NCBI GenBank assembly: GCA_965112735.1
Contig: OZ218953.1
Coordinates: 1,054,001-1,118,000 of the forward strand
Reading direction: 5' to 3'
DNA from: Phaeosaccion multiseriatum
Taxonomy: Eukaryota > Protista > Ochrophyta, other classes
Length of the DNA stretch: 64,000 nt
Part shown: positions 1-64,000 of the stretch, one piece after another
How the letters are laid out: every line of letters begins with the position of its first letter
Numbering within the stretch: the stretch's first letter is position 1
Program-made: the position numbers and the translations under genes
Notes under the pieces: generated by a model
What the model was told of the DNA's origin: nothing
The model's input: only the letters and a program-made list of their open reading frames with translations
The model's database searches: none

Positions 1-33
1 TCTCCCCCTCCTCCTCCCTCTCCCCCTCCACAG

Positions 34-1725
34 TCTCCAGAAATACGTCGTAAGAGTCCAGAAATGAGGAGGAAAGGCAGCGGAGGCGCAGCAGCAGCAC
101 TTGGTGATACAGCAACAGGAGTTGGTGATACAGCAACAGGAGTTGGCAAGGGCATAACGGCAGTAGGAGGTATCGCAGGACAGCAGAGTCAGCTGAGCCG
201 GGGGTTGTGGAAAGGAGGCGCACCAGTTGGTAATACAGGAGGAGGAGGAGGAGGAGGAGGAGGAGGAGGAGGAGGAGGAGGGGAAGGAGGAGGAGGAGGA
301 GGAGGAGGAGGAGGAGGAGGAGGAGGAGGAGGGGAAGGAGGAGGAGGAGGAGGAGGAGGAGGGGACTTGATGCTGATGGATGAACAGCAGCTGCAGCAAG
401 GCCGGCAGCAGCAGCTCTACCATCTCCAGATGCAGCAGCTCAAGCAGCAGCAGCAGCAGCAGTTGGCAGTACAGCAACAGCAGCAGCAACAGGAGCTGCT
501 GTACTCTGTGAACCCCTTCAAGAGGCAAGACGAGGAGCATGTGCTAATGATGCGGACTCATAACCGCCGGAGGTGGAGCCACGTGTTCCCTCGTGGGGCG
601 GTGGAGCAGCGACAGATGCCTGGTCCTAGCTGGAAGGTGAGGGAGGGAGGGAGGGAGGGAGGGAGGGAGGGAGGGGGGGGAGGGGAGGGAGGGAGGGAGG
701 GAGGGAGGGACGGAGGGAGGGAGGGAGACTTTTTTGGCTGCTTTGCTTGCTGGTTACTGTGTGTAGAGAGCCAGAGACAGACAGAGACAGACAGGGACAC
801 ACAGGGACAGACAGAGACAGACAGGGACAGACAGGGCGAGCACGCACATGAGCACCTACCCTCACGCGCACACCCTGACCCTGACCCTGACCCTGACCCT
901 GACCCATACGCACACCCACACCCCCACCCCCACACACGCACACCCACACCCTGACCCTGCCCCATACGCACCAGTCCCTCTGCCAGCCTGCCCTCCTCCC
1001 GCTCACGACGGACTACCTGCCCCCCCGGGAGGAGCTGGAGCGCAACTACACAGACTCGTTCTACACCCTTACGCTACCCGACACCAGGTATGTACTCACT
1101 TGGCTGACACCAGGCGCTGGCTGATTGGCTGACTGACTGATTATTTGTCTGTCTGTCTGTCTGTCTGCCTGACTGACTGACTGACTGACTGAGTAATTGA
1201 CTGACTGCCTGACTGACTGCCTGACTGACTGCCCGACTTAACGGCCTTACTGACTGCCCATTACCTGACACCAGGCACTACAAGAGCGACCTTGCCCTGC
1301 TGGAGGAGCTCGTTTGCCAGAGGATGGCGCAAGACTTTCAGGTGGGTGGGTTATGTCAATGGATAGGTGGGTAGTAAGTCACTGGGTCGGGAGTAAGTCA
1401 ATGGGTGGGTGGGTGGGTGGGTGGGTGGGTGGGCTGGAGGAAGCCTGTTAAACTCTTGCTATCCCCCCCCCCCCACCCCTCAGCTCGTGGAGGGGGACGT
1501 GGTCAGCAGCGGTAAACTCCTAACCTCCAGCCTGGCCGGGACGGAGCATCTCCACCACCGGGGAGGAAGAGGAGGGACAGGGGGTGGTAAGAAGCTGAGC
1601 AAGCTTAGGGTGGGGGTTTCTGCACACAGAGCCGAGTACAGCTTGGGCTATAACAGGGCGAGTAAGGTACGTGTGTGTGTTTGTGTGTGTATGTGTGTAT
1701 GTGTGTGTGTATGTGTGAGTGTGAG

Positions 1726-1781
<56 letters not shown>

Positions 1782-4700
1782 TGTGTATGTGTGTGTGAGT
1801 GTGTGTATGTGTGTGTGTGTGTTCGTGGTTGGGTGGGAGGACGAGAAATCTGCGGACACGGTTGTCTGTAACCTCCTCCACCCAACCCCCCCCCCGCGCT
1901 CCTCCCTCACCCCTACCCCTCCCCCATCTCCCCCCCCCCCCTCCCTTCCCTTCCCCTCCCCTCACTCCCTCCCCCCCGTCGACAACCAAACTATACACAA
2001 TATTACACAGGTATACATTCTCAGCATGGGGCACCGCATCCACTCCCTCTCCTACGACGAAGGCACCAAGCAGGTGGAGATCAAGCGCTTCCTCAGCAGG
2101 AAGGGAAGCAACACCAAAAAGGGTAACAGCCTCAAGTACAAGGTATAATCGCGTATGGAGGAGGTTTGAGTTTGAGTTTGCTTGTGAGCAGCGTTGAGTT
2201 TCAGCATACATAGCTACTGATCAATGTCCCCTCCCTCCGTCCCTTCCTTCGTTCCTTTCTTTCTTTCTTTCTGTCTTTCTTTCTTTCTTTCTTTCTTCCG
2301 TCCTTACTTACTTCCTTCCTTCCTTCCTTCCTTCCTTCCGTCCGTCCGTCCATCGGCCGGCGCTTGCGTGTATGTGTGCGTGTGTGTGTGCGTGCGTGCG
2401 TGTGTGCGTGTGTGCGTGGCCTCAGTACTCGTTGTGGCAAGCTTTGGACCAGAGGTTCTACACAGTGGAGCAGGCCTTCTTCAAGTACCCCAATCCCGAG
2501 TACAGCTGGAACTATTTAGACCATTTGGTGTGCGGTTACAACTATGTGAGTGGACTGAAAAGGATTAGAGGGATCGAATTGTGAACTGAGTGACTGAGTG
2601 GACTGAAAAGGATTAGAGGGATCGAATTGTGAACTGAGTGACTGAGTGGACTGATGAGGGATCGAATTGTGAACTGAGTGACTGAGTGGACTGAAAAGGA
2701 TTAGAGGGATCGAATTGTGAACTGAGTGACTGAGTGGACTGATGAGGGATCGAATTGTGAACTGACCATTTGGAGTGCGGTTATGACAATGTACGCGACT
2801 GTTTTGACCATTTGGGTTGTGGGTGGAATTGTGCGAGTGATTGATTGTGAAAATATGACCTGCACGCACACACACACACTCACGCGCGCACACTCACGCA
2901 CGCACACTCACCCACCAACCATACCCTACCCTACCCTGCCCTACCCTGCCCTACCCTACCCTACCCTACCCTATCCGTCTCTTCCCTACCCTACCCTACC
3001 CTACCCTACCCTGCCCTACTCTACTCTACCCTACTCTACCCTACCCTGCCCTACCCTACCCTACCCTACCCTACCCTGCCCTACCCTGCCCTACCCTACC
3101 CTACCCTACCCTACCCTACCCTACTCTACTCTACCCTACCCTACCCTACCCTACCCTACCCTACCCTACCCTACCCTACCCTACCCTACCCTACCCTACC
3201 CTACCCTACCCTACCCTACCCTACCCTACCCTACCCTACCCTACCCTGCCCTGCCCTGCCCTGCCCTGCCCTGCCCTGCCCTACCCTGCCCTACCCTATT
3301 AGGACCTGACGGACAACACAAAATACCGAAGGTTACTTTTGTGTATCATCCCCCCCGACAAGGTGTGGCAGGATGAAAGAGAAGGAAGGAAGGAAGGAAG
3401 GAAGGACGGAAGGAGATGAGAAGGAAGGAAAGAAGGAAGACTCACTCACCCAGTCACGCGCTCACTCACCCTCTCACTCCCCCTCCCCCCCTCTCTCCCC
3501 CCCTCTCTCCTTCCCTCCCTCCCTCCCTCCCTCCCTCGTCTAAGGTGGAGTGTGCGGCGGACGAGGAAGCGTTCATCGAGGCCATTGCGAAGCTCATGGA
3601 GTACATCAATTCCAAGAGGGAGAAGGGCAGAGACCCGCTCAAGCTCAAATTCCGGCGCTACTTCTCCTCCCCCCCCCCGCCCTCCTCCTCGTCCTCCTCG
3701 GAGGCGCCAGGAGCATCCACTGCCATCCCCTCTTCCTCGGACAGTGGCGGGGCTGCATCTGCAGAGGAGGAGAAGCGCGTGAGTAAGGACTTTACGTCGA
3801 CCCGAATCCACATCAAGGACCGCCGGAGCAGCAGCAGCAACAGCAGCTCTCAGGAGACGTCAGGAGCGACCTCGACCTCCTCCTTCTCCTCCTCTTCGTC
3901 TTCTATTTCCTCCTCCGGCGGCGCCAGCTCGAGCTCCTCCCCTTCTCTGCAGCCAGGGGTCTCCGAGTCGGTGTATGAGTGGCTTGACGTCACATGCGGC
4001 ACCGTGGTGGATGTGAAGCATTGCGTCCACGTCAACCTTCACTGGTGCGCGCGTGTGTGTCCTTGTGTGTCCTTGTGTGTCCTTGTGTGTCCTTGTGTGT
4101 CCGTGTGTGTGTTTGTGTATGTGTGGGTGTGTATGTGGCGCATAGGCCTGTTGCTCTTCGCCCGTCCCTGACCGAGGAAGTACTTGTCTACTTCACGCCA
4201 CCTTCTTCTCATCCCCTGCCATCCCCTGCCATCCCCTGCCATCTCCTGCCATCCCTTGCCATCCCCTGCCATCCCCTGCCATCCCCTGCCATCCCCTGCC
4301 ATCCCTTGCCATCCCCTGCCATCCCCTGCCATCCCCTGCCATCCCCTGCCACCCCCTAGGCTGGTGTGCAGCGGTCCCTCTGTGCAAGAGTTTGCCTCTG
4401 CCCTATTCCGCCGCGTGCAGCTGTTGGGAGGCGGGTTGAGGCTGTTGCAGGTGCCCACACTGAGCAGGTACGAGTAGAGGTGTATGGGGAGAGGGTTGGG
4501 TGGAGGTGAATGGGCAGGATAGGGTGATGGAGCCTCCTAGCAGTGTCCGCCTTGAGCAGGCACAGGGTATATATATATACATATAGTATATATATATATT
4601 ACATATGTATGTATATATGTAACAGTCAAGAGGCCTTTTACCCACCTCTACGTCTGCCCTGACGTTTGCATTCCTCCCTCTCTCCGTCTCTCTCTCCGCC

Positions 4701-5052
4701 TCCCTCTCCGCCTCCCTCCCCCCCCCCCCTCTCCCCTCTCCCACTCTCCCCCTCCCCTCCTCCCCTCTCCCCCCTCCCCCTCTCCCCGGTCCCCCCTCCC
4801 TCTTTCCCCTCTCCCTCCTCCCTCCTCACCACCACCTCACAGGTCCTCGTCCATCAACTTACACCCCTTCCGCAGCCACTCGTACATCACAGCTCGCCCA
4901 CCCGTCGTCAAGGCCATTGTCGAGGCAGCTCTCACGTCCCCCCCCCTGGCCTACGTGAAAGACAGGCTTTACCCTACGAGGTGGACAGAGTTTGGCCTCA
5001 GTGCGGAGAGCGACAAGCAGGGGGGGGAAGGGGAGGTGCTGACAGGTAGGCA

Positions 5053-5109
<57 letters not shown>

Positions 5110-5148
5110 GCCTGTCTGCCTGTCTGTCTGTCTGTCTGTCTGTCTGCC

Positions 5149-5181
<33 letters not shown>

Positions 5182-5182
5182 T

Positions 5183-5215
<33 letters not shown>

Positions 5216-5228
5216 GTGCCTGTCTGCC

Positions 5229-5302
<74 letters not shown>

Positions 5303-6111
5303 CGTGTCTATCTGCCTGTTTTCTGTCTCTCTGTTTTTCTGTCTGTTTGTTGTTCTGTATTGTCTGTGTATCTCACTGTCTGTCCGTCTACCTGTCTGTA
5401 CTTTAGGTACGTTTCTCTGTGAGTCTTGTCTCTGATTCTCAGCCCTTTGGAGTACCTTATTCGTGAGTCGTCCGCAGCGCTATTGCCCCACCTCAGTCCT
5501 CTCCCCTCTTCTCCTCTCTCCTCTTCTCCCCTCCCCTCCCCTCTCCTCTCCTCCCCTCCCTTCCCCTCCCCTCCCCTCCCCTCCCCCCCCTTTTCTCCCC
5601 CCTACCCGTCTCACAGGTCTTGCCAAGTCTCTCCGAGGCACCTCCACCCCCGCGATTCGAGCCACTCCCACCCCCACGCGTTGGTCATCCAAACAGTCGT
5701 CGCTGGCCATGGCCTACGTGCACCGCTCCGGCTGCGTCTTCCTCAGAGTAGCGCCCAAAGGGTCAGTCAGTAACTGGTGTCAGTCAGTCAGTCAGTCAGT
5801 CAGTCAGTCCCAATCACTCACTCTCTCTCCCCTCGCTTCTCCTTACCCTCCCTCGCCTCCACCCCACTTCCCCTCGCCCTCCCCTCTCCAGCTTCCTTCT
5901 CATGACCCAAACAAGAAGCGCCGGTGGCTCCGGGTCCGGCCTCTCCGCTCTGTCAAGCTCTTCCTCCTCCACCGGAGACCGAGACGGCAGCGCCATTGCC
6001 AAGGCTAAGGCCGAGGCGCTCGTAACGCAGCTCAAGGACTTTGTAGAGACAGTGCAGATTATTCACGCCCTCGCGGAGGAGTTGGTGCACCAGGCGGTTG
6101 ACCAACTGTGA
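34..6111 (+). CDS. DEPDC5: DEPDC5/Iml1/SEA1-like GATOR1 subunit, 5'-partial. Exons ~34-636, 975-1087, 1275-1341, 1484-1666, 2011-2142, 2426-2545, 3303-3362, 3545-4044, 4360-4467, 4843-5045, 5617-5761, 5892-6111
   Basis: Spliced peptide has NRRRWSHVFP, WKSLCQPALLPLTTDYLP, LEELVCQRMAQDFQ, YILSMGHRIHSL, YSWNYLDHLVCG and YVHRSGCVFLRV..GF, which are motifs recalled for Iml1/DEPDC5. All introns are GT-AG with consistent phases. Confidence 0.88.
2548..2765 (+). repeat. Intronic minisatellite, 5 units of 48/40 bp (GAGTGGACTGA[AAAGGATTA]GAGGGATCGAATTGTGAACTGAGTGACT)
   Basis: Units start at 2548, 2596, 2644, 2684 and 2732. The array begins inside the donor GTGAGT. Confidence 0.95.
2923..3298 (+). repeat. 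(CCCTA)n/(CCCTG)n pentamer array directly upstream of the 3302 acceptor
   Basis: Directly visible. Confidence 0.95.
4211..4351 (+). repeat. (ATCCCCTGCC)n 10-mer array abutting a TAG acceptor
   Basis: Directly visible, about 14 copies. Confidence 0.95.
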
Positions 6112-6281
6112 ATTCCAGGGAGACATGCATGTTGGTTCGATGGGCAACCTTTACTCACAGATGGGATGCCACTTGTTCACACACTTAGACAACCATAATC
6201 ACAATATTGATCTTCACGCACTCCAAACAAGCACGCACACAAGCCACAAGCCTGCTCACTCCGCACTCTGCGCTGTGCAGC

Positions 6282-8962
6282 ATGATGCCCGTACGCGGAA
6301 AGAAGAGGAGGAGGCAGATTGTCGGTGGGAACCTCTCCTTCGTCGCTTCTCTCCTGTTCATCATCGACAAATCACATTCTTTCACTCTCTCGTCCCCCCT
6401 TCAGCCAACACGACCACCAACGCAACAAAGAGAGAGAGGAGGTATCGCTACTCGTCCCCTTCGCTCTTCTGTTGTCGGCCATGACATGTCAGCCGTAGCT
6501 GCAGTGCTGGAGGAGGACCCAATGGACGGACGAGTGTCACTCAAAGACCTCGTGTCCGAGCCAGTGGCATCTATGCTTGAAGACGGAAGAGTGTCCCTCA
6601 AGGGTATGTCAGTCGGTCAGGTTGAGGACCTTGTTCTGCGGTTGGGATTCAGAAGGGAAAGAGCCTTCGCTCTGCTCCGGTAAGTTCCACTTGGTGGCCG
6701 CTCATGACTTCTTTCTCATTTCATGTACACACTATACCTTCGATTTTCGTGGTTTGCTCCTTCGTCTCCTGACGACGCTCGTTGGCTCTTTGTCTCGGCA
6801 GTCACATGTACGGTGATGGTCGCCTTGTTTCCTCCTTGGATCAAACAAAGGCTCTCCCTCATCACGATGCGGCGTCCGCACGAGGGACGGCAGCAGGAAC
6901 AGCAGCAACAGGAGCAGCAGCAGGAGCAGAATCAGTTGAGGGAGGGGGGGGTATGCCCGTGGAGCGAGTTACTAAGGCGGGGGTGGCAGAGCCTCTGGGA
7001 AGGGCTCTCCGAGAAGCCCTGGAGGCCGTTTGCTCTGTGTCGGGTGGCCTCACCTTCGACTCCGCCCATGTCGCCAGGGACGGAACCACCAAGGTCAGAG
7101 AGGGGTAAGGCTAGGAAGGGGGGTAGGTGAATGGTCTTCCTGGCGTAGGAGAGGGATAGAACCACCAAGCTTAGAGGCGAGGTGAGGTGGAGCGTCTTGC
7201 TTGCTCGCTTGCTTGCTTCATTGTGTGTGTGTGAATAGGGGAAGGGAAGTCACCTTTTTTTGTGTGCACACTTCCCCCTCACGAATGGATGCGGGACTCG
7301 GTGTGTGTGCCATTCACTCACTCACTCACTCACTCACTCACTCACTCACTTATTCACTCACGCACTCATTCCTGCATACTCTCTCCCCTGTCTCTCTCCT
7401 GTGGTCGCCGCCCCGTTGCAAGTACAGCTTTTAAGTAGGCTGAGCTCCGGCCCCGCCAAAGGTTCCGCGGTGGAGTCTGTGATCATCCCCATGGAGCAAG
7501 GGGGCACCCGTCTCCGGAGATACACGCTCTGTGTCAGCAGCCAAGTTGGGTGTGCACAGGTGGGTGGGGAGACCCAAGCTCAGGACCCAAAGCTTCAGTA
7601 GGGACACTCATACAAGACACGTACCAGCCACCTCTATGTGTTTTGTCTTTCGCTTCCCCTCATCTTTGCCTCCATCTTGTTTAGCAGCCCCCCTGCTCGG
7701 CCACTCTCTACAGACATGTTCTTTCTCCCCTCTCCCTCCGTCGTTTCATTCTCCGTCTTCCCTCTCTCTGTCTTTCCCCCCCACCCCCCCTCTCTCTCTT
7801 TCTCCCTCTCCCTCTATATTTCTTTCTCGTCGTTTCCCTCTCCGTCTTTCCATCTTTCCATCTCCCTCTCTTGTCTCCCTCTCTTTCTCCCTCTCCCTCT
7901 ATATTCTTTCTCTTCGTTTCCCTCTCCTTCTTTCCATCTTTCCATCTCCCTCTCTCTCTCTCTCTCCCTCGGCCCACGTATGTCACGTATGTGTATAAGC
8001 GCCCCCCCTCCGTCCCTCCCTCTCCACGTCAACTCTTTCTCATCCGCCCGCTCTGGCCCCACCTATATAACCCACCACCCACCACCCACACCACCCATCA
8101 TCCACCACCCACCACCCACACTAACCATCATCCACCACCCCGCCTTTCTGTCTCTCTCTTGTCCTCCATCTCCTCAATCTCTCTCTTCTCTCTGTCACCC
8201 CACCCCGATGACGCACGGCCCACAGAACTGCTCGTTTTGCATGACCGGGAGGATGGGCCTGCTGGGCAATCTCAATGCCGCACAAATTGTCGAACAGGTC
8301 AGCCCTAAGAGGAGGAGGAGGCGGGGAGGGGAGGGGAAGGGAAGGGAGGGGAGGGGAGGGGAGGGGGGGGAGGGTACCTCAGTTTAATGCAGTTCAGTTC
8401 AGGTCAATTCAATAGACCTTAGCGAATGGCGATGCCAGAGAAGGAGAGCTTCCTCTTGGTCAACCTGAAACCGCTGAAACCGCTGAAACCACCTGATCTT
8501 GATCAATGGCGCTGGAATCAAGCTAAGCTCGCTCCGACTAGTACTGAGCTCTCTCCCTCCCTCTCTCTCTGTGTCTCTCTCGCTCACTCTCTCCCTCTCT
8601 TATCTCTGTCTCTCTCTCTGTTTGTCTCTGCAAGCAAGTTGTCATCACACCCTCACACCCTCACACCCTCGCTCCCGGACTCACTTGCCCTTCCCCTGCC
8701 CATTGTGCTCCTCGTCTCCTTCGCCCTCGCCCTCTCGCCCTCGCCTCCTTGGCCTCCGTCCCTTCCGATGACCAACAAAGGTGGTGATTGCCCGACGGTA
8801 TCTGGAGGAGATTGGTGATGCCTCTCCCCTGTCCAGCGTTGTGTTTATGGGCATGGGGGAGCCCTTCCATAATATGGACCATGTTTGTAAGGCAGTGAGC
8901 ATCCTCACCGATGCCCGCGGGGGGCCGAGACTGAAAGCAGGTGTGAGAGGGAGAGCGTGAGA

Positions 8963-9005
<43 letters not shown>

Positions 9006-10495
9006 ATGGCAACAAACAAGCATGTCTCTCTTTCTCCCAAGGGCCCCCCCAAGCTGTTGTCGGAGTCTCTTCCTTGACTCCTCCCTCCCTCCCTCCCCTT
9101 CCTCCCCTCCTCCCTCCCCACCCACCCTCCCCCCTCCTCCCTCCCCGCCCACCTTCCCTCCCACCCTCTATTCCTCCCTCCATCCCTCCCTCCCCCCTCC
9201 CAGGCCGAGTGATGGTGAGTACTGTGGGCCTGGTGCCGGAGCTGCGCCGCTTCTGCTCTTCCTTCCCCAAAGTGCAGGTGGCTGTGTCTCTACACGCTAC
9301 CACTGACGAGGTCCGCGCAGCCATGATGCCTATCAACGAGTAAGTCATTGAGTGCAGTAAATCAGTAGGAGTGTGGAGGTATTGGGTAGGTCGTAGGGAT
9401 GATGATGCCTATCAACGAGTGCGTGCAGAATGTCAGTAAGAATGAGTACGTGCACGTAGTGATGATGCCTTATCAACGAGTAAGTCATGAGTGCAGTAAG
9501 TCAATAGGAGTGTGGAGGTACTGGGTAGGTCGTAGGGATGATGATGCCTATCAACGAGTGCGTGCAGAATGTCAGTAAGAATGAGTACGTGCACGTAGTG
9601 ATGATGCCTTATCAACGAGTAAGTCATGAGTGCAGTAAGTCAATAGGAGTGTGGAGGTATTGGGTAGGTCGTAGGGATGATGATGCCTATCAACGAGTAA
9701 GTGGAGTGTATGTACGCAGGCCTTGTGGTCTTGCGTAGGTAGGGCGGAGGGCCGTGTGCCCTACCCGAGTATTGTGTGTAGTGCATGAAACCGACAACGT
9801 TATGAAACCGACAACATTATGAAACCGACAACACCTCACCTTTGCCCTGACCCCATGTGCCGCTCGGTGGAATCCGCTGCCCATCTGCTGCCATCTACTG
9901 CCATCTGCTGCCATCTGGGGCTCTGCTTTGCTTACCCCCCTGGCCTCCTGTGTGTGTACTCCCTCACCCCCCCCCCGCCGCCGGTAACGCAAGTCGCTAC
10001 CCTTTGGCAACTCTGATCGGAGCTTTGGAGGAGCATTTCCCTCGTCCCCAGCAGCAACAAGAGGGCAGCGAAGAGCAGGGCCACGAAGGGGAAGGCGAAG
10101 GCGAGGAGGAGGGAGGGGGGAGGAAGAGGAGGAGGAGACGGCATGTGTGCATCGAATACACACTCATGAAGGGTGTGAACGATTCTGCAGAGGACGCGAC
10201 AAGACTGCTGCTGCTTCTTCGCAAGGTGCACTGCATCGTCAACCTCATCACCTTCAACCCACATGTAAGATCTTATGTACGGAAGGGCACAAGCCGAAAG
10301 GCCATGGCAGGTAGTGATACAGGGCAGGGCAGGGTAGAGCAGTTGGTGATACAGGACAGGGTAGTAGAAACTCAAATGGTCTCCGGGCTGGCAGGGGGAG
10401 AGCCCTCCTGCTGTCGGATATGCTCTCGGATAGACAGAGAATCGCCCTGAAGCCAGACACACACGCACGCACATACGCACACGAACACAGACACA

Positions 10496-10537
<42 letters not shown>

Positions 10538-10887
10538 CACACACGGCCCACGAAACAGTCCGGACACCCACTCACACCCACCCACCTACCCATTCACGCA
10601 CGCACGCACGGACGGACGGACTCACGCACTCACGCACCCACACACGCACACCCCTTGACGTCATCAATCAGGAGGGTACCCTCTTCCAGCGTTGCTCCGA
10701 CGACGCCTCCCTTGCCTTCAAAGACAGGCTGCGAGCAGGGGGCAGATTGGCCACCTTCCGCCCGTCCAGAGGGGAGGATGGGATGAGTGCCTGCGGACAG
10801 TTGGGAAGCCTGGATGAGGTGCAGAGGGCGGGGAGAGTTCCCCTTCGCGAGGCTCCCCCCCCCCCCTCGTCTTCTTCTCCGTCTTGA
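6282..10887 (+). CDS. rlmN: RlmN/Cfr-family radical SAM RNA methyltransferase, probably organellar. Exons 6282(or 6486)-6679, 6802-7093, 7428-7559, 8226-8297, 8781-8940, 9204-9339, 9994-10264, 10672-10887
   Basis: DGTTK, TLCVSSQVGCAQ|NCSFC (CxxxCxxC split by an intron), VVFMGMGEP, SLHATTDEVR, MPINDRYPL, IEYTLMKGVND, VNLITFNP, RGEDGMSACGQL. Start codon uncertain. Confidence 0.92.
9323..9702 (+). repeat. Higher-order tandem repeat (139-bp unit): six copies of ATGATGCCT(T)ATCAACGAGT with alternating A/B spacers
   Basis: Copies at 9323, 9402, 9462, 9541, 9601 and 9680. The first copy is the RlmN exon end + donor. Confidence 0.95.
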
Positions 10888-11190
10888 TCTGTGCAGGTGG
10901 TGGCTGGGGTGGCTGCTGATGGGAAGCAGTCCTGATGGCAGTTTTATAAAAAAAAAAAAATCTTACAAGTAATCATTTTTTTCATTTTTTTCTTTATTCA
11001 TTTTTTTCTTCTATGGTAATAAAATGATAATAATAATAATAATAAAATAGTCGACCCCTCGTCTAAACAGAGCCCCAGCGGTACTTTGCGCCTCGCTTCC
11101 CTGCTGCAACCGGCAGCGATGGAATCCTTGGGCGAAAAGCAACCCCGCGCCCATCAATCTACCTAGTAGTATAATTTAATTTAAATCTCT

Positions 11191-11350
11191 AATCAAACCC
11201 TCTGAAGTCGATCAATAAATCAATCAAATCCTCTGAAATCAGTCAAACCTTCTCATCAAGCAATTAAAACAATCAACCAACCCTCTGAAATCAATCAAAA
11301 TCCTTCTAAGCAAATAAATCAATCAATCAACCCCTCTGAAATCAGTCAGT
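11191..11350. repeat. Degenerate AATCAA..CCTCTGAAATC minisatellite just downstream of the DVR stop
   Basis: Four CCTCTGAA cores at ~11199, 11230, 11282 and 11333. Confidence 0.75.
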
Positions 11351-11357
11351 CACTCAT

Positions 11358-12483
11358 TTACTTTTTGGCGCCGAGAATACTCGTGTACGGGTCGTACTCC
11401 TGTCCTTCCCTGGCGATCTTCTCATAGTGCTCCTGCAGCGTGGTGGTGCCGTACTTCTCCTCTGGGGCAGTCGTCAGCATGTCCTCTACAGCGTAGTACT
11501 TGCCAATCCTTGCAAGCTCAGCAGGGTCCTCGAAGGAGGGGAAGAACTTGGCGAGCCAGTCCAGCCCGCCGATGATGTTGTCGAACAAACTCACCTTTTA
11601 GTGACATATAATTGGGTTGGTAGGGGTAGGGGGGAGGGTAGTTGGACGGTAATTGGGAGTTGCAACTTTAGTTTGAAGTCCAAAGCTCAGGCAACGTTCG
11701 CCGTTATTGTGTGGGGAGGCCGGCCCGTTCCAAAGGAGGCCAACAAGGAAGCACACAAGACGGAAGGAATGCACTTTCGCATGGCAGCCCACGTGCTCAG
11801 CCCACGTGCTCGTGCCCAACACAAAACGTCGTAAGCGTCGTACGTACGTACGCACGTACGTACCGGAGCTTTGATGATCCAGGGCTCCTTTCCGACGGCG
11901 TTGAAGAGCATTTCCCCCTGCTGAGCCATGGTGATGCCGCTGTCCGGGCCTGTGGAGAATGAGAGAATATATACACAACAACAGGGCCGTAATGCGTCAG
12001 GCGCATGAGCTGGCAGACCGGCAGCCGGAGAGGCATATGGGCAGGCATATGGGCAGGCATATGGGCAGGCCGCAAGGCGCACATGGTTACTACGAGACAA
12101 GCGGTGTGGACGGCTCTCCCCCTCCCCCCCCCCCATTTCTCCCCCTCTCTTTCTCTCTCTGTCTCTCTCCCCCTCTCTCTCTATCTCTCTCTCGCTCTTT
12201 CCCTCTCTTGCTCTCAGCCTCGCCCTACCTCCAAGGGGCAAGATCTTGTTGTTTTTGGTCTTGTCCTGCAGGCAGTTAACGAGGTATTCAGCAAGGTCGG
12301 GCTCACTAATGGGGTTGCACTTGCACATGGTGCCGTCGCCGAACACCACGAAGGGGGCGCCAGACTGAATCTGTGGGTTGGTTGGTTGGTCGGTTGGTTG
12401 CAGAACCACGTGTTGGGAGAGAAGGCAAGAAAGAGAGAAGAGACGATGAGAGTGAGAGAGACACAGAAGAACATGCACACACA

Positions 12484-12554
<71 letters not shown>

Positions 12555-14983
12555 TGAGAGGAGAGGGCAGGGCGGCGAGAGGGGCATTCCCATCCCTCCA
12601 TCCCCCCTACGTGGTCACTTCACTTCATAAGACCTCTTCTCCTCACCACTTGAACTTTGCACTACTACTTGTCCTTGGAGGCACCTCGGAGCATGCACAG
12701 AAGCTTCGACATCGATCCCAATGTGACTTTGGTTGACAAGTTCAAGGAAACTGACAAGCGCCAGCTTGCACTGCACTCACTCACCACTTCAAGCTGGCCC
12801 GACACGGACTTGAAGAAGGCCGTGGGGCGAACGATAGAGTAGCCTAGCTTGCCCTCTCTGCAGAAGCGGAAACCCGACAACCGACAGCCGGGTCGCGCAA
12901 GAGCCATACAGTTGGTGATACAGAAGCAGCAGCGGCAGCAGCAGTCGGCGAGGAAGAAGGAATGAGGGTCAGCACGAGTGCGCAGAGGGGCAGAGGGGGC
13001 GTCAGAGCACAGTACAAGGGCAGGGGGGGTGAAGCATCGCCTCGGCAGAGGGAGAGAGAGAGAGCCTCAAGAGAGCTGCCAATACTGCCACGGAATCCTC
13101 CGAGAAGGGAAGGAGGGGAGGGTCAAAGCGGAGTATTGAGCCTCTATCCTATCCGAGAGGGACGGTCAAAGCAGCGGCTCCCAAGGCAGCAGCTCCCTCT
13201 GCGCGATCAGCGTTCCTCGTCCTGTTGTTCCTTCCTTCCCTGCTTCGAAGCGTCCGGTGACGCAGAGCAATTACCCTACCCCCCCCCAACCTAGCCACAG
13301 CAACAACACTCCTGCCTCGGGGCTTCTTTCTCATCTTCTTTCTTCTGCCGCACTGCAGATGGAGACTCCCCCTCCCCCCACCCCCTCTCTTTCTCTCTAC
13401 GTGTGATTGTTTGCACTCACTCTCCAGCCTTAACGAGAGCCTCCTCAAACTTGAGTTTCGCATTCTGAAACTGCAACAGGGGCTTCTTGACGCAAAAGGC
13501 GCTCAGCATGACAAAGTGCTGTGACTTGGCCTCCACAGCCGCGTCAAGGCAGTTCAGAGTTGCCTTTTTCGGTTTTCGGGCGTTTTTTTTGGTGTTTGCG
13601 TGTAGGCGCGTGGGTGTGGAGTTCAAACGAGCGAGGTACAGAGGGAGAGAGAGAGGGAGAGGGAGGGAGGGAGAGAGAGAAGAGAGCGAGGGAGGGAGGG
13701 AGAAAGAGAGAGAGAGAAGAGAGCGAGGGAGGGAGGGAGAAATAGAGAGAGAGACGAGAGCGAGGGAGGGAGGGAGAAAGAGAGAGAGAGACCGTTAGAG
13801 GGTGTACGGGCACACGCAGCAACGTACAGGGGAGTAGGTGGAGACAATATATGTGCACATTCACGAGAGAAGCACAAGACACATAGGTGAGTCTGATGGG
13901 AGGCAAGCAAGCATATGCCCAGTGCCTGCAGCGCGTCCCTGCATAGGTCCCACTTGTCCTCCTCATGCCCTCACCCCCCTCACCCCCCATCACCGCCTCA
14001 CCGCCTCACCTGGTAGTCAATCGCGTAGGAGTCCGACTTTGTTCCGCTGCGAGAGGCAAGGCACGATATGACGGCGTCCACCTGAGAGGCGTGAGGTGGT
14101 GAGGCAGTGAGGTAGCGACGTCGCGAGGTCGTGAGGTTGTGAGGTAATGAAGAGGGGGATGAGATGGTGGGGCTGTTGCACGCAGCAGGAGGTCGTGTGA
14201 AGCCTGAGGCGTGCTGTGGTGCTCTAGCAAGGCGGATCTCGCAGCGGGAGAAGAAGCCCCCCCCCGGTATGTTCCTGTCCACTCCTCCTCCTCCTCCTTC
14301 TCTCCACATCATTTGTCATTGGTATCCGTCTTATCTTTCCGGCTCCTCCTTACCTTCTGGTCTTTGCACAGCTGCTTTAGGGCTTCCGCATCAGTGACCT
14401 CTCCCTGCACCACCTCTGCCCCATCAAAGACCGCCTGTCCCTCCGTCCGTGACGGGTCCCTGCACACGGCAAGGGTCTTGTAGCCCTGCTTCACGCACTG
14501 CTGCACCACAAACTTGCCAATGTCTGTCACCATTCACGGGGCGGGGAGGAGCAGCGCAGAGGGAGGGTCAGTCTAGTCAGCCAACAAGGAGAAGGGAGGG
14601 GATTGAAAAGCAGCGCAGCGGGCCTCTCTTCCTCTCTCTCGCTCTCTCTCTCTCTCCCTAGTCACCGGGTTCAGAGTTGATGGTCGGGGTACCTAGAGCA
14701 GTCGGGTGTGTGTTCACCCTCCTCCTTGAGACTCTTCCCTCATACCCTCCCTTCACTCACATCCAGTGGCGCCGGCCACGAGCACGGTGGTGTCCTCAGG
14801 CTTTCCCGTAACGGTCATCTGTAAGCTCGACCTCCTTCCCGCCCCGCTGCTGCACGCTTGCCTCTGCTGCAGAGGGCGCGATAGGGTAGTGTGGACAAAG
14901 CCCGAGACATTCGCAAAGAAGACACAGCAGCTAAAACTCAGCACCAGCAGCAGCACCAGCGGTTGTTGCGATTGGTGCCGCAT
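11358..14983 (-). CDS. DVR: NADPH-type divinyl (proto)chlorophyllide 8-vinyl reductase (BciA/N-DVR), plastid-targeted. Exons 14983-14761, 14523-14354, 14081-14010, 13563-13421, 12857-12785, 12370-12229, 11949-11864, 11594-11358
   Basis: [96 protein letters not shown]-terminal hydrophobic signal ends VSG^F. Confidence 0.93.
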
Positions 14984-15164
14984 GATTACCTTCTCCACTG
15001 CAGTGGGGAAGAGGAGGAAGGGGGGAGGGATCGAGGGAGAGGAAGAGAGGGAAAATGAAATGAATGAGCTTCACCTGAAACTTCGCATTCAATTGCTCAC
15101 GTTCCTCCCTCCCTCCCTCTACTACAGGTTGCTGAGCATTTTAAGAGAGATAAGAGAAGAACCA
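14984..15164. promoter_or_regulatory. Putative bidirectional promoter/5' region between DVR and ferredoxin
   Basis: Divergent ATGs at 14983 (-) and 15165 (+), separated by only 181 bp. Confidence 0.55.
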
Positions 15165-16512
15165 ATGACCATGAGGAGGGCGGCTCTGTGGCTGTGCCCA
15201 GCAGTCGCTGCGGTGGTGGCGTGCATGGCGACTGGGGCGCAAGGTGAGGCCCGTGTCTTCACGCCCCCACATACGTGTCAAGGGGTTTGCATGTGAAAGG
15301 GTGGGACTGTCGTATGGCGTATCTATGGGCCGGACAGTGGTCTTTCTAGACCATTGGGAGCTGCATAATATCGCTGGCTTGGGCTGAGTAGAGGGGTAGA
15401 AACACTGGAAAAGGGAGAGAGGGAGAAAAACACACACACACACAAAAGAGAGAGAGGAGGGAGATGGAGAGCATGGAGAGCGAGAGAGAGATGGAGGGAG
15501 GGGGTTGTGCTTCATCCCTGGTGTGTGTCGGACTTGCCGCAAAGCAAGGACCTCCTTTCAGCTGAACAACTTCTCTTTCGCTTCCCCCCTCTACCACTTG
15601 AAGTGTCTGAGGGCAGACAACGAAACACGCAGAAGCAAGCATCTTTGCGTCGGAGAATGCTCGTCCTCGGCCGGAACTGACACTCGCTCGTGCTCCCGCC
15701 CTCTCTTCTATCGTGATGGTTATGTCTCTCTGTGCTTGACAGGCTTTGTGTTCGTAGGGCCTGGAGCTGCTGCTCCTGCGAGGGGTGGCGCGTACCGGCG
15801 GAGTGGATGCAGCAGCAGTAGTAGCAGCAGCAGCAGCAGCAGCGCCATGGCCAGCACCATGCACAAAGTCACCATCGAGGTGAGTCCCGTCCAACAGACA
15901 ACAGGCACATTTGCCTCCTGTTTGTTACTTGTAGCCATCACGGCCGATACTGCCTCAATGTCTTGACTAAGCTCATACTGATTGCCAGGCTGTAGTGCCT
16001 GTCCCCGCCGTATTGTGACCGGCCACACACAAGCACCAGTACCGCCCCTCGCGCTGTCACACTGATCAAAAGCTGGAATATGGACAAGAAGGAAGAAGAA
16101 ACAAAAGAGAAAGAGGCCTGACGTGACGGACACCTCCTACCCGACCCATTTTGCTCTGCTCTCTGCTGCTGTCCTCCCCAACACAAACCGAATAACCAAC
16201 ACCCCAACGCCACTCCCCTCACAGCATGAGGGCGCAGAAACTGTTCTGGAGGTAGACGAGCAAACCACCATTTTAGAGGCCGCGTTAGACGCGGGCATTG
16301 AGTTGCCGCACGACTGCAAGCTCGGTGTATGCCTCACGTGTCCATCGAAGGTTGTGAGTGGGGAGGTGGACCAGACGGATGGCACCTTGGAGGACTCCGT
16401 CACATCTCAGGGCTACGCGTTGACGTGCGCCACGTACCCGCGCTCGGACTGCTACATTCGGTCTTGCGACGAGGACGAACTTGTCGGAGCCCAGTTCGAG
16501 CGAGAAGAGTAG
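15165..16512 (+). CDS. FDC1: Plastid [2Fe-2S] ferredoxin of the FdC1 type. Exons 15165-15243, 15743-15879, 16225-16512
   Basis: HKVTIEHEG..TILEAALDAGIELPHDCKLGVCLTCPSK..GYALTCATYPRSDC (Cx4Cx2C...C) with an EDELV C-terminal extension. Signal peptide AQG^FV is followed by a Ser-rich transit peptide. Confidence 0.85.
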
Positions 16513-17446
16513 AGGAATAGAGTCCAGTAAAGACGTAGCGAGCAGGAGGAGGAGGAGGAGGAGGAGGGGGGGGGGGGGCATGCTTGGGGCTGGTGGTATG
16601 AGAGGGGAGCACCTTGGAGCATCGTCGAGGCGATGCGCGGGATACATGTGGATGTGGTGTGTGAGTGAGTGAGCGTGCCTTACTGTCGTTGTGTCGGCCT
16701 CGACCCCGCCGGAGCACGCACGCTTTTTTCTTGCTGTAGAGAAGGGGGGAGAGGTGGGGGTGTGTGTGTTGGTGGCATGGATGGATGGATGGATGGATGG
16801 ATTGATTCATTGACTGACCAACCAGAGAGCAAGTGCAGACTTACGTACTTATGATGCACAATAGGGCCTGGGGGCTTGACATGGGGGCAGGAGGAACTGT
16901 CTGACCACCTACCAGAGAGCCTAGTCTGGGCCCCAGGCAGTCAAATGAGGCTCTCTGCATCATCTCTGGAGCTGGCTGGTAGACTGGTAGACCGGTGTAC
17001 CAGCGGAGCCGGTATCAGCGCTCCTGGGAGAGGATGCGAGGGCGAGGCGGGGAGGAGAAGACGATAGTCCGATAGTAGAGTATAAACGATTGGAGCAGGA
17101 GGAGGAGAGAAGGGAGAAATCAATAGAGAAAAAGAAGAGAAGAGAGGAGAAGAGAGAAGGAGGGAGAAAAAAAAATTTCAATTTATGTTTGGTGTCAGGA
17201 CGAGTCGCTTTATCGCGGTCCCCTCCCCCCCTTCTTCTTCCAAGTTACGACTCGCACGCTACCCAATCCCTCACAGCTCACACTCATCTGTCTCTCTCAC
17301 TCTCCGCAATAGAAGCGCCGCGTCTGAGCGGGCTTGCCTCTCCTCTCTCGGTCGTCTAACGTCGCAGGCCAAAGGGAAGGAAGTTCGAGCGAACACGTTT
17401 TTCGAGTAGAGGGGTGGAGGAGAGAAACGGTGTGCCCATAAGCACC

Positions 17447-19934
17447 ATGGCGACCTTTGCCGATACGGCACCCCCTGCTCCAGGGACCCTTGAGAACGGC
17501 ATTGACAACCTGAAGCTGGGGGAGGCCAATGGCGAGAAGTTAGGGACGGCGGCACCAGAATCAGAGTTTGCATCAGGCACAATAGAGGAACGAAAGCCAG
17601 GGGCGGGCACGACGTGGGGAAAGGGGCGCGTTCTCGAGGATGGCTTTCCAGAGGACCTGGTGCTGCCTGTTCGGTACGTCAAGGGAATGGGGGGGGATCT
17701 CGTGGAGGCGCGGAGGCGCTGGATTGACACCATAAAGGTGAGGAGCCAGGCCTAATAGTAACTGGAGGGCGGCAAGGCACGGGATAGGGAGGGAGGGAGG
17801 GAGGGAGGGAGAGACCAAGTTCCAATCCTGGGCCGCAGGCTGTGCGTTTATGGGCCGAGTGATGGCTTATTTGGTGCTGGAACTGGGAGCCCATTTATCT
17901 GTTTCTCTTTTCCCCCGACATTCGCTCGGATCAATCACCCTCGTCACCACCCCCTTTCCCACCACGGTACTGCCTTCTTTCTGTCTCTCTTTCGCCCGTG
18001 GGGTTGTACCACGCCTCTTCGGGCATCCATCCATCCATCCATCCATCCATCTCACCCTGCCATGTGTGTCAGTGGCGTAAGGAGTACAAAGTCGACGGGT
18101 TGCTCGAGGAGCCGCAGTCGCACTTCGATGTCATCAAGCGCTTTTACCCGCACTTTGTGTACAACCGGGCGAAGAACGGCTCGCTCGTGTACTATGAGCT
18201 CGTGGGGAAGATCAACTTGCCCAAGATGAGGGAGTACGGCGTCGATCTGGAGGGGCTCATCCGGCACTACATTTACATTACAGAGTTCATCTGGGAGGTG
18301 AGTCAGCAAGAGAGGGAAAGGGAGAGAGAGTCAGAGTGAGCAGGAGGGGGGGAGAGAGACCGAGGGATTCAATCCAGTTCATTCATTCAGTCAGGATGGC
18401 TGGGATGGGTGGGCGGACGGGTGGGTGGAGCTGCACAACGACCACCGCCGCAAGCATCTTCGTCAGTCCGTCCTCACAAGCTCTCTTCGGAGACGACACA
18501 CGCACGGGCCCCTCACTCTATGCCACATGTTCCGCATGCGGATTGCTTGTCGGCTTTCCTTTGGCGCTGCCGCTCATTGCTCCACTCCTCCCTCTCCCCG
18601 TCTTCCGTCCGTCCGTCCGTCCGTCTGTTGTGTTGCGTTCATTTGTTTGTCTCCCTCTTCCCTCTCACCCGCCTGTCTTATTAGACCCTGGACGAGAAGG
18701 AGGAAGGCAAGCTTTTAACCGTTATGGACCTCTCCGGCGTGCGCCTGTCGGACTTCGTCGGAGAGGTAAGCAAGGACTAAGAAGATGAAGATGAGGTCAT
18801 CATGTTAGAGCGGCGCTGCTGCCTCACCCCCTTCCCTGTCCTCCTGCATACGCTGCGCCCCATATTCGAACGAAATACACGGCAGCCTCTCTCCCTTGTG
18901 TTCCCTTTACCACAGACTCCAATCCTCTGCTCAAATGAATACACAACAGACCTCTCCCTTTTGTTCCCTCTCCACTGACTTCCTCCAATCGCTCGGCCGC
19001 CCTCCCCCCTGTCGTTGTCCTGTCGTTGTCCTGTCGTTGTCCTGTCGTTGTCCTGTCGTTGTCCTGCGCCTTCCCCCTCACGTACACGTACCGCATCGTG
19101 CCACAGGCAAAGACCTTCATGTCCCGCGCTGCCCGCCTTGTCGGGGCTCACTACCCCGAGCGCTCATTCAAGATCTTCATCATCAATGCGCCTCGCTGGT
19201 TCAACCTTGTGTGGAAGTTCATTTCGCAGTTCATGCACGCAAATACAAAGGCTAAGGTGTCCGTGGCCGGCTCCAAGTGAGTGCTGCCTCCCTTCCTTCC
19301 TTCCTTCCTTCCTTCCTTCCTTCCTTCCCTCCTTCCTTCCTTCCTTCCTTCCTCCCTTCCTTCCTCCCGTCCTTCCTTCCAGTGCTTCCTACGCTTGCCC
19401 AAACATGAGACTCCTCTCCAGACGTACTTGTTGTGGAGGCGGGGGTATGGGCTGCTGTAGCACGTGTCGCACAAGCCGAGCGCAGCAGAGAGATAGAGAG
19501 AGGGGGAGGGCTGTGGTTTCACACAGATGGCGACTCTTGTCCCGCTGCCGAGCGTTTCTGTCTTTATTGTTCTTCCCATGCCCCCTCCCTACCCCAACTC
19601 TCTCACTCGAACCCCTCGAACCTTTCCACCCTACCACCCCCTACCACCCTACCCCCCCGGGCTCCCTGCCTCCCTGCCTGCCTACCTGCCCATATGCCTG
19701 CCCATATACCTGCCCATATGCCTGCCCATATGCCTGCCCCACAGGTACATGGACGAGCTCAAGACTCTCATTGACTTTGACGACATTCCCAGCGCCATTG
19801 GAGGAGGATGTGCCGCCCCTTACCTCGACTCGCCGGAGGAGCAGGCCCTCAAAGCACACACTGCAAAGGTGCTCGAGGCCGCGGGACAGGTGCAGACACC
19901 ACTCAAGGCGAAGGATGCTGCCAGCGCCAAATAA
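17447..19934 (+). CDS. Sec14/CRAL-TRIO lipid-binding protein. Exons 17447-17737, 18073-18297, 18685-18765, 19107-19276, 19745-19934
   Basis: WRKEYKVD, YPHFVYNRAKNGSLVYYE, MDLSGV, HYPERSFKIFIINAPRWF, IPSAIGG. Confidence 0.9.
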
Positions 19935-20980
19935 GCAAAGCAAAGGAGCAGGGGGGTGGTGGTTAGGGGGGGGGGGGGGTGGCCCATGACGAGGGCGAGG
20001 GCTTACGTACTGGGGTTGAGGAAAGATGGAAGAGAGGCACAAGGCTCTGTTGCGGGGAGGGAGCTGGGTGGGGGTGGAGAGGCACCTCCCCACCCGTGTT
20101 CACTGGGCCGTGTGCTACGGGGGATGATCCACTTGGTGGTGGCAGTGGCGCTTCCTTGCGTCACGTCATGCTTCGCCGCTGGGCTGAAGTGGGGGCCCAA
20201 CTACGGGTTTGATCTGTTCATGTGCAGGCAATGATCGCGCGAAGTGCTTCGATCGTTCTCGGGAGGGGCGGGCGACGACAGGCAGCTGAAGGGGAGGAGG
20301 GGAGGGGCTGCTGTTTGCTCTTGCTTGACATGAGCGACAATTGACGTTTGTCATCTGAGTACTCGCCTTCGACTTCAGCACGGATCGGACGAGAATGGTG
20401 AGCAGAATACGCGCGCGGCCAAGCGCTGCTGGTAGGCTGTTAGGCACGGGGCATACACGGAAGGAGCGACGAAAGGGAGAGACGAGGCAGCACGCGCGAG
20501 GAGACCACAGAAGTTTTACCGGGTGGGGTGTCTCTGTTGCGTCCGTGTGTGTGTGTGTGTGTGTTTGTGTGTGTGTCAGTGTGCATAAACAGTATGAACG
20601 CGTGTGCCGAGGTAAATGCCTGCACAAAGCCTGATCGTTCAGCAGGATTTTGGTCCTCTGACCTCGCGTGATAAATACGTGCATGCCCCCCCTGGGATGA
20701 GGATGCGTGAGCACGAGGGAGGGGCGGGTGGGACATCGATAGCGTCGCAGCGTCGGCTACAACGGCACCCTACGTTTGTGTGTACAAAAGCAGGGTTTCA
20801 GGTGTTGTAGCAGTTTTGACAAGGGTATCACAATTCCTACATACTTTACTTACTACTGAATTACGACCTTATCAGATTGGGAGAGAGGCCGTTTCTCCCC
20901 CCAATTCTCTCCCCCGTCTTTTGGCTGCACCGCCACGCGCGAGTTCAGGGGTAGCTTAGCAATACACGGGCAACGTGATG

Positions 20981-21017
<37 letters not shown>

Positions 21018-21186
21018 TCCTCCTTATCCTCATACGGGGCCGGTGGTGTCAGACCCACGTCCTTCCTCTCACTCCCGTGCTGTGCTCCGATTTCCTTCCC
21101 GTGAGCTTGGGGCAGGCCGAACACAGCCGTGCGGTGCGGGCTTGCCCCTCGGCACCTCCCCCCCCGCTGGGTGCGGCCGCGTGTAA

Positions 21187-21256
<70 letters not shown>

Positions 21257-22724
21257 TATGTGTGTGTATGTGTGTGTGTGTATGTATGTAGATGTGTGTA
21301 TGTGTGTGCGTGTGTGTATGTGTGTGTATGTGTGTGTGTATGTGTGTATGTGTGTGTGGGCCCAAAGGATCACTCTAAGCATCGCCCTGGGCGCCCGTAA
21401 CGCACAGCGCCACCCGTCTCTCTGTGCCCCGAGGGATAGAAATGAGACAGAAGGGCGGGGCGTGGGGCCACCCTGAACCACAGAAGATGGGGGAATAGAG
21501 CATCCCCTCAGCAGTGTCGCGTGTGTTTCTGTCTTGAGGGGATGTTCAACCGTGACGTCCGGGTAGCCCCATGCCCCACCCTTCCATCTTTTTTCCATCT
21601 CGAGGTTGCTCACACGCAATCGTTTAAGCAACCACAATGCTTTCGCTGGTGTGATGCAGTCATTCATGTACCAATCATTGCTGTCGTGCCAGTGTTCTCG
21701 CAGGTTGCCACACAAATACTCGCCCACTCTCCAGAGAAGAAGAGCATGTGCACTCGAGCGCAGTCCTTCCAGGAGTTCTCAGGAAGCTGAGGATACGGAC
21801 GGGTCCAGTCGCATCTCGCGTTCATGTGAACGATCGTATCTTCTCCTTCCCTTCGATAGAGCCAACGACGTTATCTCAGTCTCCCGTCAAGACAACATTA
21901 CAACAACCTTCTCAGGGCCCCGGGAGTGCTCGCATTCATCTGAGGATCCTGTCCCTCTCCTCCTTCCGGTCGGTAGTAAAGACTCGCGCCAAGATATGTG
22001 ATAGAGGCTCGACGCTTTAGGCACAGGGCCAGTCCCTTCGTGTCTCCCTCTCCTTCCATTCGCTAGAGCCAAGACGCGATGTCGATCCCAAGCCGGCTTG
22101 GCCTTTCTTCTACCACGGCGAGATACGCTCCCCCTTCCACAACCTACAGAGAAGAATGCCTGCAAACGCCAGCACGAGGAACAGCATCACTAATACCTCA
22201 CAGGTGTCGACAAAGCGCTCAAAGGCACAAACCCTCGCTCTGGTGTTTACTTCATATTGCTCCAAAAGGCGGGTCCTTTCACCCACAGTATTACTATTAC
22301 TGGAGCCTCTGGCAAGAACGCCCACCCCCTCAGCAGCAGGAGCAGCAACAACTGGTCCCTTTTCGATATCGGCACGCCCGCGCAACGGGGCTGCGCTCTC
22401 CATCCCATCCTCCATAGCCCAACAGGGGGGCGCTCCTCAGACGCTCCTCAAGTCGTGGGGGAGGGGCAGACTTCTTCGACCCCTTCTGTCGTCGAATGGT
22501 GGCGTTCATAGCATCGCCAATGAGGAAGGAGAGGAGAGAGCGAGTAAGTTAACAAATCTCCATCGCCGGCCCTTGCTCTCATGCTCCCCTTCACCCACAG
22601 AGGCTTTAAAGCTGCCTGCAATATGCACATTTCGCAGTCTGGAGAAGCAGCAGGGGCACGAGTAGCTCAACCAGCAGTACGACGGGCAACGGGAAGGGGG
22701 CGGTGGTGTGAGCGGGCTTGCAAG

Positions 22725-24833
22725 ATGATCATGTTGGCTCTTGTTCAAAGGATTCCTCGAGTGGCCGCCTTCGGCCTCAGCAGCACAGTCAGTAGTAGAC
22801 AAGTCGCTCGCGTAGCCAGTCAGACGGTGTGGGTGAGTGGCTTGTCATCACCGGCAGCACTGTCCTCCAGTTTCAGCAGCAGCAGCAGCAGCAGCAGCAG
22901 TCGCAGCTTCAGCAGGAGCAGCAGCCGGACGGCCGTGGGTACCGCACTCGCGGCTTCGGACGCGGATGTGGAGCCCTATCTAGACTTCCTCCGTGGGCCT
23001 GCTGGTGGGTGCCTGAGGTGTGCGCAGGGAGAGGGATGGGGCAAAACAGACCCAGAGTCGAGAGTGGAGGTCCACTGTAGTCACCAAGCCTCCAGTTTTC
23101 TTCCAAACCGTCCGCGTCTATGCCTGCAACCCTTGTCTTAACCCTCTCTATGCCCCCCCCCCCCCCGCCCTTTTCCTCCCAACACGCACAACCCCCTCCC
23201 ATGGAACACACCACCCCAGTCATTCCGAACCCTCCCCGTCGCCTATCAACCTTCCTATCTCTCCTCCAGGGGCAGGGGATGGAGCTAGTCGACCCTAGCG
23301 CGAGAGAGGGCCTCATGCCCTTCTTCGTTCCCATCGCGAGAGACCCTTCTGCAAATGATCAGCTCATAGGGCTGTTGCGATGGCCCACCGCGCCGGAGAC
23401 ACTGGAGATGCCTGTCGTGCGGCACGGGGAGGTCGGTGTCGACTTGCTGTACCTCAGTGTGGATGACTACATTACAAGCTACGCCGCAGAGGCGGATTTC
23501 AAGGGTGTGGACGGCGCGCAGGTGGGTGGGTCAGAGAAGGCAGGCAGGTATAGGGGGGGGGGGATTAGGTTTGATGGGCAGAGGCAGGCAGGCAGGCAGA
23601 CAGGCAGACAGGCAGGCAGACAGACACAGACCGACAGGCGTTGCGTAGTACCAGAGTGCTCAGGGACGAAGGAATGTAGGTTAGAAACGCGACGCTCTCC
23701 CCTACCAACTAACTCGCAATCCATCAATCCACCTCGTGTCGTCGTGGAAGTACTCTACTCACTTGAAAACACCCTCCGCGCCGGCACCCCTTCACTTCCC
23801 CTCCCTCTACACCGTGCAGGAGATTGTGAACCTGTGCAACAAGGACCATCCCCCCACCACTGCGCCGTACGTGCCGGGCTCTGTGGCCAAGCTGGGATAC
23901 GGTTTGCAACGGTGAGGGAGGGGAGAAGAGAGGCAGAGGCAGCAGGTGTATAGGCCGGCAGGGAAGAGAGACTCGCGTGATGGTCAACCCCTCCCCCCAC
24001 CGCGCCGCACCGCAACGGCTGAAGCAGCGGCTACTGTTTGGACTCTGGATCGCTGGCGCTGTCTCACTTAAACTCCGCCTCTGCTCTGCTCTGACTCTAC
24101 TCTGCTGCCCCTCCTGCCGCTCCTGCCGACCACCCCGACTTCCCACAGCTACCAGCTGCTCAAATGCGCCCCTACCCCTGCCATCTATGAGTGGCTGAGC
24201 GATCAGCACCTTGCCAAGGAGAAGAGCGACGACATTAGCGCCCTCACCGCCAGCGAGAAGGCCAACTCAGTGTTTCTGGTGAGCCTTAGCGGTGTTTCAG
24301 TTTTGGTTGTTCCTTTAAGACCCCCAAGAAGAGAAGGGCCGTGTGTTTGCTGTGCGCCTCGAATAAGGAGTGCGTGTGGCTGGCGTCGTTGTGCCCTCGA
24401 GTGAACCATCACCATCGAACCCCCCCCCCCACCACCACCACCCTGTGCTCTGCTCTGCCCTCCTCCCTCCTCCCTCCTTGCACCCAAAGGGGTGGGGCCG
24501 ATCGTACGGCTACTACAGCCGAGTGCTCAACCGCCTCTACAAGAGGCAGGGAGAAGCCAAAGACGCCGCCAAGGTGGGTTGCTGCTGCTTGCCCATATGC
24601 CTCTCTGTCTGTCTGCCTGCCTCTCTGCCTTCCCATATGCCTCTCTGTTCTGGTTGTGTTGCCTGTGTGCCCCTGTGCCTGCCGCTCTTCCTGCCTGCCG
24701 CTCGGGCTGGGTAGAAGCAGATGGAGGCAAATAAGGACATGCAGGGGACAGGGAATGCATAGCAGAGTCGGTCTACGAATGGTAGAGGGTCCACGCTTAT
24801 CACCTCCTCCTCCTCCCCCTCCTCCTCCTCCTC

Positions 24834-24865
<32 letters not shown>

Positions 24866-25299
24866 ACAGGCGGCTCTCCGGACCCCCTGCTGGACAATCA
24901 CGCCATCTCGAGCCGTCCTGGAGGAGATCGTGGACATCGCGGGCTATGAAGGCATGGAGGCACAGAGGAAACTGAGGGTGGTGATGAAGGAAGACGAACA
25001 GAAGGATAAGATCACGGAGGGCAAGGCGCCACCACAGGTAGTGGAGGGAAGGAAAGGAAGATGTGGGGCGGCCGGGTAGGGCATACTGCACAAGGAAGGC
25101 AACGTTCTCACTGCCTCTCTGTCTCCCTGCCTCCCTTCCTCCCTCCCCCCCTCTTCAGGTGGCGCTGGACCGCTCTGCGCATCTGATGGACGCTGTGGTG
25201 TTCGGACATAGCTCGTGGGACGGTATCAGGGAGGAGCTGGCCTGCTTCTACGAGGAGGGCCTCATCCCGGAGATGGCCAGCTTCGTGCGCATGCAGTGA
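22725..25299 (+). CDS. PAB: PAB-like protein (Protein in chloroplast ATPase Biogenesis family). Exons 22725-23004, 23220-23521, 23820-23911, 24149-24278, 24490-24573, 24870-25037, 25159-25299
   Basis: REGLMPFFVPI, LLRWPTAPETLEMPVV, GWGRSY, EAKDAAKAALRTPCWT, GKAPPQVALDRSAHLMD and ELACFYEEGL match the recalled Arabidopsis PAB motifs in order. Confidence 0.82.
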
Positions 25300-25933
25300 C
25301 AGTCCACGTGTGGACAGTGCGGTAGTGTGGTAGCGTGAGGAAATGGATAACGAGCCATGCGTAGGAGCTAGGAGGGAGAGAAGGGAAGTAGATTGAGAGG
25401 GATTAATAATAAAGAGGGTTGAGAATGTGCACTGCAGACTCGAGCACAGCAGAGAGCAAGAGAAATCCCTCCAGTGGGGAGCGCGCCGCTCGGAGCCTTC
25501 CGGCCTCCACCGGCCCGCCCCTCGGCCCGCCCCTCGGCCCGCCTCGGCCCGCCTCGGAGGTTGTTGCTTTTTTTTTGGAAAAGTTTTCCCACGACTGTCC
25601 ATGACTGTTGCTGTGCGGCTGATCATTGGGCTGACGCGCGGAGACACCGGCAGGCAGGCCTACCGGCCAGGGTTCGTGTGACGAGCGGCGCTGAACGGCC
25701 CTTAGAAAGTAAAATGACTGTTCAAAATTCGGGTGAAAAGAAGAGCACGTCGACATGCGTGGCAAGGGAAAAGTCGAGCTACTCGAAAGTTTTGAAAGGG
25801 ACGTTATAAATTTTGGGGGAAGCTTCTCGCGTGAGGCCCAGCTTCGTCTTGCGTCTGTCTCTCTCTCTCTCTCTCTCTCACAAGTTCAGAGTTGCCACCT
25901 TGCTTCTTTGGGTGGAGTTGCTCGGATTGCACT

Positions 25934-26195
25934 ACTATATAAACGGCAAAGGACGGAGAGGTGAGTGCAGGGCGGAGGAGGAGTAGGCGAGGAGTGTTGA
26001 GGCGGATGAGAGAGTCTATTTGAGAATTCGTACCCACGGCAGCAACAGCCTGAACCACCACCCAGCACGAGGAGCCTGCAACTGCTGTCCTTCGTTGAGG
26101 ACTGCCTCGCACTGAGGGCTCACAGCACTTCCTTTTACCCTCGTTTAACCCAACCCCTCCATCTTGTTGCAACCTGTGCATTGACACACCAACAG
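25934..26195 (+). promoter_or_regulatory. TATA box (CTATATAAA, ~25935-25943) and 5'UTR intron (25961-26195) of lectin paralog A
   Basis: TATA is followed by GAG|GTGAGT and later CAACAG|. Paralog B has a homologous donor at 31973 and an acceptor at 32215. Confidence 0.5.
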
Positions 26196-26218
26196 GGGGA
26201 GAAAACCCAACAGCGAAG

Positions 26219-29200
26219 ATGATGGATTCGAGGGCGATCTTCCTCGGTGTGGGTCTTCTGGCCGTGGGCGTGCAGTCCATCACCCCGACGGACTCCGTCT
26301 GCGCGGACCAGGTCCTCCTGCAAGATGTGCAGAGGGGAAAGAGCGCCTTTTATTCGGACTGTGACGGAGTCATCCCCCCTACAACTGGGTGCTACGACCG
26401 TGGCCAGTGGGCCAATGAGGAGAACCCGAACTACGGTGCGTAGCGGTGGAGGGCAGGCAATTAAGGGTTACAGTTGCAACACTCTCCTCGAAAGCTGCTC
26501 TCACGCACATCCCTCCTCCCCCACGGTACAATCAACCCCAACCCGCTGCACCTCTACAGGGTGCCAAACGTGCATTGTGCAAGAGGAGTGGGCAGCCGAG
26601 TCGCTCTATGCAGTGGCGTGGGGGCCCGGCGGCTCACAGGAGGGCGACGGCATGCAGCCATGCCCGGCCGGCTTCGACCACGGGGCGTTCCACACAGCAA
26701 AGTACGGAGCTATCGAGGTTGTGACAGCGGCTGCGCTGCAGGGCACCGGGGAGTGCGACGAGTACCCTGCGGGGACCTTCTACAACGAGGCTGAGAACAG
26801 GTCCGTCTTATGTCATTCGTGGGAGGGGAAGAGGGAGGGAGAGGGAGAGGCAGGGCTTGCATTAGGATCTCCAGTGGACTCTTGTGGGAAACATACCGCC
26901 CACCCCCCGACTCACCACGCTCTGTTACCTTCCCTCCAGGTGCTACTTTAAATCCACGAGGTCCACCCTCTCTACCAGCTGGGACCAGGCAGTTATCCTT
27001 TGCGAGAGCATGGGCGGTGCTCTCGTGGCCATCAACAGCGAAGCGGAGTTCGACTGGTTCGTCTCCACCCTCCTCTGGCCGGGGTTCATGGGCGAGACCT
27101 TCACAGGACTCAACAAGGCCAACGGAGGCACATACGAGTATGTGCAATCCGACCTCATCACGCAGCCCTCGAGCTTCGACGCCGCTGACGTCAACTCCTG
27201 GTCGGTCGGCGCCGGAACTGGCCCCTGGTTCCCACCTTTCGACGAGAGCACGGAGTGTGAGTACCGCCCACCTTTAACTCAGACGGGCATGTGTGTGTGT
27301 GTGTGTGTGCTGCCTGCTTTGTCTCTATCTTTCACTTGACTAAGCAATCGACTCGACTGTACCCCCGCAATGATCGCTCTCAGACGCCGATCCCAACCCG
27401 GTACCCAGGACGTGTGTGGAGTACTACCCTATGTACCCCAAGCTCTTCAAGTGAGTCAGGGAGGGAGCGAACGGAGTGACTGGGGAGTGAGGGAGTGGAT
27501 GACTGACTGACTGGGTGGGGTGGGTGAGTGAGTGAGTGAATTGATGTGTGCACTTCCAGTCATGTCATCATTCGTCCACCTGTCCCTCGCAGAACGCCCG
27601 AACCCACTCTGACACATTAACCCCCCCCCCCTCCCCTTCCGTTGTTGTCTATCGTCTGCTGCCGCCCCGCCCCCAACCCGACCGCAAACCATCGGCGTCA
27701 CTCCTCCCTCTCCTCTCCAGCCCCTTCTCGTGCCGAGTCAGTAAGTAGTGGAAAGGAGGGGCGGGGTGTTCGGAACCGGAAAAGGGGGAAGCTCGCCTTT
27801 GCTCGAACATGGACCTTTCATTCAGGCTTTCAGAAACGCTCTCGCTCTCGCCGTGCAGTGCGCTGACACTGTTTCCCCCTCCCTTCCCTTCCCTCGTCCG
27901 TTCCGTCCCATCGACAAACCCTCCCTCCTCCTCCTCCTCCCCCTCCCCCTCCTAATACCGCAGACAAGCAGTACTCGTGTGAGCTTCCTTCCGCCTCCTG
28001 CAGGGCCTCTGGAAACCTCAATTGCGCGGCGGAAGGTCCTTCACCCACTCCTACCTCCCCCCCTGTAGCAGCACCAACCGCCACTCCTACCTCTCCCCCT
28101 GTGGCGGCACCCACCGCCACGCCTACCTCTCCCCCTGTAGCAGCACCCACCGCCACTCCTACCTCCTCCCCTGTAGCTGCACCCACCGCCACTCCTACCT
28201 CTCCCCCTGTAGCAGCACCCACCGCCACTCCTACCTCCCCCCCTGTAGCTGCACCAACCGCCACCCCTACCTCCCCTCCTGTAGCAGCACCCACCGCCAC
28301 TCCTACCTCCCCTCCTGTGGCGGCACCCACGGCCACTCCTACCTCTCCCCCTGTGGCGGCACCCACGGCCACTCCTACCTCTCCCCCTGTGGCGGCACCC
28401 ACCGCCACTCCTACCTCTCCCCCTGTGGCGGCACCCACCGCCACTCCTACCGGAGGGGCTGACGCGTGCTCTGCCCTGTGCTCTGAGTTCGAGCCGTGCT
28501 ACACTGAGCCTCTGTGCAGCGGCGGTGTGAGTCTCGGATGCGGTGCCCTCGGCTCGGCCAACTGCAGGTGAGAGGAGGGATGGAAAAGGAAGGAAGGAAG
28601 GAAGGAAGGAGGTTGATGCTCCTCTCCTCTTGTTGAATCAACCCTGTGCCCTCCCGTTGCCGTGAATCCCATCAGCGTGGACTTGTGTGCCTACACGGTA
28701 GTCAGCAGAGTAGACCGTTTCCTCACCCATACGCTTGTTTCCTCACCTGTGTGCTCACCCCAATCGTGTCATGAACCCCCCCCCCCCCCCCCCCCCCAGA
28801 TTCTGCGGCTTCGGATCCTTCTCTGGCGTCCCCTGCCCCGGCTCGGGCTCCACCTCCGCCCCCGCGGCCGCCCCCACTCCCGCTGCCACCTCTGCACCTG
28901 TGGCCGGCCCCACCCCCACCTCTGCCCCTGTGACAGCACCCACTCCTACTGGCGTGGTGGAGGAGTGCGCTCCCCTTTGCTCTGAGTCAGAGCCGTGCTA
29001 CACTGAGCCTAGGTGCACCATGGTGGGCGGTGTGAGCCTTGGATGCGGCGCCCTTGGCGAGGCCAACTGCAGGTGAGAGAAGGAGGAGGGAGATATGCCG
29101 TTGTTTGTTAGGTATGCTTCCCTCGTGTCAGTCACCCAATCCATCCTCTGCCATCCACTGCCCTTCCCTGCCTTTCCCTCCGGCTGATGTCCCCCCACCC

Positions 29201-30407
29201 ATCCATGCACGGCTTGTTTCTCACCCAATGCACTCCCTCCTTTCTGTGGTCGTGAAGGTTCTGCGGCTTCGGACCCTTTGCTGCCATCCCCTGTTCGGGC
29301 TCGGGCTCCACCTCCGCCCCTGCGGCCGCCCCCACTCCCGCTGCCACCTCCCCCCCTGTGGCCGGCCCCACCCCCACCTCCACCCCTGTGGCGGCACCCA
29401 CTGCCACACCCACCGGAGGGGCTGACGCGTGCTCTGCTCAGTGCTCTGAGTTCGAGCCGTGCTACACTGAGCCTCTGTGCGGCAGTGGTGTGAGTCTCGG
29501 ATGCGGTGCCCTTGGCTCGGCCAACTGCAGGTGAGTGGAGGGATGGAGAAGGCTATGGATAAAGTGAAAACGGCCTGCTCAAAGCAAGAAGCACCAAGGC
29601 CGGCCTGTCTCACATTCAAAGGTTTCAACTTTAGAAGCCCTGGAGGCGGATGGATGCAACGCCGTCTCAACTCTCTCTCTCTCCGTCCCTCTCCACCTCC
29701 TCTCCTCTCCCTCCCTTCCTTCCCGCCTACCCCCCACGTTCCCACCCCTCTACGCGCTATAACACCGTCCCTTACGTGTGGCTCACCTCGTCTTCTCTCT
29801 TCCTTATCTTCTCCTCCAGATTCTGCGGCTTCGGATCATTTGCTGCCATCCCCTGCTCGGCCTCGGCCTCTGCCTTCCCCCCTACGACCGCCCCCACTCC
29901 CGCTGCCACCTCTGCACCTGTGGCCGGCCCCACCCCCACCTCTGCCCCTGTGACAGCACCCACTCCTACTGGCGTGGTGGAGGAGTGCGCTCCCCTTTGC
30001 TCCGAGGCCCAGCCGTGCTACACTGAGCCTAGGTGCACCATGGTGGGCGGTGTGAGCCTTGGATGCGGCGCCTTTGGCGAGGCCAACTGCAGGTGAGAGG
30101 AGTGAAGGGGAAAGGAGGGCTTACGTAGGGTGATGTAATGTCGCAGGAAGTACCCCTTGGGGCTTTCATGCGGGCGGAGGGGAAAGCTGGTGATTGTGTG
30201 TTGGCTGTTGTATATTGACTGTCCGTCCCCTATATTATATATATTATAATACGATGGAATGAAGAAGGGGTATGTTTTTGTTTTCAAACGCGCTTTGCTA
30301 ACTTACTTCTGCTCCTCCCTCCCTCCCTCCCCCTCGTATTCGCCTCTTGCGTGCTCCCCCTCCCTAGGTTCTGCGGCTTTGGTCCCTACGCCGACATTGA
30401 GTGCTGA
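26219..30407 (+). CDS. Secreted protein, paralog A: signal peptide, Cys-rich N-domain, C-type lectin-like domain, Pro/Thr mucin linker, four 8-Cys modules. Exons 26219-26435, 26560-26800, 26940-27256, 27384-27450, 27721-27740, 27964-28567, 28800-29072, 29258-29530, 29820-30092, 30368-30407
   Basis: Signal MMDSRAIFLGVGLLAVGVQS. CTLD motifs RCY..SWDQAVILCESMGGALVAINSEAE..FTGL..CVEY..FNPFSCRVNKQYSCE. About 11 copies of SPPVAAPTATPT. All phases close to TGA at 30405-30407. Confidence 0.85.
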
Positions 30408-30924
30408 GACCGCTTGCTTCCTTTCCCGACCAGCAATACCGGCAAGTAAGCGGTACAAGCAGCGATTGATGCCCGCAGAAGTGCCAGGGCACGGCAGCGC
30501 CCCTCTCACTGTGGCATAGGAGAATATCCTATGATGCGGATGGATGAGTGAGTCATTGTGTGAGTGAGTGAGCGAGTGAGGAAATGAAAGGAGAGAAGCA
30601 ACAGGTGATATATGGCCCTTCCCTCTTTTTATGTACGTGAAAGAGGGGCGTGAGGATGGACGGAGATTGGCAGGATGTCTTGATATCAGCCTAGAGAAAA
30701 CGAGGAACGGAGACTTGCGTAGAGCAGCAAGCAATGTGAACGTGATTAAAAGGTGAAGATTGTGTGGGATAGGATGGGGTCTGGCCAGATGTCTTGGTAT
30801 CTGCCTGGTGGGGAGAATTTAAAAAATAGAATAGGAATCACCTTTTAGAAACTGAAAGTGTGGTGAGGAGAAGTAGAGCAGCAAGCAAAGGTGGAAGAAG
30901 ATTTTGTGTGTGTATGTGTGTGTT

Positions 30925-31091
30925 GGGGGGGTCTCCCTTAGTGAGACAAACAATGCTTATAAAGCCATAATCAGTAATCAGGCCCGGCTGGCGCCATAAT
31001 CAGTAATCAGGCCGGCTGGCGCCGGCAGTAATCAGTAATCAGGCCGGCTGCGCCGGCCGTAATCAGTAATCTGATAACCTCTTCCAGGGCC
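30925..31091. mobile_element. Putative non-autonomous element or iteron cassette: 4x TAATCAGTAATCWG separated by GCCGGC palindromes
   Basis: Copies at 30968, 30997, 31029 and 31060. GTCTC/GAGAC hairpin at 30931-30947. Class unknown; no transposase in the window. Confidence 0.45.
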
Positions 31092-31109
31092 GATTAGAAG
31101 GGTGTGTTT

Positions 31110-31545
31110 GTTACTGTAAGAGACACCTTACCTCCAAGACACCTCCGTTTTAGAGACACCCAAACTCCTTCCCTCCCACCCCAAACAACTGTTTTAACGA
31201 GGGTAACGCGATGCGCAGGTTTTTTCGAATGTTCAAACCCGCTCAGACCCACAAGTTGAATGCCGGTCTCGCGGGGTCCTGCACCCCCCATCAAGTTCAG
31301 TTCTATGGCCCTGCAACATGTGAAAGTTTAGGAAACTGAAACTCTTGTTCCTTACGTAAGAGAGGTCACTCACCTCCAAGACACCACCATATTAGAGACG
31401 CCCAAACGACCCCCCCCCCCTTCCACCCCAAACAACTGTTTTAGCGAGTTTGAACATGCGTATCGTGTTGTCCTGGTCGAGACAAGTCGAATGCCGGCAT
31501 CGTTGCCTCCTGCAACGTCTATGGCCCTGCAGCGTGTGGAGGCCT
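31110..31545. repeat. Diverged ~245-bp direct duplication between the lectin paralogs
   Basis: ACCTCCAAGACACC, TTAGAGAC, CCACCCCAAACAACTGTTTTA, ACAAGTyGAATGCCGG and CTATGGCCCTGCA each occur twice in the same order. Confidence 0.85.
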
Positions 31546-32256
31546 AACAAACTGCTATGTGGGTCTTTCATAAGGGTGTCTTGCAGCCCAGAGGGCGGTC
31601 CCCCCCTCCCCCCCCTCCCCCTAAAGTGCCTGTATCGCCGAGTTGAGCAATTTTTTTTTTTGTGGCTGCAATACGCCAATCGGTGAGTGGGTTCTCTTAA
31701 GGGCCAGGAAGTCTTACATAAGGGTTGGCTTTTATGCAGTCGTCGTCTGATTGCACCCATATGACATGGGAGGGGCTCTCTCACGTGAATGGTCCCGCCA
31801 GAAATTGCTCCTCGCCTTCGGATCCCCCGATTTCCCTTTGTTGACAGTGTGGTGGGGCCTGTTGTGAACACGGAATTGCCCATGCACAGAGTTAGAGCAC
31901 ACATCAAGTGATCAGGAGGGCCGAGAAGTTGAGACGCAGACTTCCAGGCACAAAAACGAGCAGAGAAGGGAGGTGAGTGAAGCGCAGGAGGGACGCAAGG
32001 GTGCGACGGGAGCAAGGCCCCCGACCGAAAAGGGAGAAAAAATGTGGAAGGGTTCAAGCGTTAAAAGGGTCACGATATATATATATATAACCAGCCCGCT
32101 TGCCCCGCAGCACAACACCGAATCTACAACATTTCTGTGGGACAGCGTTACCCCCCCCCCTCACCCTCCTCCGTCTCTTGAAAAACCTCACCATCCCGTT
32201 CCATCACAACACAGCTGATAACCAGTCTGAGGGTATCTCACGGAAACAAGACAGTG

Positions 32257-35200
32257 ATGATGGACAAGGTGATTCACCTCGGTGTGGGTCTCCTGACCGT
32301 GGCCGTGAGCGTGCAAGCCCAGTCGGACTCCGTCTGCGCGGACCAGGTCCTCCTGCAAGATGTACAGAGGGGAAAGAGCGCCTTTTATTCGGACTGTGAC
32401 GGAGTCATCCCACCGACGACCGGGTGCTACGACCGTGGCCAGTTTCAGTCGGAGGAGAACCCGAACTACGGTGCGTGAGGGCCCAAACCCTTTCACATCC
32501 CAGTTGCAGCACTGGAGGGGAAGGAATCAAGGAGGAAGGCTGCCCGATCTCGCCTCCACCCTCGTATTCTCTCACAAACCGTACATGTTCCGATATTCCG
32601 ACTGCTAACACAACACGCAGGGTGCCAAACGTGCATTGTGCAGGAGGAGTGGGCGGCCGAGTCGCTCTACGCAGTGGCGTGGGGGCCCGGTGGCTCACAG
32701 GAGGGCGACGGCATGCAGCCATGCCCGGCCGGCTTCGACCACGGGGCGTTCCACACAGCAAAGTACGGAGCCATCGAGGTTGTGACAGCAGCTTCGCTGC
32801 AGGGCACCGGGGAGTGCGACGAGTACCCTGCGGGGACCTTCTACAACGAGGCTGAGAACAGGTCCGTCTTATTCTTGTGGAAGAAAGTGCACTCTCTCAA
32901 ATGGAAGCGTTCCTTGCTCCACACTAGGCCCGCCTTCTCCTGACCCTCCCCTCGCAATCTCCTCCTCCTCCTCCTCCTCCTCCTCCTCCTCACCCACCCA
33001 CCTAACTCCCCTCCAGGTGCTACTTTAAATCCACGAGGACCACCCTCTCCACCAGCTGGGACCAGGCAGTCGGCATCTGTGACGCCATGGGGGGTGCCCT
33101 CGTGGCCATCAACAGCGAGTCCGAGTTCAACTGGTTTGTCTCCAACCTTCTGTGGGCAGGCTTCATGGGCGAAACGTTCACGGGACTCAACAAGGCCAAC
33201 GGAGGCACGTACTCTTATGTGCAATCCGACCTCATCACGCAGCCCTCGAGCTTCGACGCCGCTGACGTCAACTCTTGGTCGGTCGCCGGCGGAGGGGGCC
33301 CCTGGTTCCCACCTTTCGACGAGAGCACTGACTGTGAGTACACAGCCCACTCTCCTGCTTGGTCTCTATCAACGTCTTCGCCGATCGACTCGATTAAATC
33401 CTTACTGCCTCCTGCTGTTTCACTTGACTAAGCAACCGACTCGACTGTACCCCTGCAATGATCGCTCTCAGACGCCGATCCCAACCCGGTACCCAGGACA
33501 TGTGTGGAGTACTACCCTATGTACCCCAAGCTCTTCAAGTGAGTCAGGGAGGGAGCGAACGGAGTGACTGGGGAGTGAGGGAGTGGATGACTGACTGACT
33601 GAGTGGGTGGGGTGGGTGAGTGAGTGAGTGAGTGAGTGAATTGATGTGTGCACTTCCAGTCATGTCATCATTCGTCCACCTGTCCCTCGCAGAACGCCCC
33701 AACCCACTGTGACACATTCACCCCCCCCCTCCCCTTCCGTTGTTGTCTATCGTCTGCTGCCGCCCCGCCCCCAACCCGACCGCAAACCATCGGCGTCACT
33801 CCTCCCTCTCCTCTCCAGCCCCTTCTCGTGCCGAGTCAGTAAGTAGTGGAAAGGAGGGGCGGGGTGTTCGGAACTGGAAAAGGGGGGGGAAGGGGCTTGC
33901 CTTTGCTCGAACATGGAGTTTTCATGGTTTCGCTCTCGCCCGGTGTACACTCTACTGACGCATTTCTTGTGCCCTCTCCTCCCCCTCCCCCTCCCAACAC
34001 CGCAGACAAGCAGTACTCGTGCGAGCTCCCGTCCGCCTCCTGCAAGGCCTCTGGAAACCTCAATTGCTCCGGCGGCGGAGGCGGACCAGGGCCCACCCCT
34101 CCTACCTTCCCCCCTGTGGCGGCTCCTACCTCCCCCCCTGTCGCTGCGCCTACCTCTCCCCCTGTCGCTGCTCCTACCTCTCCCCCTGTGACGGCACCAA
34201 CCCCTAGCACTGGGGGGTCGGACGAGTGTGCTTCCCTTTGCTCTGCCTCTGAGCCGTGCTACACTGAACCTCTGTGCACCGGTGGCGGTGCGAGCCTCGG
34301 ATGCTCCGCTCTTGGCGAGGCCAACTGCAGGTGAGAGGAGGAGAAGGAGAAGGAGGGGGAAAGATGCCTGTCGTGTGCAATCTAAACCCTGTTCCCTCGC
34401 TTAGTCATGCATCCCCCTCCGCACGTGACTCACTCCTTACGTACCCCTTACGTACGCGGTGTGCAGCATAGGAGACTGTTACATCAAGCAGAGCACACGC
34501 TCCATTCGACTTGTCATGCCACAGGGCTTGTTTCTCCCCCACACGCTTGTTTCTCACCACAACCCCCACCCCCCCCCCCCCCAGATTCTGCGGCTTCGGT
34601 CCCTTCGCGGGTATCGCTTGCCCCGGCTCCGGCGGCTCCACTCCCACTCCCGCTGCCACCTCTCCCCCTGTGGCCGGCCCCACCCCCACCTCTCCCCCTG
34701 TGACGGCACCAACCCCTAGCACTGGGGGGTCGGACGAGTGTGCTTCCCTTTGCTCTGCGTCAGAGCCGTGCTACACTGAACCTCTGTGCACCGGTGGCGG
34801 TGCGAGCCTCGGCTGTGGCGCCCTTGGCGAGGCCAACTGCAGGTAAGAGAAGGAGGAGAAGAGAAGAAGGAGAAGGAGCGAGGCGCTTGCTCTATCGCTC
34901 TTCCTTGTTCCATGCAGCCATGATGCAGTGCCATCCGAAGAGATGACGCCACCCTCCCCTTCTAGGGGGTGTGGTTGTACCCGTAATCCTCACGCATGCT
35001 CCCTCCAATGGTATATTGTTTTCAAACTTGCATGAATGAGCAGGTTCTGTGGCTTTGGAGGCTTTTCCGGCATCGCCTGCCCCGGCTCGGGCTCCACCTC
35101 CCCCCCCGCGGCCGCCCCCACTCCCGCTGCCACCTCTGCACCTGTGGCCGGCCCCACCCCCACCCCCCCCCCTGTGACGGCACCCACTGCCACACCCACC

Positions 35201-35634
35201 CCTTCTGGTGGAGGAGCGGACGAGTGCGCTTCCCTTTGCTCTGCCTCTGAGCCATGCATCACCGAGCCCCGGTGTACAATGGCCGGTAGCGGTGTGAGCC
35301 TCGGATGCAACGCTCTCGGCGAGGCCAACTGCAGGTAAGAGGAGGAGGAGGAGGAGGAGGAGGAGGAGGTAGATGCAATGAGATGCAATGAGATGCAATG
35401 CGGTGCTGTGGTGCATGGGGATGGTGTCACAAAAGAAAAAGAAGTATTGGGTACAATATATCCGATGCATTGGGTACCTTCGCGAAGAGGATGCATCGGC
35501 CCAGGCGCGAGGAACCGGAGTACTAAAGCGCTTTTGTGTCTCACCCTCTACCCCCCCCCCCCCTCCCTCTCCCTCCCCTGTGTGAAAATCTCAGATTCTG
35601 CGGCTTTGGACCCTTTGCCGGCATCGATTGCTGA
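32257..35634 (+). CDS. Secreted protein, paralog B, same architecture with three 8-Cys modules. Exons 32257-32470, 32621-32861, 33017-33333, 33472-33538, 33819-33838, 34006-34330, 34585-34842, 35044-35334, 35595-35634
   Basis: Collinear with paralog A, with identical intron positions and phases including the 20-nt microexon. Ends FCGFGPFAGIDC-stop. Confidence 0.85.
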
Positions 35635-36427
35635 GACATTTGAGGCCTTCCCGGCCAGGCCAACGAGCGGAGGCAGACAGACAGACTTTGTCTGTCCCTT
35701 GTAACTGTCACATGTGACTTTCGAACTCTGACTTTTTGTTGCACCAGTTGGTCATTTGTTTAATACTTCAAAAAAGGAATGAAGAGGGGTATGGCGAAGA
35801 TGTCTTGATATCTGCCAAGGAAGAGAGGAAAGGTGATGTTCTTCTGACGTCACCTGTGTTTGTGTGTGGGTGAGGGTGTGAGTGCGGGTGTGGGTGCGGG
35901 TGCGTACCTCCCTTCCGGAGAGGGCACACGTCGCCGCACACCGCTATTTATTGTACATTAATTTTTTAATTAAAAAAAAAAAGAACTGGTCAACTTCTCT
36001 TTCGTATTGCAATTTGTTGATGTATATTGTTTTCTCGATTATGGGGTGGGGTGCGTTGCTTCTGCTTCGCTCACCAACTCACTCACTCACTCACTCACTC
36101 ACTCACTCACTCACTCACTCACTCACTCACTCACTTACTCGCTCACTTACTCACTTTCTAACTCATTCACTCTCACTCACGCACGCACGCACGCACGCAG
36201 TTCGTTACTCTAATGGTACATACATACACAAAGAAAAAAAAAAGAACAATACATATCCGTATAGATGGGCCTATGATGGTGTTGCCCGGGTTTTCAGTCG
36301 ACCCAATCGACGACGACGGTTGAAAACTGGCGCTACGACCCCACAGGCTATCAGAGGCCATTCCGCCCGCTGACAGAGGGGGGCAGTGGACCATGTCGCT
36401 CTGGTCCCTGAATATTGGGACTGGGGC

Positions 36428-37182
36428 CATCCATCCATCCATCCATCCATCCATCCATCCATCCATCCATCCATCCATCCATCCATCCATCCATCCATCC
36501 ATCCATCCATCCATCCATCCATCCATCCATCCATCCATCCATCCATCCATCCATCCATCCATCCATCCATCCATCCATCCATCCATCCATCCATCCATCC
36601 ATCCATCCATCCATCCATCCATCCATCCATCCATCCATCCATCCATCCATCCATCCATCCATCCATCCATCCATCCATCCATCCATCCATCCATCCATCC
36701 ATCCATCCATCCATCCATCCATCCATCCATCCATCCATCCATCCATCCATCCATCCATCCATCCATCCATCCATCCATCCATCCATCCATCCATCCATCC
36801 ATCCATCCATCCATCCATCCATCCATCCATCCATCCATCCATCCATCCATCCATCCATCCCTCCCTCCCTTCCTCCCTCCCTCCATCCATCCATCCCTCC
36901 CTCCCCTCCCTCCCTCCCCTCCCTCCCTCCCTCCCTCCCTCCCTCCCTCCCTCCCTCCCTCCCTCCCTCCCTCCCTCCCTCCCTCCCTCCCTCCCTCCCT
37001 CCCTCCCTCCCTCCCTCCCTCCCTCCCTCCCTCCCTCCCTCCCTCCCTCCCTCCCTCCCTCCCTCCCTCCCTCCCTCCCTCCCTCCCTCCCTCCCTCCCT
37101 CCCTCCCTCCCTCCCTCCCTCCCTCCCTCCCTACCTCCCTCCCTCCCTCCCTCCCTCCCTCCCTCCCTCCCTCCCTCCCTCC
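36428..37182. repeat. Compound microsatellite: (CATC)n ~430 bp then (CCCT)n ~320 bp
   Basis: Directly visible. Confidence 0.97.
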
Positions 37183-37285
37183 CAGTGCTACTGCATGCTA
37201 ACACCAAGCCGAAGGTCAGCAAGAACGCTTACACTCCAGCCCGTCCAGCAACCCGCTCAGCAGATTGGCAGTGATATAAGGATGA

Positions 37286-37617
37286 TCATCTTGCAGTGCT
37301 GATAGTGTCCATTTTGGTGAGTTGATTGCACGACGCCATGATGGCAATGACCTCCGCGTCGCTGTTCTTGGAGCACTCCATCTCTTCCTTGGCCTCCCTG
37401 CGGAGCCTTCGACGCGTCTTGAGTTCAGCCTGCACGGGGGCGGTTTCGAGGAGCTTCACCACTGCAAGTAGGAGGAGAGGTGCGGGGGGGGGGAAGGGAA
37501 AGTGGAAAAGGAAGGGGAAGGGCAGGGGGAAGGGGATGGGGCGTCGTCGATCAGACGAGTAGAACAGGCGAAAGAAAGACATATCAGTAGCGGCGCAAGT
37601 GAGGGTCGAAAAGGAAG

Positions 37618-37682
<65 letters not shown>

Positions 37683-40600
37683 GAAGGAAGGAAGGAAGGA
37701 AGGAAGGCAGGAAGGCAGGAAGGAAGGGAGGAAGGAAGGAAGGAAGGGAAGAAGGGAGGGAAAGGAAGGAAGGAAGGAAGGAAGGAAGGCAGGAAGGAAG
37801 GATGGAAGGAAGGAAGGAAGGAAGGAAGGAAGGGAGGGAAAGGAAGGAAGGAAGGAAGGAAGGAAGGAAGGAAGGAAGGAAGGAAGGAAGGAAGGAAGGA
37901 AGGAAGGAAGGAAGGAAGGAAGGAAGGAAGGAAGGAAGGAAGGAAGGAAGGAAGGAAGGAAGGAAGAAAGGAAGGAATAAATGAAGGCCGTCACGTCATC
38001 TAGGGGGAAGGTTCGAGCTGTTCAAGAAGAACCGGACGCCCAGCGAAGAACAAACACACACAAGTGAGTGAGCGAGTGAGTGAGTGAATGAATGAGGAGT
38101 GAGTGAGCGCACACACACAAGACAACTTACGGAAGTTTTGATCCAACATAGCGATCACTTCCTTGACGGAGGGGTCGAAGATCTCGAGACGGACAGCCTG
38201 CGACGCAAAAAACAAAATGATGGAAGGGAGGGGTAGAGGAGAGGGAATAGCATGAGACGCCTAAGCTCCCCCACGGCTGCTTGACATCTGACTGCTTGAC
38301 ATCTGACATCGCTTGACGCCGTTCAAAAGCCCAAACCAATGTGAGGGTTTGCTGTGCCCCTCAGCTTTGTACCCCACAACACAGACGTCACGCCCGTCCC
38401 CCTTCCACCCCGTTTGACCCCATCCGACCCCACTAGACTTGGCTGACTGACTGACTCACGTGTTCGGCGTGTCGGAACATGAGCACAGGCAGCAGCGTAA
38501 CCGCCTTCTTGCGCATCGTAGAATTGACGTTGACCTCCATGTCTGCGTTCTGCGCAAGGAAGAGATTGCTTATCTCCTTGTACTTCTCATATGCTGCCGA
38601 CATGGCCGGGCCAGCCACGGGCTCCATCGACATGCTCGAGTTCATCGGCGCGATGATGCGAGCCCCGATCTGAGAGCTCATTCGAAGACTTCCCCTATCT
38701 GGCTTGCTCACGCTACTCCTGTCTGGTCTAAATCGAAGAGAGCCGCGAAAAGAGCTGCGCTGAGAACCTCGCTGGGATCGCTCCTTCTCCTTGCTCTTGT
38801 TAGTGGCACCACTAGCTGCAGTGCCATCAGCTGCCATCCTCACACTGCCTCGATTTGCGAGTCGCAGGGAACCGCGACCCTCCTCAACGGTCCTCCGTAA
38901 GGCGTCGGAAGAGCGTTGGATCTTCTGCGTTACCGTCTGGAGGCGGTTGGCTGGTTTGGCGGGTGGGCGCTCGCGGGGTGGTTTGGCGTACTTTGGTCGG
39001 CCGACGACGATGTCGACGTCATTTTCTTTGGCGTTGGTGTTGCTGTCGGAGTTGTTATCCGCAGAGTTGGCGACGAGAGGGTGGGCCTCACCAGAGTCAT
39101 TGTTGTTGTTGTTGTCGTTGTTGATGTTGTTGCGCACAGAGATCTTGATAGCCTTTGATCGAGGGGAGTAGGCAGTGTCGTCTTCGTCCTCGTCGGCTTC
39201 GACAACAGTCATAGCCTGTAGCCCTTGCCGCTGGCTTTTCTTCTTGCTCATCTGGCTGGGGTCTCCTTCCAGTCCTGTTAGTCCCCCTTCCGCTGCTTGT
39301 GTCCCCCCGCCTCCTCCTCCTCCTCCTCCTCCTCCTCCTCCTCCTCCTCCTCCCCCTCCCCCTTTTTCGACGGAGGGAGGAGAGGACGGTGTTGCCCCCC
39401 CGGGAGGAGTCGACGCGATGCCCCCCCCTGCTGCTGCGCCCTTCCCTCCTCCTTCTTCCTCCTCCGTGCCTGCCGTTGCCTCTACCGACGCCTCTGCATC
39501 TCCTGCTTCTCCAGGCACCTCTACTTCGCCCATTTCAACCATATCCAGCACAAGCTTTCGATAGGCCTCCACGGCTCGGATGAAGGTGTGACTCTCGAGA
39601 CAAATCATGCGCCTCAAATGGTCCTCAAACAGCTTGTCAAGCACAGGGTCATCCATAAAGACGCTCACGGACTCCGGCAAGTCGATCGGACCGACGAGGG
39701 GCGCACTGTCCTCGGGCAACACCTGCCCCGGCTTGTGGGCCTTGCTGATGTGATGCGTACCCCCTCGGGACTGGAAGAACTCCAGCAAGGCGGCGATACG
39801 CCTGTACTTGATCCAGCTGAGCCGACCCCAAAACGCCGTGCCCAAGAACATGAAGATGGTACAGTGCGGGAGGAAGAGGAGGTTGATCTGGGAGGAGATG
39901 TTGAAGCGTGTGTGTTGGTTGACCATGGACAGAATGAAGAAGGAGCCCGACGTAATGGCGAAGGAGTTGAAGGTGATGATGAGCTCCTGTCCGACCCGTA
40001 GTGCATCTGACGGAACGGGGATGGATGGCGGGTGGACGAATGGACGAGCAGCAGTACAGGCGACAGAGCGGGGGAGGGAAGGCGGAAGAGGAGGCGAGAG
40101 GAGACGAGGGGAGGAGGAGGGAGGTGAGGGATCGTGGGGAGTGAAACAGCGTGAACTCTGGGGGGGGGTCTCCGTTTGGGGCCGTCTTGCTTCTTCTTTT
40201 CAGAGAGCCTACAAAGTAATCGCTCGCCCCCTGTCCTCCCTCCCTCCCTCCCTCCCTCCCTCCCTTCGCCTGACTCACTGACTCACTGACTCACCGTTAC
40301 ACCTGATCACTTCCGCCCCTCCGAGGCGGCCGGCCATGATGATGCACACGAGACCGGGCAGGAATATGGGCCACGGCTCGAACGCATAGCAGTACGCAGG
40401 GTGGCTAATCCCGCCAAAGAACTTCTCGAGAATGAGGATCAAGCCCACCACCTCACAGCAGAGCGCGAACACGATCTTCCATCCGAAAGCGCGGTTCAAG
40501 ATGAGCCGAAAGCGATGTCTGTTGGTTGGTTGGTTGGTTGGTTGGTTGGTTGGTTGGTTGGCTTCTTGTTAGATGGATGGAGAGCGAGCCGTTCCGAGCC

Positions 40601-42297
40601 AGGCGTAGAAACGAGGGAGCAGTAGAGGCGAGTGTAGAGGCGACAGAGGAGGAAGGAGGGAGGGCGCTTGCTTCGGTGGGAGAGAGGAGAGGCAAGCCCG
40701 AGACTCCTGCGAAAGACACCTGAACCATGACCCCTGGCTTCTTCTTCCCCCCTCCTGCCCACCCTTTTCATACACCCACTCGGAACCCCACAACAGTCCC
40801 ACTCAGTAGATGTACTTGCCTTCGCTTGGTATTGCCAGTGGCGACAATCAGTCTGATGGCGCGAAGCAGCAATGGCAAACCTGGGCGGGGTAGGGAGGGA
40901 GGGAGGGAGGGAAGGGAGGAGGGAGGGAGGGAGGGAGGGAGGGAAGGAGGGAAGTAGGGAAGGGAGGAGGGAGGGAGGGAGGGAAGAAGGTAGGGACGGA
41001 GGGAGGGAGAGAGGGACGGACGGACGGACGGAGGAAGGGAGGGACGGAGGGAAGGAAGGAGGGAGGGGGGGGGGGGAGGGGGGGAGAGAGAGGGGGGGGG
41101 GGGGGGCAAAGGCTCGGTGAGAGAGAGGGAGGGAGGGCAAGGGGAATACAGAGTCCCGTCTTCAGTGTGCCCCCTGATTCTGCAGGTGGTGCCTCGCTCT
41201 TTGGAGAAAGCATGTGCAGCTGCTCTGTCGCTCTGTGTCTTCCTCACCACTCATTCATTGCGGCCCCGCCCTTCTCCTCATCACCCTTGACCCTGACACG
41301 ACACACATGCTCTCTCCCTATCTCTCTCTCTTGCACAGTCACTCACTCTCTCCCTCTCTCCCTCACACACACTCTCACACACACTCTCTCCCTCTCACTC
41401 TCTCTTTCTCTCTCTCTCTTGCACACTCACTCACTCTCTCCCTCTCTCCCTCATACACTTTCACACACTCTCTCTCTCTCTCTCTCGACTTACAGATGAA
41501 GGGGACGCTTGAAATACCCCCAAGCATGATGTACTCGCAACCGAAATCCCATTTCTCTATCCGGAAGACCTCTTGCCAGACGACGGATATGTTACAGATC
41601 CAGAAGCCGACTGGTCATAGAGAGGATAACGGGGGATGGGAGGCGGAAGTGAAGTGAGTGAACAGAACTGGAGCGGTGGCGCCAGTGTGCTATCACATGG
41701 TGGGGTAGAGGTGGCGAGACTGGGTGAGTAGACGAGGCGGGGAATGCGTGAGACAGAATCAATCAGGCAGACCGTGGGGGGGCTAAGGGGCATGGTTAGG
41801 TTGGCGACGCAGCGTCCTCTCCCTCAGCACTCACCAGTCTGCAGGAGCACAAGCCCCGGAAAGCGCGACCGAACTGATGTTATTGCACAAGACAAGAGAG
41901 ATGGAGGCGCGAAAAAGGGTGGGGGGTGAGCAGTTGGCGATGATAAAACGAGGAACTTTACTCGGACACATCATGTGGCCGGTTGTTGTGGCAGGAGCGG
42001 CGGAATAGGACAACACGCTGCTTACAAAGGAAAAGGGGAGTCATTTGTGAATGCAAGGGCCGAAGGCCCCCCTCTAGCCACCTGCCTCCTCCCTCGCCCC
42101 CGTCTGCTCAAGGTCTCTCAACCCCCCCCCCAAACCTCGTTCCGACATACTCAAGGTCTCTATCCCCTCCCCGCTGCTTCTGAGTACTCACCCACGGGCA
42201 CGTCTCGGTTCTTGAGTATCCACCAGACGTGTGGGGCGACACATACTGGCACTATGACATGGTAAAAGACAATGTACAAGACGGAGAAGACGTGCAT
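37286..42297 (-). CDS. 7TM-RGS protein (seven transmembrane segments + RGS domain). Exons ~42297-42192, ~41874-41835, ~41610-41494, ~40880-40820, 40518-40295, 40006-38460, 38197-38131, 37461-37286
   Basis: Seven hydrophobic segments in the spliced N-terminus, with [11 protein letters not shown] after TM1 and LLRAIRL in TM3. RGS hallmarks [57 protein letters not shown] and [17 protein letters not shown]. Confidence 0.8.
37610..37977. repeat. (GAAA)n/(GGAA)n polypurine tract in the last RGS intron
   Basis: Directly visible. Confidence 0.95.
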
Positions 42298-42551
42298 CCC
42301 AATGCCACCTGCTCTCTACCTGCACTCAATCCTGTCCCCTATTCATTCCTTCCCTCTCCCTACCCTCCCTTTTCCCAGCTGAGTTGGGGCGCCTCCGCCT
42401 GTCCTCTCCACTGCTGCTGTTCAACCGAAAGCAAAGTGATGCGGTCAGTAGCAGCAGGAGCAGCCGCCGCAGCAGCTGCAGTAACGGGGACGGGTCCCTC
42501 TCCTCTCTCTCCCTCACTCCCTCACTCTCACTCTCACTCCCCCTCTCTCGC

Positions 42552-42609
<58 letters not shown>

Positions 42610-42846
42610 TGCTGCTCTCTTGGAACCCCGGCCTCACTGCTAGGTCGTAACTCCCTACGGTGGCAGCAACACCTTATTTTGGCATCGCTTGCAAAAATAA
42701 ATGCATTTGCGGAATGTGCATGGCGGAGACGTTTGAAACGGTGGATCTACATAATCCTTTTGAAACGGCTGCCTCCTCACTTTACTTTTACCGTGTGGAT
42801 GGCACCTGATTGGAGGGAGAATCCCTCCATCCATAGAATATGATAC

Positions 42847-45800
42847 ATGCGAACTCGAGGTGAGGCAGTCGTGTGGCCCTCCAGCTTGCTGCCTCTGCTG
42901 CTGCCCCTGCTGCTCGGAGCACTTCTCCGGCCGCCATCACCTCATGCCTCCTGCAACGCGTTCGTCTCCATGGCTGCGCCTCGAAAGGCACCACTTTCCT
43001 TGCCGCGGACGCCGAACGAGCCGACGACAGGGGTAAGAGGGCAAGGCAGCAGTGGCGGAACCGGCAGTAGCGCCACTCGGCAGCACACGATGCAGAGTCC
43101 TGCACTCTACGACCCGCCCCCAAGCCCGGGTGGTCTGGCCAGCGGCTACACGGCAGTGCTGGTGGTACCTACGGGCATCGGAGCTGCCATCGGGGGATAC
43201 GCAGGCGATGCACTTCCCGTGGCGAGGTGAGGATTGGCTCCTCCTCCATCGCCAATGTCTACTCCATGTGGGCCTCAGAGAAAGGCCCAACACCATATTC
43301 TCGAAATTGCCAGGCATACAAAACGCTGAGCGGCATCCTCCTCCTGACGGATTTTACCTTTCCTTGTGTCTCCCACCCACCCCTGCTTCCCTCCGCCTGC
43401 TGCTGTCCGTTGCTCGACTCGAAACAAGCTCAGGGCTCTGGCCTCCGTCGTGGACACGTTAGTGACCCACCCCAATGTCATGAATGGCGCCATGCTCTCC
43501 GCGCCCCAGAAGGACCTCCTGTATGTTGAGGGCTACGCTCTCGACGAATTCTGTCGAGGAAGGTGAGGAGGAGACGGAGACAGCACGTGGAAGTGGAGGT
43601 ATGGGCACACACACATGCACGTGTATATATGGTAAAATGCGCAGGCCGACCGGCCGCTGTGGCGGTCAGCAGGGCAGCCAAGAGATACATAGACAAAGGC
43701 AGGGGCAGGAGGAGATGAAAGGGCCATTGGGGATGTGAGTAGTCGACAGATCCCACCCCTCACTGATCCCGCTGCCGCTCCTCCTTCCACCTCCTATTCC
43801 ACGATGCTCTGCTTCTTACCGGTGCACCCCTCCCGCCTTCTCCTGCTGTATTACCAACTGTTGCGGCTGCTGCTGCAGATGGGGTCTCGCGCCGCTTGCT
43901 TACGGCGGACATCGCATAGGCCTACTGCTGGACTGCGGTATCGACGAGTCGCTGAAGCTCAGACACATCCAGGTAGGTGGGAGGAGTAAGTGGGAATTAT
44001 ATTGACTTGCAGGAATCAACCTAAGAATTACGCATGTATGTGTGCGTGTGTGTGGGAGGGGAGTGGGGTGGGAGATGCGCGAGGCGCGTCGGGTAGGACG
44101 GACCTGGGTCCATCTATCCATCCACCTGAGGATGGGAAGCAGTAGGTAACTATTGCTGCTGATGTATCCCCAACTGCTGCTCCTGCTCATGGCCGCTTTA
44201 ATTCATGCACATGATATTGATGATGAGGCCGCGACTCCTTATCGGTTTGTTGTTTGCCTCTGCTTCCCACCGCACCCAAACAACTTTGATCCCCTCCATC
44301 CACTGCCATCTATAAGGCCGCCAATGCCGCGAGGGCCACGCTGGGCATCAACGTTGCCTTCGTAGTGGAGACAGAAGAGGTGGGTCCAGGCAAGGTCGAG
44401 CCATGCCATGGAGAAAGGGACTGTTAGAGAGAGAGAGAGAGAGAGAGGTTGACTCTCTCCGTCTCTGTGTCTCTTCCCCCTCTCTCTGTTTCTTCCTCTC
44501 TCTTGTTTTGTAAGCTCTCTTCTCTCTGTCTGTCTGTCTCTGTCTCTTCTCCTTCTGTACACATATACATATCTCTGGGAAGTCTTTCTTAGACCCGCTC
44601 ACTCTTGTACTTGCGTGCCTGTCTATGTGTGCTTGCGTAAGTCTGTATATGTGTGCTTGTGTTAGTACTGGCGTGTCTGTGTATGTGTGCTTGTGTTAGT
44701 ACTGGCGTGTCTGTGTATGTGTGCTTGTGTTAGTACTGGCATGTTTGTGTATGTGTGCTTGTGTTAGTCTTGTCCGTCTCGCATCTCACGTGCCGTGATC
44801 ACGCTCGATCCCCTTCCTCCTCCTCCTCCTCGTCCCCCAGCCGGTTGGTGTGGGCCTGGAAGTATCCAAAAGTGGAGCTTCTTGGGGCACGGTCTCCAAC
44901 ACTGAGACACTCCTCAAAGGTGCCCGACGCCTTGTTAGTGAGGGTGGTTGCACGGCCATTGCCGTCGTCGCCAACTTCCCGGATGATGAAGACGATGAGG
45001 CTGCGCAAGAAATGTTTCAAGCTTATCGAGAAGGAGATGGTACGCAACGAAAGAGAGAGAGAGAGAGAGACAAACTACTAGTACTGCGGCTTCTGCTACT
45101 GCTACCGCTGTTGCTGCTGCGCCTACTAGTGCGGGTGGTGGATGGCGGAGGTGGGGGTGGGGGGGAGCGTTGGTACCTTCCCTCTCATCGAGTTTCGTCC
45201 TCCCTACCCTGGCTTTGCCCTTTCCCGCCTGTGTGGGGGGGGGGTAGGATCCGATCCGGACTACTCAGTCATATCTTTTCTTTCCTCTCTCCGCCTTTGC
45301 AGCTCTGACAGCCTCTCCGCCCCTTCTTCTTCTTCTTCTTCTTCTTCTTCTTCTTCTCTCGTGTGAGAGACAGCACCGCGTGCGCCCTGACTGACGTCTC
45401 TTGCCTTGTGTGTGTGTGTGTGTGCGTGCGTGCGTGTATGTATGTGTGTGCATAATGTGTGTGCGTGCGTGTGTGCCTCTCTCCCTGTGCACAGGTGTGG
45501 ATGCAGTGGGAGGGGCGGAGGCCATCATCTCGCACCTCATCACTCAGGCGCTCCGAGTGCCCTGTGCACACGCCCCAGGTGGGTCCCCCCCTCTTCAACA
45601 TAACGCACTTGTTCGTTGATTCCTATTAGTCAATGAAATGTCCCCTTCTTCTTCCAAGTCTTTCACTCTCTGTCTCTGTATCTCACTCTCTCTCACTGAC
45701 TCCCATGTTCTGTCTCTTCTCTCTCACTCGCAACCCTCCCCATTATCTCTCTCTCCCCTCCTCACACTCTCACTCCTGTTCTCACTCCCCCTCTCCCGAA

Positions 45801-47233
45801 TCAACACACAAACAACAGCATGTCCACCCTTTGAAGCAGATGCCTCAGTCAGCGCCCGCTCATCTGCCGAGGAACTGGGCTACACCTTCCTGCCGTGTGT
45901 GCTGTCCAACCTACACCGAGCCCCCGCTTTGGTCACTCCCTCCTCCCCCCCCCCTCTTCCACCACCACCTCCTCCTCCTCCTCTTCCTCCTCCTCCTCCT
46001 CTCCCTCCTTTTCTTCTTCTTTGAGCCGCGAGGCCGTTACTCCCCACTCACTGATGGCGACGACTGCTTTGTGGGTGGATGCTGTGGATGTAGTGATCGC
46101 TCCGGCATCGGCCTTTGGGGGGGCGGGGGTGCTGAGTCTGCTGGGGAGGAGCCGAGCCGGGGGTGAGTGAGTGAGTGAGTCAGTGAGTGAGTGAGTCAGT
46201 GAGTGAGTGAGTGAGAGTGAGTGAGTGGGTGAGTGATTGATTGAGTGAGTGAGTGAGTGAGTGAGTGAGTGAGTGAGGGAGTGAGGGAGTGAGGGAGTGA
46301 GGGAGGGAGGGAGTGAGTGAGTGAGTGAGTGAGGGACTGAGGGAGTGAGTGAGTGAGTGAGTGAGTGAGAGTGAGTAAGTGAGGGAGTGAGTGAGTGAGT
46401 GAGTGAGTGAATGAGTGAGTGAGTGAGTGAGTGAGTGAGTGAGTGAGTGAGTGAGGGACTGAGGGAGTGAGGGAGGGAGTGAGTAGTGGTGAGTGAGTGA
46501 TTATGTGAGTGAGTGAGTGAGTGTGTTAGTGAGTGAGTGAGTGAGTGAGTGAGTAAGTGAGTGAGTGATTGAGTGAGTGAGTGAGTGAGTGAGTGAGTGA
46601 GTTGAGTGGGTGAGTAAGTAAGTGAGTAAGCGAGTGAGTGAGTAAGTGAGTGAGTGAGTGAGTGAGTAGTGATGAATGAGTGAGTGGTAGGGGGAGTGAG
46701 GAGGGAGGGAGTGGGTGGATGAGTGCGTGGGTGCATGTACGAGAAACCCAGCGAGGGGAGAGAGAGGGGTAGAAGTGTGTGTGGCGTGTGAGAGAGAGTG
46801 TATGTCAGCGTGAGAGACAGCTATCCTGGCCTTCAATGGTGAGAAGAAATCGACATTTCGCCCCCATTCCCCTCCACCCCCCCCAACGCCCTCGGACTCA
46901 TCCCGCTCCACACACACACCACACGTCTCAGGTGGAAAGGTCTTAGCGGTGGCTGTGCAAGAAAACAAAACAGTGATGGAAGCCTCGGCTCCGGCGCTGG
47001 GCCTTGCAGGCAAGGATGACTACATCTCAGTGGGGAGCTATCTCGAAGCCATCGGTCTCGTCGCTGCTCACAAGGCAGGGGTTCTGCCTGCCTGCTTGGT
47101 GGCATCTCCTTCGAGTGCGTGTTCCAGTCCTTCGAGTAGCGGCAGCAAAGGCAGTGAAGGCATCAGCGGCAACACCAGTGGTACAGAGGGAGAAGGAGGC
47201 AGTGACCCTCTCGCGATTCGACGCCTGGACTAA
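42847..47233 (+). CDS. DUF3326 family protein (cyanobacterial/plastid), with one apparent frameshift at C10 45945-45954. Exons 42847-43226, 43434-43562, 43879-43972, 44317-44379, 44841-45039, 45495-45578, 45819-46162, 46932-47233
   Basis: VVPTGIGAAIGGYAGDALP, THPNVMNGA, YVEGYALD, SGASWG, GVDAVGGAEAIISH, PCAHAPA, AEELGYTFLPCVL, AVQENKT, SYLEAIG. Confidence 0.88.
46163..46690 (+). repeat. (GTGA)n array starting at the intron donor
   Basis: Directly visible; it reiterates the GTGAGT donor consensus. Confidence 0.95.
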
Positions 47234-47254
47234 CTGACTGACTGACTGACTGAC

Positions 47255-47285
<31 letters not shown>

Positions 47286-47631
47286 GACAGGTTGTGAGTC
47301 AAACCAAAGCCGCACACTGCACGGACTGCACGAGGCCGGATTAAGGGGATTGTCTGAGCCCTTGATCGTCACCAGGAAGGGCTGTCTGCTTGTGCGCCTG
47401 CCCCTATGCCTACCCACCTGCCACTCTCTCACTCTCTCTCTCTCTCTCTCTCACTCTCTCTCCGTGACCACTTGTGGTCACACTTTCTCCTCCTCTCCCA
47501 ACGGAGGGCAATGGCAAGGGTACCGCAAACAAGCACACCCTCCTGTGCTTGCTGAGACGCTTCGCCCTGCCCTGCCCTACCCGTGCGCGGGCACCGCACC
47601 ACGGACCTGATTGAGACCTTCAGGAGGCGCT

Positions 47632-47664
<33 letters not shown>

Positions 47665-47740
47665 AGAGGGAGAGAGAGAGGGAGAGAGGGAGAGAGAGAG
47701 AGAGAGAGTATGCAAGGGTGGCAGCCGCAGCTCCGATGGG

Positions 47741-48000
47741 AGCAGCAGAGCAGCGGAGCAGTTGGTGATACACAGCAGAGCACAGCAGCACCAGCAGCGG
47801 CAGGGGCAAAGCAGCGTTCGCTTCCTAAGGCGGCTCGTCCGTCCGGACTTGGACCGATGTGTTTGCTGGAGTCCCCAGCCTATCCATCCCCCATAAACAG
47901 GGGGGGGACTCTTCTCAGACCCGCAGAGAGAGCGTTCACATATGCTCTGCTGCTGCTCTGCTGTGTATCACCAACTGCTCTGCTGCTGCTCTGCTGCTGC
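47741..48000. mobile_element. MITE-like inverted repeat with 27-bp perfect arms (47756-47782 and 47954-47980)
   Basis: GAGCAGTTGGTGATACACAGCAGAGCA and its exact reverse complement, with (CAG)-rich imperfect extensions. No TSD identified. Confidence 0.5.
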
Positions 48001-48427
48001 TCAAGACGAGCAGCAGCCGTGGTAAGGGATGGAGCCCCCGACCTCTGCGGTTGGAATACATACCCATCTGTTGGGGGAAATTTGGAAATGCCCCATCTGC
48101 TGCTGCTGGGTGCAAGAGAAGAGACGGCAAGAAGATGCATACTCTTTCTTAGCATCTTGTGTACATAAGATTACATATAATATTAAATTGTTGTCTGTCC
48201 CATCGGGATGCGATCGGGTCGAGCTGCTGCAGCAAAGCCACAGCAAAGCCACGCAAAACAACAGCCTTCCTTTCGCACACGGTTTAGGTGAACCTTCCTG
48301 TAGGCCTCTGTAGGCCTCCATCGCGTGTGCGTTTGTCCTTGGTGGTGCCAAAATTCAAAATTTCTCTCTTTTTTCTTTTTGTTGTTGTCTTCCGTCCGGC
48401 TGCTGTTTTGCTGTTGATTCGTCACGT

Positions 48428-51400
48428 TCATCTCGTTCTTGGAGGAGAAGTGTCACGCCTGCTCGTCCGCCGATAGCGAACCGAGTCGAGCTCTTCCGAG
48501 ACTGTCGCCAGCTGTGTCTTGGTCCGTATGAGCTGGGCCCTGTTATGTTCATTGTGTACGTACGTACGTATGGGAGGCATGGAAGGAACAAAAAGCCATA
48601 CAATACCAACTTGTGAGATACGAGTATTTATCCTACTAGGCGTCTCCTCTCGTCCTCTCCACTCACTCATCCAACCAAATCAACCACCCTCCCCTCCCCT
48701 CCCCTCCCCTCCCCTCTCCTCTCCTCCCTCCCTCTTCAACTCACCGCATTTGCTCCTGCTCAATCTCCAAGCTATCACACATCCTTTGCCAAGACGCACA
48801 CGCAATTTCCTTATCCTCCATCATACGGGCCATGCGGTCACCAAGCTCCGCCTGCTGCACAAGATAATCCCTCTTCAAATCCGTCACGCTCTCCTTGCGC
48901 TCAGCCCCCCCCTCCTCCTCCTCTCCCCCTCCCGACCCTCCTCCTCCTCCTCCTCCTCCTCCGCCTCCCCCCACTATTCCATCCCAGTTTTCCTCGTAAG
49001 TCTCATCATCCCCTCGAGCAGGATTGCTATCGGCGGCTGTGTTGGCGTTTCCTCTCTTCGTCTTGCGCTTCTTCTTACCCCCCACACCGGCCCCACTTCC
49101 CCTCTCTCCTCGGCTTGCTAAGCTATTGCTGCCATTGCTACTGATGCTGCTGCTTCCTGCCCTTGAGTCGTGGAGCTGCCGAAGGGCGTGGTCTCGTTCA
49201 GTGATGCAATTCTCAAGGGCACGATTCAGCTCCTGCACAGAGAAAGGGGGGGGGGGGGAGGAGGGAAAGACGAAGAAGTGAGATAGATGTCAGATAAGAA
49301 ACATGAAAAAACTGATAGAGCAGCAACGACAGAAACAAGAACAACAACCACAACACAACAGACGATCTTGTGGCCATTATGGCCCTCAGCCTCCGCCCTC
49401 ACCTTCACCTCCTCCGAAAGACGATTCAACGTCGCCACTTCCTTTAAGCGCTGCTGTTGTCGCTGGGCCCGTGCTTCACTCGTCTCCGCACCCGCCAAGG
49501 CGGAAGAGGCTGAGGACGAAGCCGAGCCAAGCCCTCCTCCCTCCTTCCCCCTCATCCCTCCTCCTCCTCCTCCTCCTCCTCCTCCTCCTCCTCCTCCTTC
49601 TCCCGCCCCCACCCCTCCTCCTCCTCCTCCTGCTCCTGCTCCTGCTCCTCCTCCTACTCCCCCTTTCCTGTCCCTATTCCGCTGTGCCTCCATTTCCAAG
49701 ATCCGACCATTCTGCACACCGCATTGCTCTTTAATGCGGCGCAACTCCCCCTCCAAAAGGGCAATCTTCCTCCTCGCCTGAGTGAGGTTGAGCTCTCCCC
49801 CCTCGGGCCTGCTGAAGAGCATCACCCCTCTGCTGCCGCTCCTCTCTTCGTCTCCTCCTCCTCCTCCTCCCCCGAGGTCTTCCGCCGAAGAAGAAGAAGA
49901 AGATAGCAGCAGCCTTCCGCCATCCTGCTCCTCCTCCTCTCCGCCCCCGCCTCCTCCCCCCCCTCCCCCTCCACCACCACTTCCTCCTCCCTCGCCTCCA
50001 CCTCCTCCCTCCTCCTCCAGCGCATTACTCATCCATCGAGCAGCATCTTCATCATCCATGAGCGCCCCATCCGACGCCGATCCCATTGCTGCGAGGATAA
50101 TCCTCCCGTTCTTCCCTCGCATGAGCTCCTCCCCACACTGCGCCTCTAGCTCTGCTTCGAGGTCTCTCACGTAGTCGACAAGCTCTGCGCTGCCCTTGTG
50201 TAGCCCGTCAGGAATGGTGCCTCCTCGCTCAATCACCTGTGACGTCAGTCGCGACAACGGCGGGTAGTGGTGATGACGATAGTGGTGGTGGTGGTGGTGG
50301 TAGTGTGCGGGAGCGTGAGGGTTAGCATGACACAAGTCGGGCATACTTCGAGAGAGAGAGAGAGAGACATAAAAAAAGCACACAAAAAAAAAACGCAGAG
50401 CAAAGCCAAACAGGAAATAAAAGGACAGGCTGTCTGGTCCAAGTAAGTGCCTTACCTTGGCTGCTACGATGCCCAATTTCCATTTAAGTATGTTATTCTC
50501 CTCCATTACGTCCTCGATGGTCGGCATTTCGCTGTCCCGAGCCTTGGTCTTGGCCTGAGCAAGAGAGGCGGTAGTGGTAGTGCGTTTGTGTGAGAGAGGG
50601 AGAGAGAGTGCGCCGAGTGAGAGAGGTGAGAATGGTAGAGTACGTGCGCGTGAAAGCGAGCGTGAGGGCAGAGTGAGAGGTGAGAATGATGAGAGAGAAA
50701 GGGAGGGAGAGAGTGAGAGAGAGGGAGAGAGAAGAGACGGAGACTCTAACCTCAGTGTACTCCGATGTCAAGCAGAGCCAAGCAACGTCAAAGGAACGTA
50801 CCTCCAACACCCTAACCTCAGCCTCCAGCAGCACCACCTTCTCACGCCACTGCTTTATCGTCTCCCCACGGCGCGGGTGCGACGACTGTCCTTGCTGTAC
50901 AACCAACTGCTGCTGCTGTTGCTGCTGCTGACCGAGAACAAAGTGCGGTGTCAGCGATGTAGGGCCCGCGCTACCGCTCCCTCCGGGCTGCTGCGACGAC
51001 TGATGCTCCGGATCAGAGTCCAAGAAATCGAGATCGAATTCCCCTGCCAAACTACCCAGCCACGCGACTATTCCACCTGCTGTGCCTGACCCTGCCTTGC
51101 CCTTCTTCCCGTCTCCTCCTCCTCCTCCTCCTCCTCCTCCTCCTCCTCCTCCTCCTCCTCCTCCTCCTCCTCCTCCTCCTCTTGCTGCTGTTCTGTCTAC
51201 GCCCATGGCTCCTTGGGCTTCAGCGCCTGGCACGTACGTAGGGGAAATTAAGAGCCTTTTTCTGAGGCGTTTCACTTCCTCTTCCACGGCCATCTTGCCC
51301 CGAAACTCGGTTCGGAGCAGCTCTAGCTCGCCACTATTCTGGTCGATGGTACTCTGTAGCTCCTTGACTTTGGCTTGCAAACCGGCAATGTGCTTTGCCG

Positions 51401-54400
51401 CCTCAGGAGAGGGGTCTCCGTCCTCCGTCACTTGAACCACCTTCATGCCCAGCTGTTTCAACCAACAAGTAAGTCAATACAAGGGAGGGAACAAATGCAA
51501 ATGAAAGGGAGGTCCGTTAAGGTCTACTAAGTGAAGCTACCTCTCCGTCACTTGAGCTACCTTCGTGCCCAGCTGTTTCAATCAGTAAGTCAATCACAGT
51601 GAGGAAGACTCATCGACACTCATCAAAGGGAGGGAGGGTGGCAGGGAGACTTCGTTCAGGTCTAAAAACTGGAGTTAAAGAATCAGTAGTCAATCAAAGG
51701 GAGGGAGGGACCCCGTCGGGTCTCCAAACTGAAACTCAAACTCGGTGGGTCCATTAAGTCCGTACGAAACTCGTACCTCTATGCCCGCTTGTCGCTCCCC
51801 CTGTGCTTTAGTGGTGGCCAGACTCAGACTGTGCTGAAGCTCCGTGATGCTCGCTGCAGCAGCCTTGGCCGCCTACGCGAAAAGAGAGGAGAGGGGAAGG
51901 GGACGGGGAAGGGAAGAGGAGGTATGTTCGTGCTAAGTACTTTCGACTGAGGAGGGGAGGAGGTGGGCTGGGGGTAGGCAGGGGCATAGTGAGTGTTGTC
52001 TTCATATTGATGCGTGGGTGCGTGCGTGTATCTCCCTCCCATGCCCTCGTCCCTCCCTCCCTCCCCGCCTCCATACTCCTTCCCTAACAACCAATCAACT
52101 CTTCAACGTTCAACTCACCCATCAACCAACCAACCAACCAACCAACCAACCACCCAACCAACCAACTGACTCACCTCGTCCCTTTCCTTTAGCTCCTGCT
52201 CCGCCCGGACGGCCCTGTCCTTGGCTTGCTCCTCTCTCTGCCTCGCCTCGGCCACCTCCATAGCTCCAAGCGTGCGCACGGCCTCTCCCTTCTGCATCAA
52301 CTGCACTCAGTCAGTCAGTCAGTCGGGCAGACAGGGCGAGAAACAACAAAAGAGAACCAACACAGATGAGCAAATAAAGGTGGTGTCAAAAATAATGAAG
52401 ATGGCAAAAACCCACTCTTATTGTCGTACCCCTAGGCCCTTCCTTGCACCCCCCCCCCCCCCCCACCCCTCCACTTCCCCCTCCCCCTCCCCCCCCATAC
52501 CTCGTACTCCAGCATGTCAACGGTGTCACTATCGAGCTCCCCATTTCCAATCTTCTCCTTCAGTTTGAGTTTGAGTTCACGGATCTCCTGGGCCTTGGCA
52601 AAGGTGAGCTGTTCGTGTCTGAGGCTCAGCAGCTTTGCTTCGTGCCCCACTTTAGCCCTCTCCTGCGCCATCGCCTCGTGAAGGTTCACCATCTGAGGCG
52701 AGTGAGCGCAAGGAGGAGGGTGAAAGGGAGGGGAGGGGAGGGGAGGATGAGGGGATGGAAAGAGGCGGTCGGGGCCACAGAGCACACAGCGGGGCCTTTG
52801 GACTACAGGGAAAACAGAGGGGCTCTTGAATAAAGAGCACACAGAGGGATTGAGATGGAGACACAGAGAGAGAGAGAGAGAGAAAGAAAAAAGAGCTCGA
52901 TACTGATCTCGAAGCTCACCTTGCGGCTCCACTCCTCCTTCACCCGCTCCACGTCCGCCGCTCGCAGTCTCCTCTCTGCCCCCACGAGCTGTAGCACGGC
53001 GGTCCTCTCTCTCTCCTCAGTGGCGCGGAGGGCATCCACTCGTCCTTGTGCCTCGAGCTTATGCGCTTCCAACAGGGCTTCAAGCTCGCTCACTCTGCCC
53101 TGCAGCTCCTCCTCTCTCCGCTCCTTGGCCAGTGCTTGGTCTCTCTCCTCCTTCACCTCCTCCCCCTCCTCCTCCTTCTCTTCCTCCTCCTCCTTCTCCT
53201 CCTCCTCCTCCTCATCATCATCATCATCATCATTCCCCTTCTCCTCCTCTTCCTCTTCCTCCTTGTCCTTGTTGGCGGTCTGATCCAAGCCAGCGGGGGA
53301 AGCGCTCTGTAGAGATTGTGCTCGGGCAGTCGCCATCTGCAGAGGGGGAGTGGAGGCAGGAATATATATACACAATAGAGAGAGAGAGAGTGAGAGACAG
53401 GACACATACCATACACAATAGCCACTATACACACTCGATGCCCCCTACACCTGTACCGTACCTGCAACTGAGCCTCAACGGCCTGCAGCTTCCTCAATGC
53501 TCCCCTCTCCCTCTCTTTCGCTGCATGCTCGTGCAGCAGGCCTTTGCGTCGCTGCAGCTCCAGCTGGGGGGCAGGGAGGGAGGGAGAGGAGGGAGTGAAG
53601 GGAGAGAGAGAGGGGGGGAGGGAGGCCGGAAGGGGAGAGGGGCCGGGAAGGAGGGAGGAAGGAACTGAACACCCCTGCGCACGTACCTCATCAGCGACTC
53701 GTTGGCACCGCTGAGTGGCCTCTTGGGCTGCTTTCTGGGCCCCAAGCGCAAGAGCAGCGCTCTGAGAGAAGGAGAGGGAGAGGGAGAGGGGAGACGGACA
53801 AGGAGATAGTCAGGCAGGGTCATGTCAAATGGAAGTCGCTTGTTCGTTAGGAGAGAAAGAGGGAGACATACACAGAGAGAGGGGGGGAGAGAGAGAGAAA
53901 GAAAGAGAGGAAGGGACAGAGAGGAAGGGGGGAGAGGGAGAGCTTACAGAGCGTACCTGTTCACTAAGACGCTCCTCCATGCTCTCCTCGAGAGCCTTCT
54001 TGTCCGCTGCGAGCCGCTGATTGGCACGGAGCCCTCTCTTCACGTCATCTTCCAATGCGAACACCTGAGAGAGGGAGGGAGGGAGTGAATGAGAAGGACA
54101 CATAGCCAACACAACTGTGTCTGTCCGTCCGTCTGTCAGTCTGTCTGCCTCTACCTTCCTGTCACACGTACCAGCTCAATGAGTTGTCCTGCTCGCTTCG
54201 ACGCTGCTCCAGCCGCAGAGGTCACTGCGGTCAGCTCGGCCAATGGAGCCTTCAGAGAGCAGACACGGAGAGGAGGGGGGAGGAGAAGGAGGAGAAGGTG
54301 GAAATGAATGAATGAATGCTGAACTGATGCTATGAACCTTACATTTCGCCCCTCTCGTTCACTCACGCTCAACTGGCCTACCGCCGCTAACTCCTCGTTC

Positions 54401-56847
54401 TTCTTCAGCGCTCGGTCAAGCTCCAGTTTCAGCCCCTCCGCCAACGCCAGCGCTCTCTCTGTATTCTGCTCCCCCTCCTCCCCCCCCTTGCCTTTGCCCC
54501 TGCCCTCCTCCTGTGCGATGGAGACTCGGGGGTGCGCAGGACTGCTTGTCTGGGAAGGCGCTGCCCTTCCCCTCGCTGCTGTAACACTCTTTGCAAACCC
54601 TTGTTCTCCTCCTCCTCCTCCTCCTCCTCCTCCTCCTCCTCCTCCTCCCTGTTCTTGTTCTTGTTCTTGTTCCTGTTCCTCTTCCTCTGCTCCCCCTCCT
54701 CCTCCAGGAGCAAGTGGTGAGGAGGAGGCCGTGTTGACCTTCACCTCCCCATTCACAAGCAATGGCGAATGAGCGAGCCCATTCGCGGAAGGACTGGGGC
54801 TACGGCCCACACCGACACCGCCATTCGGCAGTCCACTCTCGGCTCCTCCTCCGCCGCTATCCCTGTCGCTTTTCACTTCGTCGCCCTCCTGAAATCCACC
54901 CCCATATACTCTACTCCACGTAGCCGCCGCCGCAGCCTCTGCCTTTGCTGCAGCGTCTGCCTCGGCTGAGGTGAGGGCAGTAGACACCGGCAGCGGTGAC
55001 ACCTCTGGCGGGCCTTCCTCTTCGTCCTCTCCCTGCCAGGCATTGATTGGGTGAGGAATGATGGGGCAGGGGAGGAGGAGGAGGAGGAGGAGGAGGAGGA
55101 GGAGGAGGAGGAGGAGGAGGGGGGGGGAGGAGGAGGAGGGGGAGGAGGGGGAGGAGGAGGAGGAGAGGGAGGAGGAGGAGGAGGAGGGGGAGGAGGAGGA
55201 GGAGGAGGAGGGAGGGGGAGGAGGAGGAGTGTGGGGTGCGTTGAGAGGTGCTTGTGTAAGTATGTGTGTGTGCGGGCGCGTGGTGCCTTGCTGCACGAAA
55301 GACCGCATGGCCGCCCTCACTCTTCACTCACCAGTTTGAGGTCGCCCAAGTCTCCACCCCCTCCATCGGGGTCTTGGTCTCCCTCATCCGACCCTGCCCC
55401 TCCACTCGTTCTCGAGGAGGATACGGACGAAGCCATGGAGGGCACGGTGGCTCCCATTGGGGTACTAGCGTCACCCCCACCCCCATTCCTGGAAGAGTAG
55501 CGACTCAAGAAGTGCCCCCTGCCCCTCCTCAGTCTGTCCTTCATGGCGGCTCGGTTGATAGCCTGGAGCGGGGCTGCCACTGCCCCGTCCTCCGCAGATC
55601 GATTCCTGTCCGCCTCAAATGGACCCTTACGAGGGTCTGATCGAAGCGTGTTGTTGATGGCGATGCTGCTTCCGCCCTCGCTCACCGGGCCCGTTGCGGT
55701 AGTGACGAAGCGACACACAATGCTAACGACCACAGCGTAGTTTGAGTCCTTGCCGGCGCTGCTGGACGAGGTGCCTACGGAGAGGAGCTTTTGTTGTTCT
55801 CCCCGGCCCTCCACGCTGGCGAAGGGGGCGATGTCGATGTCGAACCTGGCCACCTGGGGTTGCTTTGAAATGGTTCATTTTGGATCAATTCATTGGTCCA
55901 ATACACGCAGACATGTGGACATTGGATGACGGAGAAGGCAGGAGTACAAAGGCGTGAAGCGAGAAAGAAAGAGGAAGAGGGGGGGGGGGGTGTGTATGGG
56001 GGGGGCACGGATGGGAGGGGGGCGGGGAATGCGATAAGACTAGAGGCTATGTTACACCCACTATACACATACTGCATACCTTCTTCTGTGCAGGGTTGGC
56101 CGACTTGAGCTCCAGCACGTACGTCTTGGGCTGATACTTGCCCTTGCTACGGAACAGCGTGCTTTTCATCTCCATCAGTTCTCCCCAATAACACTCGGCC
56201 CCCGTCACGTATACCTGCAAGAGGGAGGGAGGGAGGGAGGGAGCGATACAGATGCACAGACGGGCGGACGGACACATGTATGCACGCACGCACATCAAAG
56301 GAGTAGGAGTAGGTGTGGTTAACGCAAAGCACTCAGAGGCAGCAGCCCTGGCTTGGATGGAGGAGTCACCACTTTAGATGGACGGTGAATAGGGCGGGAT
56401 GTGGCCACGCGATCACATATAGCCCCCCGCTCCCCCCCCCCCTACCTACCTCGTTGCTACTGGTCCTCTTCTTCCCACGGGTTAGAGTCATGATCATCGA
56501 CTCGGGCTCTGCGCTGCCCTTGGGCCGGAGCAGCTTCTCGACGGTCACTATGGGAAGAGAGGGCAACAAGAGGAGGTGTGTGAGCAGGGTCGGGCTGGGT
56601 GAAAAGGGAAGGACAAGGAGGAGGAGGAGGAGGAGGAGGAGGAGGAGGAGGAGGAGGAGGAGGAGGAGGAGGAGCGAGGGGGGATGCCCGTACGCATGGC
56701 AGAGAAGAGAGAGGGAGAGGGAGGAAGTACGAGAAGAGAGAAAGGGAGGGAGGGAGAGAGAGGTAGAACGAGTCATTCTTTCTCACATTCTAACTGGTGC
56801 ACATAGCCCGTCTTGTTAACGCGCCCAGCCGCCCTCAAGATGGACAT
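48428..56847 (-). CDS. NT-C2 (EEIG1/EHBP1-type) domain + long coiled-coil protein, about 18 exons (first five 56847-56787, 56547-56450, 56214-56080, 55853-55332, 55032-54382; last ~48539-48428)
   Basis: Spliced N-terminus MSILRAAGRVNKTGYVHQLELTVEKL..TLTRGKKRTSS..CYWGELMEMKSTLFRSK..KTYVLEL..VARFDIDIAPFAS fits the NT-C2 pattern. Downstream exons are E/L/R/K-rich heptads with poly-G/E linkers. Confidence 0.72.
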
Positions 56848-57640
56848 GGTGCCTGCCGTGCCGGGCAGACTCCTCTGCCGGGTGACTCCTTGGCCCCTCT
56901 GCATCCTTCCCCTCTACAATCTCCCCGGGAATCAGGCAGGGAGGCCTGGTTCTCCTCTCCTCCTCTTCGTTGGTTCAGCTTCTCTCCCACGCGGAGGTGC
57001 TCCTCCTGTGTGACGACGCGCAGTTTGAGTCCGGGGAATTTTTAATCCTGTTCACCGAGGGGCGGCCTTGGCGAACCTCCCCCTCCTCGTCCCCTTCCTC
57101 CCTCCCTCTTACACCCAAGGGATCCAATCGCGCAATTGTCTTTACTGCCCTACTCCTCTCCCATCCCCCCTCTCATCTTGTAACTCTCCAACTTTTGTCA
57201 ACATATTTTTCACGCTTGGGCGTTCCACCTCGAGGCTCTTTCTCTGCTGCTCGCCAAGCCAAGCCCTGCAGATTGGGGCGCAGAGTACACTCTTAGTACC
57301 ACCAATGCAGCTTTGGGCGTTGCTGTGCCAACCTCCGCTTCTTCCCTCTCTCTTTGTTTGTTTGTCCGTCGTGCTTTAGTTGGGCTCTCATTCAGCGAGA
57401 CCCCCCGGGGGCTTCATTGACAGGGGGAGATATTTTAACTGCCTGCTGCTTCGTTGCTCTACGCTCTCTCTCAGGCTTTCTCTCTCTTACCACTGCCTTG
57501 TAGCTGCTCGTTTCTTTCATGTGATTTGCTTGTACGTCTTGGCCACCACTATCGACAGACCGGGAGGTATGGGGATCTAATGTGCGTGTACAGTGGCACT
57601 TCGGGCGGCAGCGGTGTCTCGGGAGGAAGGCTGGAAAGAG

Positions 57641-64000
<6,360 letters not shown>

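Follow-up and report, generated by a model that had tools for sequence, protein, structure and literature searches.

Two tandem genes of Phaeosaccion multiseriatum predicted to encode secreted mosaic proteins with an intron-split cysteine-rich module

The window analysed here, a stretch of 64,000 nt from the ochrophyte Phaeosaccion multiseriatum (contig OZ218953.1, positions 1,054,001 to 1,118,000), carries two neighbouring intact genes, designated A and B. With a probability of roughly 0.6, we regard them as an old tandem pair coding for secreted mosaic glycoproteins that serve multivalent binding in the matrix or at the cell surface. The predicted order of parts is a signal peptide, an N-domain, a C-type-lectin-like domain (CTLD) without calcium or sugar motifs, a stalk and four (A) or three (B) copies of a cysteine-rich module, named here the CRFCG module. 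The stalk of tandem Pro/Thr/Ser/Ala repeats is probably O-glycosylated and extended, comparable to mucins and to the backbones of arabinogalactan proteins (AGPs), and the modules would be small, disulfide-braced beads on short Pro/Thr linkers. In adhesion or recognition, head and beads would bind and the stalks would act as spacers.

Each module is interrupted by a phase-2 intron at CR|FC, and for this reason the unit open to duplication would consist of the tail of one module, a linker and the head of the next. Since the exons are symmetric (2-2), any internal exon could be added, lost or skipped with the frame preserved and a complete hybrid module rebuilt.

Structure of genes A and B

Both genes were rebuilt from the sequence.

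26219 to 30407, + strand: gene A, 10 exons, 774 codons plus stop; GT..AG throughout, frame closes
26219-26435, 26560-26800, 26940-27256, 27384-27450, 27721-27740, + strand: gene A exons 1-5
27964-28567, 28800-29072, 29258-29530, 29820-30092, 30368-30407, + strand: gene A exons 6-10
26219 to 26800 (exons 1-2), + strand: A signal peptide (hydrophobic N-terminus, direct reading) and cysteine-containing N-domain without an assigned family
26940 to 28040 (exon 3 to the start of exon 6; exon 6 part 27964-~28040), + strand: A CTLD, Pfam Lectin_C on exon 3
28045 to 28451, + strand: A stalk, 36-nt unit x11.3 giving a 12-residue Pro/Thr/Ser/Ala repeat (TRF, 92% matches)
28452 to 28567 (end of exon 6), + strand: A module 1 head, L-type, profile positions 1-36
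28800 to 29072, + strand: A exon 7, 273 nt, module 1 tail, linker and module 2 head (R-type)
29258 to 29530, + strand: A exon 8, 273 nt, module 2 tail, linker and module 3 head (L-type)
29820 to 30092, + strand: A exon 9, 273 nt, module 3 tail, linker and module 4 head (R-type)
30368 to 30407, + strand: A exon 10, module 4 tail plus stop (exon model and profile match)
32257 to 35634, + strand: gene B, 9 exons, 590 codons plus stop; head as in A, shorter stalk, 3 modules
32257-32470, 32621-32861, 33017-33333, 33472-33538, 33819-33838, + strand: gene B exons 1-5
34006-34330, 34585-34842, 35044-35334, 35595-35634, + strand: gene B exons 6-9 (module-bearing)
34099-34189, + strand: B stalk, 24-nt unit x3.8 (TRF)

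The exons add up to 2325 nt in A, with the stop directly behind the last cysteine, and to 1773 nt in B. All introns of the two genes (17/17) are bounded by GT..AG, and the join of A exons 1 and 2 agrees with the contiguous ..NYGCQTC.. of the intronless paralog L071. Direct reading revealed signal-peptide-like N-termini in both proteins and neither a transmembrane (TM) segment nor a GPI tail, as both end at the last cysteine. It is very likely that the products of A and B are secreted and combine a lectin-like head and a Pro/Thr-rich stalk with four or three eight-cysteine beads, in agreement with the architecture, the stalks and the module counts proposed in the initial annotation. For the 18 other long open reading frames of the window no useful Pfam match was obtained.

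No match to the N-domain (A exons 1-2) was found in Pfam or PDB. It had been suspected to be a distant relative of the module; this was refuted by hhalign, which gave a probability of 0.5%. Comparison of A and B yielded a dN of 0.005 and a dS of 0.12 for exon 2 (omega about 0.04, strong purifying selection), and an omega of about 0.22 for exon 3. Pfam Lectin_C (PF00059) matched exon 3 with 23.8 bits, above the cut-off of 22.6, and paralog L071 with 44.9 bits (E 2.2e-11). The contiguous head of the paralog aligns with the CTLDs of PLA2R and CD69 in PDB, and an ESM Atlas search with the head returned Lectin_C-type clusters only. A word-based protein search with the unit of N-domain and CTLD returned no close relatives.

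The canonical Ca2+/carbohydrate site (EPN or QPD, plus WND) is absent from the window CTLD, both in the alignment and by direct reading. The corresponding sites read ..DPNPVPRTC.. and ..LF-N-PFSC.. in the window, and ..AGTRSC.. and ..LFPFEC.. in the paralog, the latter aligned to LLPLHC of PLA2R. As the CTLD is devoid of these motifs, it is unlikely to bind sugar in the classical manner. The earlier designation as a C-type-lectin-like domain holds for the fold, which passes the Pfam cut-off, while the term 'lectin' is too strong: judged from the alignments, the head of A and B is a CTLD fold and not a demonstrated lectin.

The CRFCG module and its relatives

The module comprises ~47 residues in A and B and 44-65 in paralogs, with the pattern C-x3-C ... 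C-[YF]-x-[DE]-P-x-C ... G-C-x-A ... C-R-F-C-G ... C-P. The window modules share the core C..D..C..G..GC.A....CRFCG....CP with contiguous modules of paralogs, and in intronless paralogs (L014, L015, L029, L030, L042, L043, L045, L050, L053 and L058) the module is found undivided. A profile derived from these paralogs matched each window exon first with its tail (positions 48-58) and then with its head (positions 1-33/36; E 6e-8 to 2e-6 for the heads). Because a profile of contiguous modules matches tail-then-head in every exon, the exons are out of register with the domain, as had been deduced from the window. The intron lies between Cys 6 and Cys 7. Each of the seven module introns of A and B (7/7) falls within the Arg codon of C-R|F-C in phase 2, and the near-invariant CRFCG is restored at every modelled splice. 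The internal module exons measure 273, 273 and 273 nt in A, exactly the equal lengths reported before, and 258 and 291 nt in B; every one is a multiple of three.

At least about 25 loci of the genome bear the module. Exons of the CR|FC type are present at three further loci on contigs 13 and 3, with at least 3-4 copies there; in other subfamilies of the same genome the module is intronless or interrupted elsewhere. Use of the CR|FC intron by the last module of L045 and L047 was ruled out, as these reading frames simply end after CRF. Many paralogs consist of scarcely more than strings of modules and linkers. Cysteines are gained or lost pairwise between 8-Cys and 6-Cys subtypes, and the window modules contain no conserved His.

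Searches for a named family were run per exon or on intronless paralogs. Two multi-module reading frames matched no Pfam family at E<=10, and 35 module members as well as the window exons gave only zinc-finger-type noise: zf-C2HC5 reached 32 bits in sum on P0002, where none of the individual stretches passed, and zf-WIZ and zf-C2HC5 gave E values of 0.004-0.009 on a few members. It is very improbable that the module binds zinc as a knuckle or ribbon instead of being a disulfide domain, or that the genes are untranscribed relics, since the weak, repeated zinc-finger matches through the C-x2-C-G knuckle are opposed by the signal peptides, the mucin-like linkers, the placement in ectodomains outside the TM segment, the pairwise change of cysteines and the missing His, and the relic alternative by intact frames and splice sites and by purifying selection.

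A PDB sequence search with the module profile returned only chance rows of glucokinase (E about 0.9), the ESM Atlas search with the module gave no usable match, and literature on the motif and on cysteine-rich or lectin proteins of brown algae held nothing relevant. 'Unnamed' here refers to Pfam, PDB, the ESM Atlas and the literature. AlphaFold modelling of a paralog module (not a window module) from 35 sequences reached a pLDDT of 84 and predicted one helix plus a small sheet; the model from 19 sequences (pLDDT 62) was too poor for use. Searches with the former yielded no match in PDB by Foldseek and no chain with Z>=2 by VIA wide, blanks which carry little weight for a domain this small and a structure that is predicted, and no fold match in BFVD. 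The initial annotation had named a match to a characterised domain as grounds for rejection, and none emerged from the sequence or structure searches.

A word-based protein search with the module gave one match. Among 1.84 billion (1.84e9) proteins scanned in full with HMMER, only 101 relatives were detected, which hold 286 modules; all relatives examined are without a name. Their sources include the brown alga Choristocarpus tenellus, the foraminifer Reticulomyxa filosa, a transcriptome of the euglenid Peranema, marine metatranscriptomes, and transcripts of the MMETSP and Tara type. Partner domains are kinase plus TM, REJ/GPS and thaumatin; the module forms part of the ectodomain in some receptor kinases and in a REJ/GPS protein. 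By sequence matching, the module is a member of a rare, unnamed extracellular family present in several protist lineages. We tentatively consider, at somewhat less than even odds, that this is a previously undescribed ancient protist family that provides receptor kinases with a ligand-sensing ectodomain and secreted matrix proteins with their beads, and that an intron has turned here into a frame-safe cassette of variable number. The lineages covered in that case are stramenopile algae, Rhizaria, possibly euglenids and many uncultured marine eukaryotes.

Duplication, conversion and alternative roles

At the DNA level, A exon 7 is 92% identical to exon 9 and the tail of exon 6 is 90% identical to exon 8, compared to 80-84% for other pairs, which bears out the ABAB alternation described earlier. 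The following intron-related features were located.

27384 to 27740, + strand: A exon 4-intron 4-exon 5, 99% identical to B 33472-33838, gene-conversion tract
28733 to 28747, + strand: intron motif GCTTGTTTC(C)TCACC, A intron 6
29212-29222 (A intron 7), 34526-34536 and 34545-34555 (B intron 6), + strand: further intron motif copies

Intron 4 is 98.9% identical between A and B, whereas introns 1-2 reach about 65%; based on these identities, the stretch from exon 4 to exon 5 is a conversion tract within otherwise diverged paralogs. Against an expectation of 0.14, the window contains three copies of the motif GCTTGTTTCYC: one lies in A intron 7 and two lie in B intron 6. A near-copy is present in A intron 6. 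The relics claimed for the flanking introns are thus present as a motif, although beyond it the module introns are not alignable; the motif may have been left over from a shared intron, or it may be an element resembling a branch point. The proposal that exon and intron units were duplicated together is not supported for the ABAB repeat, as similarity of the repeated A units ends 7-22 nt beyond the exon edges. Because the introns next to the repeated exons cannot be aligned, there is no support for a recent exon-plus-intron duplication, and exon-confined gene conversion or an old duplication would fit the repeats better.

The same data bear on the unlikely alternative that A and B are diversifying lectins of immune or self/non-self recognition, with a repertoire generated by exon skipping or shuffling. 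The symmetric exons, copy numbers of four in A, three in B and no fewer than 3-4 elsewhere in the genome, the patchy conversion between A and B, and a dN/dS of about 0.75 for A7 and A9, whose changes concentrate behind the tail, are consistent with it. However, those changes are few (14 non-synonymous, 7 synonymous) and lie mostly in linker sequence, the head is strongly conserved (omega 0.04-0.22), and the locus holds two genes only.

We likewise consider it improbable that the modules are purely structural, i.e. rigid beads or wall cross-linkers of an extensin- or AGP-like protein without a specific ligand and with the CTLD as a scaffold. AGP-like Pro/Thr-rich stalks and linkers make up most of the sequence, the sugar and calcium motifs are missing from the CTLD, no anchor was read in A or B, and many paralogs are little more than module and linker strings. 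Occurrence of the module in receptor-kinase and REJ/GPS ectodomains argues instead for ligand binding, and the core surface motif is highly conserved in distant lineages.

Comparison with known systems

The CTLDs of PLA2R and CD69 (PF00059) do not bind sugar. The paralog aligns with the PLA2R CTLD over the whole domain, including the ..C..(hydrophobic)..C.. end, while A and B differ from CTLD proteins in showing DPN and F-N-P in place of EPN/QPD plus WND, and in carrying the CTLD behind a conserved N-domain of about 130 residues in a non-animal eukaryote.

As in mucins and in AGP/extensin-like chimeras, tandem Pro/Thr/Ser/Ala stalks stand between folded domains of predicted secreted proteins, and the repeat length varies between the paralogs. 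In contrast to AGP chimeras, A and B lack a GPI signal, and the partners, CTLD plus CRFCG module, differ from those described. The review PMC8307928 (citing Herve et al. 2016) reports AGP backbones from brown algae.

With 45-60 residues, 6-8 cysteines and extracellular use, the module resembles WSC, PSI, CFEM, knottins and CS-alpha-beta defensins, and EsV-1-7 repeats. None of these matched it in Pfam at E<=1, apart from noise (PSI_Plexin-B, 0.078, a single member), and a profile match to other cysteine-rich Pfam domains such as Furin-like was likewise not obtained. The EsV-1-7/IMM family was excluded by its different motif, its conserved His and the missing Pfam match. The C-x3-C helix packed on a small sheet in the predicted module recalls the layout of CS-alpha-beta defensins, but its strand motif is C-x2-C, not C-x-C. 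Knowledge of the proteins that build the extracellular matrix and the surface receptors of brown-lineage algae and other protists is limited. A compact, unnamed domain recurring in secreted matrix proteins, receptor-kinase ectodomains and polycystin-like proteins is therefore a concrete candidate for solving a structure and screening for ligands.

Mechanistically, the locus offers nothing of a new kind. Like EGF, Sushi and Ig arrays with symmetric introns, and like repeat proteins that carry their introns within the repeat, it would grow by duplication of symmetric exons with frame and fold kept; unlike in the EGF, Sushi and Ig arrays, the exons of A and B are of phase 2-2, the intron lies within the domain and each exon holds parts of two domains. 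Genes A and B thereby provide a clean example of how an intron inside a repeat permits a change in bead number with frame and fold unbroken.

Gene models and splicing of A and B

The neighbouring paralogs A and B lie in eukaryotic DNA with a G + C content of about 58% and GT..AG introns. Their models were rebuilt by hand and checked by script, exon by exon.

26219-30407, + strand: gene A, 10 exons, 2325 coding nt
32257-35634, + strand: gene B, 9 exons, 1773 nt

All 17 introns of the two models follow the GT..AG rule, and a stop codon immediately 3' of the final cysteine closes the frame in both. Intronless paralogs of the same genome (67-Mb assembly of 22 contigs, with the window on contig 4) were used as the splice control. 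One of them, locus L071, covers the N-terminal head, i.e. the N-domain and the C-type-lectin-like domain (CTLD).

G000 contig 5, 788377-791631: L071, intronless open frame with two consecutive N-domain + CTLD units

In L071 the two domains are contiguous, with ..NYGCQTC.., ..CYFK.. and ..LFPFEC....CELP.. running across the sites of introns 1-5 of A and B. All seven module introns split C-R-F-C-G between R and F, at the constant position given in the initial annotation. The same motif is uninterrupted and near-invariant in 286 modules of other proteins (R 94%, F 78%, G 85%). A and B are real and probably functional genes.

Both N-termini read as signal peptides of typical form, and no hydrophobic C-terminal tail was found in either sequence, in keeping with the proposed secretion without a transmembrane segment or GPI tail. 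Simple repeats were observed in two introns: a (GT)n microsatellite in intron 3 of A (27290-27310) and, in A and B alike, GAGT/GGGA-rich repeats at the 5' end of intron 4, which is conserved (27459-27560 and 33547-33640).

The eight-cysteine module and its rotated exon

A genome search with exon 7 of A yielded paralogs with an uninterrupted module, from which its limits were taken: 44-65 residues with eight cysteines (C-x3-C...C-[YF]-x-[DE]-P-x-C...G-C-x-A...C-R-F-C-G...C-P). Against a profile built on 19 such contiguous modules, every internal exon of both genes gave two matches, to positions 48-58 at the exon start and to positions 1-33/36 at the exon end. Each exon is therefore a rotated copy of the domain, composed of a module tail, a linker and the next module head as originally described. 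Three further loci on contigs 13 and 3 have the identical exon type with the same phase-2 boundaries, and in other subfamilies the module is intronless or interrupted elsewhere. It occurs at no fewer than about 25 loci spread over many contigs.

A sister module with ten cysteines (..C-x2-C-x3-C...C-F-[IV]-D-[PE]-x-C...GLGCN...C-R-[GV]-C...C-G-x-C-P) was observed upstream of CRFCG modules in several intronless paralogs.

G000 contigs 10, 1, 15 and 14: L042, L043, L045 and L029, respectively, sister ten-cysteine module

At L045 and L047 (contigs 15 and 11) the final module ends with ..CRF, a few residues and a stop codon; the joint absence of Cys 7 and Cys 8 hints that these pair with each other.

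Neither Pfam (multi-module ORFs, E ≤ 10) nor PDB sequences nor the ESM Atlas gave a match to the module, which thus still fits no named domain; 35 members compared with Pfam returned zinc-finger noise only, through the C-x2-C-G knuckle. A literature search on the motif gave nothing relevant. When 1.84 billion representatives were scanned in full with HMMER, 101 proteins passed E ≤ 0.001 (21 of them E ≤ 1e-10), and these 101 together contain the 286 modules. None of the 30 clusters looked up carried a functional name. The clusters stem from Logan, JGI, ENA, MMETSP, EukProt and a marine metatranscriptome catalogue, and named organisms are Choristocarpus tenellus (brown alga), Reticulomyxa filosa (foraminifer) and Peranema (euglenid). 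Two subtypes were seen, the eight-cysteine form of A and B and a commoner six-cysteine form, in which an aromatic residue stands at Cys 3 and one upstream cysteine is absent; this joint absence is expected if the two pair together. Partner domains among the relatives are a transmembrane segment with a protein kinase (three proteins), REJ + GPS and thaumatin, indicating that the module is extracellular.

The AlphaFold model of a paralog module (35 sequences, pLDDT 84) shows a small sheet of three strands and an N-terminal helix that bears C-x3-C. No similar fold turned up with Foldseek/PDB, VIA wide or BFVD, which is weak evidence of novelty for a model of 54 residues.

History of the locus

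The duplication behind A and B is old: exon 3 still shows 88% identity, while introns 1-2 agree at about 65% and the flanks cannot be aligned. The segment from exon 4 through intron 4 to exon 5 is 99% identical, indicating a recent conversion tract. Two module-head types, with a short loop after ..EPLC or a longer loop after ..EPRC, are common to A, B and the loci on contigs 13 and 3, and are therefore older than the A/B split. In A they alternate ABAB as first noted, and copies of one type are 90-92% identical in DNA.

Joint duplication of exon and intron units had been proposed. Likeness between the repeated units of A ends 7-22 nt beyond the exons and the corresponding introns are unalignable, so that a recent event of this kind is unsupported; gene conversion limited to the exons, or selection acting on old duplicates, fits better. 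Of the supposed intron relics, the 11-mer GCTTGTTTCYC is indeed enriched (three copies against 0.14 expected, in three of seven module introns), but the introns are otherwise unalignable. The 11-mer could represent a relic, or else an element resembling a branch point.

The spacer between A and B contains 3.4 copies of a 31-nt unit (TAATCAGTAATCAGGCCGGCTGGCGCC...) and a tandem duplicate (unit of about 230-245 bp, about 80% identity). Downstream of both stop codons, at a distance of a few hundred bases, stands a common motif, ..GATGTCTTG(A/G)TATC(A/T)GCC.., which may act in the 3'-UTR or in termination.

30658-30692, 30772-30806 and about 35798-35825: common motif
30968-31071: 31-nt repeat
31127-31338 and 31369-31554: tandem duplicate

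Head, stalks and proposed role

Exon 3 scores above the Pfam Lectin_C cut-off and the contiguous paralog L071 reaches 44.9 bits, its CTLD aligning over the full length with CD69 and a CTLD of PLA2R. The EPN/QPD and WND sites are non-canonical in A and B; of the lectin assignment, the C-type-lectin-like fold thus stands and the classical sugar site does not. The N-domain (about 130 residues) has no relative in Pfam or the PDB, and its suggested distant kinship with the module was ruled out (hhalign probability 0.5%). Comparison of exon 2 in A and B gives a dN of 0.005 against a dS of 0.12, values that indicate strong purifying selection on the N-domain. Both domains occur together at four further loci in the genome, outside which a word-based protein search found no relatives of this unit.

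Between head and modules lie the stalks.

28045-28451, + strand: stalk of A, 36-nt unit, 11.3 copies
34099-34189, + strand: stalk of B, 24-nt unit, 3.8 copies

Both arrays encode Pro/Thr/Ser/Ala repeats, shorter versions of which space the modules. A and B are read as encoding secreted bead-and-stalk proteins, and an intron inside the domain would allow the number of beads to change while frame and fold are kept. We propose, with a probability of about 0.6, that the products are multivalent matrix or surface binding proteins. The stalks, for which we infer glycosylation, have backbones like those of mucins and of arabinogalactan-protein cores, the latter being reported from brown algae in PMC8307928 (citing Herve et al. 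2016).
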